Assembly: GCF_009914755.1 (NCBI RefSeq) | Contig: NC_060947.1 | Source of the DNA: the human T2T-CHM13v2.0 reference genome, Homo sapiens | Reading direction: 5' to 3' (one strand) | Length of the DNA stretch: 64,000 nt | Part shown: positions 1 to 64,000 of the stretch, one piece after another | How the letters are laid out: every line of letters begins with the position of its first letter | Numbering within the stretch: the stretch's first letter is position 1 | Translations under genes and position numbers: made by a program | Notes under the pieces: model-generated | Databases searched by the model: none | What the model was told of the DNA's origin: nothing | The model's input: the letters and a program-made list of their open reading frames with translations, nothing else

Positions 1-275
1 ATGTGTTAATGGATGAATGGGTTATCACGGGAGGGGAACTGGTAGCTTTATAAGAGGAAGAGAGACCTGAGTATAGCATGCTAGCCTACTCAGTCCTCTT
101 GCCGTGCAATGCCCTTGGTCATCTCAGGACTCGTTAAAGAGAACACACTAGCAAGAAGGCTCCCACCAGATGTGCCCCTCCACTTGGACTTCCAAGCCTC
201 CATAACTGTAAGAAAGAAAGTCATTTTCGTTATAAATTACCACGTTTTCATTATTACGTTATAAGCAACAGAAAA
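1..275 (+). mobile_element. MaLR LTR fragment (MST-like), 3' part
   Basis: Typical MST/MLT motifs: gagacctgag, cttggacttccaagcctccataactgtaagaaa, ttataaattacc...ttataagcaacagaaa. Subfamily not resolved. Confidence 0.7.
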
Positions 276-499
276 TCAATGAAGGGCGATAGAAAACAAA
301 CCAGAGAAATGAAATCTAAGCTAGGTGGTATAGTGATGTTAAGTGCTATGAATAGTAAAACCATAGCACACCACCATGAGGATTTAAGCTTTTTGAAAGC
401 AAAAAATGTTATTTTTTCTTATTTTTTTTTACCGTTGTATTCCTAGGGCTTAGAATAGTGCTTCACATAAGGAAGGCAATCAACAAATTTTTGTTTGTC

Positions 500-1170
500 T
501 ATACGTTATTGAAAGTGGTACATTAAAGTTTCCAGTTATGACAGCTGAGTTGTCCTATATCTATCTTCAATTTTGTCAGTTTTCGGTTTATTTATTTTTG
601 GGCTCTGTGGCCAGGTCCAAATATTTTCATAATCGTCACATATTCTTGACAGATGAACACATTTACCTTTATAAAATGTCCTTATTTGTCCCTAGCCACA
701 AATTTTGCCTTTTAATCTATTTTGTCAATGGCCACTTCATTGTTCTTTTGTTACTGTTTGCGTGGAATATCATTTTCCATCCTTTTACTTTCAATCCATT
801 TGTGTCTTTGAATCTAAAGTGTCTCTGTTGTACACAGCATATAGTTGGACTATTTAAAATATGTTCTAGAAACCTCTGCCTCTTAATTGAGTTATTTAAT
901 CCATTTACCTTTAAGGAAATTGCTGATAAGATAGAATCTATGTCTGCCATTTTAAAAATTTTCTTTCTGTTTGCATGGTGTCTCTTTTGTGTCTCTCTTG
1001 ATTGACTACTTTTTTCTTCTGTGTTAAATAGACATTTTATAATGTACCATTTTAATGTTTCTTTACGTATATTATTTGTGGTATCTCAGGGGATTGCAAT
1101 GAACATATTAATTTGTAGTATCTAGCTTCAATTAGTGACAATTTGGTTTTTAAAGTATATAAAAATTTTG
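500..1170 (-). mobile_element. Old L1 (L1M-type) fragment, ORF2 endonuclease N-terminus
   Basis: ORF 717..950(-) reads SLKVNGLNNSIKRQR...ICCVQQRHFRFKDTNGLKVKGWKMIFHAN, a degenerate L1 ORF2 EN domain. Boundaries approximate. Confidence 0.75.
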
Positions 1171-1550
1171 CTGATGTATGGCTGTGTTTCTTCCATTTCT
1201 TGTCTACCAACAAGAAACGGATTTTCTTAACTCCCTGGTTTGTAGGATGAAGTATCAGTATTTCTTTCCTTCTTCTTTCTTTATGTCCTTCCTGTACCCA
1301 TCCTTGCCTGCTGCTAGCACCGAGGCTCTGTAAGCACTAAATTTATGTAACTCTCAAGTACTTTTTAAAATCTATAGCTAGTTGATTGTATGGGTAGAAA
1401 ACCATGAGTGTGTATGTTATTATGATTATATAAATATTATTCACTCTGAAAAAATAGGTGTGCTTAATTAAATTTCTTCCTTTGTGGGCACAATGTCAAG
1501 ACATCGGTCATACTCCAAGAAGCATATTTCTAGGTGCAAATAGATTCACC

Positions 1551-5084
<3,534 letters not shown>

Positions 5085-6743
5085 AGAAGGAAAACTAACA
5101 AACAGAAAGGACATCCCCCCCAAACACCTTCTGTTCGTCACCGTCATCAAAGACCAAAGGTAGATAAAACCACAAAGATGGGGAAAAAACAGAGCAGAAA
5201 AACTGGAAACTCTGAAAATCAGAGTGCCTCTCCTCCTCCAAAGGAACGCTGCTCCTCACCAGCAGCAGAACAAAGCTGCATGGAGAATGACTTTGTCGAG
5301 TTGAAGGAAGAATGCTTCAGACGATCAAACTACTCCGAGCTAAAGGAGGAAGTTCGAACCAATGGCAGAGAAGTTAAAATCCTTGAGAAAAAAAATAGAT
5401 GAATGGCTAACTAGAATAACCAATGCCGAGAAGTCCTTAAAGGACCTGATGGAGCTGAAAACCAAGGCACGAGAACTACATGACGAATGCAGAAGCCTCA
5501 GTAGCCAATGCGATCAACTGGAAGAAAGGGTATCAGTGATGGAAGATCACATGAGTGAAATGAAGCGAGAAGAGCAGTTTAGAGAAAAAGAATAAAAAGA
5601 AATGAACAAAGCCTCCTCGAAATACGGGATTATGTGAAAAGACCAAATCTGCGTCTGATTGGTGTACCTGAAAGTGATGGGGAGAATGGAACCAAGCTGG
5701 AAACCACTCTGCAGGATATTATCCAGGAGAACTTCCCCAATCTAGCAAGGCACGCCGACATTCAAATTCAGGAAATGCGGAGAACGCCACAAAGACACTC
5801 CTCGAGAAGAGCAACTCCAAGACATATAATTGTCAGATTCACCAAAGTTGAAATGAAGGAAAAAATGTTAAGGGCAGCCAGAGAGAAAGGTCGGGTTACC
5901 CACAAAGGGAAGCCCGTCAGACTAACAGCTGATCTCTCAGCAGGAACTCTACAAGCCAGAAGAGAGTGGGGGCCAATATTCAACATTCTTAAGGAAAAGA
6001 ATTTTCACCAGAATTTCATATCCAGCCAAACTAAGCTTCATAAGTGAAGGAGACATAAAATCCTTTATAGACAAGCAAATGCTGAGAGATTTTGTCACCA
6101 CCAGGCCTGCCCTGAAAGAGCTCTTGAAGGAAGCACTGAACATGGAAAGGAACAACCAGTACCAGCCACTGCAAAAACATGCCAAACTGTAAAGACCATC
6201 GAAGCTAGGAAGAAACTGCATCAACTAAGGAGCACAATAACCAGCTAACATCATAACGACAGGATCAAATTCACACAGAACAATATTAACCTTAAATGTA
6301 AATGGGCTAAATGCTCCAATTAAAAGACACAGACTGGCAAATTGGATAAAGAGTCAAGACCCATCAGTGTGCTGTATTCAGGCAACCCATCTCACGTGCA
6401 GAGACACACATAGGCTGAAAATAAAGGGATGGAGGAAGATCTCCCAAGCCAATGGAAAACAAAATAAGGCAGGGGTTGCAATCCTAGTGTCTGATAAAAC
6501 AGACTTTAAACCAATAAAGATCAAAAGAGACAAAGAAGGCCATTCCATAATGGTAAAGGGATCAATTCAACAAGAAGAGCTAACTATCCTAAATATATAC
6601 GCAGCCAATACAGGAGCACCCAGATTCATAAAGGAAGTCCTTAGAGACCTACAAAGGGACCTAGACTCCCACACAATAATAATGGGAGACTTTAACAACC
6701 CACTGTCAACATTAGACAGATCAACGAGACAGAAAGTTAACAA
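5085..6743 (+). mobile_element. Same L1PA element, inverted 5' part (end of 5'UTR, ORF1, start of ORF2)
   Basis: MGKKQSRKTGNS... ORF1 start at ~5178 and ORF1 pieces to ~6190, then ORF2 EN to ...RQKVN. It ends just before the L1 position where the minus-strand part begins (twin-priming geometry). Confidence 0.92.
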
Positions 6744-9282
6744 TAAGTTTCAAAGAATGAAAATGAATCAAGCAGAGATTGTAGAGCTGAAAAATGCAAG
6801 TGATAGGCTGAGGAATCTCTCAAGTTCTGTTAATAGCAGAATCAATCAACAGAAGATGGAATTAATAAGCTTGAAGAAAGGCTATTTGAAAATAGTCTTT
6901 TGTCAGAAAAGACGAAAGAAAAACCGAGTAGAAAGCAATGAAGCATGTCTGCAGGATCTAGAAAATAGCTTCAAAAGGACATATCTAAGAGTTATTGGCC
7001 TTAAGGAGGAGGTACAGAAACACATAGGAGTAGAAAGTTTCTCCAAAGAGATTATAATAGAGAACTTCCCAAACCCAGAGAAAGAGACACATATCCAAGT
7101 ATAAGAATGTTATAGAACACCAAGGAGACTTAACTGAAAGAAGGGTGCTTCAAGTTATTCAGTAATGAAACTCCCAAAAATCAAGGATAAAGAATTTTTC
7201 TTAAAGCAGCAAGAGAAGAGAAACAAATAACATCCAATGGAGCTCCAATATGTCTGGCAGCAGACTTTTCAGTGGAAACCTTACAGGCCCGGAGAGAGTG
7301 GCATGACATATTTAAAGTGCTGAAAGAAAAAAATTTTAACCTTAGAATAATATATCTGCAACAACTATCCTTCAAACATGAAGGAGAAATAAAAATGGGC
7401 CCAGAGAATCAAAACCTGAGGGATTTCATCATCACTAGCCCTGTCCTGCAAGAAATGTTACAAGGAGTATTTCAATCAGAAAGAAAAGGACGGTAGTGAA
7501 CAATAAGTTATCAACGGAAGGTACAAAACTCAGTGGTCATTGTAAGTACACAGAAAGAATATGATAAAAAAGTGACTGTAGTGTGTAAACCGCTCTTATT
7601 CTAAGTAGAAAGACTAAAGGATAAACCAATCAAAATGTAAAAGCACAACTTTTCAAGACACAGTCAACACAATGAGATACAGAAAGAAATGACAAAAAAT
7701 TAGCGGTGGGACAAAGTTAAGATGCAGCTTTATTAGTTTTATTTTTGTTTGCTGTTTGTTTGTCAAAATCGTCTTAAGTAAATATCAGATTAAAAATAAT
7801 GGTTTATAAGATATTATTTGCAAGCCTCAAGGTAACCTGAAACTAAAGAACATGCAATATATACACAAAAATTCGAAGGCAAGGAACTAAATCATCTACC
7901 CACAGAAAAATCATCCTAAGAAAAGACGGAAAGGAAAGAAAGAAGGAAGATAAGATCACAAAAACATCTGAACATAAAAATCAAAATGACAGGAGTAAGT
8001 TCCTACTTATCAATAGTAACATTGAATGTAAATGGGCTAAACTCTTCCATGAAAAGACATAGACTGGCTGAATGTATGAAAAAACAAGACACATTGATCT
8101 GTTGCCTGCCAGAAACACACTTCACTTCTGAAGACACACATAGACTGAAAATAAAGGGATAGAAAGAGATGCTCCATGCGAATGGAACCAGAAAGAAGCA
8201 GCATTAGCTATATTCCTAGCAAACAAAATAGATTTCAAGACACAAAATGTAAGAGGAAAAAAAGTCACTATATAATAATGAAGGGATCAGTTCAACAAAA
8301 GGCTATAAGAACTTTACATATATGTGCACCCAAGTCTGTAGCACCAAGGTATATAAAGGAAACACTATTACAACTAATGGGAGAGATAGGTCCCAATAGC
8401 ATAATGGCTGGGGGCTTCAACACCCTACTTTCAGCATTGGACAGTTCTTCCAGACATAAAATCAACACAGAAACATCACACTTAATGTACATTACAGACC
8501 AAATGGATGTAACAGACATTTACAAAACACTTCTTCCAAGGACTGCAAAATACACCTTCTTTTACCCAGCACGTGGATCATTCTCAAGGTTAGAATATAT
8601 GTTAGGTCATAAAACAAGTCTTAAAACATCAACATTCAAATAAATTGAAATAATATCAAGCTCCTTCTCTGACCACCAAAAAACAAAAAAAGAAAATCCC
8701 GAAAATAACAAGGGGAACTTTGAAAATTATACAAATCCATAGAATTAAAAAAAAAAATATGCTCCTGAATGACCCACAGGTCAATGAAGAAATTAAAAAC
8801 TAAATTGTAAAATTTCTCAAAATAAATGATCATGGAAACACAACATACCAAAACCCATGGGATACAGCAAAAGCAGTATTAAGAGGGAAGTTTATAGCTA
8901 TAAGTGCCTACATTGAAAAAGAGGAACACCTGCAAATAATTCATGACGCATCTTAAAAAAACAGAAAAATAAGCTCAAAGTGAACCCCAAATCAGTAGAA
9001 GAAAAGAAATAATAAAAGACCAGAGCAGAAATAAATGAAAGTAAAATGAAGAAAGTCAAAACACTATCAAGGAAACAAAAAGTTGGGTTTTTTTTTAAAA
9101 AGCTATTCAAAATTGAGAAACCTGTAGCCAATCTAAGGAAGAAAAAGGAGAGATCGAGATAAATAAACTCCAAAATTGAAAGGAGACATTACAGGCTAAA
9201 GCTGCAAAAATTCAAAGGGCTCTTGTGGTGACCGTGGGAAACTGTATGTGAATAAATTGGAAGATCTCCCTGAAATGAAAAT
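6744..9282 (+). mobile_element. Older L1 (L1PB/L1MA-type) fragment: ORF1 C-terminal half and ORF2 5' part
   Basis: Degenerate ORF1 (NQAEIVELKNA..., ETLQARREWHDIFKVLKEKN) and ORF2 EN (8176..8643). Cut off at the outer palindrome junction. Confidence 0.85.
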
Positions 9283-12200
9283 TACTTCCTGCTGACGAGG
9301 GGACGGAGAGTTTTTTGGGTTGACAGTAGGAGCAATGCCGTCTGTAGATGTTTTTGGGTAGTTGTCTGTGAAATGGCCGTGATCCTGTTAGTTAAAATTT
9401 TCCGAGAAAGGTTAATTAGGCAGGGTAAGAAAATTAGCCCCAGGCATATTATTAGGAGAGGGCCCAGAAATAGGATGACCCATGCTATGATTGTGTTCCC
9501 AAACCAAGAACTTATTTGGTTGTTTTGGTACTCCCTTAGCTTTTTAGCCTTTTCTTTATGTTTGTTTTAGCAGCGTTTTTTTACTAGGCCTGATTGGTTG
9601 ATAAAGAAACAATATTCCTTACCTAATGAGAGGTAGAAGCACATGTTTGGAAAGGCCCATGTGTTAGTTTCTGTTAGTAAGCGTTATTCCTGCTAAGAGG
9701 CTAATAATTAAGCAAAATGCTACAGTAATTGAGATTGTTTTTGTCTGACATTTTACCCTGAGGGTGCTACAGTATATAGTTTTACTGCAAATAGTAGGGT
9801 GAGTAAAGCAGTTTCCACAAGGGTGGTGTAGTCAATAATTTCCATTAAAAAGTTGTAATATTTGGCTTGAAAGGAGAGATAGGAATGACAAAAGTGTTTG
9901 GTGAGGTAGGGGTGAGACTGAGTAAGACGAGCAATTCTTTCTCGGTTATTTATTTTTTATGATTTTTAGCTTACGATTTCCTATTTCTTTATTTGCTCCT
10001 GTGAGGGTTAGGGGGCTTAGAGGCAGTGCCTGCTGAAACATCTAGTTTCCAGTTTATAGGGCTTTAAGAAAGCACAGCTTATTTTGAAGTCTTGTAGTCA
10101 GAAAAATTAGAATTTAATTAAACAGTAGCAAATAATAACTGAAAAACATCAGGCAACTCTAGAATTTAACAAGAGGTGTGTCATAGTTTTGGAAACATAA
10201 TTTCCTCTCTCCACTTTCCCATTTTTATTAAAAGACAAATTATGGTAGGTTTGCTTTAGGATACTTGGCTTACTTGTTTGCATACAGTGCTGCAAGAATA
10301 ATTATTTGTTACATAGGCCTTTTAAATGGGCTTTGGTGGAATTTGGTTTTGTAGAAGCAATCTGAGATAAAAGACTTTTGAAAGCCAAGCCCAGCCATGG
10401 ATTTGTACCATTAAATACCTATGACTTGGGTGAATTCCTCTCCTCTTGATGTTTCAAGATAACTTAGGGTTCCTGGCCTGTTAGAAAGTGACATGTTCTG
10501 TTTACCACAGATCACAACCCCTGTACGGGGACTGTGTACACAAAATATGAGGCCAGTTTTTCAAGGGCTTTATTGGCTTTATAAGTTAAAGCTGGATTCC
10601 TTAAAGGAAAAGCACACCATTCCAGTTAAAGCCTTGGTAAGAATAACCAGTTTTTCCAATCGTGTCCCGTTACAAAAGAAAACAGATTCTTGTTGTATTT
10701 ATGCAAATAACTATATTGCCATAACTTAAGAATACTCATAGATAGTTTCCAAATTTTGGAGAGAATCAGGTAGAGAGAAACAAGTATCCTCCAAATTTTG
10801 TTGATGGGAGTTAACAGTTAAAAGTTAAACAGTTAAAAGTGAACAGTTAACTCCCATACATATGGGAGTTAGCAGTTAACAGTTAAAAGCTGTTAATCGC
10901 TTAAAAAAAGTTTCTTTGACTTTGAAAGGTAAAACAAAGGGATAGCAATATTTTAAGCAAAACGTTAAACAGATTAGTTTCCTATTAGTTTGGTTTATGC
11001 AGTTAATTCCTGTCCTGCTTTTTATCAGAAACCTGCAATCAGAGCTTTATAGCTGATTAGAAAACCACCCTTTGAAGAGGACTAAAACAAGACAACAATT
11101 GTTTATGGATGACAAAAAGTTTTAGGGTAGCCATAGTTAAAGACACAGTTGACAAAGATATCCGTTACCTCTGTGGCACACAATAATTTTAACAAAACAA
11201 TTATAATTATTAGTGATAACGTACACTAAGATATATTAGAATGATAGGAATCTGCCATAACTTTGGAACACATCCCAATAGCATATTTATACAACTATAG
11301 CCCAAAGAAAGCCAAATACCATTTTATATTTGACAATGCTTCCTGTATGATTTTATATCAAATAAGCCGAATTTTACCATTGTATTAGTGTGCTATTAAT
11401 GTTAAGCTCCATTTTTCATAAAACCTTGTAGACGCATTTACCCAATGTTCATGTTTGACCGGAAGGTAAGGTTTTTATAGACCCTTTTTAACCGTTTATA
11501 CTTTTTGTTAAAGAGCAGGTTAGTGCTTTAACAGAAACCCATTGTGCTTTTATTTTAATGCTCGATTTACAGAAAACCTGAATGATACCCCTTTAACTTT
11601 AGCCAGTATGTACACACACGAAATTTTCTTTACAATTAACCTTCCAAAAGTTGCTTAAACCTTTAAAACAATTTTTTAACCTTTTAATGTAGGCAAAAAT
11701 CCACATTCTTAGGCCTCCTTATAATCTTTTTACCAAAAGTATATTTTACTTTCCTTACACACCTTGCTCATAAACTATTTCTTCGGTAGTTTTAAATACG
11801 TGTTACACTGCTAACTTTTAGCAACCTTTACTTTTGATGAAAACCTTGGTAAGTCTGGGAATCTAATTACGCACTAGGTGTAGGGCCTAGGACCCAGACG
11901 GAAGTGCGGAGAAGGTCTGGTTTATTCCAGCATTTAACTCCATGTGTCCTAGGGTTTATTCAGCTGCAAAGCAGGCAAGCTGTACAGCTAAGAGTTAGAG
12001 TGAAATTGTATACAGCATTCAGGAGGCCGAATTACTTTTAAATTGTGCGACATTTCTTGCACAAATTCCCTTTTATAAAATTCTTCACGACTTTCACAGA
12101 CAATTTCTGACATGCCTTACCTTTCTGACTTGTTGTAAAGTCATCCCTTTTTTTAAACAACAGTTAATTTACTTTAGGACAAAAATTTACCATGTGAGAT

Positions 12201-13121
12201 TCTTTCTTATACCAATTATCTTTTCTTTAATATTAAAGATGATAACAGTTCTTTCCCAAAACAAATTTCCTTCATGTCTGTGGACTAGACTGCCTAAGGC
12301 CACAAGGTTGGAAGTTAGCATATTTTACTAAATAGTTAAAGATATAGCTATCTTCGTTAAACCAATATTCATGCTTTATTTATTGAAAAAATTACACAAG
12401 CAAAGATTATTTTGTTTGGGCTGAGTTGTCGTTTTGTAGCCTCTGTGCCAAATGTTGACACCTTATAGTATTTTGCAGCCATAAGTATGAAATTGCTTGA
12501 TTAATAAATGCAAATAAAAACGTACGCTGGCACCTCTTAACGACTTTCAACTCAACTTTTAACTTTGCTGTACCGGTAAGTTCTAAAGATTAAAATTACG
12601 AGAACTGAAAGGTCCCACAGCTTTTACTTTTCCCTTAAAAATATTTGATTTAAGTGCTTATTTTTTTGGCCAGTTAATTAGAGTTCTTTTAATAGACATC
12701 ACACACATAAAACATATATAGCCACACAGACAATCAGAAGAAGACTTAGTAGTTATAAGATTTTTTTTCTGCTAATTTTCCAATTGGATTATTGGCCTTC
12801 GGGTGAGGCCTTTTAGGAACAGGGCTAAGAAAACAGTTTCTAGGGCCTAATGAACAAGTACAGTTGGAAGACAAAGACAGATCTTTGAGAGGTACTTATT
12901 TAAGTCTAGGGGTTTCATAAGGAAAACAGAGGTTTTTCCCAAAACGGGATTTGTGGCACCTTTTTTGTTTTCCCAAGGAGTCCCAGGCCACCAGGAGTCA
13001 TTTCAGGGTCTTTCATACATGCACCAAGAGTGGCAAGACAGAGTGGAGAAAAGTAATTTAGTCGACCAGGAAAAAACCTTTTCCAGGAAAACAAAATTTA
13101 TGAAGAGAAAAACATAAACGC
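9283..13121 (-). mobile_element. ERV1 (MER4-group, MER61-int-like) internal sequence with env remnant, left-arm copy
   Basis: AT-rich non-coding MER4-type interior plus env TM remnant at ~9283-9630. Lies next to a MER61-like LTR and is truncated at 9283. Confidence 0.75.
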
Positions 13122-13362
13122 GGCTGGGCACGGTGGCTCACGCCTGTAATCCCAGCACTTTGGGAGGCCGAGGTGGGCGGATCTTGAGGTCAGGAGTTCC
13201 GAGACCAGCTGGGCCAACATAGTGAAATCCTGTCTCTACTAAAAATAGAAAAATTAGCCGGGTGCGGAGGCAAGCGCCTGTAGTCCCAGCTACTTGGCAG
13301 GCTGAGACAGAAGAATCGCTTGAACCCAGGAGGCAGAGGTTGCAGTGAGCCGAGACCACGCC
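13122..13362 (+). mobile_element. Alu (AluS-like), lacking 3' end and polyA
   Basis: ggctgggcacggtggctcacgcc...gagccgagaccacgcc runs directly into LTR sequence. Confidence 0.95.
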
Positions 13363-13611
13363 TCTGGGTGGAGGGGAGGAGGTTATCTTGGGGCTGGCAT
13401 CTTCCTGGCCAGGGTGGGGTTATCTTGGGGCTAGCTTGTCTCTGGTCGGGGAGGAGTCTGGAATGTTTCTGGTTGGAGATGTTATTTGCGGTTTATGGTC
13501 ATGCTGACCTTAGCCATTAGGCTGATGCCGTTTGGATTTTGGCGGTTTTTGATTAAGGTGAATTTTAAAATGACAGAGCTTGTTCAAGATGGCAATACTC
13601 CTGCTTTGTCA
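13363..13611 (-). mobile_element. ERV1 5' LTR (MER61-like), U3 part only
   Basis: The reverse complement starts TGACAAAGCAGGAGTATTGCCATCTTGAACAAG and has gccccaagataacc repeats. The same LTR recurs at 34253 and 38647. Confidence 0.75.
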
Positions 13612-13836
13612 GTGATGTCCTAAGCCTCTAGCCCCTGATGCCTTGGTATCGTCACTGATTGCAAAAGCTATGCCATGCCTAATGTGCATTTTCAGGAAGG
13701 AACAATCAGCATGTTTCTGAGTTTGGAGACCTGGATTCTTGCAAGAGACTGTGGGTTCCTATGATCCTATGGTCTCTTCCAGCTTTAATATTCTATGATA
13801 AAATGATGTCCAGTGCTTTCTCTATTGCAAAAATCT

Positions 13837-14230
<394 letters not shown>

Positions 14231-14269
14231 TCATGAATTTTCACATCCTATTATACTCACTAGTAATAG

Positions 14270-14480
14270 TTTGTAATTACTGAACATACACTATGTACTA
14301 GGCTCTGTGCTAAAAGCTTAAATATATTAATTAATTTGTTTTTCAAAACAATCCTGAGAAGTAGGTGCTAGCATTTTTTCCATTTTTCATACGAAGAATC
14401 TAAGACTCAGAGGAGTTAAGAAACTTGACCTACATCACCCGACTAGGACGTAGCAGAATTTCAGATTTGAACCAGGCCCA
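14270..14480 (-). mobile_element. MIR fragment
   Basis: actatgtactaggctctgtgctaa...aacaatcctgagaagtaggt...ttaagaaacttgacc...cagatttgaaccagg core motifs. Confidence 0.6.
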
Positions 14481-14924
14481 TGATCTTACTTTTATTCCAT
14501 ATTTCCTCTGAACATAACAAGAGTAATACTAACGAGTACAACATTAATATAAGTTTAGTACTACAGTTGGCAATTTAATAACCCTTGCCACAACTGTGAG
14601 AACATGTAGCATGAATAGTACTCTATCCATTTTATTGATAGGGAATTAATCACTTACCAGTGTTGCTCCCTGACAGTTAAAACATGTAAATGCTTTCTAG
14701 TAATGAAGACTGCAATACTAAATTCAGGTTAACCAAATATTTCATTCACCAAATATTGCTTGCAAGTTTACATGTTCCAGGTACTGTAGTAAAATAACTG
14801 ATAAAAGTATCATTTTTTTGGAAAGAAGTACAAGTACCATTTAACGTCTTCACCATTAAATGGAGGATAGCCTTTCCAATAAAGTGACGTCTGACTAGTG
14901 ACCTTAAGAAAATTCGGATACACA

Positions 14925-15250
14925 GGCTGGGCGTGGTGGCTCACGATTGTAATCTCAGCACTTTGGGAGGCGAAGGCAGGTGGATCACGAGGTCAGGAGT
15001 TCAAGACCAGCCTGGCCAACCAATGAAACCCCATCTATACTAAAACTACAAACATTAGTCAGCCGTGGTAGCAGGCGCCTGTAATCTCAGCTACTCAGGA
15101 GGCTGAGGCAGGAGAATTGCTTGAAACCAGGAGGTGGAGGTTGCAGAGAGCCGAGAGTGCACCACTGCACTCCAGGCTAGCCGACAAAGCAAGGCTCCAT
15201 CTCAAAAAAAAAAAAAAAAAAAAAAGGAAAGAAAAAGAAAAGAAAAGAAA
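14925..15250 (+). mobile_element. Alu with TSD aagaaaatt(c/a)ggataca
   Basis: Full Alu, long A-rich tail, flanking direct repeats. Confidence 0.95.
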
Positions 15251-15719
15251 ATTAGGATACATAGTGGATATTTTAGAGAAGAAGCTTCCAGGCAGAAGTA
15301 TGCAAAGACCCTGATATGGATGGCAGGTTAGAGGAATCACATGCATGGTGAGTTACAAGAGTCACAGATTGGGGAGTGTGATAGAAGCAGAGTGATTCAC
15401 GAGAAGAATAAGTATTAATGTCAGAGAGGTAATAGGTGCCCACATCATGTACGGCCTTATTAGGAATTTGGATTTTATTTTCATGAAGATGAAAACTCTG
15501 TGGAGTTTTCATCAAAGGAAAAACATGATCTGGCTTAAAATATATTTGTAGGAGATCAAGGATAGAAGAAATAACCCATTGTCATTATTACATTACCAAA
15601 TATTTTTCAGAATCATTTTTTGTTTGCTCAGATGATTTTCAAAAACATCTTTAGCTACTTAATTTAACTTGTTAAGTATTCAGACTTGTGAAGCTTTCTA
15701 CCAATTTAGGTTTAAGCTC

Positions 15720-15830
15720 GTCTCCTCTCTTCTCTCCTCTTCTCCTTTCCTCCCTCCCTCCCTCCCTCCTTCCCTCCCTCCCTTCCTTCCTCCCTCCCTT
15801 CCTTCCTTTCTTTCTTCCTTACTTCCTTGT
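15720..15830. repeat. (CCCT/CCTT)n polypyrimidine tract (mirror at ~32060-32150)
   Basis: Direct reading; an indel between the arms shifts the mirror offset. Confidence 0.85.
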
Positions 15831-16036
15831 CTTTTAGATTCCTCCCAGAGCATAAGATAACACAGGACGAGGTTTGCTGTCTGAAATGCGTTGAAGTCCC
15901 CTGTTATTACAAGAGTTCAAAAACGTGATGACCTCCAAAGGATGCTTAAGAAATAGAATCAGTCTTAAGTTGTAGTGTGGTGTATGGGGATCACTCTCTA
16001 GGGTCCATATTTAGTCAATGACAAAATATTTGCTGA

Positions 16037-16460
<424 letters not shown>

Positions 16461-17059
16461 CTATTCTCATTGATGAACACCTTGGTTATAACTATATCTC
16501 TTTCTCTTACATTCAGAAAATTGTATTGGAATGCAAATGGTTGTGAGAGATACCACTTTTTATTGAAACAGCTGGCACATGAATATACCTGGTTACAATG
16601 CTTGGCCGAATGAGAAATGCAATGCCATTTTATGTAATTGCACTTAATATGCATGAGTCTCACACTTAATCAATTCAGAATCTCAGAATTTCCCAATGTT
16701 GTATCCATCGAACATCTCCTGAGATGCGTATCATCCCATCTGGCCCTAAATGGCTGATTCATGCAGAACATTTTCATGTCATCCCTCAAGCCCAACCACA
16801 GGGCACCTTCAGATCCAACTCTCTTTAAAACACTTTAGTGTCCTTCTTAGGGGCATGAGAAACATCAAACTGGTTTCTTTCACCATTCTGATTCTTCAAG
16901 AAAGGAAGTAGAGCTGTTATAGGCCATTTAGTGACTATGTGCTGCTCTCAGGTAGCCCCTCTCCCTCTGCTGTCCTGCACAGAAAAACATAGTACATGAT
17001 TAACTATGTAAGACTCTCTCAGGCCCATCTTCCCAGGCAGAACACTTGGACATGTCTTT

Positions 17060-18935
17060 CTTCTTTATTTTTATTATTTTAAACTGAACAGATAAAATGG
17101 AATGTGTCTATCATGTATCTAATGTTTGAAGTATATACATTGTAGAATGAATAAATATAGCTAATTAACATATGCATCATCCCACAAAGTTATCATTTTG
17201 TATTGAGAACACTTACCATCTACTCTCTTAGCATTTATCAATAATACAACATATTATGATCACCTGTAGTCACCGTGTCGTACAATGTATCTCTGCAGCT
17301 TATTCCTTCAGTCTAACAGAAATTTGGTATCCTTTGAGCAATGTCTTTCCAGCCACCACCACCGAGCCCCTAGTCACCACCATTCTACGCTCTACCTCTG
17401 TGAGACTTCTTAATTTTTTATTATTTTATTTTTAAATTTTTGTTAACTTTTATGTTAGGTTCAGGGGTACATGTGCAGGCTCGTTATAAAGGGAAGTTGC
17501 GTGTCACACGGGTTTGGTGTACACATTATTTCATCACCCAGGTAATCAGCATAATAGCTGATAGGTAGCTTTTCAACCCTCACCCTCCTCCCCATCCTTT
17601 ACCCCCAAGTAGACACGGGTGTCTGTTGTTCCCTTCTTTGTGTCCATGTATACCGATGTTTAGCTCTTGCTTATAAATGGAAAAAGGTGGTATTCCATTT
17701 TCTGTTCCCACGTGAGTTCGCTTAGAGTAATGGCCTCCAGCTCCATCCATGTTGCTGCAAAAGACATGATCTCGTTTTTTTATGGCTGCATAGTATTCCG
17801 TGCTGTTTATGTACCACATTGTCTTTATCCAGTCTGCTGCTGATGGGCCTTTAGGTTGATTCAAAATCTTTGCTATTGTGAATAGTGCTGTCAAGAACAT
17901 ACGCATGCGTATGTCTTAATGGTAGAATGATATATATCCTTTGGGTATATATCCAGTAATGTGATTGCTGAGATGAATGGTATTTCTAAGTTCTTGCAGA
18001 AATCACCAAACTGCTTTCTACAATGGCTGAACTAAGTTACATTCCCATAAACAGTGTATAGGTGTTCTCTTTTCATTTCTTTCAAGGCAGCAGGTTTCTT
18101 TCTGGCCTAGGGTGTGTCTAGAAATGTTATCCAGGAGCGAGTGCCTGGAGCAGGGGCTTCACAACCCCGACCGGTGCCCTGTCCCGCTGTAGTTGAGCTG
18201 GTATTCAAGATGCAAGAAAAAAAACGCTCCTCACTATTCCATCTCCTCAAGTGGAAGGAGGGGGTCTTTTATGGAGCCGCTAGCTGGGCAGTCTGGGGCT
18301 AGGGCAGGGGTGACACCAGCACTCACTTGGCTGCCCCAGCTGGTATCTCAGGAGGTCATGTGCACCCCTCCACATACCCGCCACAATCCACTGCCTCTGG
18401 GCCCAATTCTATGCTAGAACTCACCTACGAGTTAGAGATCTTATGGCCTAGACTGCCTTTAAGGTTGTCTGAGAAACCTGGAACCGTTTCTTAGCCCTTG
18501 GTGGCAAGGTTTGCAGAAACTCAAGTTCTGATTCCTGGGATGGGTAATTTCCCTCTGGCTAGAGGTGGTTTCAATGCTCCCTTCCCAGATGGGAGTCAGC
18601 TAAGTTTGGTCTGGTTTTCCTTTCTCCTGTAAGAGACAGCACCGAGGTCAGCGACCCACAACTGCTCTGCTCTTGCTCGTCCAGCTTCCAGAGATGCTCT
18701 TTACACCATACTGCCACTGCCTAGGATAGGGAAGGGGTGGGGTCAGCGATTTAAGACTGTTTCTTCTAACTCTTCAGTGCCTCTTTCAGTGATACCGCCA
18801 GGTACTATGAGAGTTCCCCTGATTTTGGGTTCTTATGGAGGTGTTTTCTACTGTGTGGATCGTTGTTAAATTTGTGTCCTTGCGAGGGGGCTGATCTGGG
18901 CAGCCTTCTATTCTGCTTTTCTTGCTCCGCCTCTC
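17060..18935 (-). mobile_element. Cluster of old L1 fragments (L1M 3' end, L1PB-like 3' end with ORF2 C-terminus, L1 5'UTR-like piece)
   Basis: ORF 17580..17906(-) MFLTALFTIAK...MWYINSTEYYAAIKK is the L1 ORF2 C-terminus, with flanking L1 3'UTR and 5'UTR motifs. Mirror at ~28957-30832(+). Confidence 0.75.
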
Positions 18936-20457
18936 TCAGCTTAGTTTTGGTTTGGTTTTGTTTGTTTTTCCTCTGCAATGCCTAAGGCTAAAGAATGTGA
19001 TCCCGTATTACTATCCTAAATATGAAAAATTCTTTAATGTCTCGTGCTGGGTGGAAATAGTAGTTTGCAATGAGGAATACCTTCAATTGTACATATCAAA
19101 GAGTAAGAAAAAAAGCATTGGGATTTTTTGTTTTTACCTTGTGGTCCGACAACTTGAAAGAATATTCTTTTATTCCAAAGATGGTACGTGTGGGATTTTG
19201 TTCCGGAAATCAGTGCTAGGTATTTAGGTATTTGGTTGGAGAAAAGCAAACTGGTTTTTGTCTATTGATATTTAGTATATTTTATTTTTTCATGTTATCC
19301 ATGACAGTGTTATGACTTAGCAAACAACAGTTACAAATAACTAAAATTGTAATTGCTCCTGCATTTCTATTTAACTCCCTCATGTATCCTGAGAAGACCT
19401 TCTTGTTTTACCTAATGATCTCTCCAACATCCCCTGAACTCTCAAGAGGTAGACACTATGTGAAGGTCAATTCAAAGACAGAAACTAAAACCCCATCCAC
19501 GGGTGACTCCATGGTGAATCCCTGTGGTGTCTTTTCCCGCTAACTGATGTGTATCCACCAAGCAGTTTTCTTTTTCAGTATAAATATTATACTGTTTGAC
19601 ATTTTAAGACACATGGTAATCAAAATCTATAGCCTTAATTAAATGATGACTTTCAGGAAATTATCATGCAAAATGGAAGTGTTAGGAAGCCGATAATAGA
19701 CACACTCTCCTAAAAATGATCTCACCACATCACACCTAACCCTTCTCACCACCTTGCAGTTCACATTCCATGGGAAAAAGCTCCTCATACTTAAGAGTGT
19801 TTTACTTTCCTTTTCCCAAGTCATGGCGATTTTGAATATTCACCCTTTGCGGATATCAACACATTTCTAAAGTATACTTATCTTGATTAAAGACTGCTGA
19901 GGTCATTAAAACACTAACAAATATTTAAGATGCATTGAACATTTTGTTTTAGAATTGGCTTTTCAATCATTTCATCACAAGCAATGCTTTCCTGCCGTTT
20001 ACTTACTCCTACATCTACTATCTTCTTTTGTATTGTGCTTTGTGTTTTACAGAACATTTGCTCTTTATAAAGCATCTATTTCTAGCCTAGGAAAATATCA
20101 AATGGAAAGGGGATGGGAATACCTTTGATATGTCCATTCAGCAGAACTATGTGCTGCCGGGTACAGTTGCGTGAACATATACACATCTCCACTTCCTGTG
20201 AGATAAAATTTTAAGAAGAAAATTTTCTTTAGGAATCAGTCCTCCCCCAGGCCTTATTTACAATGTCTGGCTTACTGTCAACCTGTGGGTCTGTCCACCA
20301 ACCCTACAGGACCTCATATCCCTCCCTTCTCAAATGCCTACCTCTTCCCTTCCCTTCCCTTCCCCCGCCACCATCAGAAAACAGGCAGAGATATACACAG
20401 CCATCAGCTTCTCAAACTTTATTTTCATTGCCCAAGGTTGAGAGATGTAGCTTCTTG

Positions 20458-21398
20458 CTACTTTGCAGGTATTTCAACCATTATTTCCATGAATTCCTCC
20501 TCCTCCATTTGGAGGGGGTTGATTCTGTTCTCTCGGGCGTGGTCATTCAGCAGTTCCTCTGGAGATGTTCTTTTCACGTTCCTCCTGTAGCGAACCACTA
20601 GTATGGTCGAGGACTCAGATGTTTTCATTTTTTTAGGAGCAGGTTGCGGGTCTGAGTCCCCAGTTGGGGTCTCCGGCATCTGTTAAGAAAGCAGGGAGAG
20701 GCCAGGAGGACATTATTTTGGGTGAACAGGATAGAGACTGGATAGCAAGGGGACTTCATGAGAAGAAGGAATGCGGGTTGAGGAAGGGGTTTGATCCAGA
20801 GAAGAAGAAGGTTGAAGCACAGAGTAGGGATCTATGGGGAAGAAGAAGAGGAGCGTGGGTAGGGTCACCTGTGAGTCCAAACTGCACCATTTTGTCAGTT
20901 CTTTGCTATTTTGCAGACCTTGGTCAAAGTGAAACATCCCATGGGGGTTCAGGCCGTGAGAAACATCCTGCCTAACCACCTGTCCGCAAGGCGGACAAAG
21001 GCCCAACTGAAGAAACATCCCTATCATATCTTGCTTGGCAGCGTTCTAAGGAACACCACAATGATATTCCACCAGAAAAAGGGCCAAACCACCTGATCAT
21101 AAGAACATCTTATCAATATCCTGCCGGGCAGCAAGCCATACTGCCCAGGCCCCTCCCACCCCTACCTACAAGCACCCCAGCCTGTAAGCGGCGGTGGGCT
21201 CTGGCATTAAGCGGGCCCCCCACTTCCACAATGGTCTGCAATATTCCTGTGTTGTTGTTTGAGCCGCCCCCGCTCTGTGTGTCTTTCTTTCACCCTCGCC
21301 TTCACTTCAGAACCTAACAGTCTTACCATCTCGTTGGCCTCGTTGGAATCACAGGGGACGCTCCTCTTCACCCCGCCGGCACTGGATTGTTTGTCCAT
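20458..21398 (-). CDS. SPANXA1: SPANX-A sperm nuclear protein, 97 aa; exon 1 CDS 21398-21327, intron 21326-20680 (647 bp, GT-AG), exon 2 CDS 20679-20458
   Basis: Spliced product [97 protein letters not shown] is recognisable as SPANX-A. Donor ATG|GTAAGA, acceptor ttaacag|ATG, polyA signal AATAAA at 20423-20418. The A1/A2 labels come from recalled gene order. Confidence 0.93.
20870..21319 (+). mobile_element. ERV1 solo LTR (~450 bp) in the SPANX intron, antisense to the gene
   Basis: TG...CA termini (TGTGAGTCCAAACTGCACC...AGAACCTAACA). An intronic LTR is an established feature of primate SPANX genes, and the segment is absent from the paralogous intron at 62959-63147. Confidence 0.8.
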
Positions 21399-21439
21399 TG
21401 TATATATTGGTTCTTCAATGTCAGTGGCAGGCTTTTGTA

Positions 21440-21640
21440 GGTTTTGAATCTTCTCAGTGGCCCGGAGCTCTTGCCCTCCCTATGTATACCCTCCTGGTGA
21501 CAAGGCAAAGCCACACCCTTGAGCTTTGTTTGATCATACAGGCAGTGTCCCAGCCAATGGCAGCCCTAGGGTGGCTTCACATCACAAAGCCCCACTGCTG
21601 ACCACTCCCTGGGCTTGCGGGCGAGGGGTGACAGGGGTGT
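21440..21640 (-). promoter_or_regulatory. SPANX core promoter (TATACATA at 21488-21481; upstream TGTGATGTGAAGCC element)
   Basis: TATA-like box ~90 nt upstream of the ATG; the block is conserved with the diverged paralog at 62400-62570. Confidence 0.7.
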
Positions 21641-22132
21641 AGAGCAAACCAAATGCTGTTGTTGTTTCAGCATCCCCTGAAGATGCATCCCAAACCGATC
21701 TGCCGCCGCTCCTCATTTCTCCATGTTTAATGTTCACGGTTCACATGGAAGTCAGAGGATGATTCCTTCAAGCCCTTCCCCACAGCCATTCCTATTAAGT
21801 GATTCATTCTTTTGTCTTCCAGCCCTCACCATGACTTAGTATTTTCGATGTCTCACCTCAAATCCCCCAAGCTAGTGTGGCTACATTTATTTATTGGCGG
21901 AGATGTGAATTATCCCATTTCCCTCCTACAGTTCCTTCACATGCACCTCGAAGACCATTTACTTTTGGGCTACTGCCAGGCAAATTTCAACCCATGTTCT
22001 TTTACCCAGTGTCCGTGTAGTTCAAGTTTCCTATTTCCAATCTGAAATAATGGCCTTCAGTCTGTCAAAACTTTAGTGAATAAACATTCTTTACCGTGTA
22101 TCCTAGTCTTGTTTCAAATCAGGGGTGTATAT

Positions 22133-22425
<293 letters not shown>

Positions 22426-23410
22426 AGGACGGCCATTATTAAAACCACCATTGACAAGTAAATTTTGGTTACTTCTGTAGCATACAACAATTTAACATAA
22501 AGTTTATAATTAATAACATACAGAAGTTATTTCAGAATTATAAGAGTTTCCCATAATTTTGGAGCACATATCAATGACATTTCTATAAATACAGCCCAAA
22601 GAAAGTCAAACAGCATTTTATATTTGACGATGCTTCTTGTATGATTTTTATACCAAATAAGACCAATATGTCTCTTTTGGACTTCAGAGGACTCATATCA
22701 AAAAATTAATGAGGAATCAAGTTAGAATTTGACTTTGGAAAGTTCGTCAAAGATAAAAAATTTAAAATGCTTGATATCACGAAATAGGGTCATGGGTCAT
22801 TGTAAAATAAGTCATTCATTTAACCAAAGCAGTAACTCAAAGATTTCAAAAAAGAAAAAAAAAAAAAGGTGAAAATCTTTATTCTTTGAGAGAGGAGGCT
22901 TAATATCCCAAACAATAAGCCCTAATTAAAAACAGGATGGGCAAATGAAATTTGTTTTTTTGAAATTTTATAATAAAAGTTTAATCATCTTGAGTATAAA
23001 ATATAATTTCTATAAACCTTGTAACCTTTATCATTTTGCATGAAGGAGTGAGTTAATGCTCCAAGAAAGCCTTGTTAAACTGACACAGCAACCTAGATAC
23101 TGGTTTTGCTTTAGTGTGCCTTTGATATTAATGGTTAATTCCTAGAGAAACTGAGCTACTTTTCTCTTAATATCAGCCCTTACAATCTCACATGCCCACC
23201 TCTTCCACGATAGTCCTTGGGCCTTGAGGAGTTGAATAGTTTTAATTTCTGGCCCTGCATCTCATGAACGCAGTTTACTTTGATTAGCATCTTCTACTGG
23301 GCCTGAAGATGAGGCTGTAATTGCTGTCAGTGTTTAAGATATAGCAGAACTTGGTGTCCTTTTTAGACCCAGAAGTCAAAGCCCTATAACTCAATGGCAC
23401 AAGGACTTTA

Positions 23411-23759
<349 letters not shown>

Positions 23760-24132
23760 CATTTTTAGCATGAGGCCACAACAAACAGAACACAAGAGAA
23801 AAAAAGAAAAAACTTATATGAGCTGAAAATGAGTTGAAAGAGAGAGTTATTATTTTCACCTTTTAAAAGAGGAGAGTAAACCGAAAATGGTGAGATGTGA
23901 TAAAAGTTAAACTTTGGGTTTAAACAATTAAAATCTTTTAATTTATTAAGAGTAAATCAACTCCTTAAGAAAATTTTATTGTTCTGATGAATTTTTTTAG
24001 TGTTTTTTTAATATCATAAGCTAAATCTGGAAAGACTATTATAAATAATTTCCCTTTAATTATAGACAACTTTATACAAATCATTTATCACAGCTTGGAC
24101 TTTCTGTTTTATCCCTTCCTCTTTCTTTATTC

Positions 24133-24423
24133 CTTTGAGATACAGTCTTGCTCCGTCGCCCAGGCTAGAGTCGTGCAGTGGCGCCATCTCGGCTCCCTGC
24201 AACCTCCACCTCCCATGTACAAGCAATTCTCCTGCCTCAGCCTCCGGAGTAGCTGGGACTAGAGGCACGTGTCACCACACCTGGCTAATTTTTGTATTTT
24301 TAGTAGAGACAGGGATTTGCCACGTTGGCCAGGCTGGTCTCGAACTCCTGACCTCAGGTGATCCATCCACCTCGGCCTCCCAAAATGCTGGAATTAACAA
24401 GCATGAGCCACCATGCCCAGGCT
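24133..24423 (-). mobile_element. Alu
   Basis: Antisense dimeric Alu. Confidence 0.93.
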
Positions 24424-26251
24424 TCCTTTTTCTTAAATAACCAGTTATTTTATTTTAGAACAAAAATTTACTATACAAGATTCTTGCTCAGATAAAATTA
24501 TTTTCCTTTTAACCTTTTGTGCCAAAAATGCCTGTTCATAACTTCCTTCACATTGTTTTTATTCACTGATTACCTAATTTCATAAATAACTTTTAAATAA
24601 GCTTCGAATTAGACAAAAAGTATTTTCCTTTAAGATCACATTTCTTTTTTACAGAAAAATGTTATCCTATAATTAAAAAAATTGGAAATGACCCAGACGT
24701 GTAATAAATATCTATTATTTAGCTTAATATAACTTTGGATTTTAAATTATATGACAAGATAATCTACAAGAACTTATTCTGTTACATTTGTGTAATTAAT
24801 TAATTTTCTAATAGTTTACCCAGATTACTTATGAAAACTGTAATAGTTACCATTTAAAGTTATGTCCTTGTTAACCATTTTTATAACCTGTGAATTTCAG
24901 GTTGTCCTGAGTAAGAACATTAAGGTTAGATAAAGGGTCGTTTTTTTGTTCGTTTGTTTGTTTTTGTTTTTTTGGCAATAACTCAGGATTTAGCTATTTT
25001 CATTAACCAAACAATATTAAATTCCTTACTTACTAAATCTTACATAAACAAAGATAATTCTTATTTGAGCTGCATTCATAGCTTTAGAACCCTCATGCCA
25101 AATGTTGACATCTAGCAGAGATAAATAATGTATGTTGAGAATTCCAAAGCCATTTCTAATTCAATTTCACTAAAATTTTTAAAACCAGCTTGTTTATTGA
25201 AGATTTGCTTAAGTCACATGAACTTGAAAAAGCATTTGGCTTAAAGTCTATTTTTCTGAAAAGCATTAGATTTAAGTGCCTTTGTTAAGCCAATTAATTA
25301 GAGCTTTTTTCTACATTTTAAGTAGTGAAATGTCATATCCATGACACATAAATACATAGATGTATTAGACATGTAGATAGAAGTAGATCTTATAAATTCC
25401 TAAGGCCTTTATTTTTTCCTCGTATTTTAGATTTACAATTTCTTCATAACCTATTTTATTGCCCTAGGCAATTGTCAGCTAGATAGCCCTAAATGTGCAT
25501 ATTAAAGGAACCCTTAGGTAAAAAAAATCAGATAGTGAAATTTGCATCTCAAAGCACCGAGAGAAAGAGTCTGGTGATGTTAGAGGGAGATTGAAGATGG
25601 ATGCCAAATCAAACACAAAATTGTAGAAATATATTATAGGATTGTATAAGGAGACCAGTTGTATTTAGATAGGGACTACCTGTCTTTTAACTGGATCTCT
25701 GAGCTCTGGGCAGAGCCCACACTGAATCCTAGGTCTCCAAAAAGGGAGAATTACTATGAGGCTACACCAAGTGACGGTTTTACAGTGTACTTTTTTTTTT
25801 TTTTTTAACAAAGACATTTCTAAGTGTCCAAGCTACTTTCTTCCTTAAAAATCCAAGAATACTCTCTGTTGTAATAACTGTTTTAGTCAAAAACTTAGAA
25901 TTACCATTCATCTCAGCAGTAGCCCAAAAGTAAATGGTCTTCGAGGTGCATGTGAAGGAACTGTAGGAGGGAAATGGGATAATTCACATCTCCGCCAATA
26001 AATAAATGTAGCCACACTAGCGTGGGGGATTTGAGGTGAGACATCGAAAATACTAAGTCATGGTGAGGGCTGGAAGACAAAAGAATGAATCACTTAATAG
26101 GAATGGCTGTGGGGAAGGGCTTGAAGGAATCATCCTCTGACTTCCATGTGAACCGTGAACATTAAACATGGAGAAATGAGGAGCGGCGGCAGATCGGTTT
26201 GGGATGCATCTTCAGGGGATGCTGAAACAACAGCAGCATTTGGTTTGCTCT

Positions 26252-26452
26252 ACACCCCTGTCACCCCTCGCCCGCAAGCCCAGGGAGTGGTCAGCAGTGG
26301 GGCTTTGTGATGTGAAGCCACCCTAGGGCTGCCATTGGCTGGGACACTGCCTGTATGATCAAACAAAGCTCAAGGGTGTGGCTTTGCCTTGTCACCAGGA
26401 GGGTATACATAGGGAGGGCAAGAGCTCCGGGCCACTGAGAAGATTCAAAACC
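26252..26452 (+). promoter_or_regulatory. SPANX core promoter (TATACATA at 26404-26411)
   Basis: Mirror of 21440-21640. Confidence 0.7.
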
Positions 26453-26493
26453 TACAAAAGCCTGCCACTGACATTGAAGAACCAATATATACA

Positions 26494-27434
26494 ATGGACA
26501 AACAATCCAGTGCCGGCGGGGTGAAGAGGAGCGTCCCCTGTGATTCCAACGAGGCCAACGAGATGTTAAGACTGTTAGGTTCTGAAGTGAAGGCGAGGGT
26601 GAAAGAAAGACACACAGAGCGGGGGCGGCTCAAACAACAACACAGGAATATTGCAGACCATTGTGGAAGTGGGGGGCCCGCTTAATGCCAGAGCCCACCG
26701 CCGCTTACAGGCTGGGGTGCTTGTAGGTAGGGGTGGGAGGGGCCTGGGCAGTATGGCTTGCTGCCCGGCAGGATATTGATAAGATGTTCTTATGATCAGG
26801 TGGTTTGGCCCTTTTTCTGGTGGAATATCATTGTGGTGTTCCTTAGAACGCTGCCAAGCAAGATATGATAGGGATGTTTCTTCAGTTGGGCCTTTGTCCG
26901 CCTTGCGGACAGGTGGTTAGGCAGGATGTTTCTCACGGCCTGAACCCCCATGGGATGTTTCACTTTGACCAAGGTCTGCAAAATAGCAAAGAACTGACAA
27001 AATGGTGCAGTTTGGACTCACAGGTGACCCTACCCACGCTCCTCTTCTTCTTCCCCATAGATCCCTACTCTGTGCTTCAACCTTCTTCTTCTCTGGATCA
27101 AACCCCTTCCTCAACCCGCATTCCTTCTTCTCATGAAGTCCCCTTGCTATCCAGTCTCTATCCTGTTCACCCAAAATAATGTCCTCCTGGCCTCTCCCTG
27201 CTTTCTTAACAGATGCCGGAGACCCCAACTGGGGACTCAGACCCGCAACCTGCTCCTAAAAAAATGAAAACATCTGAGTCCTCGACCATACTAGTGGTTC
27301 GCTACAGGAGGAACTTTAAAAGAACATCTCCAGAGGAACTGCTGAATGACCACGCCCGAGAGAACAGAATCAACCCCCTCCAAATGGAGGAGGAGGAATT
27401 CATGGAAATAATGGTTGAAATACCTGCAAAGTAG
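26494..27434 (+). CDS. SPANXA2: SPANX-A second copy, 97 codons; exon 1 CDS 26494-26565, intron 26566-27212, exon 2 CDS 27213-27434; donor is non-canonical TT
   Basis: Same protein as the minus copy except F59 (RRNFKRTS). Donor reads ATG|TTAAGA, acceptor intact, AATAAA at 27469-27474. May be splice-defective in this haplotype. Confidence 0.85.
26573..27022 (-). mobile_element. ERV1 solo LTR in the SPANX intron (mirror copy)
   Basis: Reverse complement of 20870-21319. Confidence 0.8.
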
Positions 27435-28956
27435 CAAGAAGCTACATCTCTCAACCTTGGGCAATGAAAATAAAGTTTGAGAAGCTGATGGCTGTGTATA
27501 TCTCTGCCTGTTTTCTGATGGTGGCGGGGGAAGGGAAGGGAAGGGAAGAGGTAGGCATTTGAGAAGGGAGGGATATGAGGTCCTGTAGGGTTGGTGGACA
27601 GACCCACAGGTTGACAGTAAGCCAGACATTGTAAATAAGGCCTGGGGGAGGACTGATTCCTAAAGAAAATTTTCTTCTTAAAATTTTATCTCACAGGAAG
27701 TGGAGATGTGTATATGTTCACGCAACTGTACCCGGCAGCACATAGTTCTGCTGAATGGACATATCAAAGGTATTCCCATCCCCTTTCCATTTGATATTTT
27801 CCTAGGCTAGAAATAGATGCTTTATAAAGAGCAAATGTTCTGTAAAACACAAAGCACAATACAAAAGAAGATAGTAGATGTAGGAGTAAGTAAACGGCAG
27901 GAAAGCATTGCTTGTGATGAAATGATTGAAAAGCCAATTCTAAAACAAAATGTTCAATGCATCTTAAATATTTGTTAGTGTTTTAATGACCTCAGCAGTC
28001 TTTAATCAAGATAAGTATACTTTAGAAATGTGTTGATATCCGCAAAGGGTGAATATTCAAAATCGCCATGACTTGGGAAAAGGAAAGTAAAACACTCTTA
28101 AGTATGAGGAGCTTTTTCCCATGGAATGTGAACTGCAAGGTGGTGAGAAGGGTTAGGTGTGATGTGGTGAGATCATTTTTAGGAGAGTGTGTCTATTATC
28201 GGCTTCCTAACACTTCCATTTTGCATGATAATTTCCTGAAAGTCATCATTTAATTAAGGCTATAGATTTTGATTACCATGTGTCTTAAAATGTCAAACAG
28301 TATAATATTTATACTGAAAAAGAAAACTGCTTGGTGGATACACATCGGTTAGCGGGAAAAGACACCACAGGGATTCACCATGGAGTCACCCGTGGATGGG
28401 GTTTTAGTTTCTGTCTTTGAATTGACCTTCACATAGTGTCTACCTCTTGAGAGTTCAGGGGATGTTGGAGAGATCATTAGGTAAAACAAGAAGGTCTTCT
28501 CAGGATACATGAGGGAGTTAAATAGAAATGCAGGAGCAATTACAATTTTAGTTATTTGTAACTGTTGTTTGCTAAGTCATAACACTGTCATGGATAACAT
28601 GAAAAAATAAAATATACTAAATATCAATAGACAAAAACCAGTTTGCTTTTCTCCAACCAAATACCTAAATACCTAGCACTGATTTCCGGAACAAAATCCC
28701 ACACGTACCATCTTTGGAATAAAAGAATATTCTTTCAAGTTGTCGGACCACAAGGTAAAAACAAAAAATCCCAATGCTTTTTTTCTTACTCTTTGATATG
28801 TACAATTGAAGGTATTCCTCATTGCAAACTACTATTTCCACCCAGCACGAGACATTAAAGAATTTTTCATATTTAGGATAGTAATACGGGATCACATTCT
28901 TTAGCCTTAGGCATTGCAGAGGAAAAACAAACAAAACCAAACCAAAACTAAGCTGA

Positions 28957-30832
28957 GAGAGGCGGAGCAAGAAAAGCAGAATAGAAGGCTGCCCAGATCA
29001 GCCCCCTCGCAAGGACACAAATTTAACAACGATCCACACAGTAGAAAACACCTCCATAAGAACCCAAAATCAGGGGAACTCTCATAGTACCTGGCGGTAT
29101 CACTGAAAGAGGCACTGAAGAGTTAGAAGAAACAGTCTTAAATCGCTGACCCCACCCCTTCCCTATCCTAGGCAGTGGCAGTATGGTGTAAAGAGCATCT
29201 CTGGAAGCTGGACGAGCAAGAGCAGAGCAGTTGTGGGTCGCTGACCTCGGTGCTGTCTCTTACAGGAGAAAGGAAAACCAGACCAAACTTAGCTGACTCC
29301 CATCTGGGAAGGGAGCATTGAAACCACCTCTAGCCAGAGGGAAATTACCCATCCCAGGAATCAGAACTTGAGTTTCTGCAAACCTTGCCACCAAGGGCTA
29401 AGAAACGGTTCCAGGTTTCTCAGACAACCTTAAAGGCAGTCTAGGCCATAAGATCTCTAACTCGTAGGTGAGTTCTAGCATAGAATTGGGCCCAGAGGCA
29501 GTGGATTGTGGCGGGTATGTGGAGGGGTGCACATGACCTCCTGAGATACCAGCTGGGGCAGCCAAGTGAGTGCTGGTGTCACCCCTGCCCTAGCCCCAGA
29601 CTGCCCAGCTAGCGGCTCCATAAAAGACCCCCTCCTTCCACTTGAGGAGATGGAATAGTGAGGAGCGTTTTTTTTCTTGCATCTTGAATACCAGCTCAAC
29701 TACAGCGGGACAGGGCACCGGTCGGGGTTGTGAAGCCCCTGCTCCAGGCACTCGCTCCTGGATAACATTTCTAGACACACCCTAGGCCAGAAAGAAACCT
29801 GCTGCCTTGAAAGAAATGAAAAGAGAACACCTATACACTGTTTATGGGAATGTAACTTAGTTCAGCCATTGTAGAAAGCAGTCTGGTGATTTCTGCAAGA
29901 ACTTAGAATTACCATTCATCTCAGCAATCACATTACTGGATATATACCCAAAGGATATATATCATTCTACCATTAAGACATACGCATGCGTATGTTCTTG
30001 ACAGCACTATTCACAATAGCAAAGATTTTGAATCAACCTAAAGGCCCATCAGCAGCAGACTGGATAAAGACAATGTGGTACATAAACAGCACGGAATACT
30101 ATGCAGCCATAAAAAAACGAGATCATGTCTTTTGCAGCAACATGGATGGAGCTGGAGGCCATTACTCTAAGCGAACTCACGTGGGAACAGAAAATGGAAT
30201 ACCACCTTTTTCCATTTATAAGCAAGAGCTAAACATCGGTACGCATGGACACAAAGAAGGGAACAACAGACACCCATGTCTACTTGGGGGTAAAGGATGG
30301 GGAGGAGGGTGAGGGTTGAAAAGCTACCTATCATCTATTATGCTGATTACCTGGGTGATGAAATAATGTGTACACCAAACCCGTGTGACACGCAACTTCC
30401 CTATATAACGAGCCTGCACATGTACCCCTGAACCTAACATAAAAGTTAACAAAAATTTAAAAATAAAATAATAAAAAACTAAGAAGTCTCACAGAGGTAG
30501 AGCGTAGAATGGTGGTGACTAGGGGCTCGGTGGTGGTGGCTGGAAAGACATTGCTCAAAGGATACCAAATTTCTGTTAGACTGAAGGAATAAGCTGCAGA
30601 GATACATTGTACGACACGGTGACTACAGGTGATCATAATATGTTGTATTATTGATAAATGCTAAGAGAGTAGATGGTAAGTGTTCTCAATACAAAATGAT
30701 AACTTTGTGGGATGATGCATATGTTAATTAGCTATATTTATTCATTCTACAATGTATATACTTCAAACATTAGATACATGATAGACACATTCCATTTTAT
30801 CTGTTCAGTTTAAAATAATAAAAATAAAGAAG
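28957..30832 (+). mobile_element. Old L1 fragment cluster (mirror of 17060-18935)
   Basis: ORF 29986..30312 is the L1 ORF2 C-terminus. Confidence 0.75.
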
Positions 30833-31431
30833 AAAGACATGTCCAAGTGTTCTGCCTGGGAAGATGGGCCTGAGAGAGTCTTACATAGTTAATCACGTAC
30901 TATGTTTTTCTGTGCAGGACAGCAGAGGGAGTGGGGCTACCTGAGAGCAGCACATAGTCAGTAAATGGCCTATAACAGCTCTACTTCCTTTCTTGAAGAA
31001 TCAGAATGGTGAAAGAAACCAGTTTAATGTTTCTCATGCCCCTAAGAAGGACACTAAAGTGTTTTAAAGAGAGTTGGATCTGAAGGTGCCCTGTGGTTGG
31101 GCTTGAGGGATGACATGAAAATGTTCTGCATGAATCAGCCATTTAGGGCCAGATGGGATGATACGCATCTCAGGAGATGTTCGATGGATACAACATTGGG
31201 AAATTCTGAGATTCTGAATTGATTAAGTGTGAGACTCACGCATATTAAGTGCAATTACATAAAATGGCATTGCATTTCTCATTCGGCCAAGCATTGTAAC
31301 CAGGTATATTCCTGTGCCAGCTATTTCAATAAAAAGTGGTATCTCTCACAACCGTTTGCATTCCAATACAATTTTCTGAATGTAAGAGAAAGAGATATAG
31401 TTATAACCAAGGTGTTCATCAATGAGAATAG

Positions 31432-31836
<405 letters not shown>

Positions 31837-32624
31837 CACCGATCCATTTGAAAGTCAGCAAATATTTTGTCATTGACTAAATATAGACCCTAGAGAGTGA
31901 TCCCCATACACCACACTACAACTTAAGACTGATTCTATTTCTTAAGCATCCTTTGGAGGTCATCACGTTTTTGAACTCTTGTAATAACAGGGGACTTGAA
32001 CTCATTTCAGACAGCAAACCTCGTCCTGTGTTATCTTATGCTCTGGGAGGAATCTAAAAGACAAGGAAGTAAGGAAGAAAGAAAGGAAGGAAGGGAGGGA
32101 GGAAGGAAGGGAGGGAGGGAGGGAGGAAAGGAGAAGAGGAGAGAAGAGAGGAGACGAGCTTAAACCCAAATTGGTAGAAAGCTTCACAAGTCTGAATACT
32201 TAACAAGTTAAATTAAGTAGCTAAAGATGTTTTTGAAAATCATCTGAGCAAACAAAAAATGATTCTGAAAAATATTTGGTAATGTAATAATGACAATGGG
32301 TTATTTCTTCTATCCTTGATCTCCTACAAATATATTTTAAGCCAGATCATGTTTTTCCTTTGATGAAAACTCCACAGAGTTTTCATCTTCATGAAAATAA
32401 AATCCAAATTCCTAATAAGGCCGTACATGATGTGGGCACCTATTACCTCTCTGACATTAATACTTATTCTTCTCATGAATCACTCTGCTTCTATCACACT
32501 CCCCAATCTGTGACTCTTGTAACTCACCATGCATGTGATTCCTCTAACCTGCCATCCATATCACGGTCTTTGCATACTTCTGCCTGGAAGCTTCTTCTCT
32601 AAAATATCCACTATGTATCCTAAT

Positions 32625-32942
32625 TTTCTTTTCTTTTCTTTTTCTTTCCTTTTTTTTTTTTTTGAGATGGAGCCTTGCTTTGTCGGCTAGCCTGGAGTGC
32701 AGTGGTGCACTCTCGGCTCTCTGCAACCTCCACCTCCTGGTTTCAAGCAATTCTCCTGCCTCAGCCTCCTGAGTAGCTGAGATTACAGGCGCCTGCTACC
32801 ACGGCTGACTAATGTTTGTCGTTTTAGTATAGATGGGGTTTCATTGGTTGGCCAGGCTGGTCTTGAACTCCTGACCTCGTGATCCGCCTGCCTTCGCCTC
32901 CCAAAGTGCTGAGATTACAATCGTGAGCCACCACGCCCGGCC
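32625..32942 (-). mobile_element. Alu (mirror of 14925-15250)
   Basis: Direct reading. Confidence 0.95.
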
Positions 32943-33636
32943 TGTGTATCCGAATTTTCTTAAGGTCACTAGTCAGAAGTCACTTTATTGGAAAGGCTAT
33001 CCTCCATTTAATGGTGAAGACATTAAATGGTACTTGTACTTCTTTCCAAAAAAATGATACTTTTATCAGTTATTTTACTACAGTACCTGGAACATGTAAA
33101 CTTGCAAGCAATATTTGGTGAATGAAATATTTGGTTAACCTGAATTTAGTATTGCAGTCTTCATTACTAGAAAGCATTTACATGTTTTAACTGTCAGGGA
33201 GCAACACTGGTAAGTGATTAATTCCCTATCAATAAAATGGATAGAGTACTATTCATGCTACATGTTCTCACAGTTGTGGCAAGGGTTATTAAATTGCCAA
33301 CTGTAGTACTAAACTTATATTAATGTTGTACTCATTAGTATTACTCTTGTTATGTTCAGAGGAAATATGGAATAAAAGTAAGATCATGGGCCTGGTTCAA
33401 ATCTGAAATTCTGCTACGTCCTAGTCGGGTGATGTAGGTCAAGTTTCTTAACTCCTCTGAGTCTTAGATTCTTCGTATGAAAAATGGAAAAAATGCTAGC
33501 ACCTACTTCTCAGGATTGTTTTGAAAAACAAATTAATTAATATATTTAAGCTTTTAGCACAGAGCCTAGTACATAGTGTATGTTCAGTAATTACAAACTA
33601 TTACTAGTGAGTATAATAGGATGTGAAAATTCATGA

Positions 33637-34027
<391 letters not shown>

Positions 34028-34252
34028 AGATTTTTGCAATAGAGAAAGCATTGGACATCATTTTATCATAGAATATTAAAGCTGGAAGAGACCATAGGAT
34101 CATAGGAACCCACAGTCTCTTGCAAGAATCCAGGTCTCCAAACTCAGAAACATGCTGATTGTTCCTTCCTGAAAATGCACATTCGGCATGGCATAGCTTT
34201 TGCAATCAGTGACGATACCAAGGCATCAGGGGCTAGAGGCTTAGGACATCAC

Positions 34253-37200
34253 TGACAAAGCAGGAGTATTGCCATCTTGAACAAGCTCTGTCATTTTAAA
34301 ATTCACCTTAATCAAAAACCGCCAAAATCCAAACGGCATCAGCCTAATGGCTAAGGTCAGCATGACCATAAACCGCAAATAACATCTCCAACCAGAAACA
34401 TTCCAGACTCCTCCCCGACCAGAGACAAGCTAGCCCCAAGATAACCCCACCCTGGCCAGGAAGATGCCAGCCCCAAGATAACCTCCTCCCCTCCACCCAG
34501 AGGCGTGGTCTCGGCTCACTGCAACCTCTGCCTCCTGGGTTCAAGCCATTCTCCTGTCTCAGCCTGCCAAGTAGCTGGGACTACAGGCGCTTGCCTCCGC
34601 ACCTGGCTAATTTTTGTATTTTTAGTAGAGACAGGGTTTCACTATGTTGGCCCAGCTGGTCTCGGAACTCCTGACCTCAAGATCCGCCCACCTCGGCCTC
34701 CCAAAGTGCTGGGATTACAGGCGTGAGCCACCGTGCCCAGCCGCGTTCATGTTTTGCTCTTCATAAATTTTGTTTTCCTGGAAAAGGTTTTTTCCTGGTC
34801 GACTAAATTACTTTTCTCCACTCTGTCTTGCCACTCTTGGTGCATGTATGAAAGACCCTGAAATGACTCCTGGTGGCCTGGGACTCCTTGGGAAAACAAA
34901 AAAGGTGCCACAAATCCCGTTTTGGGAAAAACCTCTGTTTTCCTTATGAAACCCCTAGACTTAAAGATAAATAAGTACCTCTCAAAGATCTGTCTTTGTC
35001 TTCCAACTGTACTTGTTCATTAGGCCCTAGAAACTGCTTTCTTAGCCCTGTTCTTAAAAGGCCTCACCCGAAGGCCAATAATCCAATTGGAAAATTAGCA
35101 GAAAAAAAATCTCATAACTACTCAATCTTCTTCTGATTGTCTGTGTGGCTATATATGTTTTATGTGTGCGATGTCTATTAAAAGAACTCTAATTAACTGG
35201 CCAAAAAAATAAGCACTTAAATCAAATATTTTTAAGGGAAAAGTAAAAGCTGTGGGACCTTTCAGTTCTCGTAATTTTAATCTTTAGAACTTACCGGTAC
35301 AGCAGAGTTAAAAGTTGAGTTGAAAGTCGTTAAGAGGTGCCAGCGTACGTTTTTATTTGCATTTATTAATCAAGCAATTTCATACTTATGGCTGCAAAAT
35401 ACTATAAGGTGTCAACATTTGGCACAGAGGCTACAAAACGACAACTCAGCCCAAACAAAATAATCTTTGCTTGTGTAATTTTTTCAATAAATAAAGCATG
35501 AATATTGGTTTAACGAAGATAGCTATATCTTTAACTATTTAGTAAAATATGCTAACTTCTAACCTTGTGGCCTTAGGCAGTCTAGTCCACAGACATGAAG
35601 GAAATTTGTTTTGGGAAAGAACTGTTATCATCTTTAATATTAAAGAAAAGATAATTGGTATAAGAAAGAATCTCACATGGTAAATTTTTGTCCTAAAGTA
35701 AATTAACTGTTGTTTAAAAAAAGGGATGACTTTACAACAAGTCAGAAAGGTAAGGCATGTCAGAAATTGTCTGTGAAAGTCCTGAAGAATTTTATAAAAG
35801 GGAATTTGTGCAAGAAATGTCGCACAATTTAAAAGTAATTCGGCCTCCTGAATGCTGTATACAATTTCACTCTAACTCTTAGCTGTACAGCTTGCCTGCT
35901 TTGCAGCTGAATAAACCCTAGGACACATGGAGTTAAATGCTGGAATAAGCCAGATCTTCTCCGCACTTCCGTCTGGGTCCTAGGCCCTACACCTAGTGCG
36001 TAATTAGATTCCCAGACTTACCAAGGTTTTCATCAAAAGTAAAGGTTGCTAAAAGTTAGCAGTGTAACACGTATTTAAAACTACCGAAGAAATAGTTTAT
36101 GAGCAAGGTGTGTAAGGAAAGTAAAATATACTTTTGGTAAAAAGATTATAAGGAGGCCTAAGAATGTGGATTTTTGCCTACATTAAAAGGTTAAAAAATT
36201 GTTTTAAAGGTTTAAGCAAGTTTTGGAAGGTTAATTGTAAAGAAAATTTCGTGTGTGTACATACTGGCTAAAGTTAAAGGGGTATCATTCAGGTTTTCTG
36301 TAAATCGAGCATTAAAATAAAAGCACAATGGGTTTCTGTTAAAGCACTAACCTGCTCTTTAACAAAAAGTATAAACGGTTAAAAAGGGTCTATAAAAACC
36401 TTACCTTCCGGTCAAACATGAACATTGGGTAAATGCGTCTACAAGGTTTTATGAAAAATGGAGTTTAACATTAATAGCACACTAATACAATGGTAAAATT
36501 TGGCTTATTTGATATAAAATCATACAGGAAGCATTGTCAAATATAAAATGGTATTTGGCTTTCTTTGGGCTATAGTTGTATAAATATGCTATTGGGATGT
36601 GTTCCAAAGTTATGGCAGATTCCTATCATTCTAATATATCTTAGTGTACGTTATCACTAATAATTATAATTGTTTTGTTAAAATTATTGTGTGCCACAGA
36701 GGTAACGGATATCTTTGTCAACTGTGTCTTTAACTATGGCTACCCTAAAACTTTTTGTCATCCATAAACAATTGTTGTCTTGTTTTAGTCCTCTTCAAAG
36801 GGTGGTTTTCTAATCAGCTATAAAGCTCTGATTGCAGGTTTCTGATAAAAAGCAGGACAGGAATTAACTGCATAAACCAAACTAATAGGAAACTAATCTG
36901 TTTAACGTTTTGCTTAAAATATTGCTATCCCTTTGTTTTACCTTTCAAAGTCAAAGAAACTTTTTTTAAGTGATTAACAGCTTTTAACTGTTAACTGCTA
37001 ACTCCCATATGTATGGGAGTTAACTGTTCACTTTTAACTGTTTAACTTTTAACTGTTAACTCCCATCAACAAAATTTGGAGGATACTTGTTTCTCTCTAC
37101 CTGATTCTCTCCAAAATTTGGAAACTATCTATGAGTATTCTTAAGTTATGGCAATATAGTTATTTGCATAAATACAACAAGAATCTGTTTTCTTTTGTAA

Positions 37201-38836
37201 CGGGACACGATTGGAAAAACTGGTTATTCTTACCAAGGCTTTAACTGGAATGGTGTGCTTTTCCTTTAAGGAATCCAGCTTTAACTTATAAAGCCAATAA
37301 AGCCCTTGAAAAACTGGCCTCATATTTTGTGTACACAGTCCCCGTACAGGGTTTGTGATCTGTGGTAAACAGAACATGTCACTTTCTAACAGGCCAGGAA
37401 CCCTAAGTTATCTTGAAACATCAAGAGGAGAGGAATTCACCCAACTCATAGGTATTTAATGGTACAAATCCATGGCTGGGCTTGGCTTTCAAAAGTCTTT
37501 TATCTCAGATTGCTTCTACAAAACCAAATTCCACCAAAGCCCATTTAAAAGGCCTATGTAACAAATAATTATTCTTGCAGCACTGTATGCAAATAAGTAA
37601 GCCAAGTATCCTAAAGCAAACCTACCATAATTTGTCTTTTAATAAAAATGGGAAAGTGGAGAGAGGAAATTATGTTTCCAAAACTATGACACCCCTCTTG
37701 TTAAATTCTAGAGTTGCCTGATGTTTTTCAGTTATTATTTGCTACTGTTTAAATTAAGTTCTAATTTTTCTGACTACAAGACTTCAAAATAAGCTGTGCT
37801 TTCTTAAAGCCCTATAAACTGGAAACTAGATGTTTCAGCAGGCACTGCCTCTAAGCCCCCTAACCCTCACAGGAGCAAATAAAGAAATAGGAAATCGTAA
37901 GGTAAAAATCATAAAAAATAAATAACCGAGAAAGAATTGCTCGTCTTACTCAGTCTCACCCCTACCTCACCAAACACTTTTGTCATTCCTATCTCTCCTT
38001 TCAAGCCAAATATTACAACTTTTTAATGGAAATTATTGACTACACCACCCTTGTGGAAACTGCTTTACTCACTCTACTATTTGCAGTAAAACTATATACT
38101 GTAGCACCCTCAGGGTAAAATGTCAGACAAAAACAATCTCAATTACTGTAGCATTTTGCTTAATTATTAGCCTCTTAGCAGGAATAACGCTTACTAACAG
38201 AAACTAACACATGGGCCTTTCCAAACATGTGCTTCTACCTCTCATTAGGTAAGGAATATTGTTTCTTTATCAACCAATCAGGCCTAGTAAAAAAACGCTG
38301 CTAAAACAAACATAAAGAAAAGGCTAAAAAGGTAAGGGAGTACCAAAACAACCAAATAAGTTCTTGGTTTGGGAACACAATCATAGCATGGGCCATCCTA
38401 TTTCTGGGCCCTCTCCTAATAATATGCCTGGGGCTAATTTTCTTACCCTGCCTAATTAAGCTTTTTCAGAAAATTTTAACTAACAGGATCACGGCCATTT
38501 CACAGACAACTACCCAAAAACATCTACAGACGGCATTGCTCCTACTGTCAACCCAAAGCCAAAAAACTCTCCGTCCCCTCGTCAGCAGGAAGTAGCCAAA
38601 AAGAACACGCTGCCCCTTGTCCTTTTTATAACTATAGGGTCTGGATTGACAAAGCAGGAGTATCGCCATCTTGAACAAGCACTGTCATTTTAAAAGTCAC
38701 CTTAATCGAAAACTGCCTAAATCCAAAGGGCATCAGCCTAATGGCTAAGGTCAGCATGAGCATTAACCACAAATAATATCTCCAATCGTAAATATTCCAA
38801 ACTCCTCCGCGACCTGAGACATGCTGGCCCCAAGAT
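34253..38836 (+). mobile_element. Degenerate ERV1 provirus (MER61-like): partial 5' LTR 34253-34501, interior 34743-38646 with env TM remnant, partial 3' LTR 38647-~38836
   Basis: Both LTRs start TGACAAAGCAGGAGTAT(T/C)GCCATCTTGAACAAGC. The env remnant translates LGKEYCFFINQSGLV (from 38245) and WAILFLGPLLIICLGLIFLPCLIKLFQKILTNRITAIS...VSRK* (stop 38593-38595). Confidence 0.8.
34502..34742 (-). mobile_element. Alu lacking 3' end (mirror of 13122-13362)
   Basis: Direct reading. Confidence 0.95.
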
Positions 38837-38877
38837 TTAAATGTGCTGTCTGGCTTTTGGAGCAAAAAGCAGACACT

Positions 38878-39670
38878 GTTTTTTTCATAGTTTAAGTTCT
38901 AGGGTACACGTGTACAACGTGCAGGTTTGTTACATATGTATACATGTGACATGTTGGTGTTCTGCACCCATTAAGTCGTCATTTACATTAGGTATATCTC
39001 CTAATGCTGTCCCTGCCCCTGCTTCTACCCCACAACAGGTCCCGGTGTGTGATGTTCCCCACGCTGTGTCCAAGTGTTCTCATTGTTCAGTTCCCACCTA
39101 TGAATGAGAACATGTGGTGTTTTGTTTTCTGTCCTTGTGATAGTTTGCTGAGAATGATGGTTTCCAGCTTCATCCATGTCCCTACAAAGGACATTAACTT
39201 ATCATTTTTTATGGCTGCATAGTATTCCATGGTGTATGTGTGCCACATTTTCTTAATCCAGTCTATCATTGATGGACATTCGGGTTGGTTCCAAGTCTTT
39301 GCTATTGTGAATAGTGCTGCAATAAACATACGTGTGCATGTGTCTTTATAGCAGCATGATTTATAATCCTTTGGGTATATACCCAGTAATGGGATCGCTG
39401 AGTCAAATGAAATATAACTATGAGAAAGTAGTTATATTTCTAGTTCTAGATCCCTGAGGAATCGCCACACTGTCTTCCACAATGGTTGAACTAGTTTACA
39501 GTCCCACCAGCAGTGTAAAAGTGTTCCTATTTCTCTACATCCTTTCCAGCACCTGTTGTTTCCTGACTTTTGAATGATCGCCATTCTAACTGGTGTGAGA
39601 TGGTGTCTCATTGTGGTTTTGGTTTGCATTTCTCTGATGGCCAGTGATGATGAGCATTTTTTCATGTGTC
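38878..39670 (-). mobile_element. 5'-truncated L1PA 3' end with TSD caaaaagcaga(c/g)act
   Basis: L1PA 3'UTR and ORF2 C-terminus (ORFs 39087..39329, 39432..39665); TSD at 38863-38877 and 39670-39684. Confidence 0.93.
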
Positions 39671-39684
39671 AAAAAGCAGAGACT

Positions 39685-40034
39685 TTTATAAGGTAAGGGA
39701 GAAATGAGCAAGGGGAGGGGTCCTCCCTGCTACTGGGCAGTTATCTACTGTGCAGTTGTCCAAGTGGACATGCTTTTGGCATATCTTCTCGAGGTGAAAC
39801 CCTGGAGATGGGAGTTCCAAGGGGACATGCTTTGATCTGCAAATAGGCTGTAAACTCTCGAAGAGAGATCCAGAGCACCCAGATGAACTTGCGCTGCAGA
39901 GAATGTCTGATGAGGGAGAGGTGAGAGTTTATTTTGCATTTCAAAAAGCACTGAGTAGGAAGTAAAGGGAAAGGGCAAAAGAGAAAAGAAAGCCATTAAA
40001 CTATCTCTTAGAAAAATGGGGGCACTTGGTTACA
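39685..40034 (-). mobile_element. ERV1-type LTR fragment (interrupted by the L1)
   Basis: Reverse complement begins TGTAACCAAGTGCCCCCATTTTTCTAAGAGATAG; family not resolved. Confidence 0.55.
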
Positions 40035-40899
40035 AAAAGAGTCAGAAAAGTTCTTATTTCTTAGTTTTCTTATTGTCAACACTTTTATTTTACACGCAGA
40101 GCGTCCACCATTTTCCCATAAGTATTATTTTTTTTCTTATGAATGTTGTACCTTGTATGAATTTTATATCCTACCTTGCAATTTAATTTGATTTGGCTCT
40201 CTTTTGGCCCAAACCTAGACTATAATCATTCAGCACTAGTAGTATGCATACCTTCATCGTATAATCCTCATCTAACCTTCATGTTTTCCATCATTTAAGA
40301 ATAAGAACAAGATACAATATGTGCAATTAAATAAAGAAAACTATTTTCTTTGTTGTTGTTGTTCTAGCCAAAGGAGCCTGGGATTTTTCAATGATAGCAA
40401 TTCAGATGACTTGTAGCTGCAAAGACTGACTCCAAACTTTTAATGTAAAAAAGTCTTTGAGGATATTTTTCTATCAAAACATCAGTGAATAAATTTCTGT
40501 GTAGAAGTCCATAATACCACCTAACTCTTTGATATCGTTTGAATAGACACTTGTACCATTCTCCCATAGGTAGACATTTGAAATGAGAATAAAACTTTGG
40601 CTCAGTGGAGAAATTTTATTATTCAAATTCAAGGTGATTTGATGATGAGATCGAAATGTACAGCATATTAATTTGGTTTCATCACAAAGTTATGTGAAAA
40701 CCCAATGTTTCAACATTTTTTCATAAAAAAAGTGTCACCAAGTACAATATTGATGTTACTGTTCCTTTTTAATCATAGAGGTGGTTAATTAAAATACCAA
40801 ATCGGAGTTTTCATTTTGGGTTACAAATGGGTTTCTGAAAATGTCCCGTATGTTTATGAGATCATTTAAAAAACCATACATATCTGAGTATAAACTTCT

Positions 40900-41770
40900 T
40901 CAACAATATGTATTGATTATCAATTATGTGGTACTCATTATGCTAGAAAATATGTATACAATGTTGAACAAAATAGACATGGTTCTCATACTTCTTATAA
41001 TTGTTAAAATAGATATTAATAAGTCAATTACATAAGTATTTTATTATAATCTAAAACAAATTTTATTAAGGCCAAGAACATGATTACATGGAACACATTA
41101 TAAAGGACCCTAACCTAGACTAGGGAGAAAGGTTGTCCAGGGGAAATTTTCTGCAGGATCGTTACTTGAGCTGAGACCGAGAATATCAGTAGGCTTTAAT
41201 TAGGTAAAGGGCATAGATGTATGAGAACATGCCAGAAGAAAGCAGTATGTATAATAACTGTATAGCAGGAGAGACTGATACTTTAAAGGCACCAAAATCA
41301 GGCTAGAGGGACTGGAGTGTAGAGGGTGAGGATGAGAATGCTGCTAGACATCGCTGGAAAAGTATGGGGAAGTCATACCATACAGAGCCTTGTAGGTCAT
41401 GTTAAGAATTTTAGTTATTTATTCATGAGAAGTGAGAAACTGATGACTTTTATGCATGCAGTTTGGCATGCTCAATTTTGTGTTTTGAAACACTCTGGTT
41501 GCAGGAGGGTAAGTAGATTGAAGTATCCAGAGTAGACGCAAGGAGATCAGTTAGGAGGTTATTTCAGTTGACTAAGGGAAAAATAATGGTAGCTTTAGTT
41601 AGACTTGTAACAATGGAGACAAAGGGAAAGACAGGTTAAAAAATTATCAAGGAGGGAACCTTGACAGACTTGATAATGGATTGGAAATGTGTGGCAAGAA
41701 AAAGTTTCAAGAATGACTGAGGTTTTTGAGTAGTACTACTTAATGGGAATGATACAGAGACGTTAAAGAC
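40900..41770 (-). mobile_element. L2 fragment
   Basis: Degenerate L2 motifs (gagctgagac, agagccttgtaggtcatgttaagaatttt, gagatcagttaggaggttatt, caagaatgact..ggttttt). Confidence 0.6.
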
Positions 41771-42028
41771 TTCTGGATAGGACACTTCTATTTTAAAAAA
41801 AGGATCAGAATTCATTTGGAAACAGAGGTTATAGTATAAGGAAACCAAGACCGTTCCAAAATTCTACAAATAATTTATAGTCCACATATCTGCTGTACGA
41901 AAGGACTAAAATGTTGCTATCTTGTAAATGTCATGCATTGCCAAGTGAATTGTCTTGTAGGTTAAAATCGTTAATCATTATTAACCTATTTATTCATAAG
42001 TCACGTTGATTGCACTGTAGAAAAAAAC

Positions 42029-42319
42029 TTTTTTTTTTGAGATGGAGTGTCGCTTTTTTTGCCCAGGCTGGAGTGCAGTGGCGCGATATGGCTCACCACA
42101 AGCTCCGCCTCCCAGGTTCAAGTGATTCTCCTGCCTCAGCCTCCCGAGTAGCTGGGATTACAGGCATACGCCACCACGCCCGGCTAATGTTGTGGTTTTA
42201 GTAGAGAAGGGGTTTCTCCATGTTGGTCAGGCTGGTCTTGAACTCCCGACCTCAGGTGATCTGCCCGCCTCGGCCTCCCAAAGTATTGGGATTACAGGCG
42301 TGAGCCACCGTGCCTGGCC
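42029..42319 (-). mobile_element. Alu
   Basis: Full antisense Alu; aaaacttt on both flanks. Confidence 0.95.
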
Positions 42320-45300
42320 ACAAAACTTTTATATTTATCTCCTTTCCTCCATCTTCTTTCTTCTTTTGTTACATCTGTATCTTCCTTCATTTTCTTTCCT
42401 TTCTTCCTTCCTTCCATTTTTACTTCATTTTATCCTTCCTTCTTTCCTCTCTCTCTCTCTCCACATATTTATGGAGGATTTACTAGGAATCATGCATTAT
42501 GCCAGGCACTAGAGAAAATATGGCAAATCAAATGTATTTGTTGTCTTCATGAAGTTTAAAATCTATCAGGGTAGACATTTTAAAACAGACAGTAAGAAAG
42601 AAAGATTTGATTATATCTGTGATAAGTAGCATATAGAACCTTGTAGGTCTAATAAATAAGTAAAATCGATAGGATGCAATGAGAGCTGTAACCAGCATGT
42701 TTGGTCACTTGGGTACAAAGAGAAGATGGCTACCTATGTATTGAAATAGCCCATTGGCTTTTGAACTGTGTTTCCTGAAGAAATAACAAAATGGACCATC
42801 ATCTCCACAACAGGCCTTAACATGGAAAAAATATTTTGTGCTATAATTGTCAGCTCCTGTATTTTCTCTTTTCTGGAATGAGTAATTACAATTCTAGACA
42901 AAAGCTGGGATGCCTAAACTATGCTCTGGAATTTACTGAGATGTATAATGTTTCATTGTCATAATCCCTAAATAATCACCTGCTGGAAATGGCCCTGTTT
43001 TAGAAATAGTATCTTAATGTAATAGCATTGGGAGACTAGAATTGTCCCTTTGTTTTTGGTTATATTTTAAACCTTATAAGTTTATTATATTATGCATGTA
43101 AGCACTTAAAACTGTGATCTGTTATATTAAGTAAAGCCTTTTAGATCTTATTGCATCCATACCTGTGTATACAGTTGTTTTGCTTGAAAGAGGATAGCAT
43201 AATTTGCCAGCTGACATGAACTTTATGTAGGAATGTTACCTTCTGATATAAGTGGACAAATCTTAATTAAGAAACATGGAGTGATCAGAGAGGGCCACTC
43301 AACATGTCTCAGCATTTTGCGTTTACCATCATCTGCCCTTTTAAGTCCCATCTGTGTTCTGTGGGGCCCAAGCACTCGAGAAAGCCGAGGCATTGGCTTA
43401 GCCTCCTTCACCTGAAATGCATTCATTGCTAAGTTCTCTGTGCACACGGCTTCCAGATTGTGCACTCACATCTGGACACAGAGGAGATCTGTTGCCCTGA
43501 GTGTAGAGGACAAAAGACCCACGACTCCACGACAAGCTCTCCCATCACATTCCTGGTGACCTCACCTAGACTCAGGCTTAAGCACCAAGGGATTGGACAG
43601 GTGGAGTCAGGCCTGTTTAGGACCTGTGGGCCACAGAAACACAGGTAGTTGGGATTGTTGGGCTGAGGTTGGAAGGCAGGGACAGAATAAAAATATGACT
43701 GTCTGAAGATGAGCCAAGTGGAAGCACTTCTAATACGTTTATTCCAGGAAGGAAGAAGCTGTCTAAAATCTGCATAAATAGAGTGACCCAGTTCAATGGT
43801 AGTCAATTAGAGGCCCTAATTGCAATGTCATCCCCAGCTCCACCCTGCTCCAGGTACCTTCTCCGGCCCTGACTGCATTTTTCATCCTGGCTCTGTGGGC
43901 CCCAATGTAACCTGCTGCCCCCTCAGCCCCGGCCAAAAACTCAGCCCCAATTACTTCCTTAGCTTTAGCTGCCTCTTGGCTTTAACCTCCTATTTGTCCC
44001 TTATCTTTCAGCTCTGTTTCCCACTCTGCCTCATTGACCCCAACTACCTTCTCAGGCCTGGCCCATTAGTGTCCAGTGGCCCCAGGCCCACAGGCCCTGT
44101 AGGCCTCAGCCACCCCAAGTGGAGGGAAGGACCCAATAAGCATTTTTGAAGTCAAGGAGAGAAGAAAAAAAAGAATTTCAATTTTTAACTTTTTTTGATC
44201 AACATACAATTGTTTCTTTGAATGCAGTCTTCTGTGCGACTGGACCTTGAGGCCAGAAGGTGACCTTTATATGGGTTATATAGTTTTATGCCCCAGGGTG
44301 AGGTGAAATCAGTGTCTTTGGGAAATACATTTTGTTCACTTTATGCTGTATACCTGCCTCATAGCCCAGAAACATTTCTCCCTTTCGTTCACACAGTTCT
44401 TGCAGCAATTTGAAGGGAATAAAATGGTGCCAGGAAAGTATCTTTAATTAGATGTAGGGTAAGAAAAAAAAGTTTTAACTGGAAGAGCACCACTCCTGTG
44501 TTCCCCATCAGCCATGTTTTACTTGCAGCTCTTCATAAGTTGTGCAGGTGTAACTTAGTGAAAGCCTGCTGTACATTATGAATTGCATTAAAGATTTTTT
44601 TAAAGCCTTGTTGAACTTTACATTTATGCATATAAAATCTTTCAAATGACAAGCCTCTGTTCTTTATCCATAAACAGAAATAATTTTTTTTGAAACTATC
44701 GAGTTTCTAAGAGATTTAAAACCCCATTAACTTTTCAGCAAATATATTCAGCTCTTCAAATTGCACTGAAATATTTGGCTGTGCAAATACAGATGCCACA
44801 GACAAAGCCAACTGAGATGGGAGCAAGGGTGCAAATAGCAATCATACTTCCCTAGGTATCTTGATGAGATTCTTAATTCAATACAGTCCATGTTGTGCTG
44901 GAAACAGCTTGCATGTGGAATTCAAAGGTCCCAATATTGCACATTTTCATTCCCATTCTTTTCAAGAGGTGAAAGATTTCATGATTTTGCATTACTTTAT
45001 ATGCTTTAATTGTGTTCCTGTATTTGCATGGTGATGTTTAAGACAACATGGTATCTCTTGGAAGCTCCCAGTGGTCCTGCTGGCCAACACTGCAACGTAT
45101 CCTGTGACAAGGCTGTTTTTCTAGGGACGGTTTCTTTGTCCACTTTCTCTGACCATCTGACCTATAAGGCCTGCAAGCCACATTTTCAAACCTCTTCCCC
45201 AGCTCAGTCAGTTAACAGACACTATTATTTGCCTTTTAAATTCAGCCCTATATAGAATTACTACCAGTGATTTTATATTCCACCAAATAACATTTTTATG

Positions 45301-45599
45301 TTACCAACCTAATCAGAAAATCCCAGTTCAATCAGACTTTCTCAGAGCAGAGCTACAAAATGTCCTCCTATTCTAGTTTTTAATCTCCACCTTGAGAGAA
45401 ATATGCAGAAAGGGTCTATAGGCAGCAGTTAATCTTACAGTGATTTCTTTACATCAAAAAATAGTTTCTAAAATTATTTCTAAATTTAAAAGATTCATCT
45501 CAGGAAGAAAGCATGCAGCAGTCTTTGTAGATAGAATTTTGCATAAGGGAAGGTGCCTCAGATCATGTTTTCCCTTTAGAAGGAAGGAAGGAAAGAAGG

Positions 45600-45860
45600 T
45601 AAGAAACTGACATGTATCAAACACTTACTACCTATCAAATCATGTACTGGACGTTTTCACTGACCTTAATAAACTCAGCTCATTTGACTTTCATCACAAC
45701 CCCTTGAGGTAGTTACTATGCCTCATTTTTACATGTAACGACCCAGATTCCGAGAAGTTCAGTGACTTCCCTAAGTTCACACAGGTTTCAAGTTCTTTTT
45801 TGAATCGAGGCCTGTGTGATTACAAATCCTGTGCTCTTTCCACTACATAACACTGCCTCC
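45600..45860 (-). mobile_element. MIR
   Basis: cacttactac...catcacaacccc.tgaggtag...cattttaca...agtgacttccctaag.tcacac...ctctttccactaca core. Confidence 0.7.
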
Positions 45861-46509
45861 TCATTTGGGGGCAGTTGCTTTCTTCCTTCTAGTTAACTTT
45901 ATAGTTTAACTAAATGTCAGCCTTCCAGACTTATTTTGTTTCTTTCTCAGGTCATCATTATGCTTACTGTTCAAATGCTATCAACTTTCAGTAGAACAAC
46001 AGGGACAGATTAAGGTCAAGTGCGCCAGCATAAATCACCTGTCCTATTATTCTCTGTAGCTTGTCTTTTTTTTGTCAGCACAAGAAACAACTCTCTAAAT
46101 CAGGTTTATTATACTGCAAAAACTTTGTGTCCTCCTCAATTTCATGAAAACTTGTAAAGGAACTCTCAGAAGTGAGTCAATGAAACTGCAGGAGAAGATT
46201 CACTCTTATCAAGTCATTTTTAAATAGCTGGGGCAGAATCATTAAATTGGAAAAACACAGAAACTTAAGTTCTTGGAACTGGAAGCCATTTTAGAGATCA
46301 TTTCCAAGAAAGATGAAAAAGTTTCACCTTGACATGTTAACTCTGATAGTCTGGTAGCAGCTGCCTGGATTGTTGGGTTTAGGATTGTGAAGCTATCTGG
46401 ATTCAGGGAAAAGGGTGCAGTGAACCATTGTGAGTATCTGCCTTAGTTGGAAGAGAAGCTAGTGGAAGCATGTAACTTTTTTCAATTTATTTTAATCGCT
46501 ATCAATGTT

Positions 46510-46792
46510 AAGATATACAAATTGGGACCCTAAGAGTGCATGCTTGAGGCCACTTGCCCAATTTCTGAGATCTTATCAGGAAGCTGCTGATCACCAGTTT
46601 CAGGTATTTTCTATCTATCAGGAGACTGCCTTTCTCTGGCACTGGCTGTAACCAATTATTATTTTAGAGAGACAGTTAACAACTGCCTGACTATCATCTG
46701 ATGATCGCTTGACATTCCTGGTGTGTGGCGGGGGGAGGAAGGTGGAGCCCTCTCCTGCCCTGTTCATGCCTGACTAGCTACCTACTGTAACA
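46510..46792 (-). mobile_element. ERV LTR fragment (MER21/MER4-group-like)
   Basis: Ends ...ctagctacctactgtaaca (TGTTACAGTAGGTAGCTAG on the minus strand). Confidence 0.55.
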
Positions 46793-46794
46793 AC

Positions 46795-47297
46795 TGTATT
46801 AGTGTCTTGTGGCTGCTTTAACAAAGGATTATGAACTTTACAGCTTAAAACAACATAAATTTATTATCTTACCATTGTGGCTATCAGACGTTGAAAATGG
46901 ATATCAAGTGGCTAAATTCTGCAGAGAGTCTGCGGGGCTGTGTTCTTTTCTTGAGACTCTAGGGGAAAATCTGTTCTGTTGCCCCTTTCCAGCTTCTAGA
47001 GGTTTCCACATTCCTTGACCCGTAGCTCCCTTTCATATTTAAAGCAAGCAATGGCCAGTGTAGTCTTTCTTATGATGCCATCTCTCTAGTTCTGACTCAT
47101 CTGTCTTTCTCCCCCTCATTTAAGGAAGGACCTTTGCAATTACATTGATCCCACCTGGATAAGCGGGGATAATCCCTTCATCTCAAGATCTTTAATCATA
47201 TTTACAAAGTTCCTTTTACCATGTAAGGTAATATGTTTGCAATTTCTGATCATTAAAGTTTAGAAATGTTTGGGCAGTCATTATTCTCTCTACATAG
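46795..47297 (-). mobile_element. MaLR LTR (MLT1-like)
   Basis: tgtattagt...gcttaaaacaacataaatttattatcttac...tccagcttctagagg...cccacctggataa...ccatgtaaggtaa motifs. Confidence 0.75.
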
Positions 47298-48939
47298 TCA
47301 CTAAAAAGGGATTAATATAACGTACTTATAAAGTCTCATATCTATTTTTTCAACATTGAAAAAAATGTGGCGAAGCACAGCTGGTTCAGAATAGATGTAA
47401 GATTTTAAGCAACTTACTACATGCATATGGAAACAGAATTAACTACACATTTAATTATTTTTAGTAAACGAAATTCCTTCAACAAAAACGCATGTGTCAT
47501 CTGTCTTAGCATTGCCATTAAGTATGATCATTCAGAGCTGGGGAAAAACACATTCCACTGACACTGGCAAAATCAGTTTCCACCTACTTATTTTAGGCAT
47601 GTCGTTGCACCAATGAACACATTAAATGTGATTAATTTCTTTGGACATGGAAGTTGAAATTGCTTATCAGTAAGGCCTGAATAAACAGGAAAAAATTTGA
47701 ATAATACATTACCCTATTAATTTATCCTATCAAAGAAATAAATTGCATTTAACTTTATCTGTAAATGCTATAAAATTTAAGTTTATTTTGGTGAACTAAT
47801 TGTATATTTTGGTTTACCTAATATGTTATGATAAAGAAAAATTCTCAGTTTATGTTATAATTTACTTTATTATACTGAATGTTCCTATTATATGGAAAAT
47901 GCCTACCTCCTTATTATTATTATTTTTTGTCTCCTCTATATAATCAAAGGAACTTGGGCTCAGTAATGACTCCAGAGATAATAGAGCTTTCCCATGATGG
48001 CAGGACCAAAGCAAATATTAAGTCTGTGATTACTGATTGCCTGATTCACTGATTGATTCATTTTTTCAAGTTTTGTATTGGTTATTAACTAACTGCTTAG
48101 CGCTAGGTAAGAAAGGCAAAATGAAAGAGGAAAAAGACATAATCATATAATCCCGGTTTGCTTCTTTGTGAGGCTTGCAGTCCTCCAAGAAGAAAAATAA
48201 TCAAAAATCACATTGAGTATAGTTGGGCTAATTTTAACAAGTGTAGTCATACCATCAAATATGGCCAGCCCACTATCATGACAAACATCACATCTATTTG
48301 ACCATGAATGCTGTTGCCTTCGCTTTTAACACGAGGTAAATAATTTCACTAAAATATGCTAATGAATTGGTGGACCAAACAAATGGTACTACAGAAAAAA
48401 AATCAGAGTCACTATGTGTTTCTAAACAATACAATGGAAAAAGATAAAGTGTTGATAGTTATATAAATATGACTCCAGAGCTCTCATAGTGTGCCCGCCT
48501 TATACCTTAGGGGCTGCTTTGAGAAACAAAAATGCCCTATGACTCTGGAGGGGCAAACTGAAACTGTGATTTCATTCAGAAAAGTTATTAGGCTCTCTGT
48601 TGCCACAGAAAGCTTACATGCCTTTGCTCAGTCCCTATTTCTGAAAAAAATCAGTGTAGTTCTGAATGGGTCTGTTCATGCCCCTTGTCAGTTTTACTCT
48701 ATTTCAGTCTACTAAGCTAGCATGCTTTGGAGTTTTACCTTGTGGCCAATGTGATTTCAAAATAATTAGTTGGTTAAAAGGCAGAAAATTCCATTGATAG
48801 GTATTAATTTACCAGTTTCACTGATTATTTTGTAGAGGTGGGGGCTTGCTATGTTGCCTAGGCTCAAACAATCTACCCAAAGTGCTGAGATTACAGGCAT
48901 GAGCCACCATGCCTGGCCATAATTATAATTTTTTAAATG

Positions 48940-49770
48940 GAATTAAAAGGTATATCAATTGCAATGCATGGTCCTTATTTGGAGTTTAATTCAAACAAAC
49001 TGTAAAAATGAAAATTTATAACTTTGTGAGATAATCAGATATTTGAACTATGGCTGAATATTAGATGACATTCAAGAATTACTATTAATTTTTTAGGTGT
49101 GATAATGGTATTTTGGCTACATTTAAAAAAAAAACTCTACCTATTAGAGATTTATACTAAAATTTTAATGGTTAAAATTATATAATGTCTAGCATTTGCT
49201 TCAGAATAACTGAGTAGCAGGGTAAAAATAGAATGAGATATAAATGAAACAAAATTGGCCATAAATTGACAGTTGTTAAAGCTGGATGGTCAGTATATTG
49301 CGTTTCATTAAGTCATTCTGTCAACTTTAGTGTATGTTTGAAATTCTCTATTAGAAATTAGTTTGAATACTAGTTTCGATAGTTCCCTTAGGGCATTTTC
49401 AATTTCATTTTTATACATCTTTTCTAGAAACACAGCCGCCATGTAAAGCAAAGTATACACATACCAAGTTCCATTGATTCTGCCTCCTAAATCTTTTTTC
49501 TTAGCTCCATGTTTTCACTTAAAAAAAAATCGTATTATTTATATATAATAATATTCATTCATTTTAAGGGTAGCATTTGATGAATTTGGTGGTTGTATAC
49601 AGTATGTAACCACAATCAAGACATAAAAGAGTTCCTTCATCCTAAAATCTTCCTCCTGCCCTTTGAAGGTGAGTTCCCCAGCCCCTACCCCCGCCAACCA
49701 CTGATATGCTTTCTGTCATTATAGTTTTGCGTTTTCTACAATTTTATATAAATAGAATCATACAGTACCA
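48940..49770. mobile_element. Old L1 (L1MC/ME) 3'UTR fragments in both orientations
   Basis: Motifs gaatattagatgacatt..gaattactattaatttt.taggtgtgataatgg (+) and accactgat.tgctttctgtc..tatagttttgc (-). Boundaries approximate. Confidence 0.55.
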
Positions 49771-49910
49771 AAAACTTCATTTAAATTCATTGATAGATTG
49801 ACCTGTTTTAGACTCAGGTGGATATACTGCTGCAATGGTATTGTTGCTATTCACATTTAGTAAAATCATGTTTTAGGGATAACTGAACGATGTGTATTAA
49901 ATTATTGTAC

Positions 49911-49947
<37 letters not shown>

Positions 49948-50222
49948 AGATGGAGTCTCGCTCTGTCACCCAGGCTGGAGTGCACGATCTCGGCTCACTG
50001 CAACCTCCGCCTCCGGGGTTCAAGTGATTCTCTTGCCTCAGCCTCCCGAGTAGCTGGGATTACAGACATGCGCCACCAAGCCTGGCTAATTTTTGTATTT
50101 TTAGTAGACACAGGGTTTCACTATGTTGGCCAGGCTGGTATCGAACTCCTGACCTCAAGCGATCCACCTGCCTAGGCCTCCCAAAGTGCTGGGATTATAG
50201 GCGTGAGCCACTGCACCCAGCC
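49911..50222 (-). mobile_element. Alu
   Basis: Antisense Alu with TSD aaattatt(g/a)tactttct. Confidence 0.95.
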
Positions 50223-50619
50223 AAATTATTATACTTTCTAAACTGAAGTCAGGTATGTTTGAAAGGTCACCGACTATTTTAGTGTCACAAATACTGTAGT
50301 CACCCTTTTTGAAGCCTTATGACAAGACACATACAATGTATTGCTAGGTAATACTCTCTTATCTTGTGGGGGAGTTTTATCTACTTGTTCTACATTTCTT
50401 AAGTATCTTAGGTTAAGAGAAACACTGGGTTCATAGTCATAGTACCACTAGTTTACTAGTAACTTATATTCATCAGTTCTGTGCCTTTCTGCTTGAAATT
50501 GCTTGCCTCTCATCCTTCTGCAGAATCCTAATTGAGAAAGAGAACAATCTCAGGGTTGTGTGCAGTAGTGTCCTGGTAAATGTTTAACAACTGGCTCTCT
50601 GCAAAAGTAAAGCCCTGGC

Positions 50620-50850
50620 GTTAAGGGGTGAGCTGTGTACCATGCAAAATGTATATGTTGAAGTCCCAACCTCAGTACCTCAGAATTTGGAAATAAAGTC
50701 ATGGCAGATGTAATTATTAAGTTAAAATGAGGTCATAAGGGGGTAGGGTGAGCCCTTAATCCAATATAACTGGTGTCCCTATAAAAAGAATGCCATGTGA
50801 AAAGAAACAGACACATGTAGAGGAAAGATGATATGAAGAGACATACACAA
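50620..50850 (+). mobile_element. MaLR LTR fragment (MLT1A/B-like)
   Basis: atatgttgaagtcc.aacc.cagtacctcagaat...ttaaaatgaggtcat...ccctaatccaatat.actggtgtcc.tataaaaag. Confidence 0.7.
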
Positions 50851-51044
50851 ACAACTCTCTGAGGCTGGTTCGAATCAGCAGATCATGCCTAATCTGGGAT
50901 GCCTATAAAAGCAGTGAACAGGTAGGTGGTCCTAGGGTAAAAAAAAATGCCTATTACTGAAATAATGTTGATGCTTTTGTTCATGTTTTATTCTCTAAGC
51001 TGATGTAATTACATAAAGAAAAAATACAAGTAAATTTAAAAAAG

Positions 51045-51245
51045 TGGAAGTTGACAATTTATGGCCTGTGATCTGCTTTTGCATGGCCATTGAGCTGACA
51101 ATATTTATTAAACATAGTTTTCATGTGTGGTGAAGAAGAAAAAGACCAAAAAAAGGAGGAAGAATAGAAGGAGTAACAGAAACCCTATGGCTCACAAAGG
51201 GTAAACTACTGTCTGGTCCTTTGCAGAAAAAATTTGCTGGCTCTC
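51045..51245 (+). mobile_element. hAT-type DNA transposon remnant (MER58-like)
   Basis: atggcctgtg...ctgtctggtcctttgcagaaaaaatttgctg terminal motif. Confidence 0.5.
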
Positions 51246-52179
51246 AAAGAGTAATTTGAAGTAGAGAATCTCCTGGTCAAGTTAATTCTACTTTAGGGAA
51301 AGATATTTGGAAAAAATTTGGTAGGATGTGTGTCATTGACATGGAGACCACAACTGAAAGATCTGGTAAGTGTGCAGTTTTAAGTAAAAGCTCTTAATCG
51401 TTGGACACTAATGTTTATATATATATATATATAAAAAGAACCATGTGAGGGATTTCAAAAGTGCCTCTTCATTTGTCTTGTAGAACTTAAATTTGACATG
51501 TAGCTCTGCATTTGATTCATAGGGCGAAAGTTTGCAATCTTTAGTCTAGGCCCAAGAAAGAATGGAGATTGATCTGACCAACCCTTATAGAGGAGATTTG
51601 AAGGCTATATGGTTTGAAGAGCTCAAGAAGAAAGTATACCATCAAGAAAGGTTGGCACTCTCAGACTAGGAGAAAAGACAAGGAATAGTAAGTTCTGATG
51701 TCAGACATTTATATTGGCTTTACAAGCTGTGCCTCAAGGTGGCAGGGCTTTGTATGCCAATGACTGGAGGAGGTGGGACAGCTGTGGTTTGGAGAACATT
51801 GGTGGGGGAGCCACACTGCTGAGATCCTGAGAGTCATTATTGGGAAGGAGATCTCTATAGTCAACAGAAGCAACAGATCCTAGAAATTATGGAGAACTAT
51901 AATCTAACGGTGCTGCTGGACAGCAAAAAAAGCCATGATATTTATCAAGATCAGTTTCATTATCCAATAACCTCACCTTTGTTGTCCCAAATTCTACTTT
52001 CTAAGTTTCCAGGTTTGATATTATTTAAAAATAACAAAGCAAAGAAAACATGAACAATATATCATGCCTTATGTATTTTGGGGCATTCTATATGTGCTGT
52101 AGTAGAAATCAAGGAATGTAAATTAAGATATTATAGTTTTCATCTAGAATTTAGCAAAAGACAAAAAATGAATGAGACA

Positions 52180-52420
52180 GTAGTGTATAACATTTAGAGT
52201 CACCAGTTTTGGCTACAAATACCAATTCTGCTGCCTCCTTCTTTTGTGTCCTTCAGCAAGCAATGTAACCTCTCTGAGCCTCAGTTTCCTTATTGGTAAA
52301 GTAAAACTAATAATCAAACCTACTTCATAGGGTTGTTAGGAGGATCAGTTAAAGCAATGCATGTAAAGTGCTTACAACAGTGTCTGGGACATGGTAACAG
52401 CTTGTTGAATGCTAGCTCTA
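52180..52420 (+). mobile_element. MIR
   Basis: aacctctctgagcctcagtttcct...cctacttcatagggttgtt.ggaggat...atgtaaagtgctta..acagtg.ctgg.acatggtaa. Confidence 0.8.
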
Positions 52421-53202
52421 ATGACATGATTACTAATTAATGTGAAGAAATTGTTCAGGATAGTGGCAAGGTGGTAGGGCAAGATGAGGTGGCTTTGAGG
52501 AATCTGATAGTGAAGCTGGCAGCATGGGAGTGACACTGGTATGGCCCAGCAAGAGTATGGACAAGAGGCATTTCAGAGGAGACAAAGCCAAAAGGATAGT
52601 AAAGTGCATCTGATTCCATAAGCACAAGGGAGCCCAATGAATTAACACAGTAGGTGCAAGGAGTGAACATAAATAATGCTACCAGACCACAGTGAATCTA
52701 TAAAGAGATTTTCATCTCAGGGACAATCTCTGTGACCTTCAGGTCATCCTGTTCACAGAAGCAGCATTGTGCCATTTCTTCCGAGGATTAAAATTTTCAC
52801 ATTGGCCTGTCACTTGCTTACATCTTGAGAAGACAATACACTTGACATATGCCATTCTCTGTGTGGAGACTTGCTGCTGGGCACAGCTTTCCCCCAGACA
52901 GCTTGTAATGTATGTTTTGCTTTTGTTAATGTTTCTGTTAAGTTAGTTTAAAACAGCTAAAATTTCAGAGCTAAAGCATAATGTTGGAGCTATATATGAA
53001 GACTGAGACTTTTATAGACAATTCTTTGCTACATTTCTGAATAAAGTTATAAGGTATAAAAATGTGTTTTATTCCACTGTAGAAAAATTTAAGCTTGATT
53101 ACAAAAGTACATATGGTTATTTTTAAATTCAGTGAATGTATTTCTACTGTATAGAATGAAATGTGGAAGGCTTCATAGATTTTGTAAAAAGTCACACATC
53201 TG

Positions 53203-53593
<391 letters not shown>

Positions 53594-53699
53594 TCATTGA
53601 CTTTTCAATGAACAATTTTCTTATAGGTAGCCAAAGAGTGCAGCAAAGGAACACCAGTGGCTTATTAAACCAAAGAAATAAAATCTTGTATTTGGTAGC

Positions 53700-53930
53700 C
53701 CAAAAGCATGGCTACAATAAATAATAATTTATTGTACAATTTAAAATGACTAAAAGAGTACAGTCAGAATGTTCGTAACACAAAAAAATGACAAGTGCTT
53801 GAGATGATGTCTACCTCATTGACCCTGATGTAATTATTACACATTGTATGCCTGTATCAAAATATCTCATGTACCCCGTAAATATATACACCTGCTGTGT
53901 ACCCACAAAATTAAAAAGAAAAAAAAAGAG
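53700..53930 (+). mobile_element. L1MA-type 3' end
   Basis: ataataatttattgtac...ttgagatgatg...accctgatgt.attattacacattgtatgcctgtatcaaaatatctcatgtacccc...A-tail. Confidence 0.75.
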
Positions 53931-54014
53931 TATCTTCTAACTCAATGAGCATCAGTGACTTTTTTCTATCTACTAGTTACCTATAGAGGACAATGAGTAT
54001 AAAAATGCAGCTTT

Positions 54015-54530
<516 letters not shown>

Positions 54531-55036
54531 TTAAATAAAATTATTAACATATAAAGATTGGAAAGATCTTTTGTGGGCATTTGAAGATGTCGGATGTTGA
54601 CTCCAAACAGGGGAAAGTAATTTTTGATGAGTGCCAGTCACTGTATTGCTCTCAGCACATATTTTATTTACTTCTAATAATAATTAAACGGGGCAGGCAC
54701 CATTAATATCTCCATCTTATAGATGAGGAAAATGGGAACTTAATATGCTCATATGTTACAGATGGTAGATCCATAATTGTCTGTTCCAAGGATCATTTTC
54801 TCAATAATTATCATCTATGGGTCACATTTAATTTCTTACTACTAACTTAATCATTTGCTATGGATTGATTTTGAGACAAACAAACTGAATTGGTCTGAGG
54901 AATATAGTAAATGATGGTAGAATAATAATGGGTGATACTTAATTAGCATTTGTTGTGTTCTGGGTTACTGTGCTACACACTATTTCTTTCTTGAGTCACT
55001 GAAATTCTGCTCCGCTATCCCCTGCTAGCACACAGG

Positions 55037-56008
55037 CTTTTAAAAGCAGCTTTATTGAGATATAATTAACATACCATAGGATGTATCCATTTGAAATGTA
55101 TAATTAAATGTTGGTTAGTATTTCAGAGGTATGTGCAATCATCAAAACGGTCAATTTTAGAACATTTTTATCACTTTATGAAGAAACCCTGTGCCCTTTA
55201 GCTATCACTCCCCATGCCACCAACTCCCATCCCCAGCCCTAAGCAATTCTTAAAGTACTTTCTGTCTATTGATTTTCTGTTCTGGTTATTTGATATAAAT
55301 GAAATCATATAGTATGTGGTCTTTTGTGACTGGCTTATTTCACTGAAGATAATGTTTTCAAGGCTCATGCATGCTGTAGTATGTACCAGTACTTCATCCC
55401 TTTTGATGGCTAAGTAATATTCTATTACATGGATTGTCAATTTTTTTATGCATTCATCAGTTGATGAGCGTTTGGGTTGTTTTCACCTTTTGGTTATTGT
55501 AAATATTGTTTCTATGACAATTTATGTAAAAGTTTTTGTGTGAAAATATTTTCAATTTCTTGGATATATACCTAGGAGAGGAATCTCTGGACTATATGCT
55601 AATTTCATGTTTAACTTTTTTGGGAACTTCTGAACTATTTTCCAAAGCAGCCGCACCATTTTACACTCCCACTATCCCTGTATGAGGGCTATTATTTCTC
55701 TACATCCTCATCAACACTTGTGAATATCTGACTTTTGGATTCTAGTCATCCTCGTGAGTGTGAGGTAATATCTTTGTGGTTTTGATTTGCAATTCCATGA
55801 TGACTGATGATGTCAAGGATTTTCTAATGTGTTTGTTAGCTATTTGCATATCTTCCTTGGGAGAAATGCCTGTTCATATCCTTTGCCCATTTTAAACTGG
55901 GTTACTTATCTTTTCTTCATTGATTTGTATATGTACGTTATATATTTTGGATACAAATCCCTTATCAGGTATATAATTTAAAATTATTTTCTCTCATCTG
56001 TGGATTGT
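55037..56008 (-). mobile_element. L1MB-type 3' end
   Basis: agctttattgagatataatt.acatac start; ORF 55198..55440(-) IHVIEYYLAIKRDEVLVH is a degenerate ORF2 C-terminus. Confidence 0.8.
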
Positions 56009-57299
56009 GGTGCTACACTCTTTTTATGGATCCCTTAATCTTTACAATAGCCTCATAAGGAATTATCCACTCATCTCCAGCTTTTAAAATTTTTTTAGAA
56101 ATGCAAAAGTAGACTGAGTGGGTAAGCACTTAACTCAAAATGTGACTAAGGGATTCCTGGGTTTGAGCTCATATCTCTGTTGGGGATTCAATGAATGCTT
56201 CCCTTCTCCTGCCATGATGCTCACATACGTTGTAAGCATTTGACCAAAAACAATTAAATCTTAGGAATGCATTCCCCTGACTGTGCGTAACTCCTAGACA
56301 TTCCAGTGTATACACATTGAAAAACATACAAAAACAACACTTTGGCAATACTCCCCAAATTTATTCTCTGTGGACTTTGCTGATTTCTAGCAGGAAGGTG
56401 TAACCAGAAAGCACTTGAGGCAGGTTGAATTCATATTCTGAGTCAGGATTTATAAGCATGGGGAACTGTTCTCTTAAAAGACAATAACAAAGATAAACCT
56501 TCTAATGGGAGCCAGATGCAGTCATGATTTTGATTAAATGTTTGCTAGTAACTATACTTATGTGAGAACATCTGCCCACTGATGAGCTCCCTGGGGTTTT
56601 AGCAGGTGAATTTATGTAGGAAATAGAACTTCAAGTGCTGCTTCCTGAGGAGAGAAGTTAGATAAAAAACCTCACTTACCTTTCTTTCATTTTTTTTCCC
56701 ATCTGCCATTTAGAAAGCCCAAGTAAATACATTCCTACATTGAGCTAATACGCTTCCCTTCAGCCTCTCTGCATCCCCAGCTTCGGCTTTGCAGGTGCCC
56801 AGTAAGTGTTGGTGTCTATATCTGGGCCCTGGATGTACAGGCATGTTGGGTTGTTCAAGAATAATGCAGTGCTTCATATGCCTGTAATAGCAACCCAGGG
56901 CTGGTCTTTGTTGTTCACACCCACACTCCTAAACATACACACTCCTCTCTTTTCAAATCTTCCCCCTCAAATGTTCTCAATAGTTTATCTTTGGAAGGCT
57001 GGATCAGAAAGCAGAATACATGGTATTTAGGGAAAGGTTTTTTTATTGATGCTTTCGGATTCCTCTGAGCTCTAGGTCACTCTTAATTAAGCAGTCAACA
57101 GGCCGGTCTTTACTCACTTCCCAGACTGCCATACAAGGTACAGAAAAGAATAGTCTTAAGTATATCTCATATTCCGGATAAATACTCTGGACTGTAGCTT
57201 ATCTGATTAGTGACCTTCTTCTGAGACCATCAGGATTAATTCCATCTTGTCTCATCACTTTTAAGTCACCTACCTGCAGATTATTCATTGCCTGGTCAC

Positions 57300-58730
57300 T
57301 TATCCACATATTGTTATATACATAACAAAAGTAAACCCAGCTCTCTCTCCATCATCATTAGCCCTTCTTTTCTGCCCTCTGTAACTCATAGTCTGCCATT
57401 AGAAACTCCCCAGTAGCTTCAAACTCTTCCCTTCCTCTGGTTATAACTGGAATGTAGCTGTTCTTTCATGTGAACACCAGTTTCCCTCACCTACCCCAGA
57501 GACTAGAGGTGGAGTAAGTGGCCACTTTGCTCCTTTTTGTCACTTACAAATCATTTCTGTTTCTTGTTCAAAATCCAGAGCTCATTTGAAGTATAGAAAT
57601 TTTCAAGAGTAGACTGACTGATGTCACCTGAAATTCTTGACCACATATCTCAAATGAGCAATCTTTCCATATTATGTGTCCTTTTCTACTATTAAAACCG
57701 ACTATTCAACACCTTATTCTCTTCTGAGTTCTTCAGAAACCCAGCCTCTCATGCCTATCATTTTATGACCTTTCCTCTTCCTTCACTGAGAGAATAGAAG
57801 AATCAACAGAGATTTATTCCCTTTTATCTTTACCACCAAATTCACCATCTTACCTGCATTTGTAACCATGTCATAATCCTTTCCTTTTCTTCTGTACAAT
57901 GTATAAAATAACCTGTTCTCATGTAAGGCCAGATCTTCTACTTTGAGTGTAGGTCCCATCTACTAGTGCTCTGATACTCCTCTTGCATTATCAATATTTT
58001 TTTTTCTTCTGCAGTTATCCTCTTGCTCTTTACAATCATTGATTTCACTTAATCATTCACATCGGCATAAAGGTATGCTCTAAATCTACCCTCTTAAAAA
58101 TACACTCTCGGCTGGGCATTGTGGCTCATGCCTGTAATCCCAGCACTTTGGGAGGCTGAGGCAAGCGATCATGAGGTCAGGAGTTCGAGACCAGGCTGAC
58201 CAACATGGTGAAACTCTGTCTCTACTAAAAATACAAAAATTAGCTGGGCGTGGTGGTGCATGCCTGTAATCTCAGCTACTCAGGAGGCTGAGGCAGGAGA
58301 AACACTTGAACCCGGGAGGCAGAGGCTGCAGTGAGCTGAGATCACACCGCTGTACTCCAGCCAGGCGACAGAGTGAGACTCTGTCTCAAACAAACAAACA
58401 AATAAAAAACCACACAAACAAAAAAAAACCACTCTCGGGACACCAAATCAACGTCCAACTCCATGGTTTTTCCTTTTCTTAGCATGAAACCTCTCACTTC
58501 CTCACCTCATATTGTGTTCTTAATATACGTCATTCAGGTTTACACTAAATATTTTCCATTCTTTTATTCTCCTTTTTTTTCAAGATTACCAATAACTTCC
58601 ATACTATCAAGTTCAATGATCACTTGTGTTGCCCCATATTACCTGTGAGAAGTATTTCATGAAACTGACTATTTTTTCTTCTTAAAACATCATTTGCCTT
58701 TGGCTGTTGTAATGCTCCACTCAACTGTTT
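57300..58730 (+). mobile_element. L2 fragments (interrupted by Alu)
   Basis: cttcactgagagaatagaagaatca, aaggccagatcttctac, caagattaccaataacttcc motifs. Approximate. Confidence 0.5.
58110..58428 (+). mobile_element. Alu with TSD aaaaa..cactctc
   Basis: Direct reading. Confidence 0.95.
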
Positions 58731-58739
58731 TTTTCTGTT

Positions 58740-59630
<891 letters not shown>

Positions 59631-60049
59631 TATGTGTTTCTGACCTAGTTCTATATCTTTCTATATGTAACTCTGACCAAATATTCAAACTCATTCACTC
59701 AACAGATATATTTGTGACCACTTACTACATACCAGTCCCTACTCTATGCACTAGGAATAAAGTGATGATGGGACAGCTGTAGCAGATTGCTAGCTGATCA
59801 CCAACACTCAAATAATCCTCTTCTTGGTAGATTCCATTTATCCATCTCTCTTGCAGTTAAATGTGGCTATGTGAGCTCTTGCCAATGAAATGTTAGTGGG
59901 AGTGATACATGTCCCTTTCAACCTGGCCTATAAATATTCCCATGTACTTTCCTCAATGATCTTTTCTGCTTCCACAATTGGAATGGAGGTGGCAAAAAGT
60001 GTTATTTTGCAAATTACCCCAATAGGGTTTTGACAAGCATTGAATATGG

Positions 60050-60420
60050 ATGTGGTTATAGCTATGCTTTAAATGTGTCTCCTCCAAAATTCAGATTTTG
60101 CCAATGTGATAGTATTAAGAGGCGGGGTCATTAACAGGTGATTAGGGTATGAGGGCTCCTTGCTCATGAATAGGATCAGGGCCCTTAAAAAGAGTCTTCA
60201 TACAACTTTAGACTGGCTTTTCCTTCTACCACCTTCCATGTGAAGACACAGCGTTCCTCCCTGCCAGAGGATGCAGTAAAAAGGTACCATCTTGGAAGCA
60301 GAGAGCAAGCCCTTACCAGACAACCAAACCTGCTGGCACCTTGATCTTGCACTTCTCAGCATCTGGAATTGTGAGAAATAAATTTCTGATTTTTCTAACT
60401 TACCCAGTCTCAGGTATGAC
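60050..60420 (+). mobile_element. MaLR LTR (MST-like)
   Basis: aatgtgtctcctccaaaattca...ccaatgtgatagtattaagagg...ccatcttggaagcagagag...cttgatcttg.acttc...aattacccagtctcaggtat. Confidence 0.8.
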
Positions 60421-60814
60421 AATTATTTAGCTTAATTTCAGCATGTATTTAGTGGTCAATAAATGTTGGCTTCTGTAATTATGATTACAGTCTTTAATGA
60501 TCTGAGATAGGAAGAAGGTAAAAAGCCTCACATAATTCAGCAGATAGTGAAATTAGGTCTGCACTCCTGTAGACAGAGTAGCAGACTTGCTGATGGTAAC
60601 AGCTTTGTCTTTCTGCACAGTTTCTCTGTTGATGAACCAAGATAATCCTAAGCTTTCTTAAAGAATATTTAAAGGACCATAATTTTGGTTATGCTAATGT
60701 AATGAAATGCAGCTTATGCCAAAAACAATATGAGAAGCTTGGTTACAGTGGTTTTGAAAATTCTAAATTTTGCTGGAACGTTTTTCATTTACACAACACT
60801 TCTGTAAAATAGCT

Positions 60815-61216
60815 CTGTAATAGAATCTGACTCCATGTTTTACATTTGACGGCTAACAATTTTCACGACCCACCACTTCCTCTTCCTCTTCTTACCTAGA
60901 TCTGATAAGAAAGCCCAGGTGATTCCTTCTTTAGGGCTAGTGTGAAGGTCAAACCATGCAAGCCCTAGTCTGTGTGTGGGACACTCATACCAGCTTTACC
61001 CCCTAACCGTCATAAAAGCCAAGCCATTTTTTTTTTTTTCTCTCTGTTCTCTCAAGCATTCTTTTACCTGCTTGGAAACCTGTCCTGATCTCCCCAGAAA
61101 GCCTCATTATGTGAGTAATAAAATTTTCCATTCCCTTTTGGTGCGTGTATCATCAGTTTTGACATCCAAACCAAATTTTTGGTGTGGAATCCATCCTGTC
61201 ACATTGAATCTGTGAA
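60815..61216 (+). mobile_element. ERV1 LTR (MER31-like), possibly followed by internal sequence
   Basis: tgtaatagaatctgactccat.ttt...ctgataagaaagccc...cctcattatgtgagtaataaa...tgtgaaca. Confidence 0.55.
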
Positions 61217-62001
61217 CAGGATATCTAGGCACTCTTCACTACCACCAGGGATCTTTTTTCTCTTGCTTTAGCTTCCTAACTGGCACTGCTACCTGCTGGT
61301 GACATGCAGTTTGAGCTACTGCCTGCGGCCTAGCTTGTACTTTAAACTGTACTGCTTTGTGCAGCATTGGTAGGGTTCTACCAAGCCTATGCTAAAGATT
61401 TCAACAACGTAAGTCAGCAGTTTAACTAATTGACATTTATTGACAGGAATATTGGGTTGGAGCCCTTCTTAATGCAGCCCTGAATCTTGTGTTTCAGCCT
61501 GGATCTGTGAATTCAGATTGAATCATGTGTCTCAATTCCAATATAAGATATGACTGAAACTAGGCTCAAGGATAAACTCTTCCGTTTTTACCATCAGTTG
61601 TTTCTAAACCAGGTGTTAGTATTCTTTCTTTAGACAGTTGAGGAGAAAGACTGAGAGTCTCTTCAATATATAGGCCCACTGGTTGGTCACTCATATGGAG
61701 GGAGAGCAGTTACTATTTGAAATGCTGAGAACACACTCCTAAAAGCAGATAACTCACTAGGAGCTTTAAAAATGCTTCTTGCGATACTGTTTAGGTCAGT
61801 GTCACAAAAAAGATTTTGATCATCAGAGTTTTAGGGAGAAACATCCATGACACCCTTGTGGAAAAAAACAACGGATTCATTCAACCATTTTCATGAAGGA
61901 GTCCCATAATCCTGATGATATTGACTTGATATGAGGTTCTCTGAAAGAAGAAACTTATATGAATAAGGTAGAGAGGAATGTCCATGAATTGTATGCAGTA
62001 A

Positions 62002-62002
<1 letters not shown>

Positions 62003-62040
<38 letters not shown>
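62003..62040. repeat. (CA)n microsatellite in the upstream region of the SPANX-like gene
   Basis: Direct reading, ~19 units. Confidence 0.97.
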
Positions 62041-62043
<3 letters not shown>

Positions 62044-62049
62044 TGGGAA

Positions 62050-62571
62050 AGTTGCCTGGTAGAGGCACGTGTTGTTGGAGAAAAGTGAGATAACTCACAT
62101 CTGTATTTAGACTTAAATATGGGTACACTGGCTCAGAAGGATTTTCGATAAGACATACAAAATATCCAGTATTGGTGAAGGCTGGGAGACAACAGAATGA
62201 ATGACTGATTGGGGTAGCCATGGGGAATGCCTTGGGGGAAACACCCTTCTAAGCCATGTGACACACCACAATTAAACTAGGAGAGACAAAGAAGGGTGAG
62301 AGGTCACTTTGGAATGACCCTTATTGGTGTTGAGGAAGCTCTCCTTTTTCTCTAACCAGACCATTTAGACTCCTCTGTACCCTGTCCCTCCCCGCATGGA
62401 ATTGTCAGGAGTGGTGCTTTGTGATGTGTAAGCCATGAAATTGTCAGGAGTGTTGCCTGGTGATGTCTAAGCCACCCCAGGGCTACCACTGGCAGAGTAA
62501 TTTCTTGCTGGCCAATCAAACTGAAGAATGTGGAATCTCATTGTCCTGAGGAGTATATATAGAGAGAGATC
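62050..62571 (+). promoter_or_regulatory. SPANX-type promoter: TATATATA at 62554-62561, CCAAT at ~62512, duplicated GTGATGT-AAGCCA element
   Basis: Colinear similarity to SPANX-A upstream DNA 25950-26420, e.g. ggtgaaggctgggagacaacagaatgaat vs ggtgagggctggaagacaaaagaatgaat and aagccaccccagggctaccactggc vs aagccaccctagggctgccattggc. Confidence 0.8.
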
Positions 62572-63303
62572 ATGAGGCCTGGAGTAGGCTACTGTTGCTC
62601 TAGGGTGGCAGGGGTTAGGGAAAAATCAGGAGAGGCTGTAGGCTACTGTTCATCTAGGATGGCAGAGTTTAGTGAAGAAGAGGAAGACACTGTACGCTAC
62701 TGTTGTTCTACAATAGAAGATGTTCCTGAAGAAATAAAAGAGGCTATAGCCTACTTTTGCTCTAAGATGGCGGAGATTAACAAGGAGCCAGAAGGGAATA
62801 TAGGCCACCATTGCTACGTTATCCCAAAGGTTACCGAGGAAGTAGGAGAAGCTAGTTCAGACATGCCTGAACCATCCACAAGCACAAGCCAAGAAAATCC
62901 CAGCATGAAATGGAGAAAGAAAACTACTTGTGAAGCTAAAGAAGGTGAAACTGACGAGGTCAGATATCCCTAATTATGTGACTCTTCCTCCCCATTGATA
63001 CCTAACCCAAGATTCCTACCTTGTCCTTATCTGGCACAAAATCTTTCCTCAACCTGTACACATCATCACAAAATCTCCCTTTCCACACATTCCCCATCCA
63101 CTTCTCCAAATTAATGTCTCTTTTGGCTCACTCTGTTTTTCTTCCAGTTGTTGAAGGCAGCAAAGAAGATAAGATCATTTGTTCAGCAGAATTCAGAAAG
63201 ACGTAAAGCGGGGAAAAAGTCAACTGTATTAATTTTTTATTACCACAGTAATAAAAAAAGGGATGAAAATCAGCCAAATGAGGATGAAGACAGCCACGAG
63301 TAA
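62572..63303 (+). CDS. Diverged two-exon SPANX-family protein: exon 1 62572 (or 62659)-62958, intron 62959-63147, exon 2 63148-63303; 180 aa (151 aa from ATG 62659)
   Basis: Phase-0 donor GAG|GTCAGA and acceptor tttttcttccag|TTG. Exon 2 translates LLKAAKKIRSFVQQNSERRKAGKKSTVLIFYYHSNKKRDENQPNEDEDSHE*, aligning with the SPANX [14 protein letters not shown] core. ATTAAA at 63433-63438; the 3' flank is homologous to the SPANX-A 3' flank. Translation is unproven and it could be a transcribed pseudogene. Confidence 0.65.
62581..62850 (+). repeat. 5 x 54-bp degenerate in-frame tandem repeat (18-aa unit)
   Basis: Units at 62581, 62635, 62689, 62743, 62797: GVGYCCSRVAGVREKSGE / AVGYCSSRMAEFSEEEED / TVRYCCSTIEDVPEEIKE / AIAYFCSKMAEINKEPEG / NIGHHCYVIPKVTEEVGE. 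Confidence 0.9.
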
Positions 63304-64000
63304 TCTCCCACCTCAAGTGATTCTGAGAGCTCATCAGAAGACCAAGACCTATCTCGTCTCTAGCTTAACCTCTAGAAATGGTCTCCTGTGCAGAGAAACT
63401 ACATATTGCACCAAGATTCTTGGATGTTGGTGATTAAAATTCAACCAAAAGATTTTGAAAAGTTCTGTATATCTCTGTGGTGTTTTCTAATAATGGAGAG
63501 GGAGGGAAAGAAGGGGAAGAGCATGTGTATGAGGAGGGAGGGAGTTGAGAACCTTCCAGGTTGTGAGACAGGCTGGTAGCCACAGTTAGCCAGACATTGG
63601 GATTAAGGACTAGATGAGGAACGAGCACTGAAGACAAATTTCCTGCTTAATAATTTATTCCACAGTAAAAGAGGAAAAGGAATTGGTGTTTCTGTGTGTG
63701 TGGGAGGGTGTAGATAGGGAGAGTTGTGATGTGTATGGGGTGGTAGTATGCAACAATGGGTTTGATTCCGTTTTTGATGTTTGTCTGCCGCCAGATTTTA
63801 AGCTTCATCTCATTCCCTTCTCCTACCCCACATCTGATCAAGCTGATAAAAACAACTGGAGAGTTACTGAATTTAAAATGGAAATGAACAGATATGCCCA
63901 GCCTCAACTATTTTAATTATTCCCTTGCCTAAAATCCCCATATCCATGGCATCAATTCTTTCCAAATATCCCCTACTGATCATGGACAATCTAACCTAAT

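What the first reader, a model, noticed from the sequence alone, without database searches (positions are those of the whole stretch)
61950..63610. Hidden, deeply diverged and apparently intact SPANX-family gene 35 kb downstream of SPANXA
Seen: every part of a SPANX gene is present in order and is homologous to the SPANX-A copies in this window. This includes ~600 bp of upstream/promoter DNA, a TATA box, and an exon 1 ending MPEPSTSTSQENPSMKWRKKTTCEAKEGETDE (cf. [19 protein letters not shown]). It has a phase-0 GT-AG intron at the same position and an exon 2 with KSTVLIFYYHSNKKR (cf. [15 protein letters not shown]). A polyA signal and 3' flank follow (tgtatatctctg...tgttttct...cagttagccagacattg vs tgtatatctctg..tgttttct...cagtaagccagacattg). 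The ORF track shows only exon 1; the spliced frame is open for 180 codons. Known: the described human family is SPANX-A/B/C/D and SPANX-N1-5, and this protein matches none I recognise. From memory, an uncharacterised non-coding locus (LOC645188) maps about here; I cannot verify that. Inference: a testis-specific protein-coding member of a third, older SPANX branch that may be mis-annotated as non-coding.
Basis: partly seen in the sequence, partly recalled or inferred. Interest (0 to 1): 0.88.

Follow-up and report, generated by a model that had tools for sequence, protein, structure and literature searches.

The report
Old SPANX-type gene labelled non-coding
The human "non-coding" gene LOC645188 is an old, separate relative of the SPANX sperm-protein genes whose protein reading frame is kept in monkeys, apes and other mammals, so it may be an overlooked human protein gene.

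Summary
At window 62073-63690 (+) lies a complete two-exon gene unit (CCAAT, TATA, exon 1, 189-bp phase-0 GT-AG intron, exon 2, ATTAAA, 3' flank). It is colinear with the SPANX genes at 61-70% DNA identity, and it coincides with RefSeq lncRNA LOC645188.

Two corrections apply. The ATG that gives 180 codons (62572) lies 11 bp upstream of the annotated start of transcription. The first AUG of the transcript (62659, A at -3, G at +4) opens a 151-codon spliced frame.

That 151-residue frame is what protein models of gorilla (146 of 151 identical), gibbon, three Old World monkeys and two New World monkeys encode. Related "uncharacterized" proteins occur in pig, mustelids, camel, a bat and rodents. 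The human frame resembles these more than it resembles SPANX-N or SPANX-A/D of its own genome.

In promoter DNA the locus is about 40% diverged from all ten canonical SPANX genes, which differ among themselves by 13% or less. It is therefore a third, older lineage.

The ORF is clearly maintained across anthropoids. Human and gorilla, however, share a stop that removes the last 20-30 residues, and nothing here shows translation in human.

Verdict: a real, new member of a known superfamily. Coding status in human is about even odds.

The parts
62073..62582 (+). Upstream/promoter block shared with SPANX-N and SPANX-A/D, and also with VCX and CSAG-like loci. It holds CCAAT at 62512, TATATA at 62554 and a locus-specific 39-bp tandem duplication at 62395-62474. 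It is CpG-poor (2 CpG in 600 bp).
   Evidence: blastn; TRF; motifs and CpG
62583..62958 (+). Exon 1 of NR_171017.1 (RefSeq coordinates supplied with the finding)
   Evidence: annotation given; donor GAG|GTCAGA read, the same hexamer as in SPANXN4
62584..62853 (+). Five diverged tandem units of 54 bp (18 codons), all open in the gene's frame. Each unit is former 5'UTR plus the ancestral Met-Ala-Glu start. Units 2 and 4 keep an ATG.
   Evidence: TRF (sees 2.2 copies), self-blast, unit table, exon-1 alignment
62659..62661 (+). First AUG of the annotated transcript, with A at -3 and G at +4. It starts the 151-codon spliced frame and is the same start as in the gorilla, gibbon and Old World monkey protein models.
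62863..62958 (+). Part of exon 1 homologous to SPANX exon-1 coding sequence (internal Met, then a Lys/Arg-rich stretch with the conserved Cys)
   Evidence: blastn to the SPANXN4 exon-1 locus L021; protein alignments; DNA alignment
62959..63147 (+). Intron of 189 bp, GT-AG, phase 0. Its length and sequence resemble the intron read through in a relative's retained-intron protein model.
   Evidence: P0016 against P0006
63148..63303 (+). Coding part of exon 2 (51 codons plus TAA). It holds the most conserved core of the family, a predicted helix then a hydrophobic strand.
63304..63363 (+). Former coding tail: 19 codons still open to TAG 63361-63363, matching the C-terminus of the gibbon and monkey proteins. 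It is cut off in human and gorilla by TAA 63301.
63433..63461 (+). ATTAAA polyadenylation signal and the annotated transcript end
   Evidence: annotation given
63466..63690 (+). 3' flank homologous to the 3' flank of SPANX genes, of CSAG-like loci and of DNA just downstream of VCX genes

Best explanation
LOC645188 is the human copy of an X-linked, eutherian-wide gene of the VCX/SPANX/CSAG superfamily. It uses the SPANX reading frame but belongs to a lineage that split off long before SPANX-N and SPANX-A/D diverged from each other.

It keeps the older gene architecture: a short intron of about 190 bp and a Met-Ala-Glu start upstream of the SPANX-type Met. In anthropoids a 54-bp piece (5'UTR plus start codon) was tandemly duplicated in frame, which added an acidic, Cys-containing N-terminal extension.

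The annotated transcript's first AUG (62659) opens a 151-codon frame with its stop in the last exon. I consider it most likely that this is translated in male germ cells into a protein of about 17 kDa that is largely disordered. Its conserved element is a basic helix followed by a short hydrophobic strand (FVQQNSERRKAGKKS-TVLIFYY). By analogy, that element would act as in SPANX proteins, which associate with nuclear or perinuclear structures of spermatids.

Shown: the homology, the lineage position, ORF conservation in anthropoids, and the conserved core.
Inferred: translation in human, tissue, localisation and function.
For: Gene anatomy is complete.

Colinear DNA homology:
- To all ten canonical SPANX genes.
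- Exon 2 plus intron plus flank align to SPANXN4 over 745 bp at 63% (E 4e-59).

Primate orthologues:
- Gorilla model P0001 (151 aa) equals the frame from 62659: 146 of 151 identical.
- Gibbon 119 of 150, macaque 98 of 151, marmoset 71 of 150.

Wider relatives:
- An exhaustive profile search found 19 representatives at E<=0.001.
- A word-based search named relatives from pig, wolverine, stoat, camel, a bat and 5 rodents.

The human frame is closer to these than canonical SPANX is:
- A profile of 18 of these relatives (10 named non-primates, 8 unnamed) scores the human 151-aa frame at 92.9 bits, SPANX-N1-5 at 17-34 bits and SPANX-A-D at 8.5-11 bits. The best of 3600 shuffles scores 9.5 bits.
- 16 of the 18 score best against LOC645188 in blastp.
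- The SPANX-homologous 83 aa is 40/81 identical to pig, against 20/72 to 26/66 for SPANX-N.
- Searching the whole human genome with the pig and Mus caroli proteins returns LOC645188 exon 2 as best hit and no canonical SPANX exon at E<=10.

Tree: the primate LOC clade (99/98) sits next to rodents, and the topology is broadly species-like.

Polarity: SPANX-N1-5 carry ATA or ACA in their 5'UTR exactly where the relic L033 has the Met-Ala-Glu ATG.

Constraint:
- The 15-residue core has 6 changes against 1.37 per column elsewhere (permutation p=0.0025).
- Neutral survival of the ORF over the 8-species tree was 0 of 20000 and 0.0004 in simulation.
Against: - No expression, ribosome or peptide data were available. 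RefSeq curators class the gene as lncRNA.
- Human and gorilla share a stop that removes the C-terminal 20-30 residues kept in gibbon and monkeys. Kouprina et al. 2007 (PMC1831492, passages read) regard similarly truncated SPANX-N1 and SPANX-N5 as likely pseudogenes.
- Since that stop arose, survival of the rest of the frame is expected by chance in 42-55% of simulations. Human-gorilla amino-acid divergence (5 of 151) is about what I would expect under neutrality.
- Pfam SPAN-X is below its 22-bit cut-off: 15.0 bits for exon 2 and 15.8 bits for the gorilla protein. It gave no match for the gibbon protein.
- The relatives are all automatic 'uncharacterized protein' models. Species with a broken frame would not appear, which is an ascertainment bias.
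- The 18 proteins were found with a LOC645188-type profile, so their greater likeness to it is partly built in.
- Orthology is not settled. A dead second lineage (L033 at chrX 11.48 Mb, L038 at 138.79 Mb) scores as well as LOC645188 with the wolverine protein.
- The AU test does not reject a primate-only duplication (p=0.107).
- The AlphaFold model has low confidence (mean pLDDT 49).
Confidence: 0.55

Rival explanations
1. Transcribed relic. The gene was protein-coding in anthropoid ancestors but lost its function in the African-ape lineage when the stop at 63301 arose. In human it is now what RefSeq says, a lncRNA or unitary pseudogene whose remaining frame is open by chance.
For: - The stop is shared by human and gorilla and cuts off the tail kept in gibbon, 3 Old World monkeys and 2 New World monkeys.
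- Neutral survival of the remaining 151 codons on both branches is 0.42-0.55.
- Human-gorilla protein divergence is 5 of 151, near my neutral expectation.
- Two other lineage-mates in the human genome are dead.
- The only literature found is two gene-list mentions. One reports zero reads in motor neurons, the other a microarray change in a breast-cancer line.
Against: - Every functional signal is intact: TATA, first AUG in good context, both splice sites, stop in the last exon, polyA signal.
- The conserved core is untouched.
- The lost tail is the least conserved part of the family across mammals.
- C-terminal length also varies among accepted SPANX-N genes.
Confidence: 0.35
2. It is not specifically a SPANX relative but simply another copy of the shared VCX/SPANX/CSAG gene unit. 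Its SPANX-like peptide similarity would be incidental, so it belongs with CSAG or VCX, or is a family of its own.
For: - Promoter DNA is as far from canonical SPANX (0.36-0.38) as from CSAG-like relics (0.37-0.41), and little closer than VCX (0.43).
- Pfam SPAN-X is sub-threshold.
- The database's precomputed labels put the non-primate relatives in a different Pfam entry, PF27987, which I could not inspect.
Against: - The reading frame and the core motif are those of SPANX, not the CSAG frame.
- A profile of the relatives scores SPANX-N1-5 at 17-34 bits, all above the best of 3600 shuffles (9.5 bits).
- SPAN-X is the top or only relevant Pfam match for 10 of 18 relatives. One exceeds the cut-off (25.1 bits), and one camel protein carries both Pfam labels.
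- The promoter tree puts the locus on the SPANX side of the one supported deep split (96/97).
Confidence: 0.07
3. Chance open frame in repeat-derived DNA; there is no gene.
For: The 54-bp period is a multiple of three, so one open unit makes the array open.
Against: - Colinear homology to a gene family at E down to 1e-59.
- A curated transcript with exactly these exon borders.
- Orthologous protein models in at least 17 named species.
Confidence: 0.01

Closest known systems
SPANX-N subfamily (human SPANXN1-5, especially SPANXN4)
   Same: - Two exons with a phase-0 intron at the same place, and the donor hexamer GTCAGA as in SPANXN4.
- CpG-poor promoter (2 CpG per 600 bp against 1-5).
- The same reading frame and core (hydrophobic strand, then Lys-rich stretch, then Asn-Gln).
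- An acidic Ser/Asp/Glu tail in the untruncated primate forms.
- X-linked at Xq27.

   Different: - Only 20/72 to 26/66 identical residues.
- Promoter 0.36-0.40 diverged, against 0.13 or less within canonical SPANX.
- Starts upstream at Met-Ala-Glu, whereas SPANX-N has that codon mutated and lying in its 5'UTR.
- Has the 54-bp in-frame repeats.
- Intron of 189 bp rather than about 650 bp to 8 kb.
- No 39-bp minisatellite array.
- Below the Pfam SPAN-X cut-off.
SPANX-A/D subfamily (SPANXA1/A2, B, C, D)
   Same: The same gene unit, lying 35 kb from SPANXA2. Promoter, intron 3' part and 3' flank are homologous.
   Different: - Exon 2 is not alignable at DNA level.
- 16/61 identical residues.
- The SPANX-A/D promoter is CpG-richer (11-14 CpG).
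- According to Kouprina et al. 2007 (PMC1831492, section read), SPANX-A/D is confined to apes; LOC645188's lineage is far older.
Unnamed eutherian family of 'uncharacterized' proteins (for example pig LOC110257823, rat rCG61730, stoat LOC116583546; precomputed Pfam label PF27987)
   Same: - Met-Ala-Glu start, the same core and a short intron.
- The human frame scores 92.9 bits with their profile.
- Pig and mouse-lineage proteins find LOC645188 as the best human hit.

   Different: - Primates add 18-residue N-terminal repeats and lack the C-terminal Ser-Pro-Glu-Lys...Trp tail of the non-primate proteins.
- The primate proteins carry no precomputed PF27987 label.
- Synteny is unknown.
VCX/Y, CSAG and murine Cypt families (shared-promoter superfamily of Hansen et al. 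2008, Mol Reprod Dev 75:219; seen only as cited in PMC8327908)
   Same: The upstream block is shared with VCX and CSAG-like loci of this genome. The 3' flank also matches the CSAG-like loci and DNA just downstream of two VCX genes.
   Different: The coding frame and protein are different. CSAG-like loci read exon 2 in another frame.

Membership tests
SPANX (Pfam SPAN-X, PF07458) | Protein scores at or above the curated Pfam cut-off (22 bits) | tested here: not met
   - Exon 2 alone: 15.0 bits, E 0.039, aligned to the right profile positions 37-71.
- Exon 1 pieces: no match.
- Gorilla full-length orthologue: 15.8 bits, E 0.022. Gibbon: no match.
- Controls: SPANXA2 exon 2 scored 114.3 bits and exon 1 scored 34.2 bits.
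- The spliced human protein itself could not be handed to the tool.
SPANX (Pfam SPAN-X, PF07458) | Two-exon gene with a phase-0 intron at the conserved position | tested here: met
SPANX (Pfam SPAN-X, PF07458) | Colinear homology of promoter, intron and 3' flank with SPANX genes | tested here: met
   These blocks are also shared with VCX and CSAG-like loci, so they define the superfamily rather than SPANX alone.
SPANX (Pfam SPAN-X, PF07458) | SPANX reading frame with the conserved core (Cys in exon 1; hydrophobic strand plus Lys-rich stretch plus Asn-Gln in exon 2) | tested here: met
   Alignments. A profile of the relatives scores SPANX-N1-5 at 17-34 bits, all above the best shuffle of 9.5 bits.
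SPANX (Pfam SPAN-X, PF07458) | Post-meiotic testis expression and association with the sperm nucleus or acrosome | not testable with these tools
   No expression or protein data were available. Two papers list the gene only in tables.
Canonical SPANX clade (N + A/D) | Falls inside the clade of SPANX-N1-5 and A-D | tested here: not met
   - Canonical clade supported at 100/99 and excluding it.
- DNA distance 0.40 against 0.13 or less within the clade.
Eutherian LOC645188-type family (precomputed label PF27987) | Significant match to a profile of the non-primate members | tested here: met
   My own profile of 18 members scores the human frame at 92.9 bits. Caveat: the members were found with a LOC645188-type query.
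Eutherian LOC645188-type family (precomputed label PF27987) | Match to the Pfam model PF27987 itself | not testable with these tools
   The model is absent from the local Pfam copy. The precomputed column shows no label for the primate proteins.
VCX/SPANX/CSAG/Cypt shared-promoter superfamily | Shared upstream promoter block | tested here: met
   62-65% identity over 300-500 bp to VCX and CSAG-like loci. Tree.

The most novel reading that the evidence does not exclude
LOC645188 is the surviving human descendant of the ancestral eutherian SPANX gene and still makes a 151-residue protein in spermatids.

On this reading the famous SPANX-N and SPANX-A/D genes are a primate offshoot that lost the ancestral start codons, whose remains lie in their 5'UTR. 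The anthropoid N-terminus of LOC645188 was created by in-frame tandem duplication of a 54-bp piece of 5'UTR plus start codon, turning untranslated sequence into protein.

This would overturn two statements in print: that SPANX has no clear orthologues outside primates, and that SPANX-N3 is the original locus.
Probability: 0.35. Interest if true: 0.7.

Novelty: new member of a known kind. Interest (0 to 1): 0.55.

Why it matters
SPANX genes are cancer/testis antigens and models of rapid X-linked evolution, but their origin is unclear.

- Brashear et al. 2021 (PMC8327908, passages read) state that SPANX has no clear orthologues outside primates.
- Kouprina et al. 2007 (PMC1831492, section read) derive the family from a single ancestral SPANX-N gene, with SPANX-N3 as the original locus.

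A separate, older SPANX-type lineage with recognisable relatives in pig, carnivores, camel, bat and rodents gives that question a concrete anchor. It also offers a rodent gene for knock-out studies.

For human annotation, it is a candidate for re-classing a lncRNA as a protein gene. If it is expressed like its relatives, it would be a further cancer/testis antigen candidate.

The in-frame duplication of 5'UTR plus start codon is a tidy example of new coding sequence made from untranslated sequence.

Tried and rejected
**Searches that gave nothing useful**
- Searching the human genome with exon 2 as protein found only itself plus one chance hit. The Pfam SPAN-X search of the genome listed 21 matches from 25 candidates but not this locus. 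Neither tool's first pass is sensitive enough for it.
- ESM Atlas: no usable hit.
- PDB sequence search: only designed helical repeats, E 0.008, judged irrelevant.
- Rfam: two sub-threshold hits on the CA repeat.

**Structure**
- AlphaFold2 on a 25-row alignment gave mean pLDDT 49. This is too low for a fold search, so none was run.

**Phylogeny**
- The AU test of 'primate LOC plus canonical SPANX form one clade' gave p=0.107. The protein tree therefore cannot date the duplication.

**Identities I could not establish**
- P0015 starts like SPANX-N4 and is the only relative besides the bat protein that scores better with a canonical SPANX. It has no source name.
- PF27987 could not be inspected.

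**Literature**
- Kouprina et al. 2004 (PMC365747) and Hansen et al. 2008 are not held. Either may already mention this locus.
- Table S2 of PMC1831492, with the accession numbers of the rodent and dog SPANX-N sequences, is an old .doc file and was not opened. I could not confirm that their single rodent SPANX is the rodent protein found here.
- Searches for 'LOC645188' (2 papers, gene tables only), 'SPANX-N' + 'pseudogene', 'SPANXA2-OT1', and 'SPANX' + 'orthologs' + 'non-primate' + 'uncharacterized' (0 papers) found nothing describing the locus as a SPANX relative.

**Other**
- A weak chr1 hit of the pig protein (E 0.012) is Lys/Asn-rich low-complexity sequence and was dismissed.
- dN/dS could not be computed because no primate DNA is reachable with these tools.
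Full report
**1. What is in the sequence**

Reading window 61800-64000 and scanning motifs gives, in order:
- a CCAAT box at 62512 and TATATA at 62554;
- the RefSeq transcript start at 62583;
- exon 1 up to 62958, with donor GAG|GTCAGA;
- a 189-bp intron ending TTCCAG at 63147;
- exon 2 from 63148, with stop TAA at 63301-63303;
- ATTAAA at 63433 and the annotated transcript end at 63461.

The ATG at 62572, however, lies between the TATA box and the transcript start. In the transcript model the first AUG is 62659, with A at -3 and G at +4. It opens a 151-codon frame with no upstream out-of-frame AUG before it and with its stop in the last exon.

Exon 1 contains five diverged tandem units of 54 bp (18 codons) at 62584-62853, all open in this frame.

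**2. Homology to SPANX is real and colinear**

Against the rest of the window:
- upstream block 62073-62576: 61% over 510 bp, E 1e-32 to 1e-34;
- 3' part of the intron: 67%, E 8e-15;
- 3' flank: 70.5%, E 1e-25.

All three match both SPANX-A copies. A Pfam SPAN-X search of the window's own genome (human, 24 contigs) located the exons of ten canonical SPANX genes. Against those loci the upstream block matches all of them. Exon 2 aligns at DNA level only to SPANX-N1-5. The longest alignment is to SPANXN4: 745 bp at 63%, E 4e-59, covering intron end, exon 2, 3'UTR and flank. The intron is phase 0 at the same alignment position in all.

**3. It is a separate, much older lineage**

| Segment | LOC645188 vs each of ten SPANX genes | Among the ten |
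|---|---|---|
| About 600 bp of upstream DNA | 0.40-0.41 | 0.13 or less |
| Intron 3' part | 0.29-0.36 | 0.17 or less |

In a protein tree of 34 rows (88 core columns), the eight canonical human SPANX proteins used form one clade (100/99) that excludes LOC645188.

Rows left out of that tree were the fragmentary, retained-intron or N-terminally mispredicted models P0008, P0011, P0012, P0016, P0018, P0020, P0022, P0029, P0033, P0035 and P0036, plus SPANXA2 and SPANXC, which are near-copies of A1 and D.

**4. The promoter and flank are not SPANX-specific**

A DNA search of the genome with the locus, followed by blast, found further X-linked loci:
- Five carry the same upstream, intron and flank blocks in order: L029, L031, L032, L033 and L038.
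- L030 matched only the intron-to-flank part.
- The VCX genes share the upstream block, and the 3' flank matched DNA just downstream of two of them.
- L029-L031 read exon 2 in a CSAG-like frame.

This fits the shared-promoter superfamily of VCX/Y, SPANX, CSAG and murine Cypt proposed by Hansen et al. 2008. I know that paper only as cited in PMC8327908 (passages read).

In a promoter tree of 15 rows the radiation is deep and star-like. LOC645188 is 0.36-0.38 from canonical SPANX, 0.37-0.41 from CSAG-like loci and 0.43 from VCX. It falls on the SPANX side of the one supported split (96/97). Assignment to the SPANX type therefore rests on the reading frame and the protein core, not on the flanks.

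**5. Relatives elsewhere**

- A word-based search with exon 1 found a gorilla 'uncharacterized protein' of 151 aa and a gibbon protein of 171 aa.
- The gorilla protein is the frame from 62659: 146 of 151 identical.
- An exhaustive profile search with these two found 19 representatives at E<=0.001.
- A second word-based search with an alignment of 14 named relatives found 23 proteins at E<=0.001 among 4463 candidates. They include marmoset, owl monkey, pig-tailed macaque, snub-nosed monkey, proboscis monkey, pig, wolverine, stoat, camel, a bat and five rodents. All are labelled uncharacterized or hypothetical.
- The non-primate ones carry a precomputed Pfam label, PF27987, which the local library lacks. 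The primate ones carry none.

**6. The human frame resembles these relatives more than it resembles human SPANX**

| Test | LOC645188 | Canonical human SPANX |
|---|---|---|
| Profile of 18 relatives | 92.9 bits | SPANX-N1-5: 17-34 bits; SPANX-A-D: 8.5-11 bits |
| Identity of the SPANX-homologous 83 residues | 40/81 to pig | 20/72 to 26/66 to SPANX-N; 16/61 to SPANXA1 |

- The 18 relatives comprise 10 named non-primates and 8 unnamed proteins that I presume to be non-primate. The best of 3600 shuffled decoys scored 9.5 bits.
- In blastp, 16 of 18 score best against LOC645188. The exceptions are the bat protein and the unnamed P0015.
- Searching the whole human genome with the pig protein gives LOC645188 exon 2 first (47.1 bits) and the Xp22 relic second (37.4 bits, 3 stops).
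- The Mus caroli protein gives LOC645188 first (34.2 bits).
- The wolverine protein gives the relic (42.6 bits) and LOC645188 (42.3 bits) level.
- No canonical SPANX exon is listed at E<=10 in any of the three searches.

Caveat: the relatives were found with a LOC645188-type query, so this likeness is partly built in. I had no search left to look for canonical-type SPANX proteins outside primates.

**7. Which form is older**

- Non-primate relatives and the dead human copy L033 start with Met-Ala-Glu about 13 codons upstream of an internal Met.
- In an exon-1 DNA alignment, all five SPANX-N genes have ATA or ACA in their 5'UTR exactly where L033 has that ATG, and ATT where LOC645188 and L033 have the internal ATG. 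Canonical SPANX thus looks derived by loss of the older start codons.
- The 54-bp unit of LOC645188 corresponds to the TSS-proximal 5'UTR plus the first 11 codons. Its in-frame tandem duplication made former UTR coding.
- The catarrhine proteins align over the same repeat units as the human frame. The two New World monkeys have more units.
- A retained-intron model (P0016) differs from its spliced counterpart (P0006) by a 64-residue insert that resembles the translated human intron of 63 codons. The short intron is therefore old.
- The protein tree places the primate LOC clade (99/98) next to rodents (84/42), in a broadly species-like order.
- An AU test does not reject joining canonical SPANX to the primate LOC clade (p=0.107). 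The date of the split is open.

**8. Is it coding?**

Across anthropoids, yes, as far as these data go.
- Eight species spanning apes, Old World monkeys and New World monkeys keep the frame and, in catarrhines, the same start.
- In a simple neutral simulation on the human coding sequence, the frame survived a tree of total length 0.23 in 0 of 20000 runs (indel-to-substitution ratio 0.1) and in 0.0004 of runs (ratio 0.05). The branch lengths were my own recalled estimates.
- Changes are unevenly spread. The 15-residue window FVQQNSERRKAGKKS has 6 changes on the species tree against a mean of 1.37 per column (10000 permutations, p=0.0025).
- Elsewhere the protein changes fast. Human-macaque identity is 98/151 and human-marmoset 71/150. 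By my recalled genome-wide neutral divergences, that is two to three times what a neutral sequence would show. This is the pattern reported for SPANX and other X-linked testis genes (PMC1831492, section read; PMC13616518, passages read). A locally high mutation rate could also produce it.
- Ascertainment matters: species with broken frames would have no protein model.

For the human copy the evidence is weaker.
- Human and gorilla share TAA at 63301 where the gibbon protein reads on. The 19 codons after it are still open and match the gibbon and monkey tail.
- Since that event, neutral survival of the remaining frame on both branches is 0.42-0.55.
- Human-gorilla divergence of 5 of 151 residues is near neutral.
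- All signals needed for expression and translation are intact, and the conserved core is untouched.

**9. Likely working**

The 151-residue product would be 17.3 kDa with pI 4.95. It has an acidic N-terminal repeat part (pI 4.25) and a basic SPANX-homologous part (pI 8.7).

AlphaFold2 on 25 aligned relatives gives a mostly disordered model (mean pLDDT 49). It shows a helix at 92-120 (pLDDT up to about 74) followed by a strand at 126-132, which coincide with the conserved core.

By analogy with SPANX proteins, I infer a small, charged, largely disordered spermatid protein whose helix-strand element mediates binding to a nuclear or perinuclear partner. This is inference only.

The promoter is CpG-poor like SPANX-N: 2 CpG in 600 bp, against 1-5 for SPANX-N and 11-14 for SPANX-A/D.

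**10. What is known**

- RefSeq lists the gene as lncRNA.
- Full-text search for 'LOC645188' found 2 papers, both gene tables.
- Three further searches found no description of it as a SPANX relative.
- Kouprina et al. 2007 do not mention it in the section and passages I read (section 19; term searches). They infer a single ancestral SPANX-N gene with SPANX-N3 as the original locus.
- Brashear et al. 2021 state that SPANX has no clear orthologues outside primates.
- Hansen et al. 2008 and Kouprina et al. 2004 were not available and may bear on novelty.

**11. Verdict**

The locus is a genuine, deeply diverged SPANX-type member of the VCX/SPANX/CSAG superfamily. Its coding frame has been maintained in anthropoids and it has recognisable relatives across eutherians. 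Whether the human copy is still translated is about even odds.

Noticed in passing
window 26566-26567 (SPANXA2 intron donor): In this assembly the first two intron bases of SPANXA2 read TT, not GT (...GAGATG|TTAAGA). The inverted twin SPANXA1 has GT at the matching place (21325-21326 on the minus strand). If real, SPANXA2 of this genome may not splice normally at the annotated donor.
   Followed up: partly
L033 (own genome chrX 11,482,500-11,483,700, minus strand) and L038 (chrX about 138,792,400-138,793,600, plus strand): These are two copies of a dead LOC645188-type gene: TATA box, Met-Ala-Glu start, GTCAGA donor, intron of about 210 bp, and the non-primate-style C-terminal tail. They share the same in-frame stop after the core, so the gene was already dead when it was duplicated. 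L033 has further stops and a frame problem at an A-run at the start of exon 2. They rival LOC645188 as orthologue of the carnivore genes.
   Followed up: partly
L029 (chrX 147.32 Mb), L030 and L031 (chrX 149.77-149.78 Mb), L032 (chrX 119.81 Mb): These are further X-linked copies of the gene unit. L029, L031 and L032 carry the upstream, intron and 3'-flank blocks in order, and L030 the intron-to-flank part. L029-L031 read exon 2 in a CSAG-like frame. L032 has ATA at the Met-Ala-Glu position. I did not establish whether these are annotated genes.
   Followed up: partly
loci L012, L013, L015, L016, L021 (5'UTRs of SPANXN1-5): The 5'UTR of all five SPANX-N genes aligns to the N-terminal coding sequence of the LOC645188-type genes, with the two older ATGs changed to ATA/ACA and ATT.
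   Followed up: yes
window 62003-62041 and 62395-62474: A (CA)19 microsatellite lies just upstream of the homology block. Within the promoter there is a 39-bp tandem duplication (2.1 copies, 87% matches) that SPANX-N2 and SPANX-N3 have only once.
   Followed up: no
protein P0015 (representatives library, no source name): This 99-residue protein starts and ends like SPANX-N4 but has a LOC645188-type middle. It is a possible intermediate between the two lineages. Its species is unknown.
   Followed up: partly
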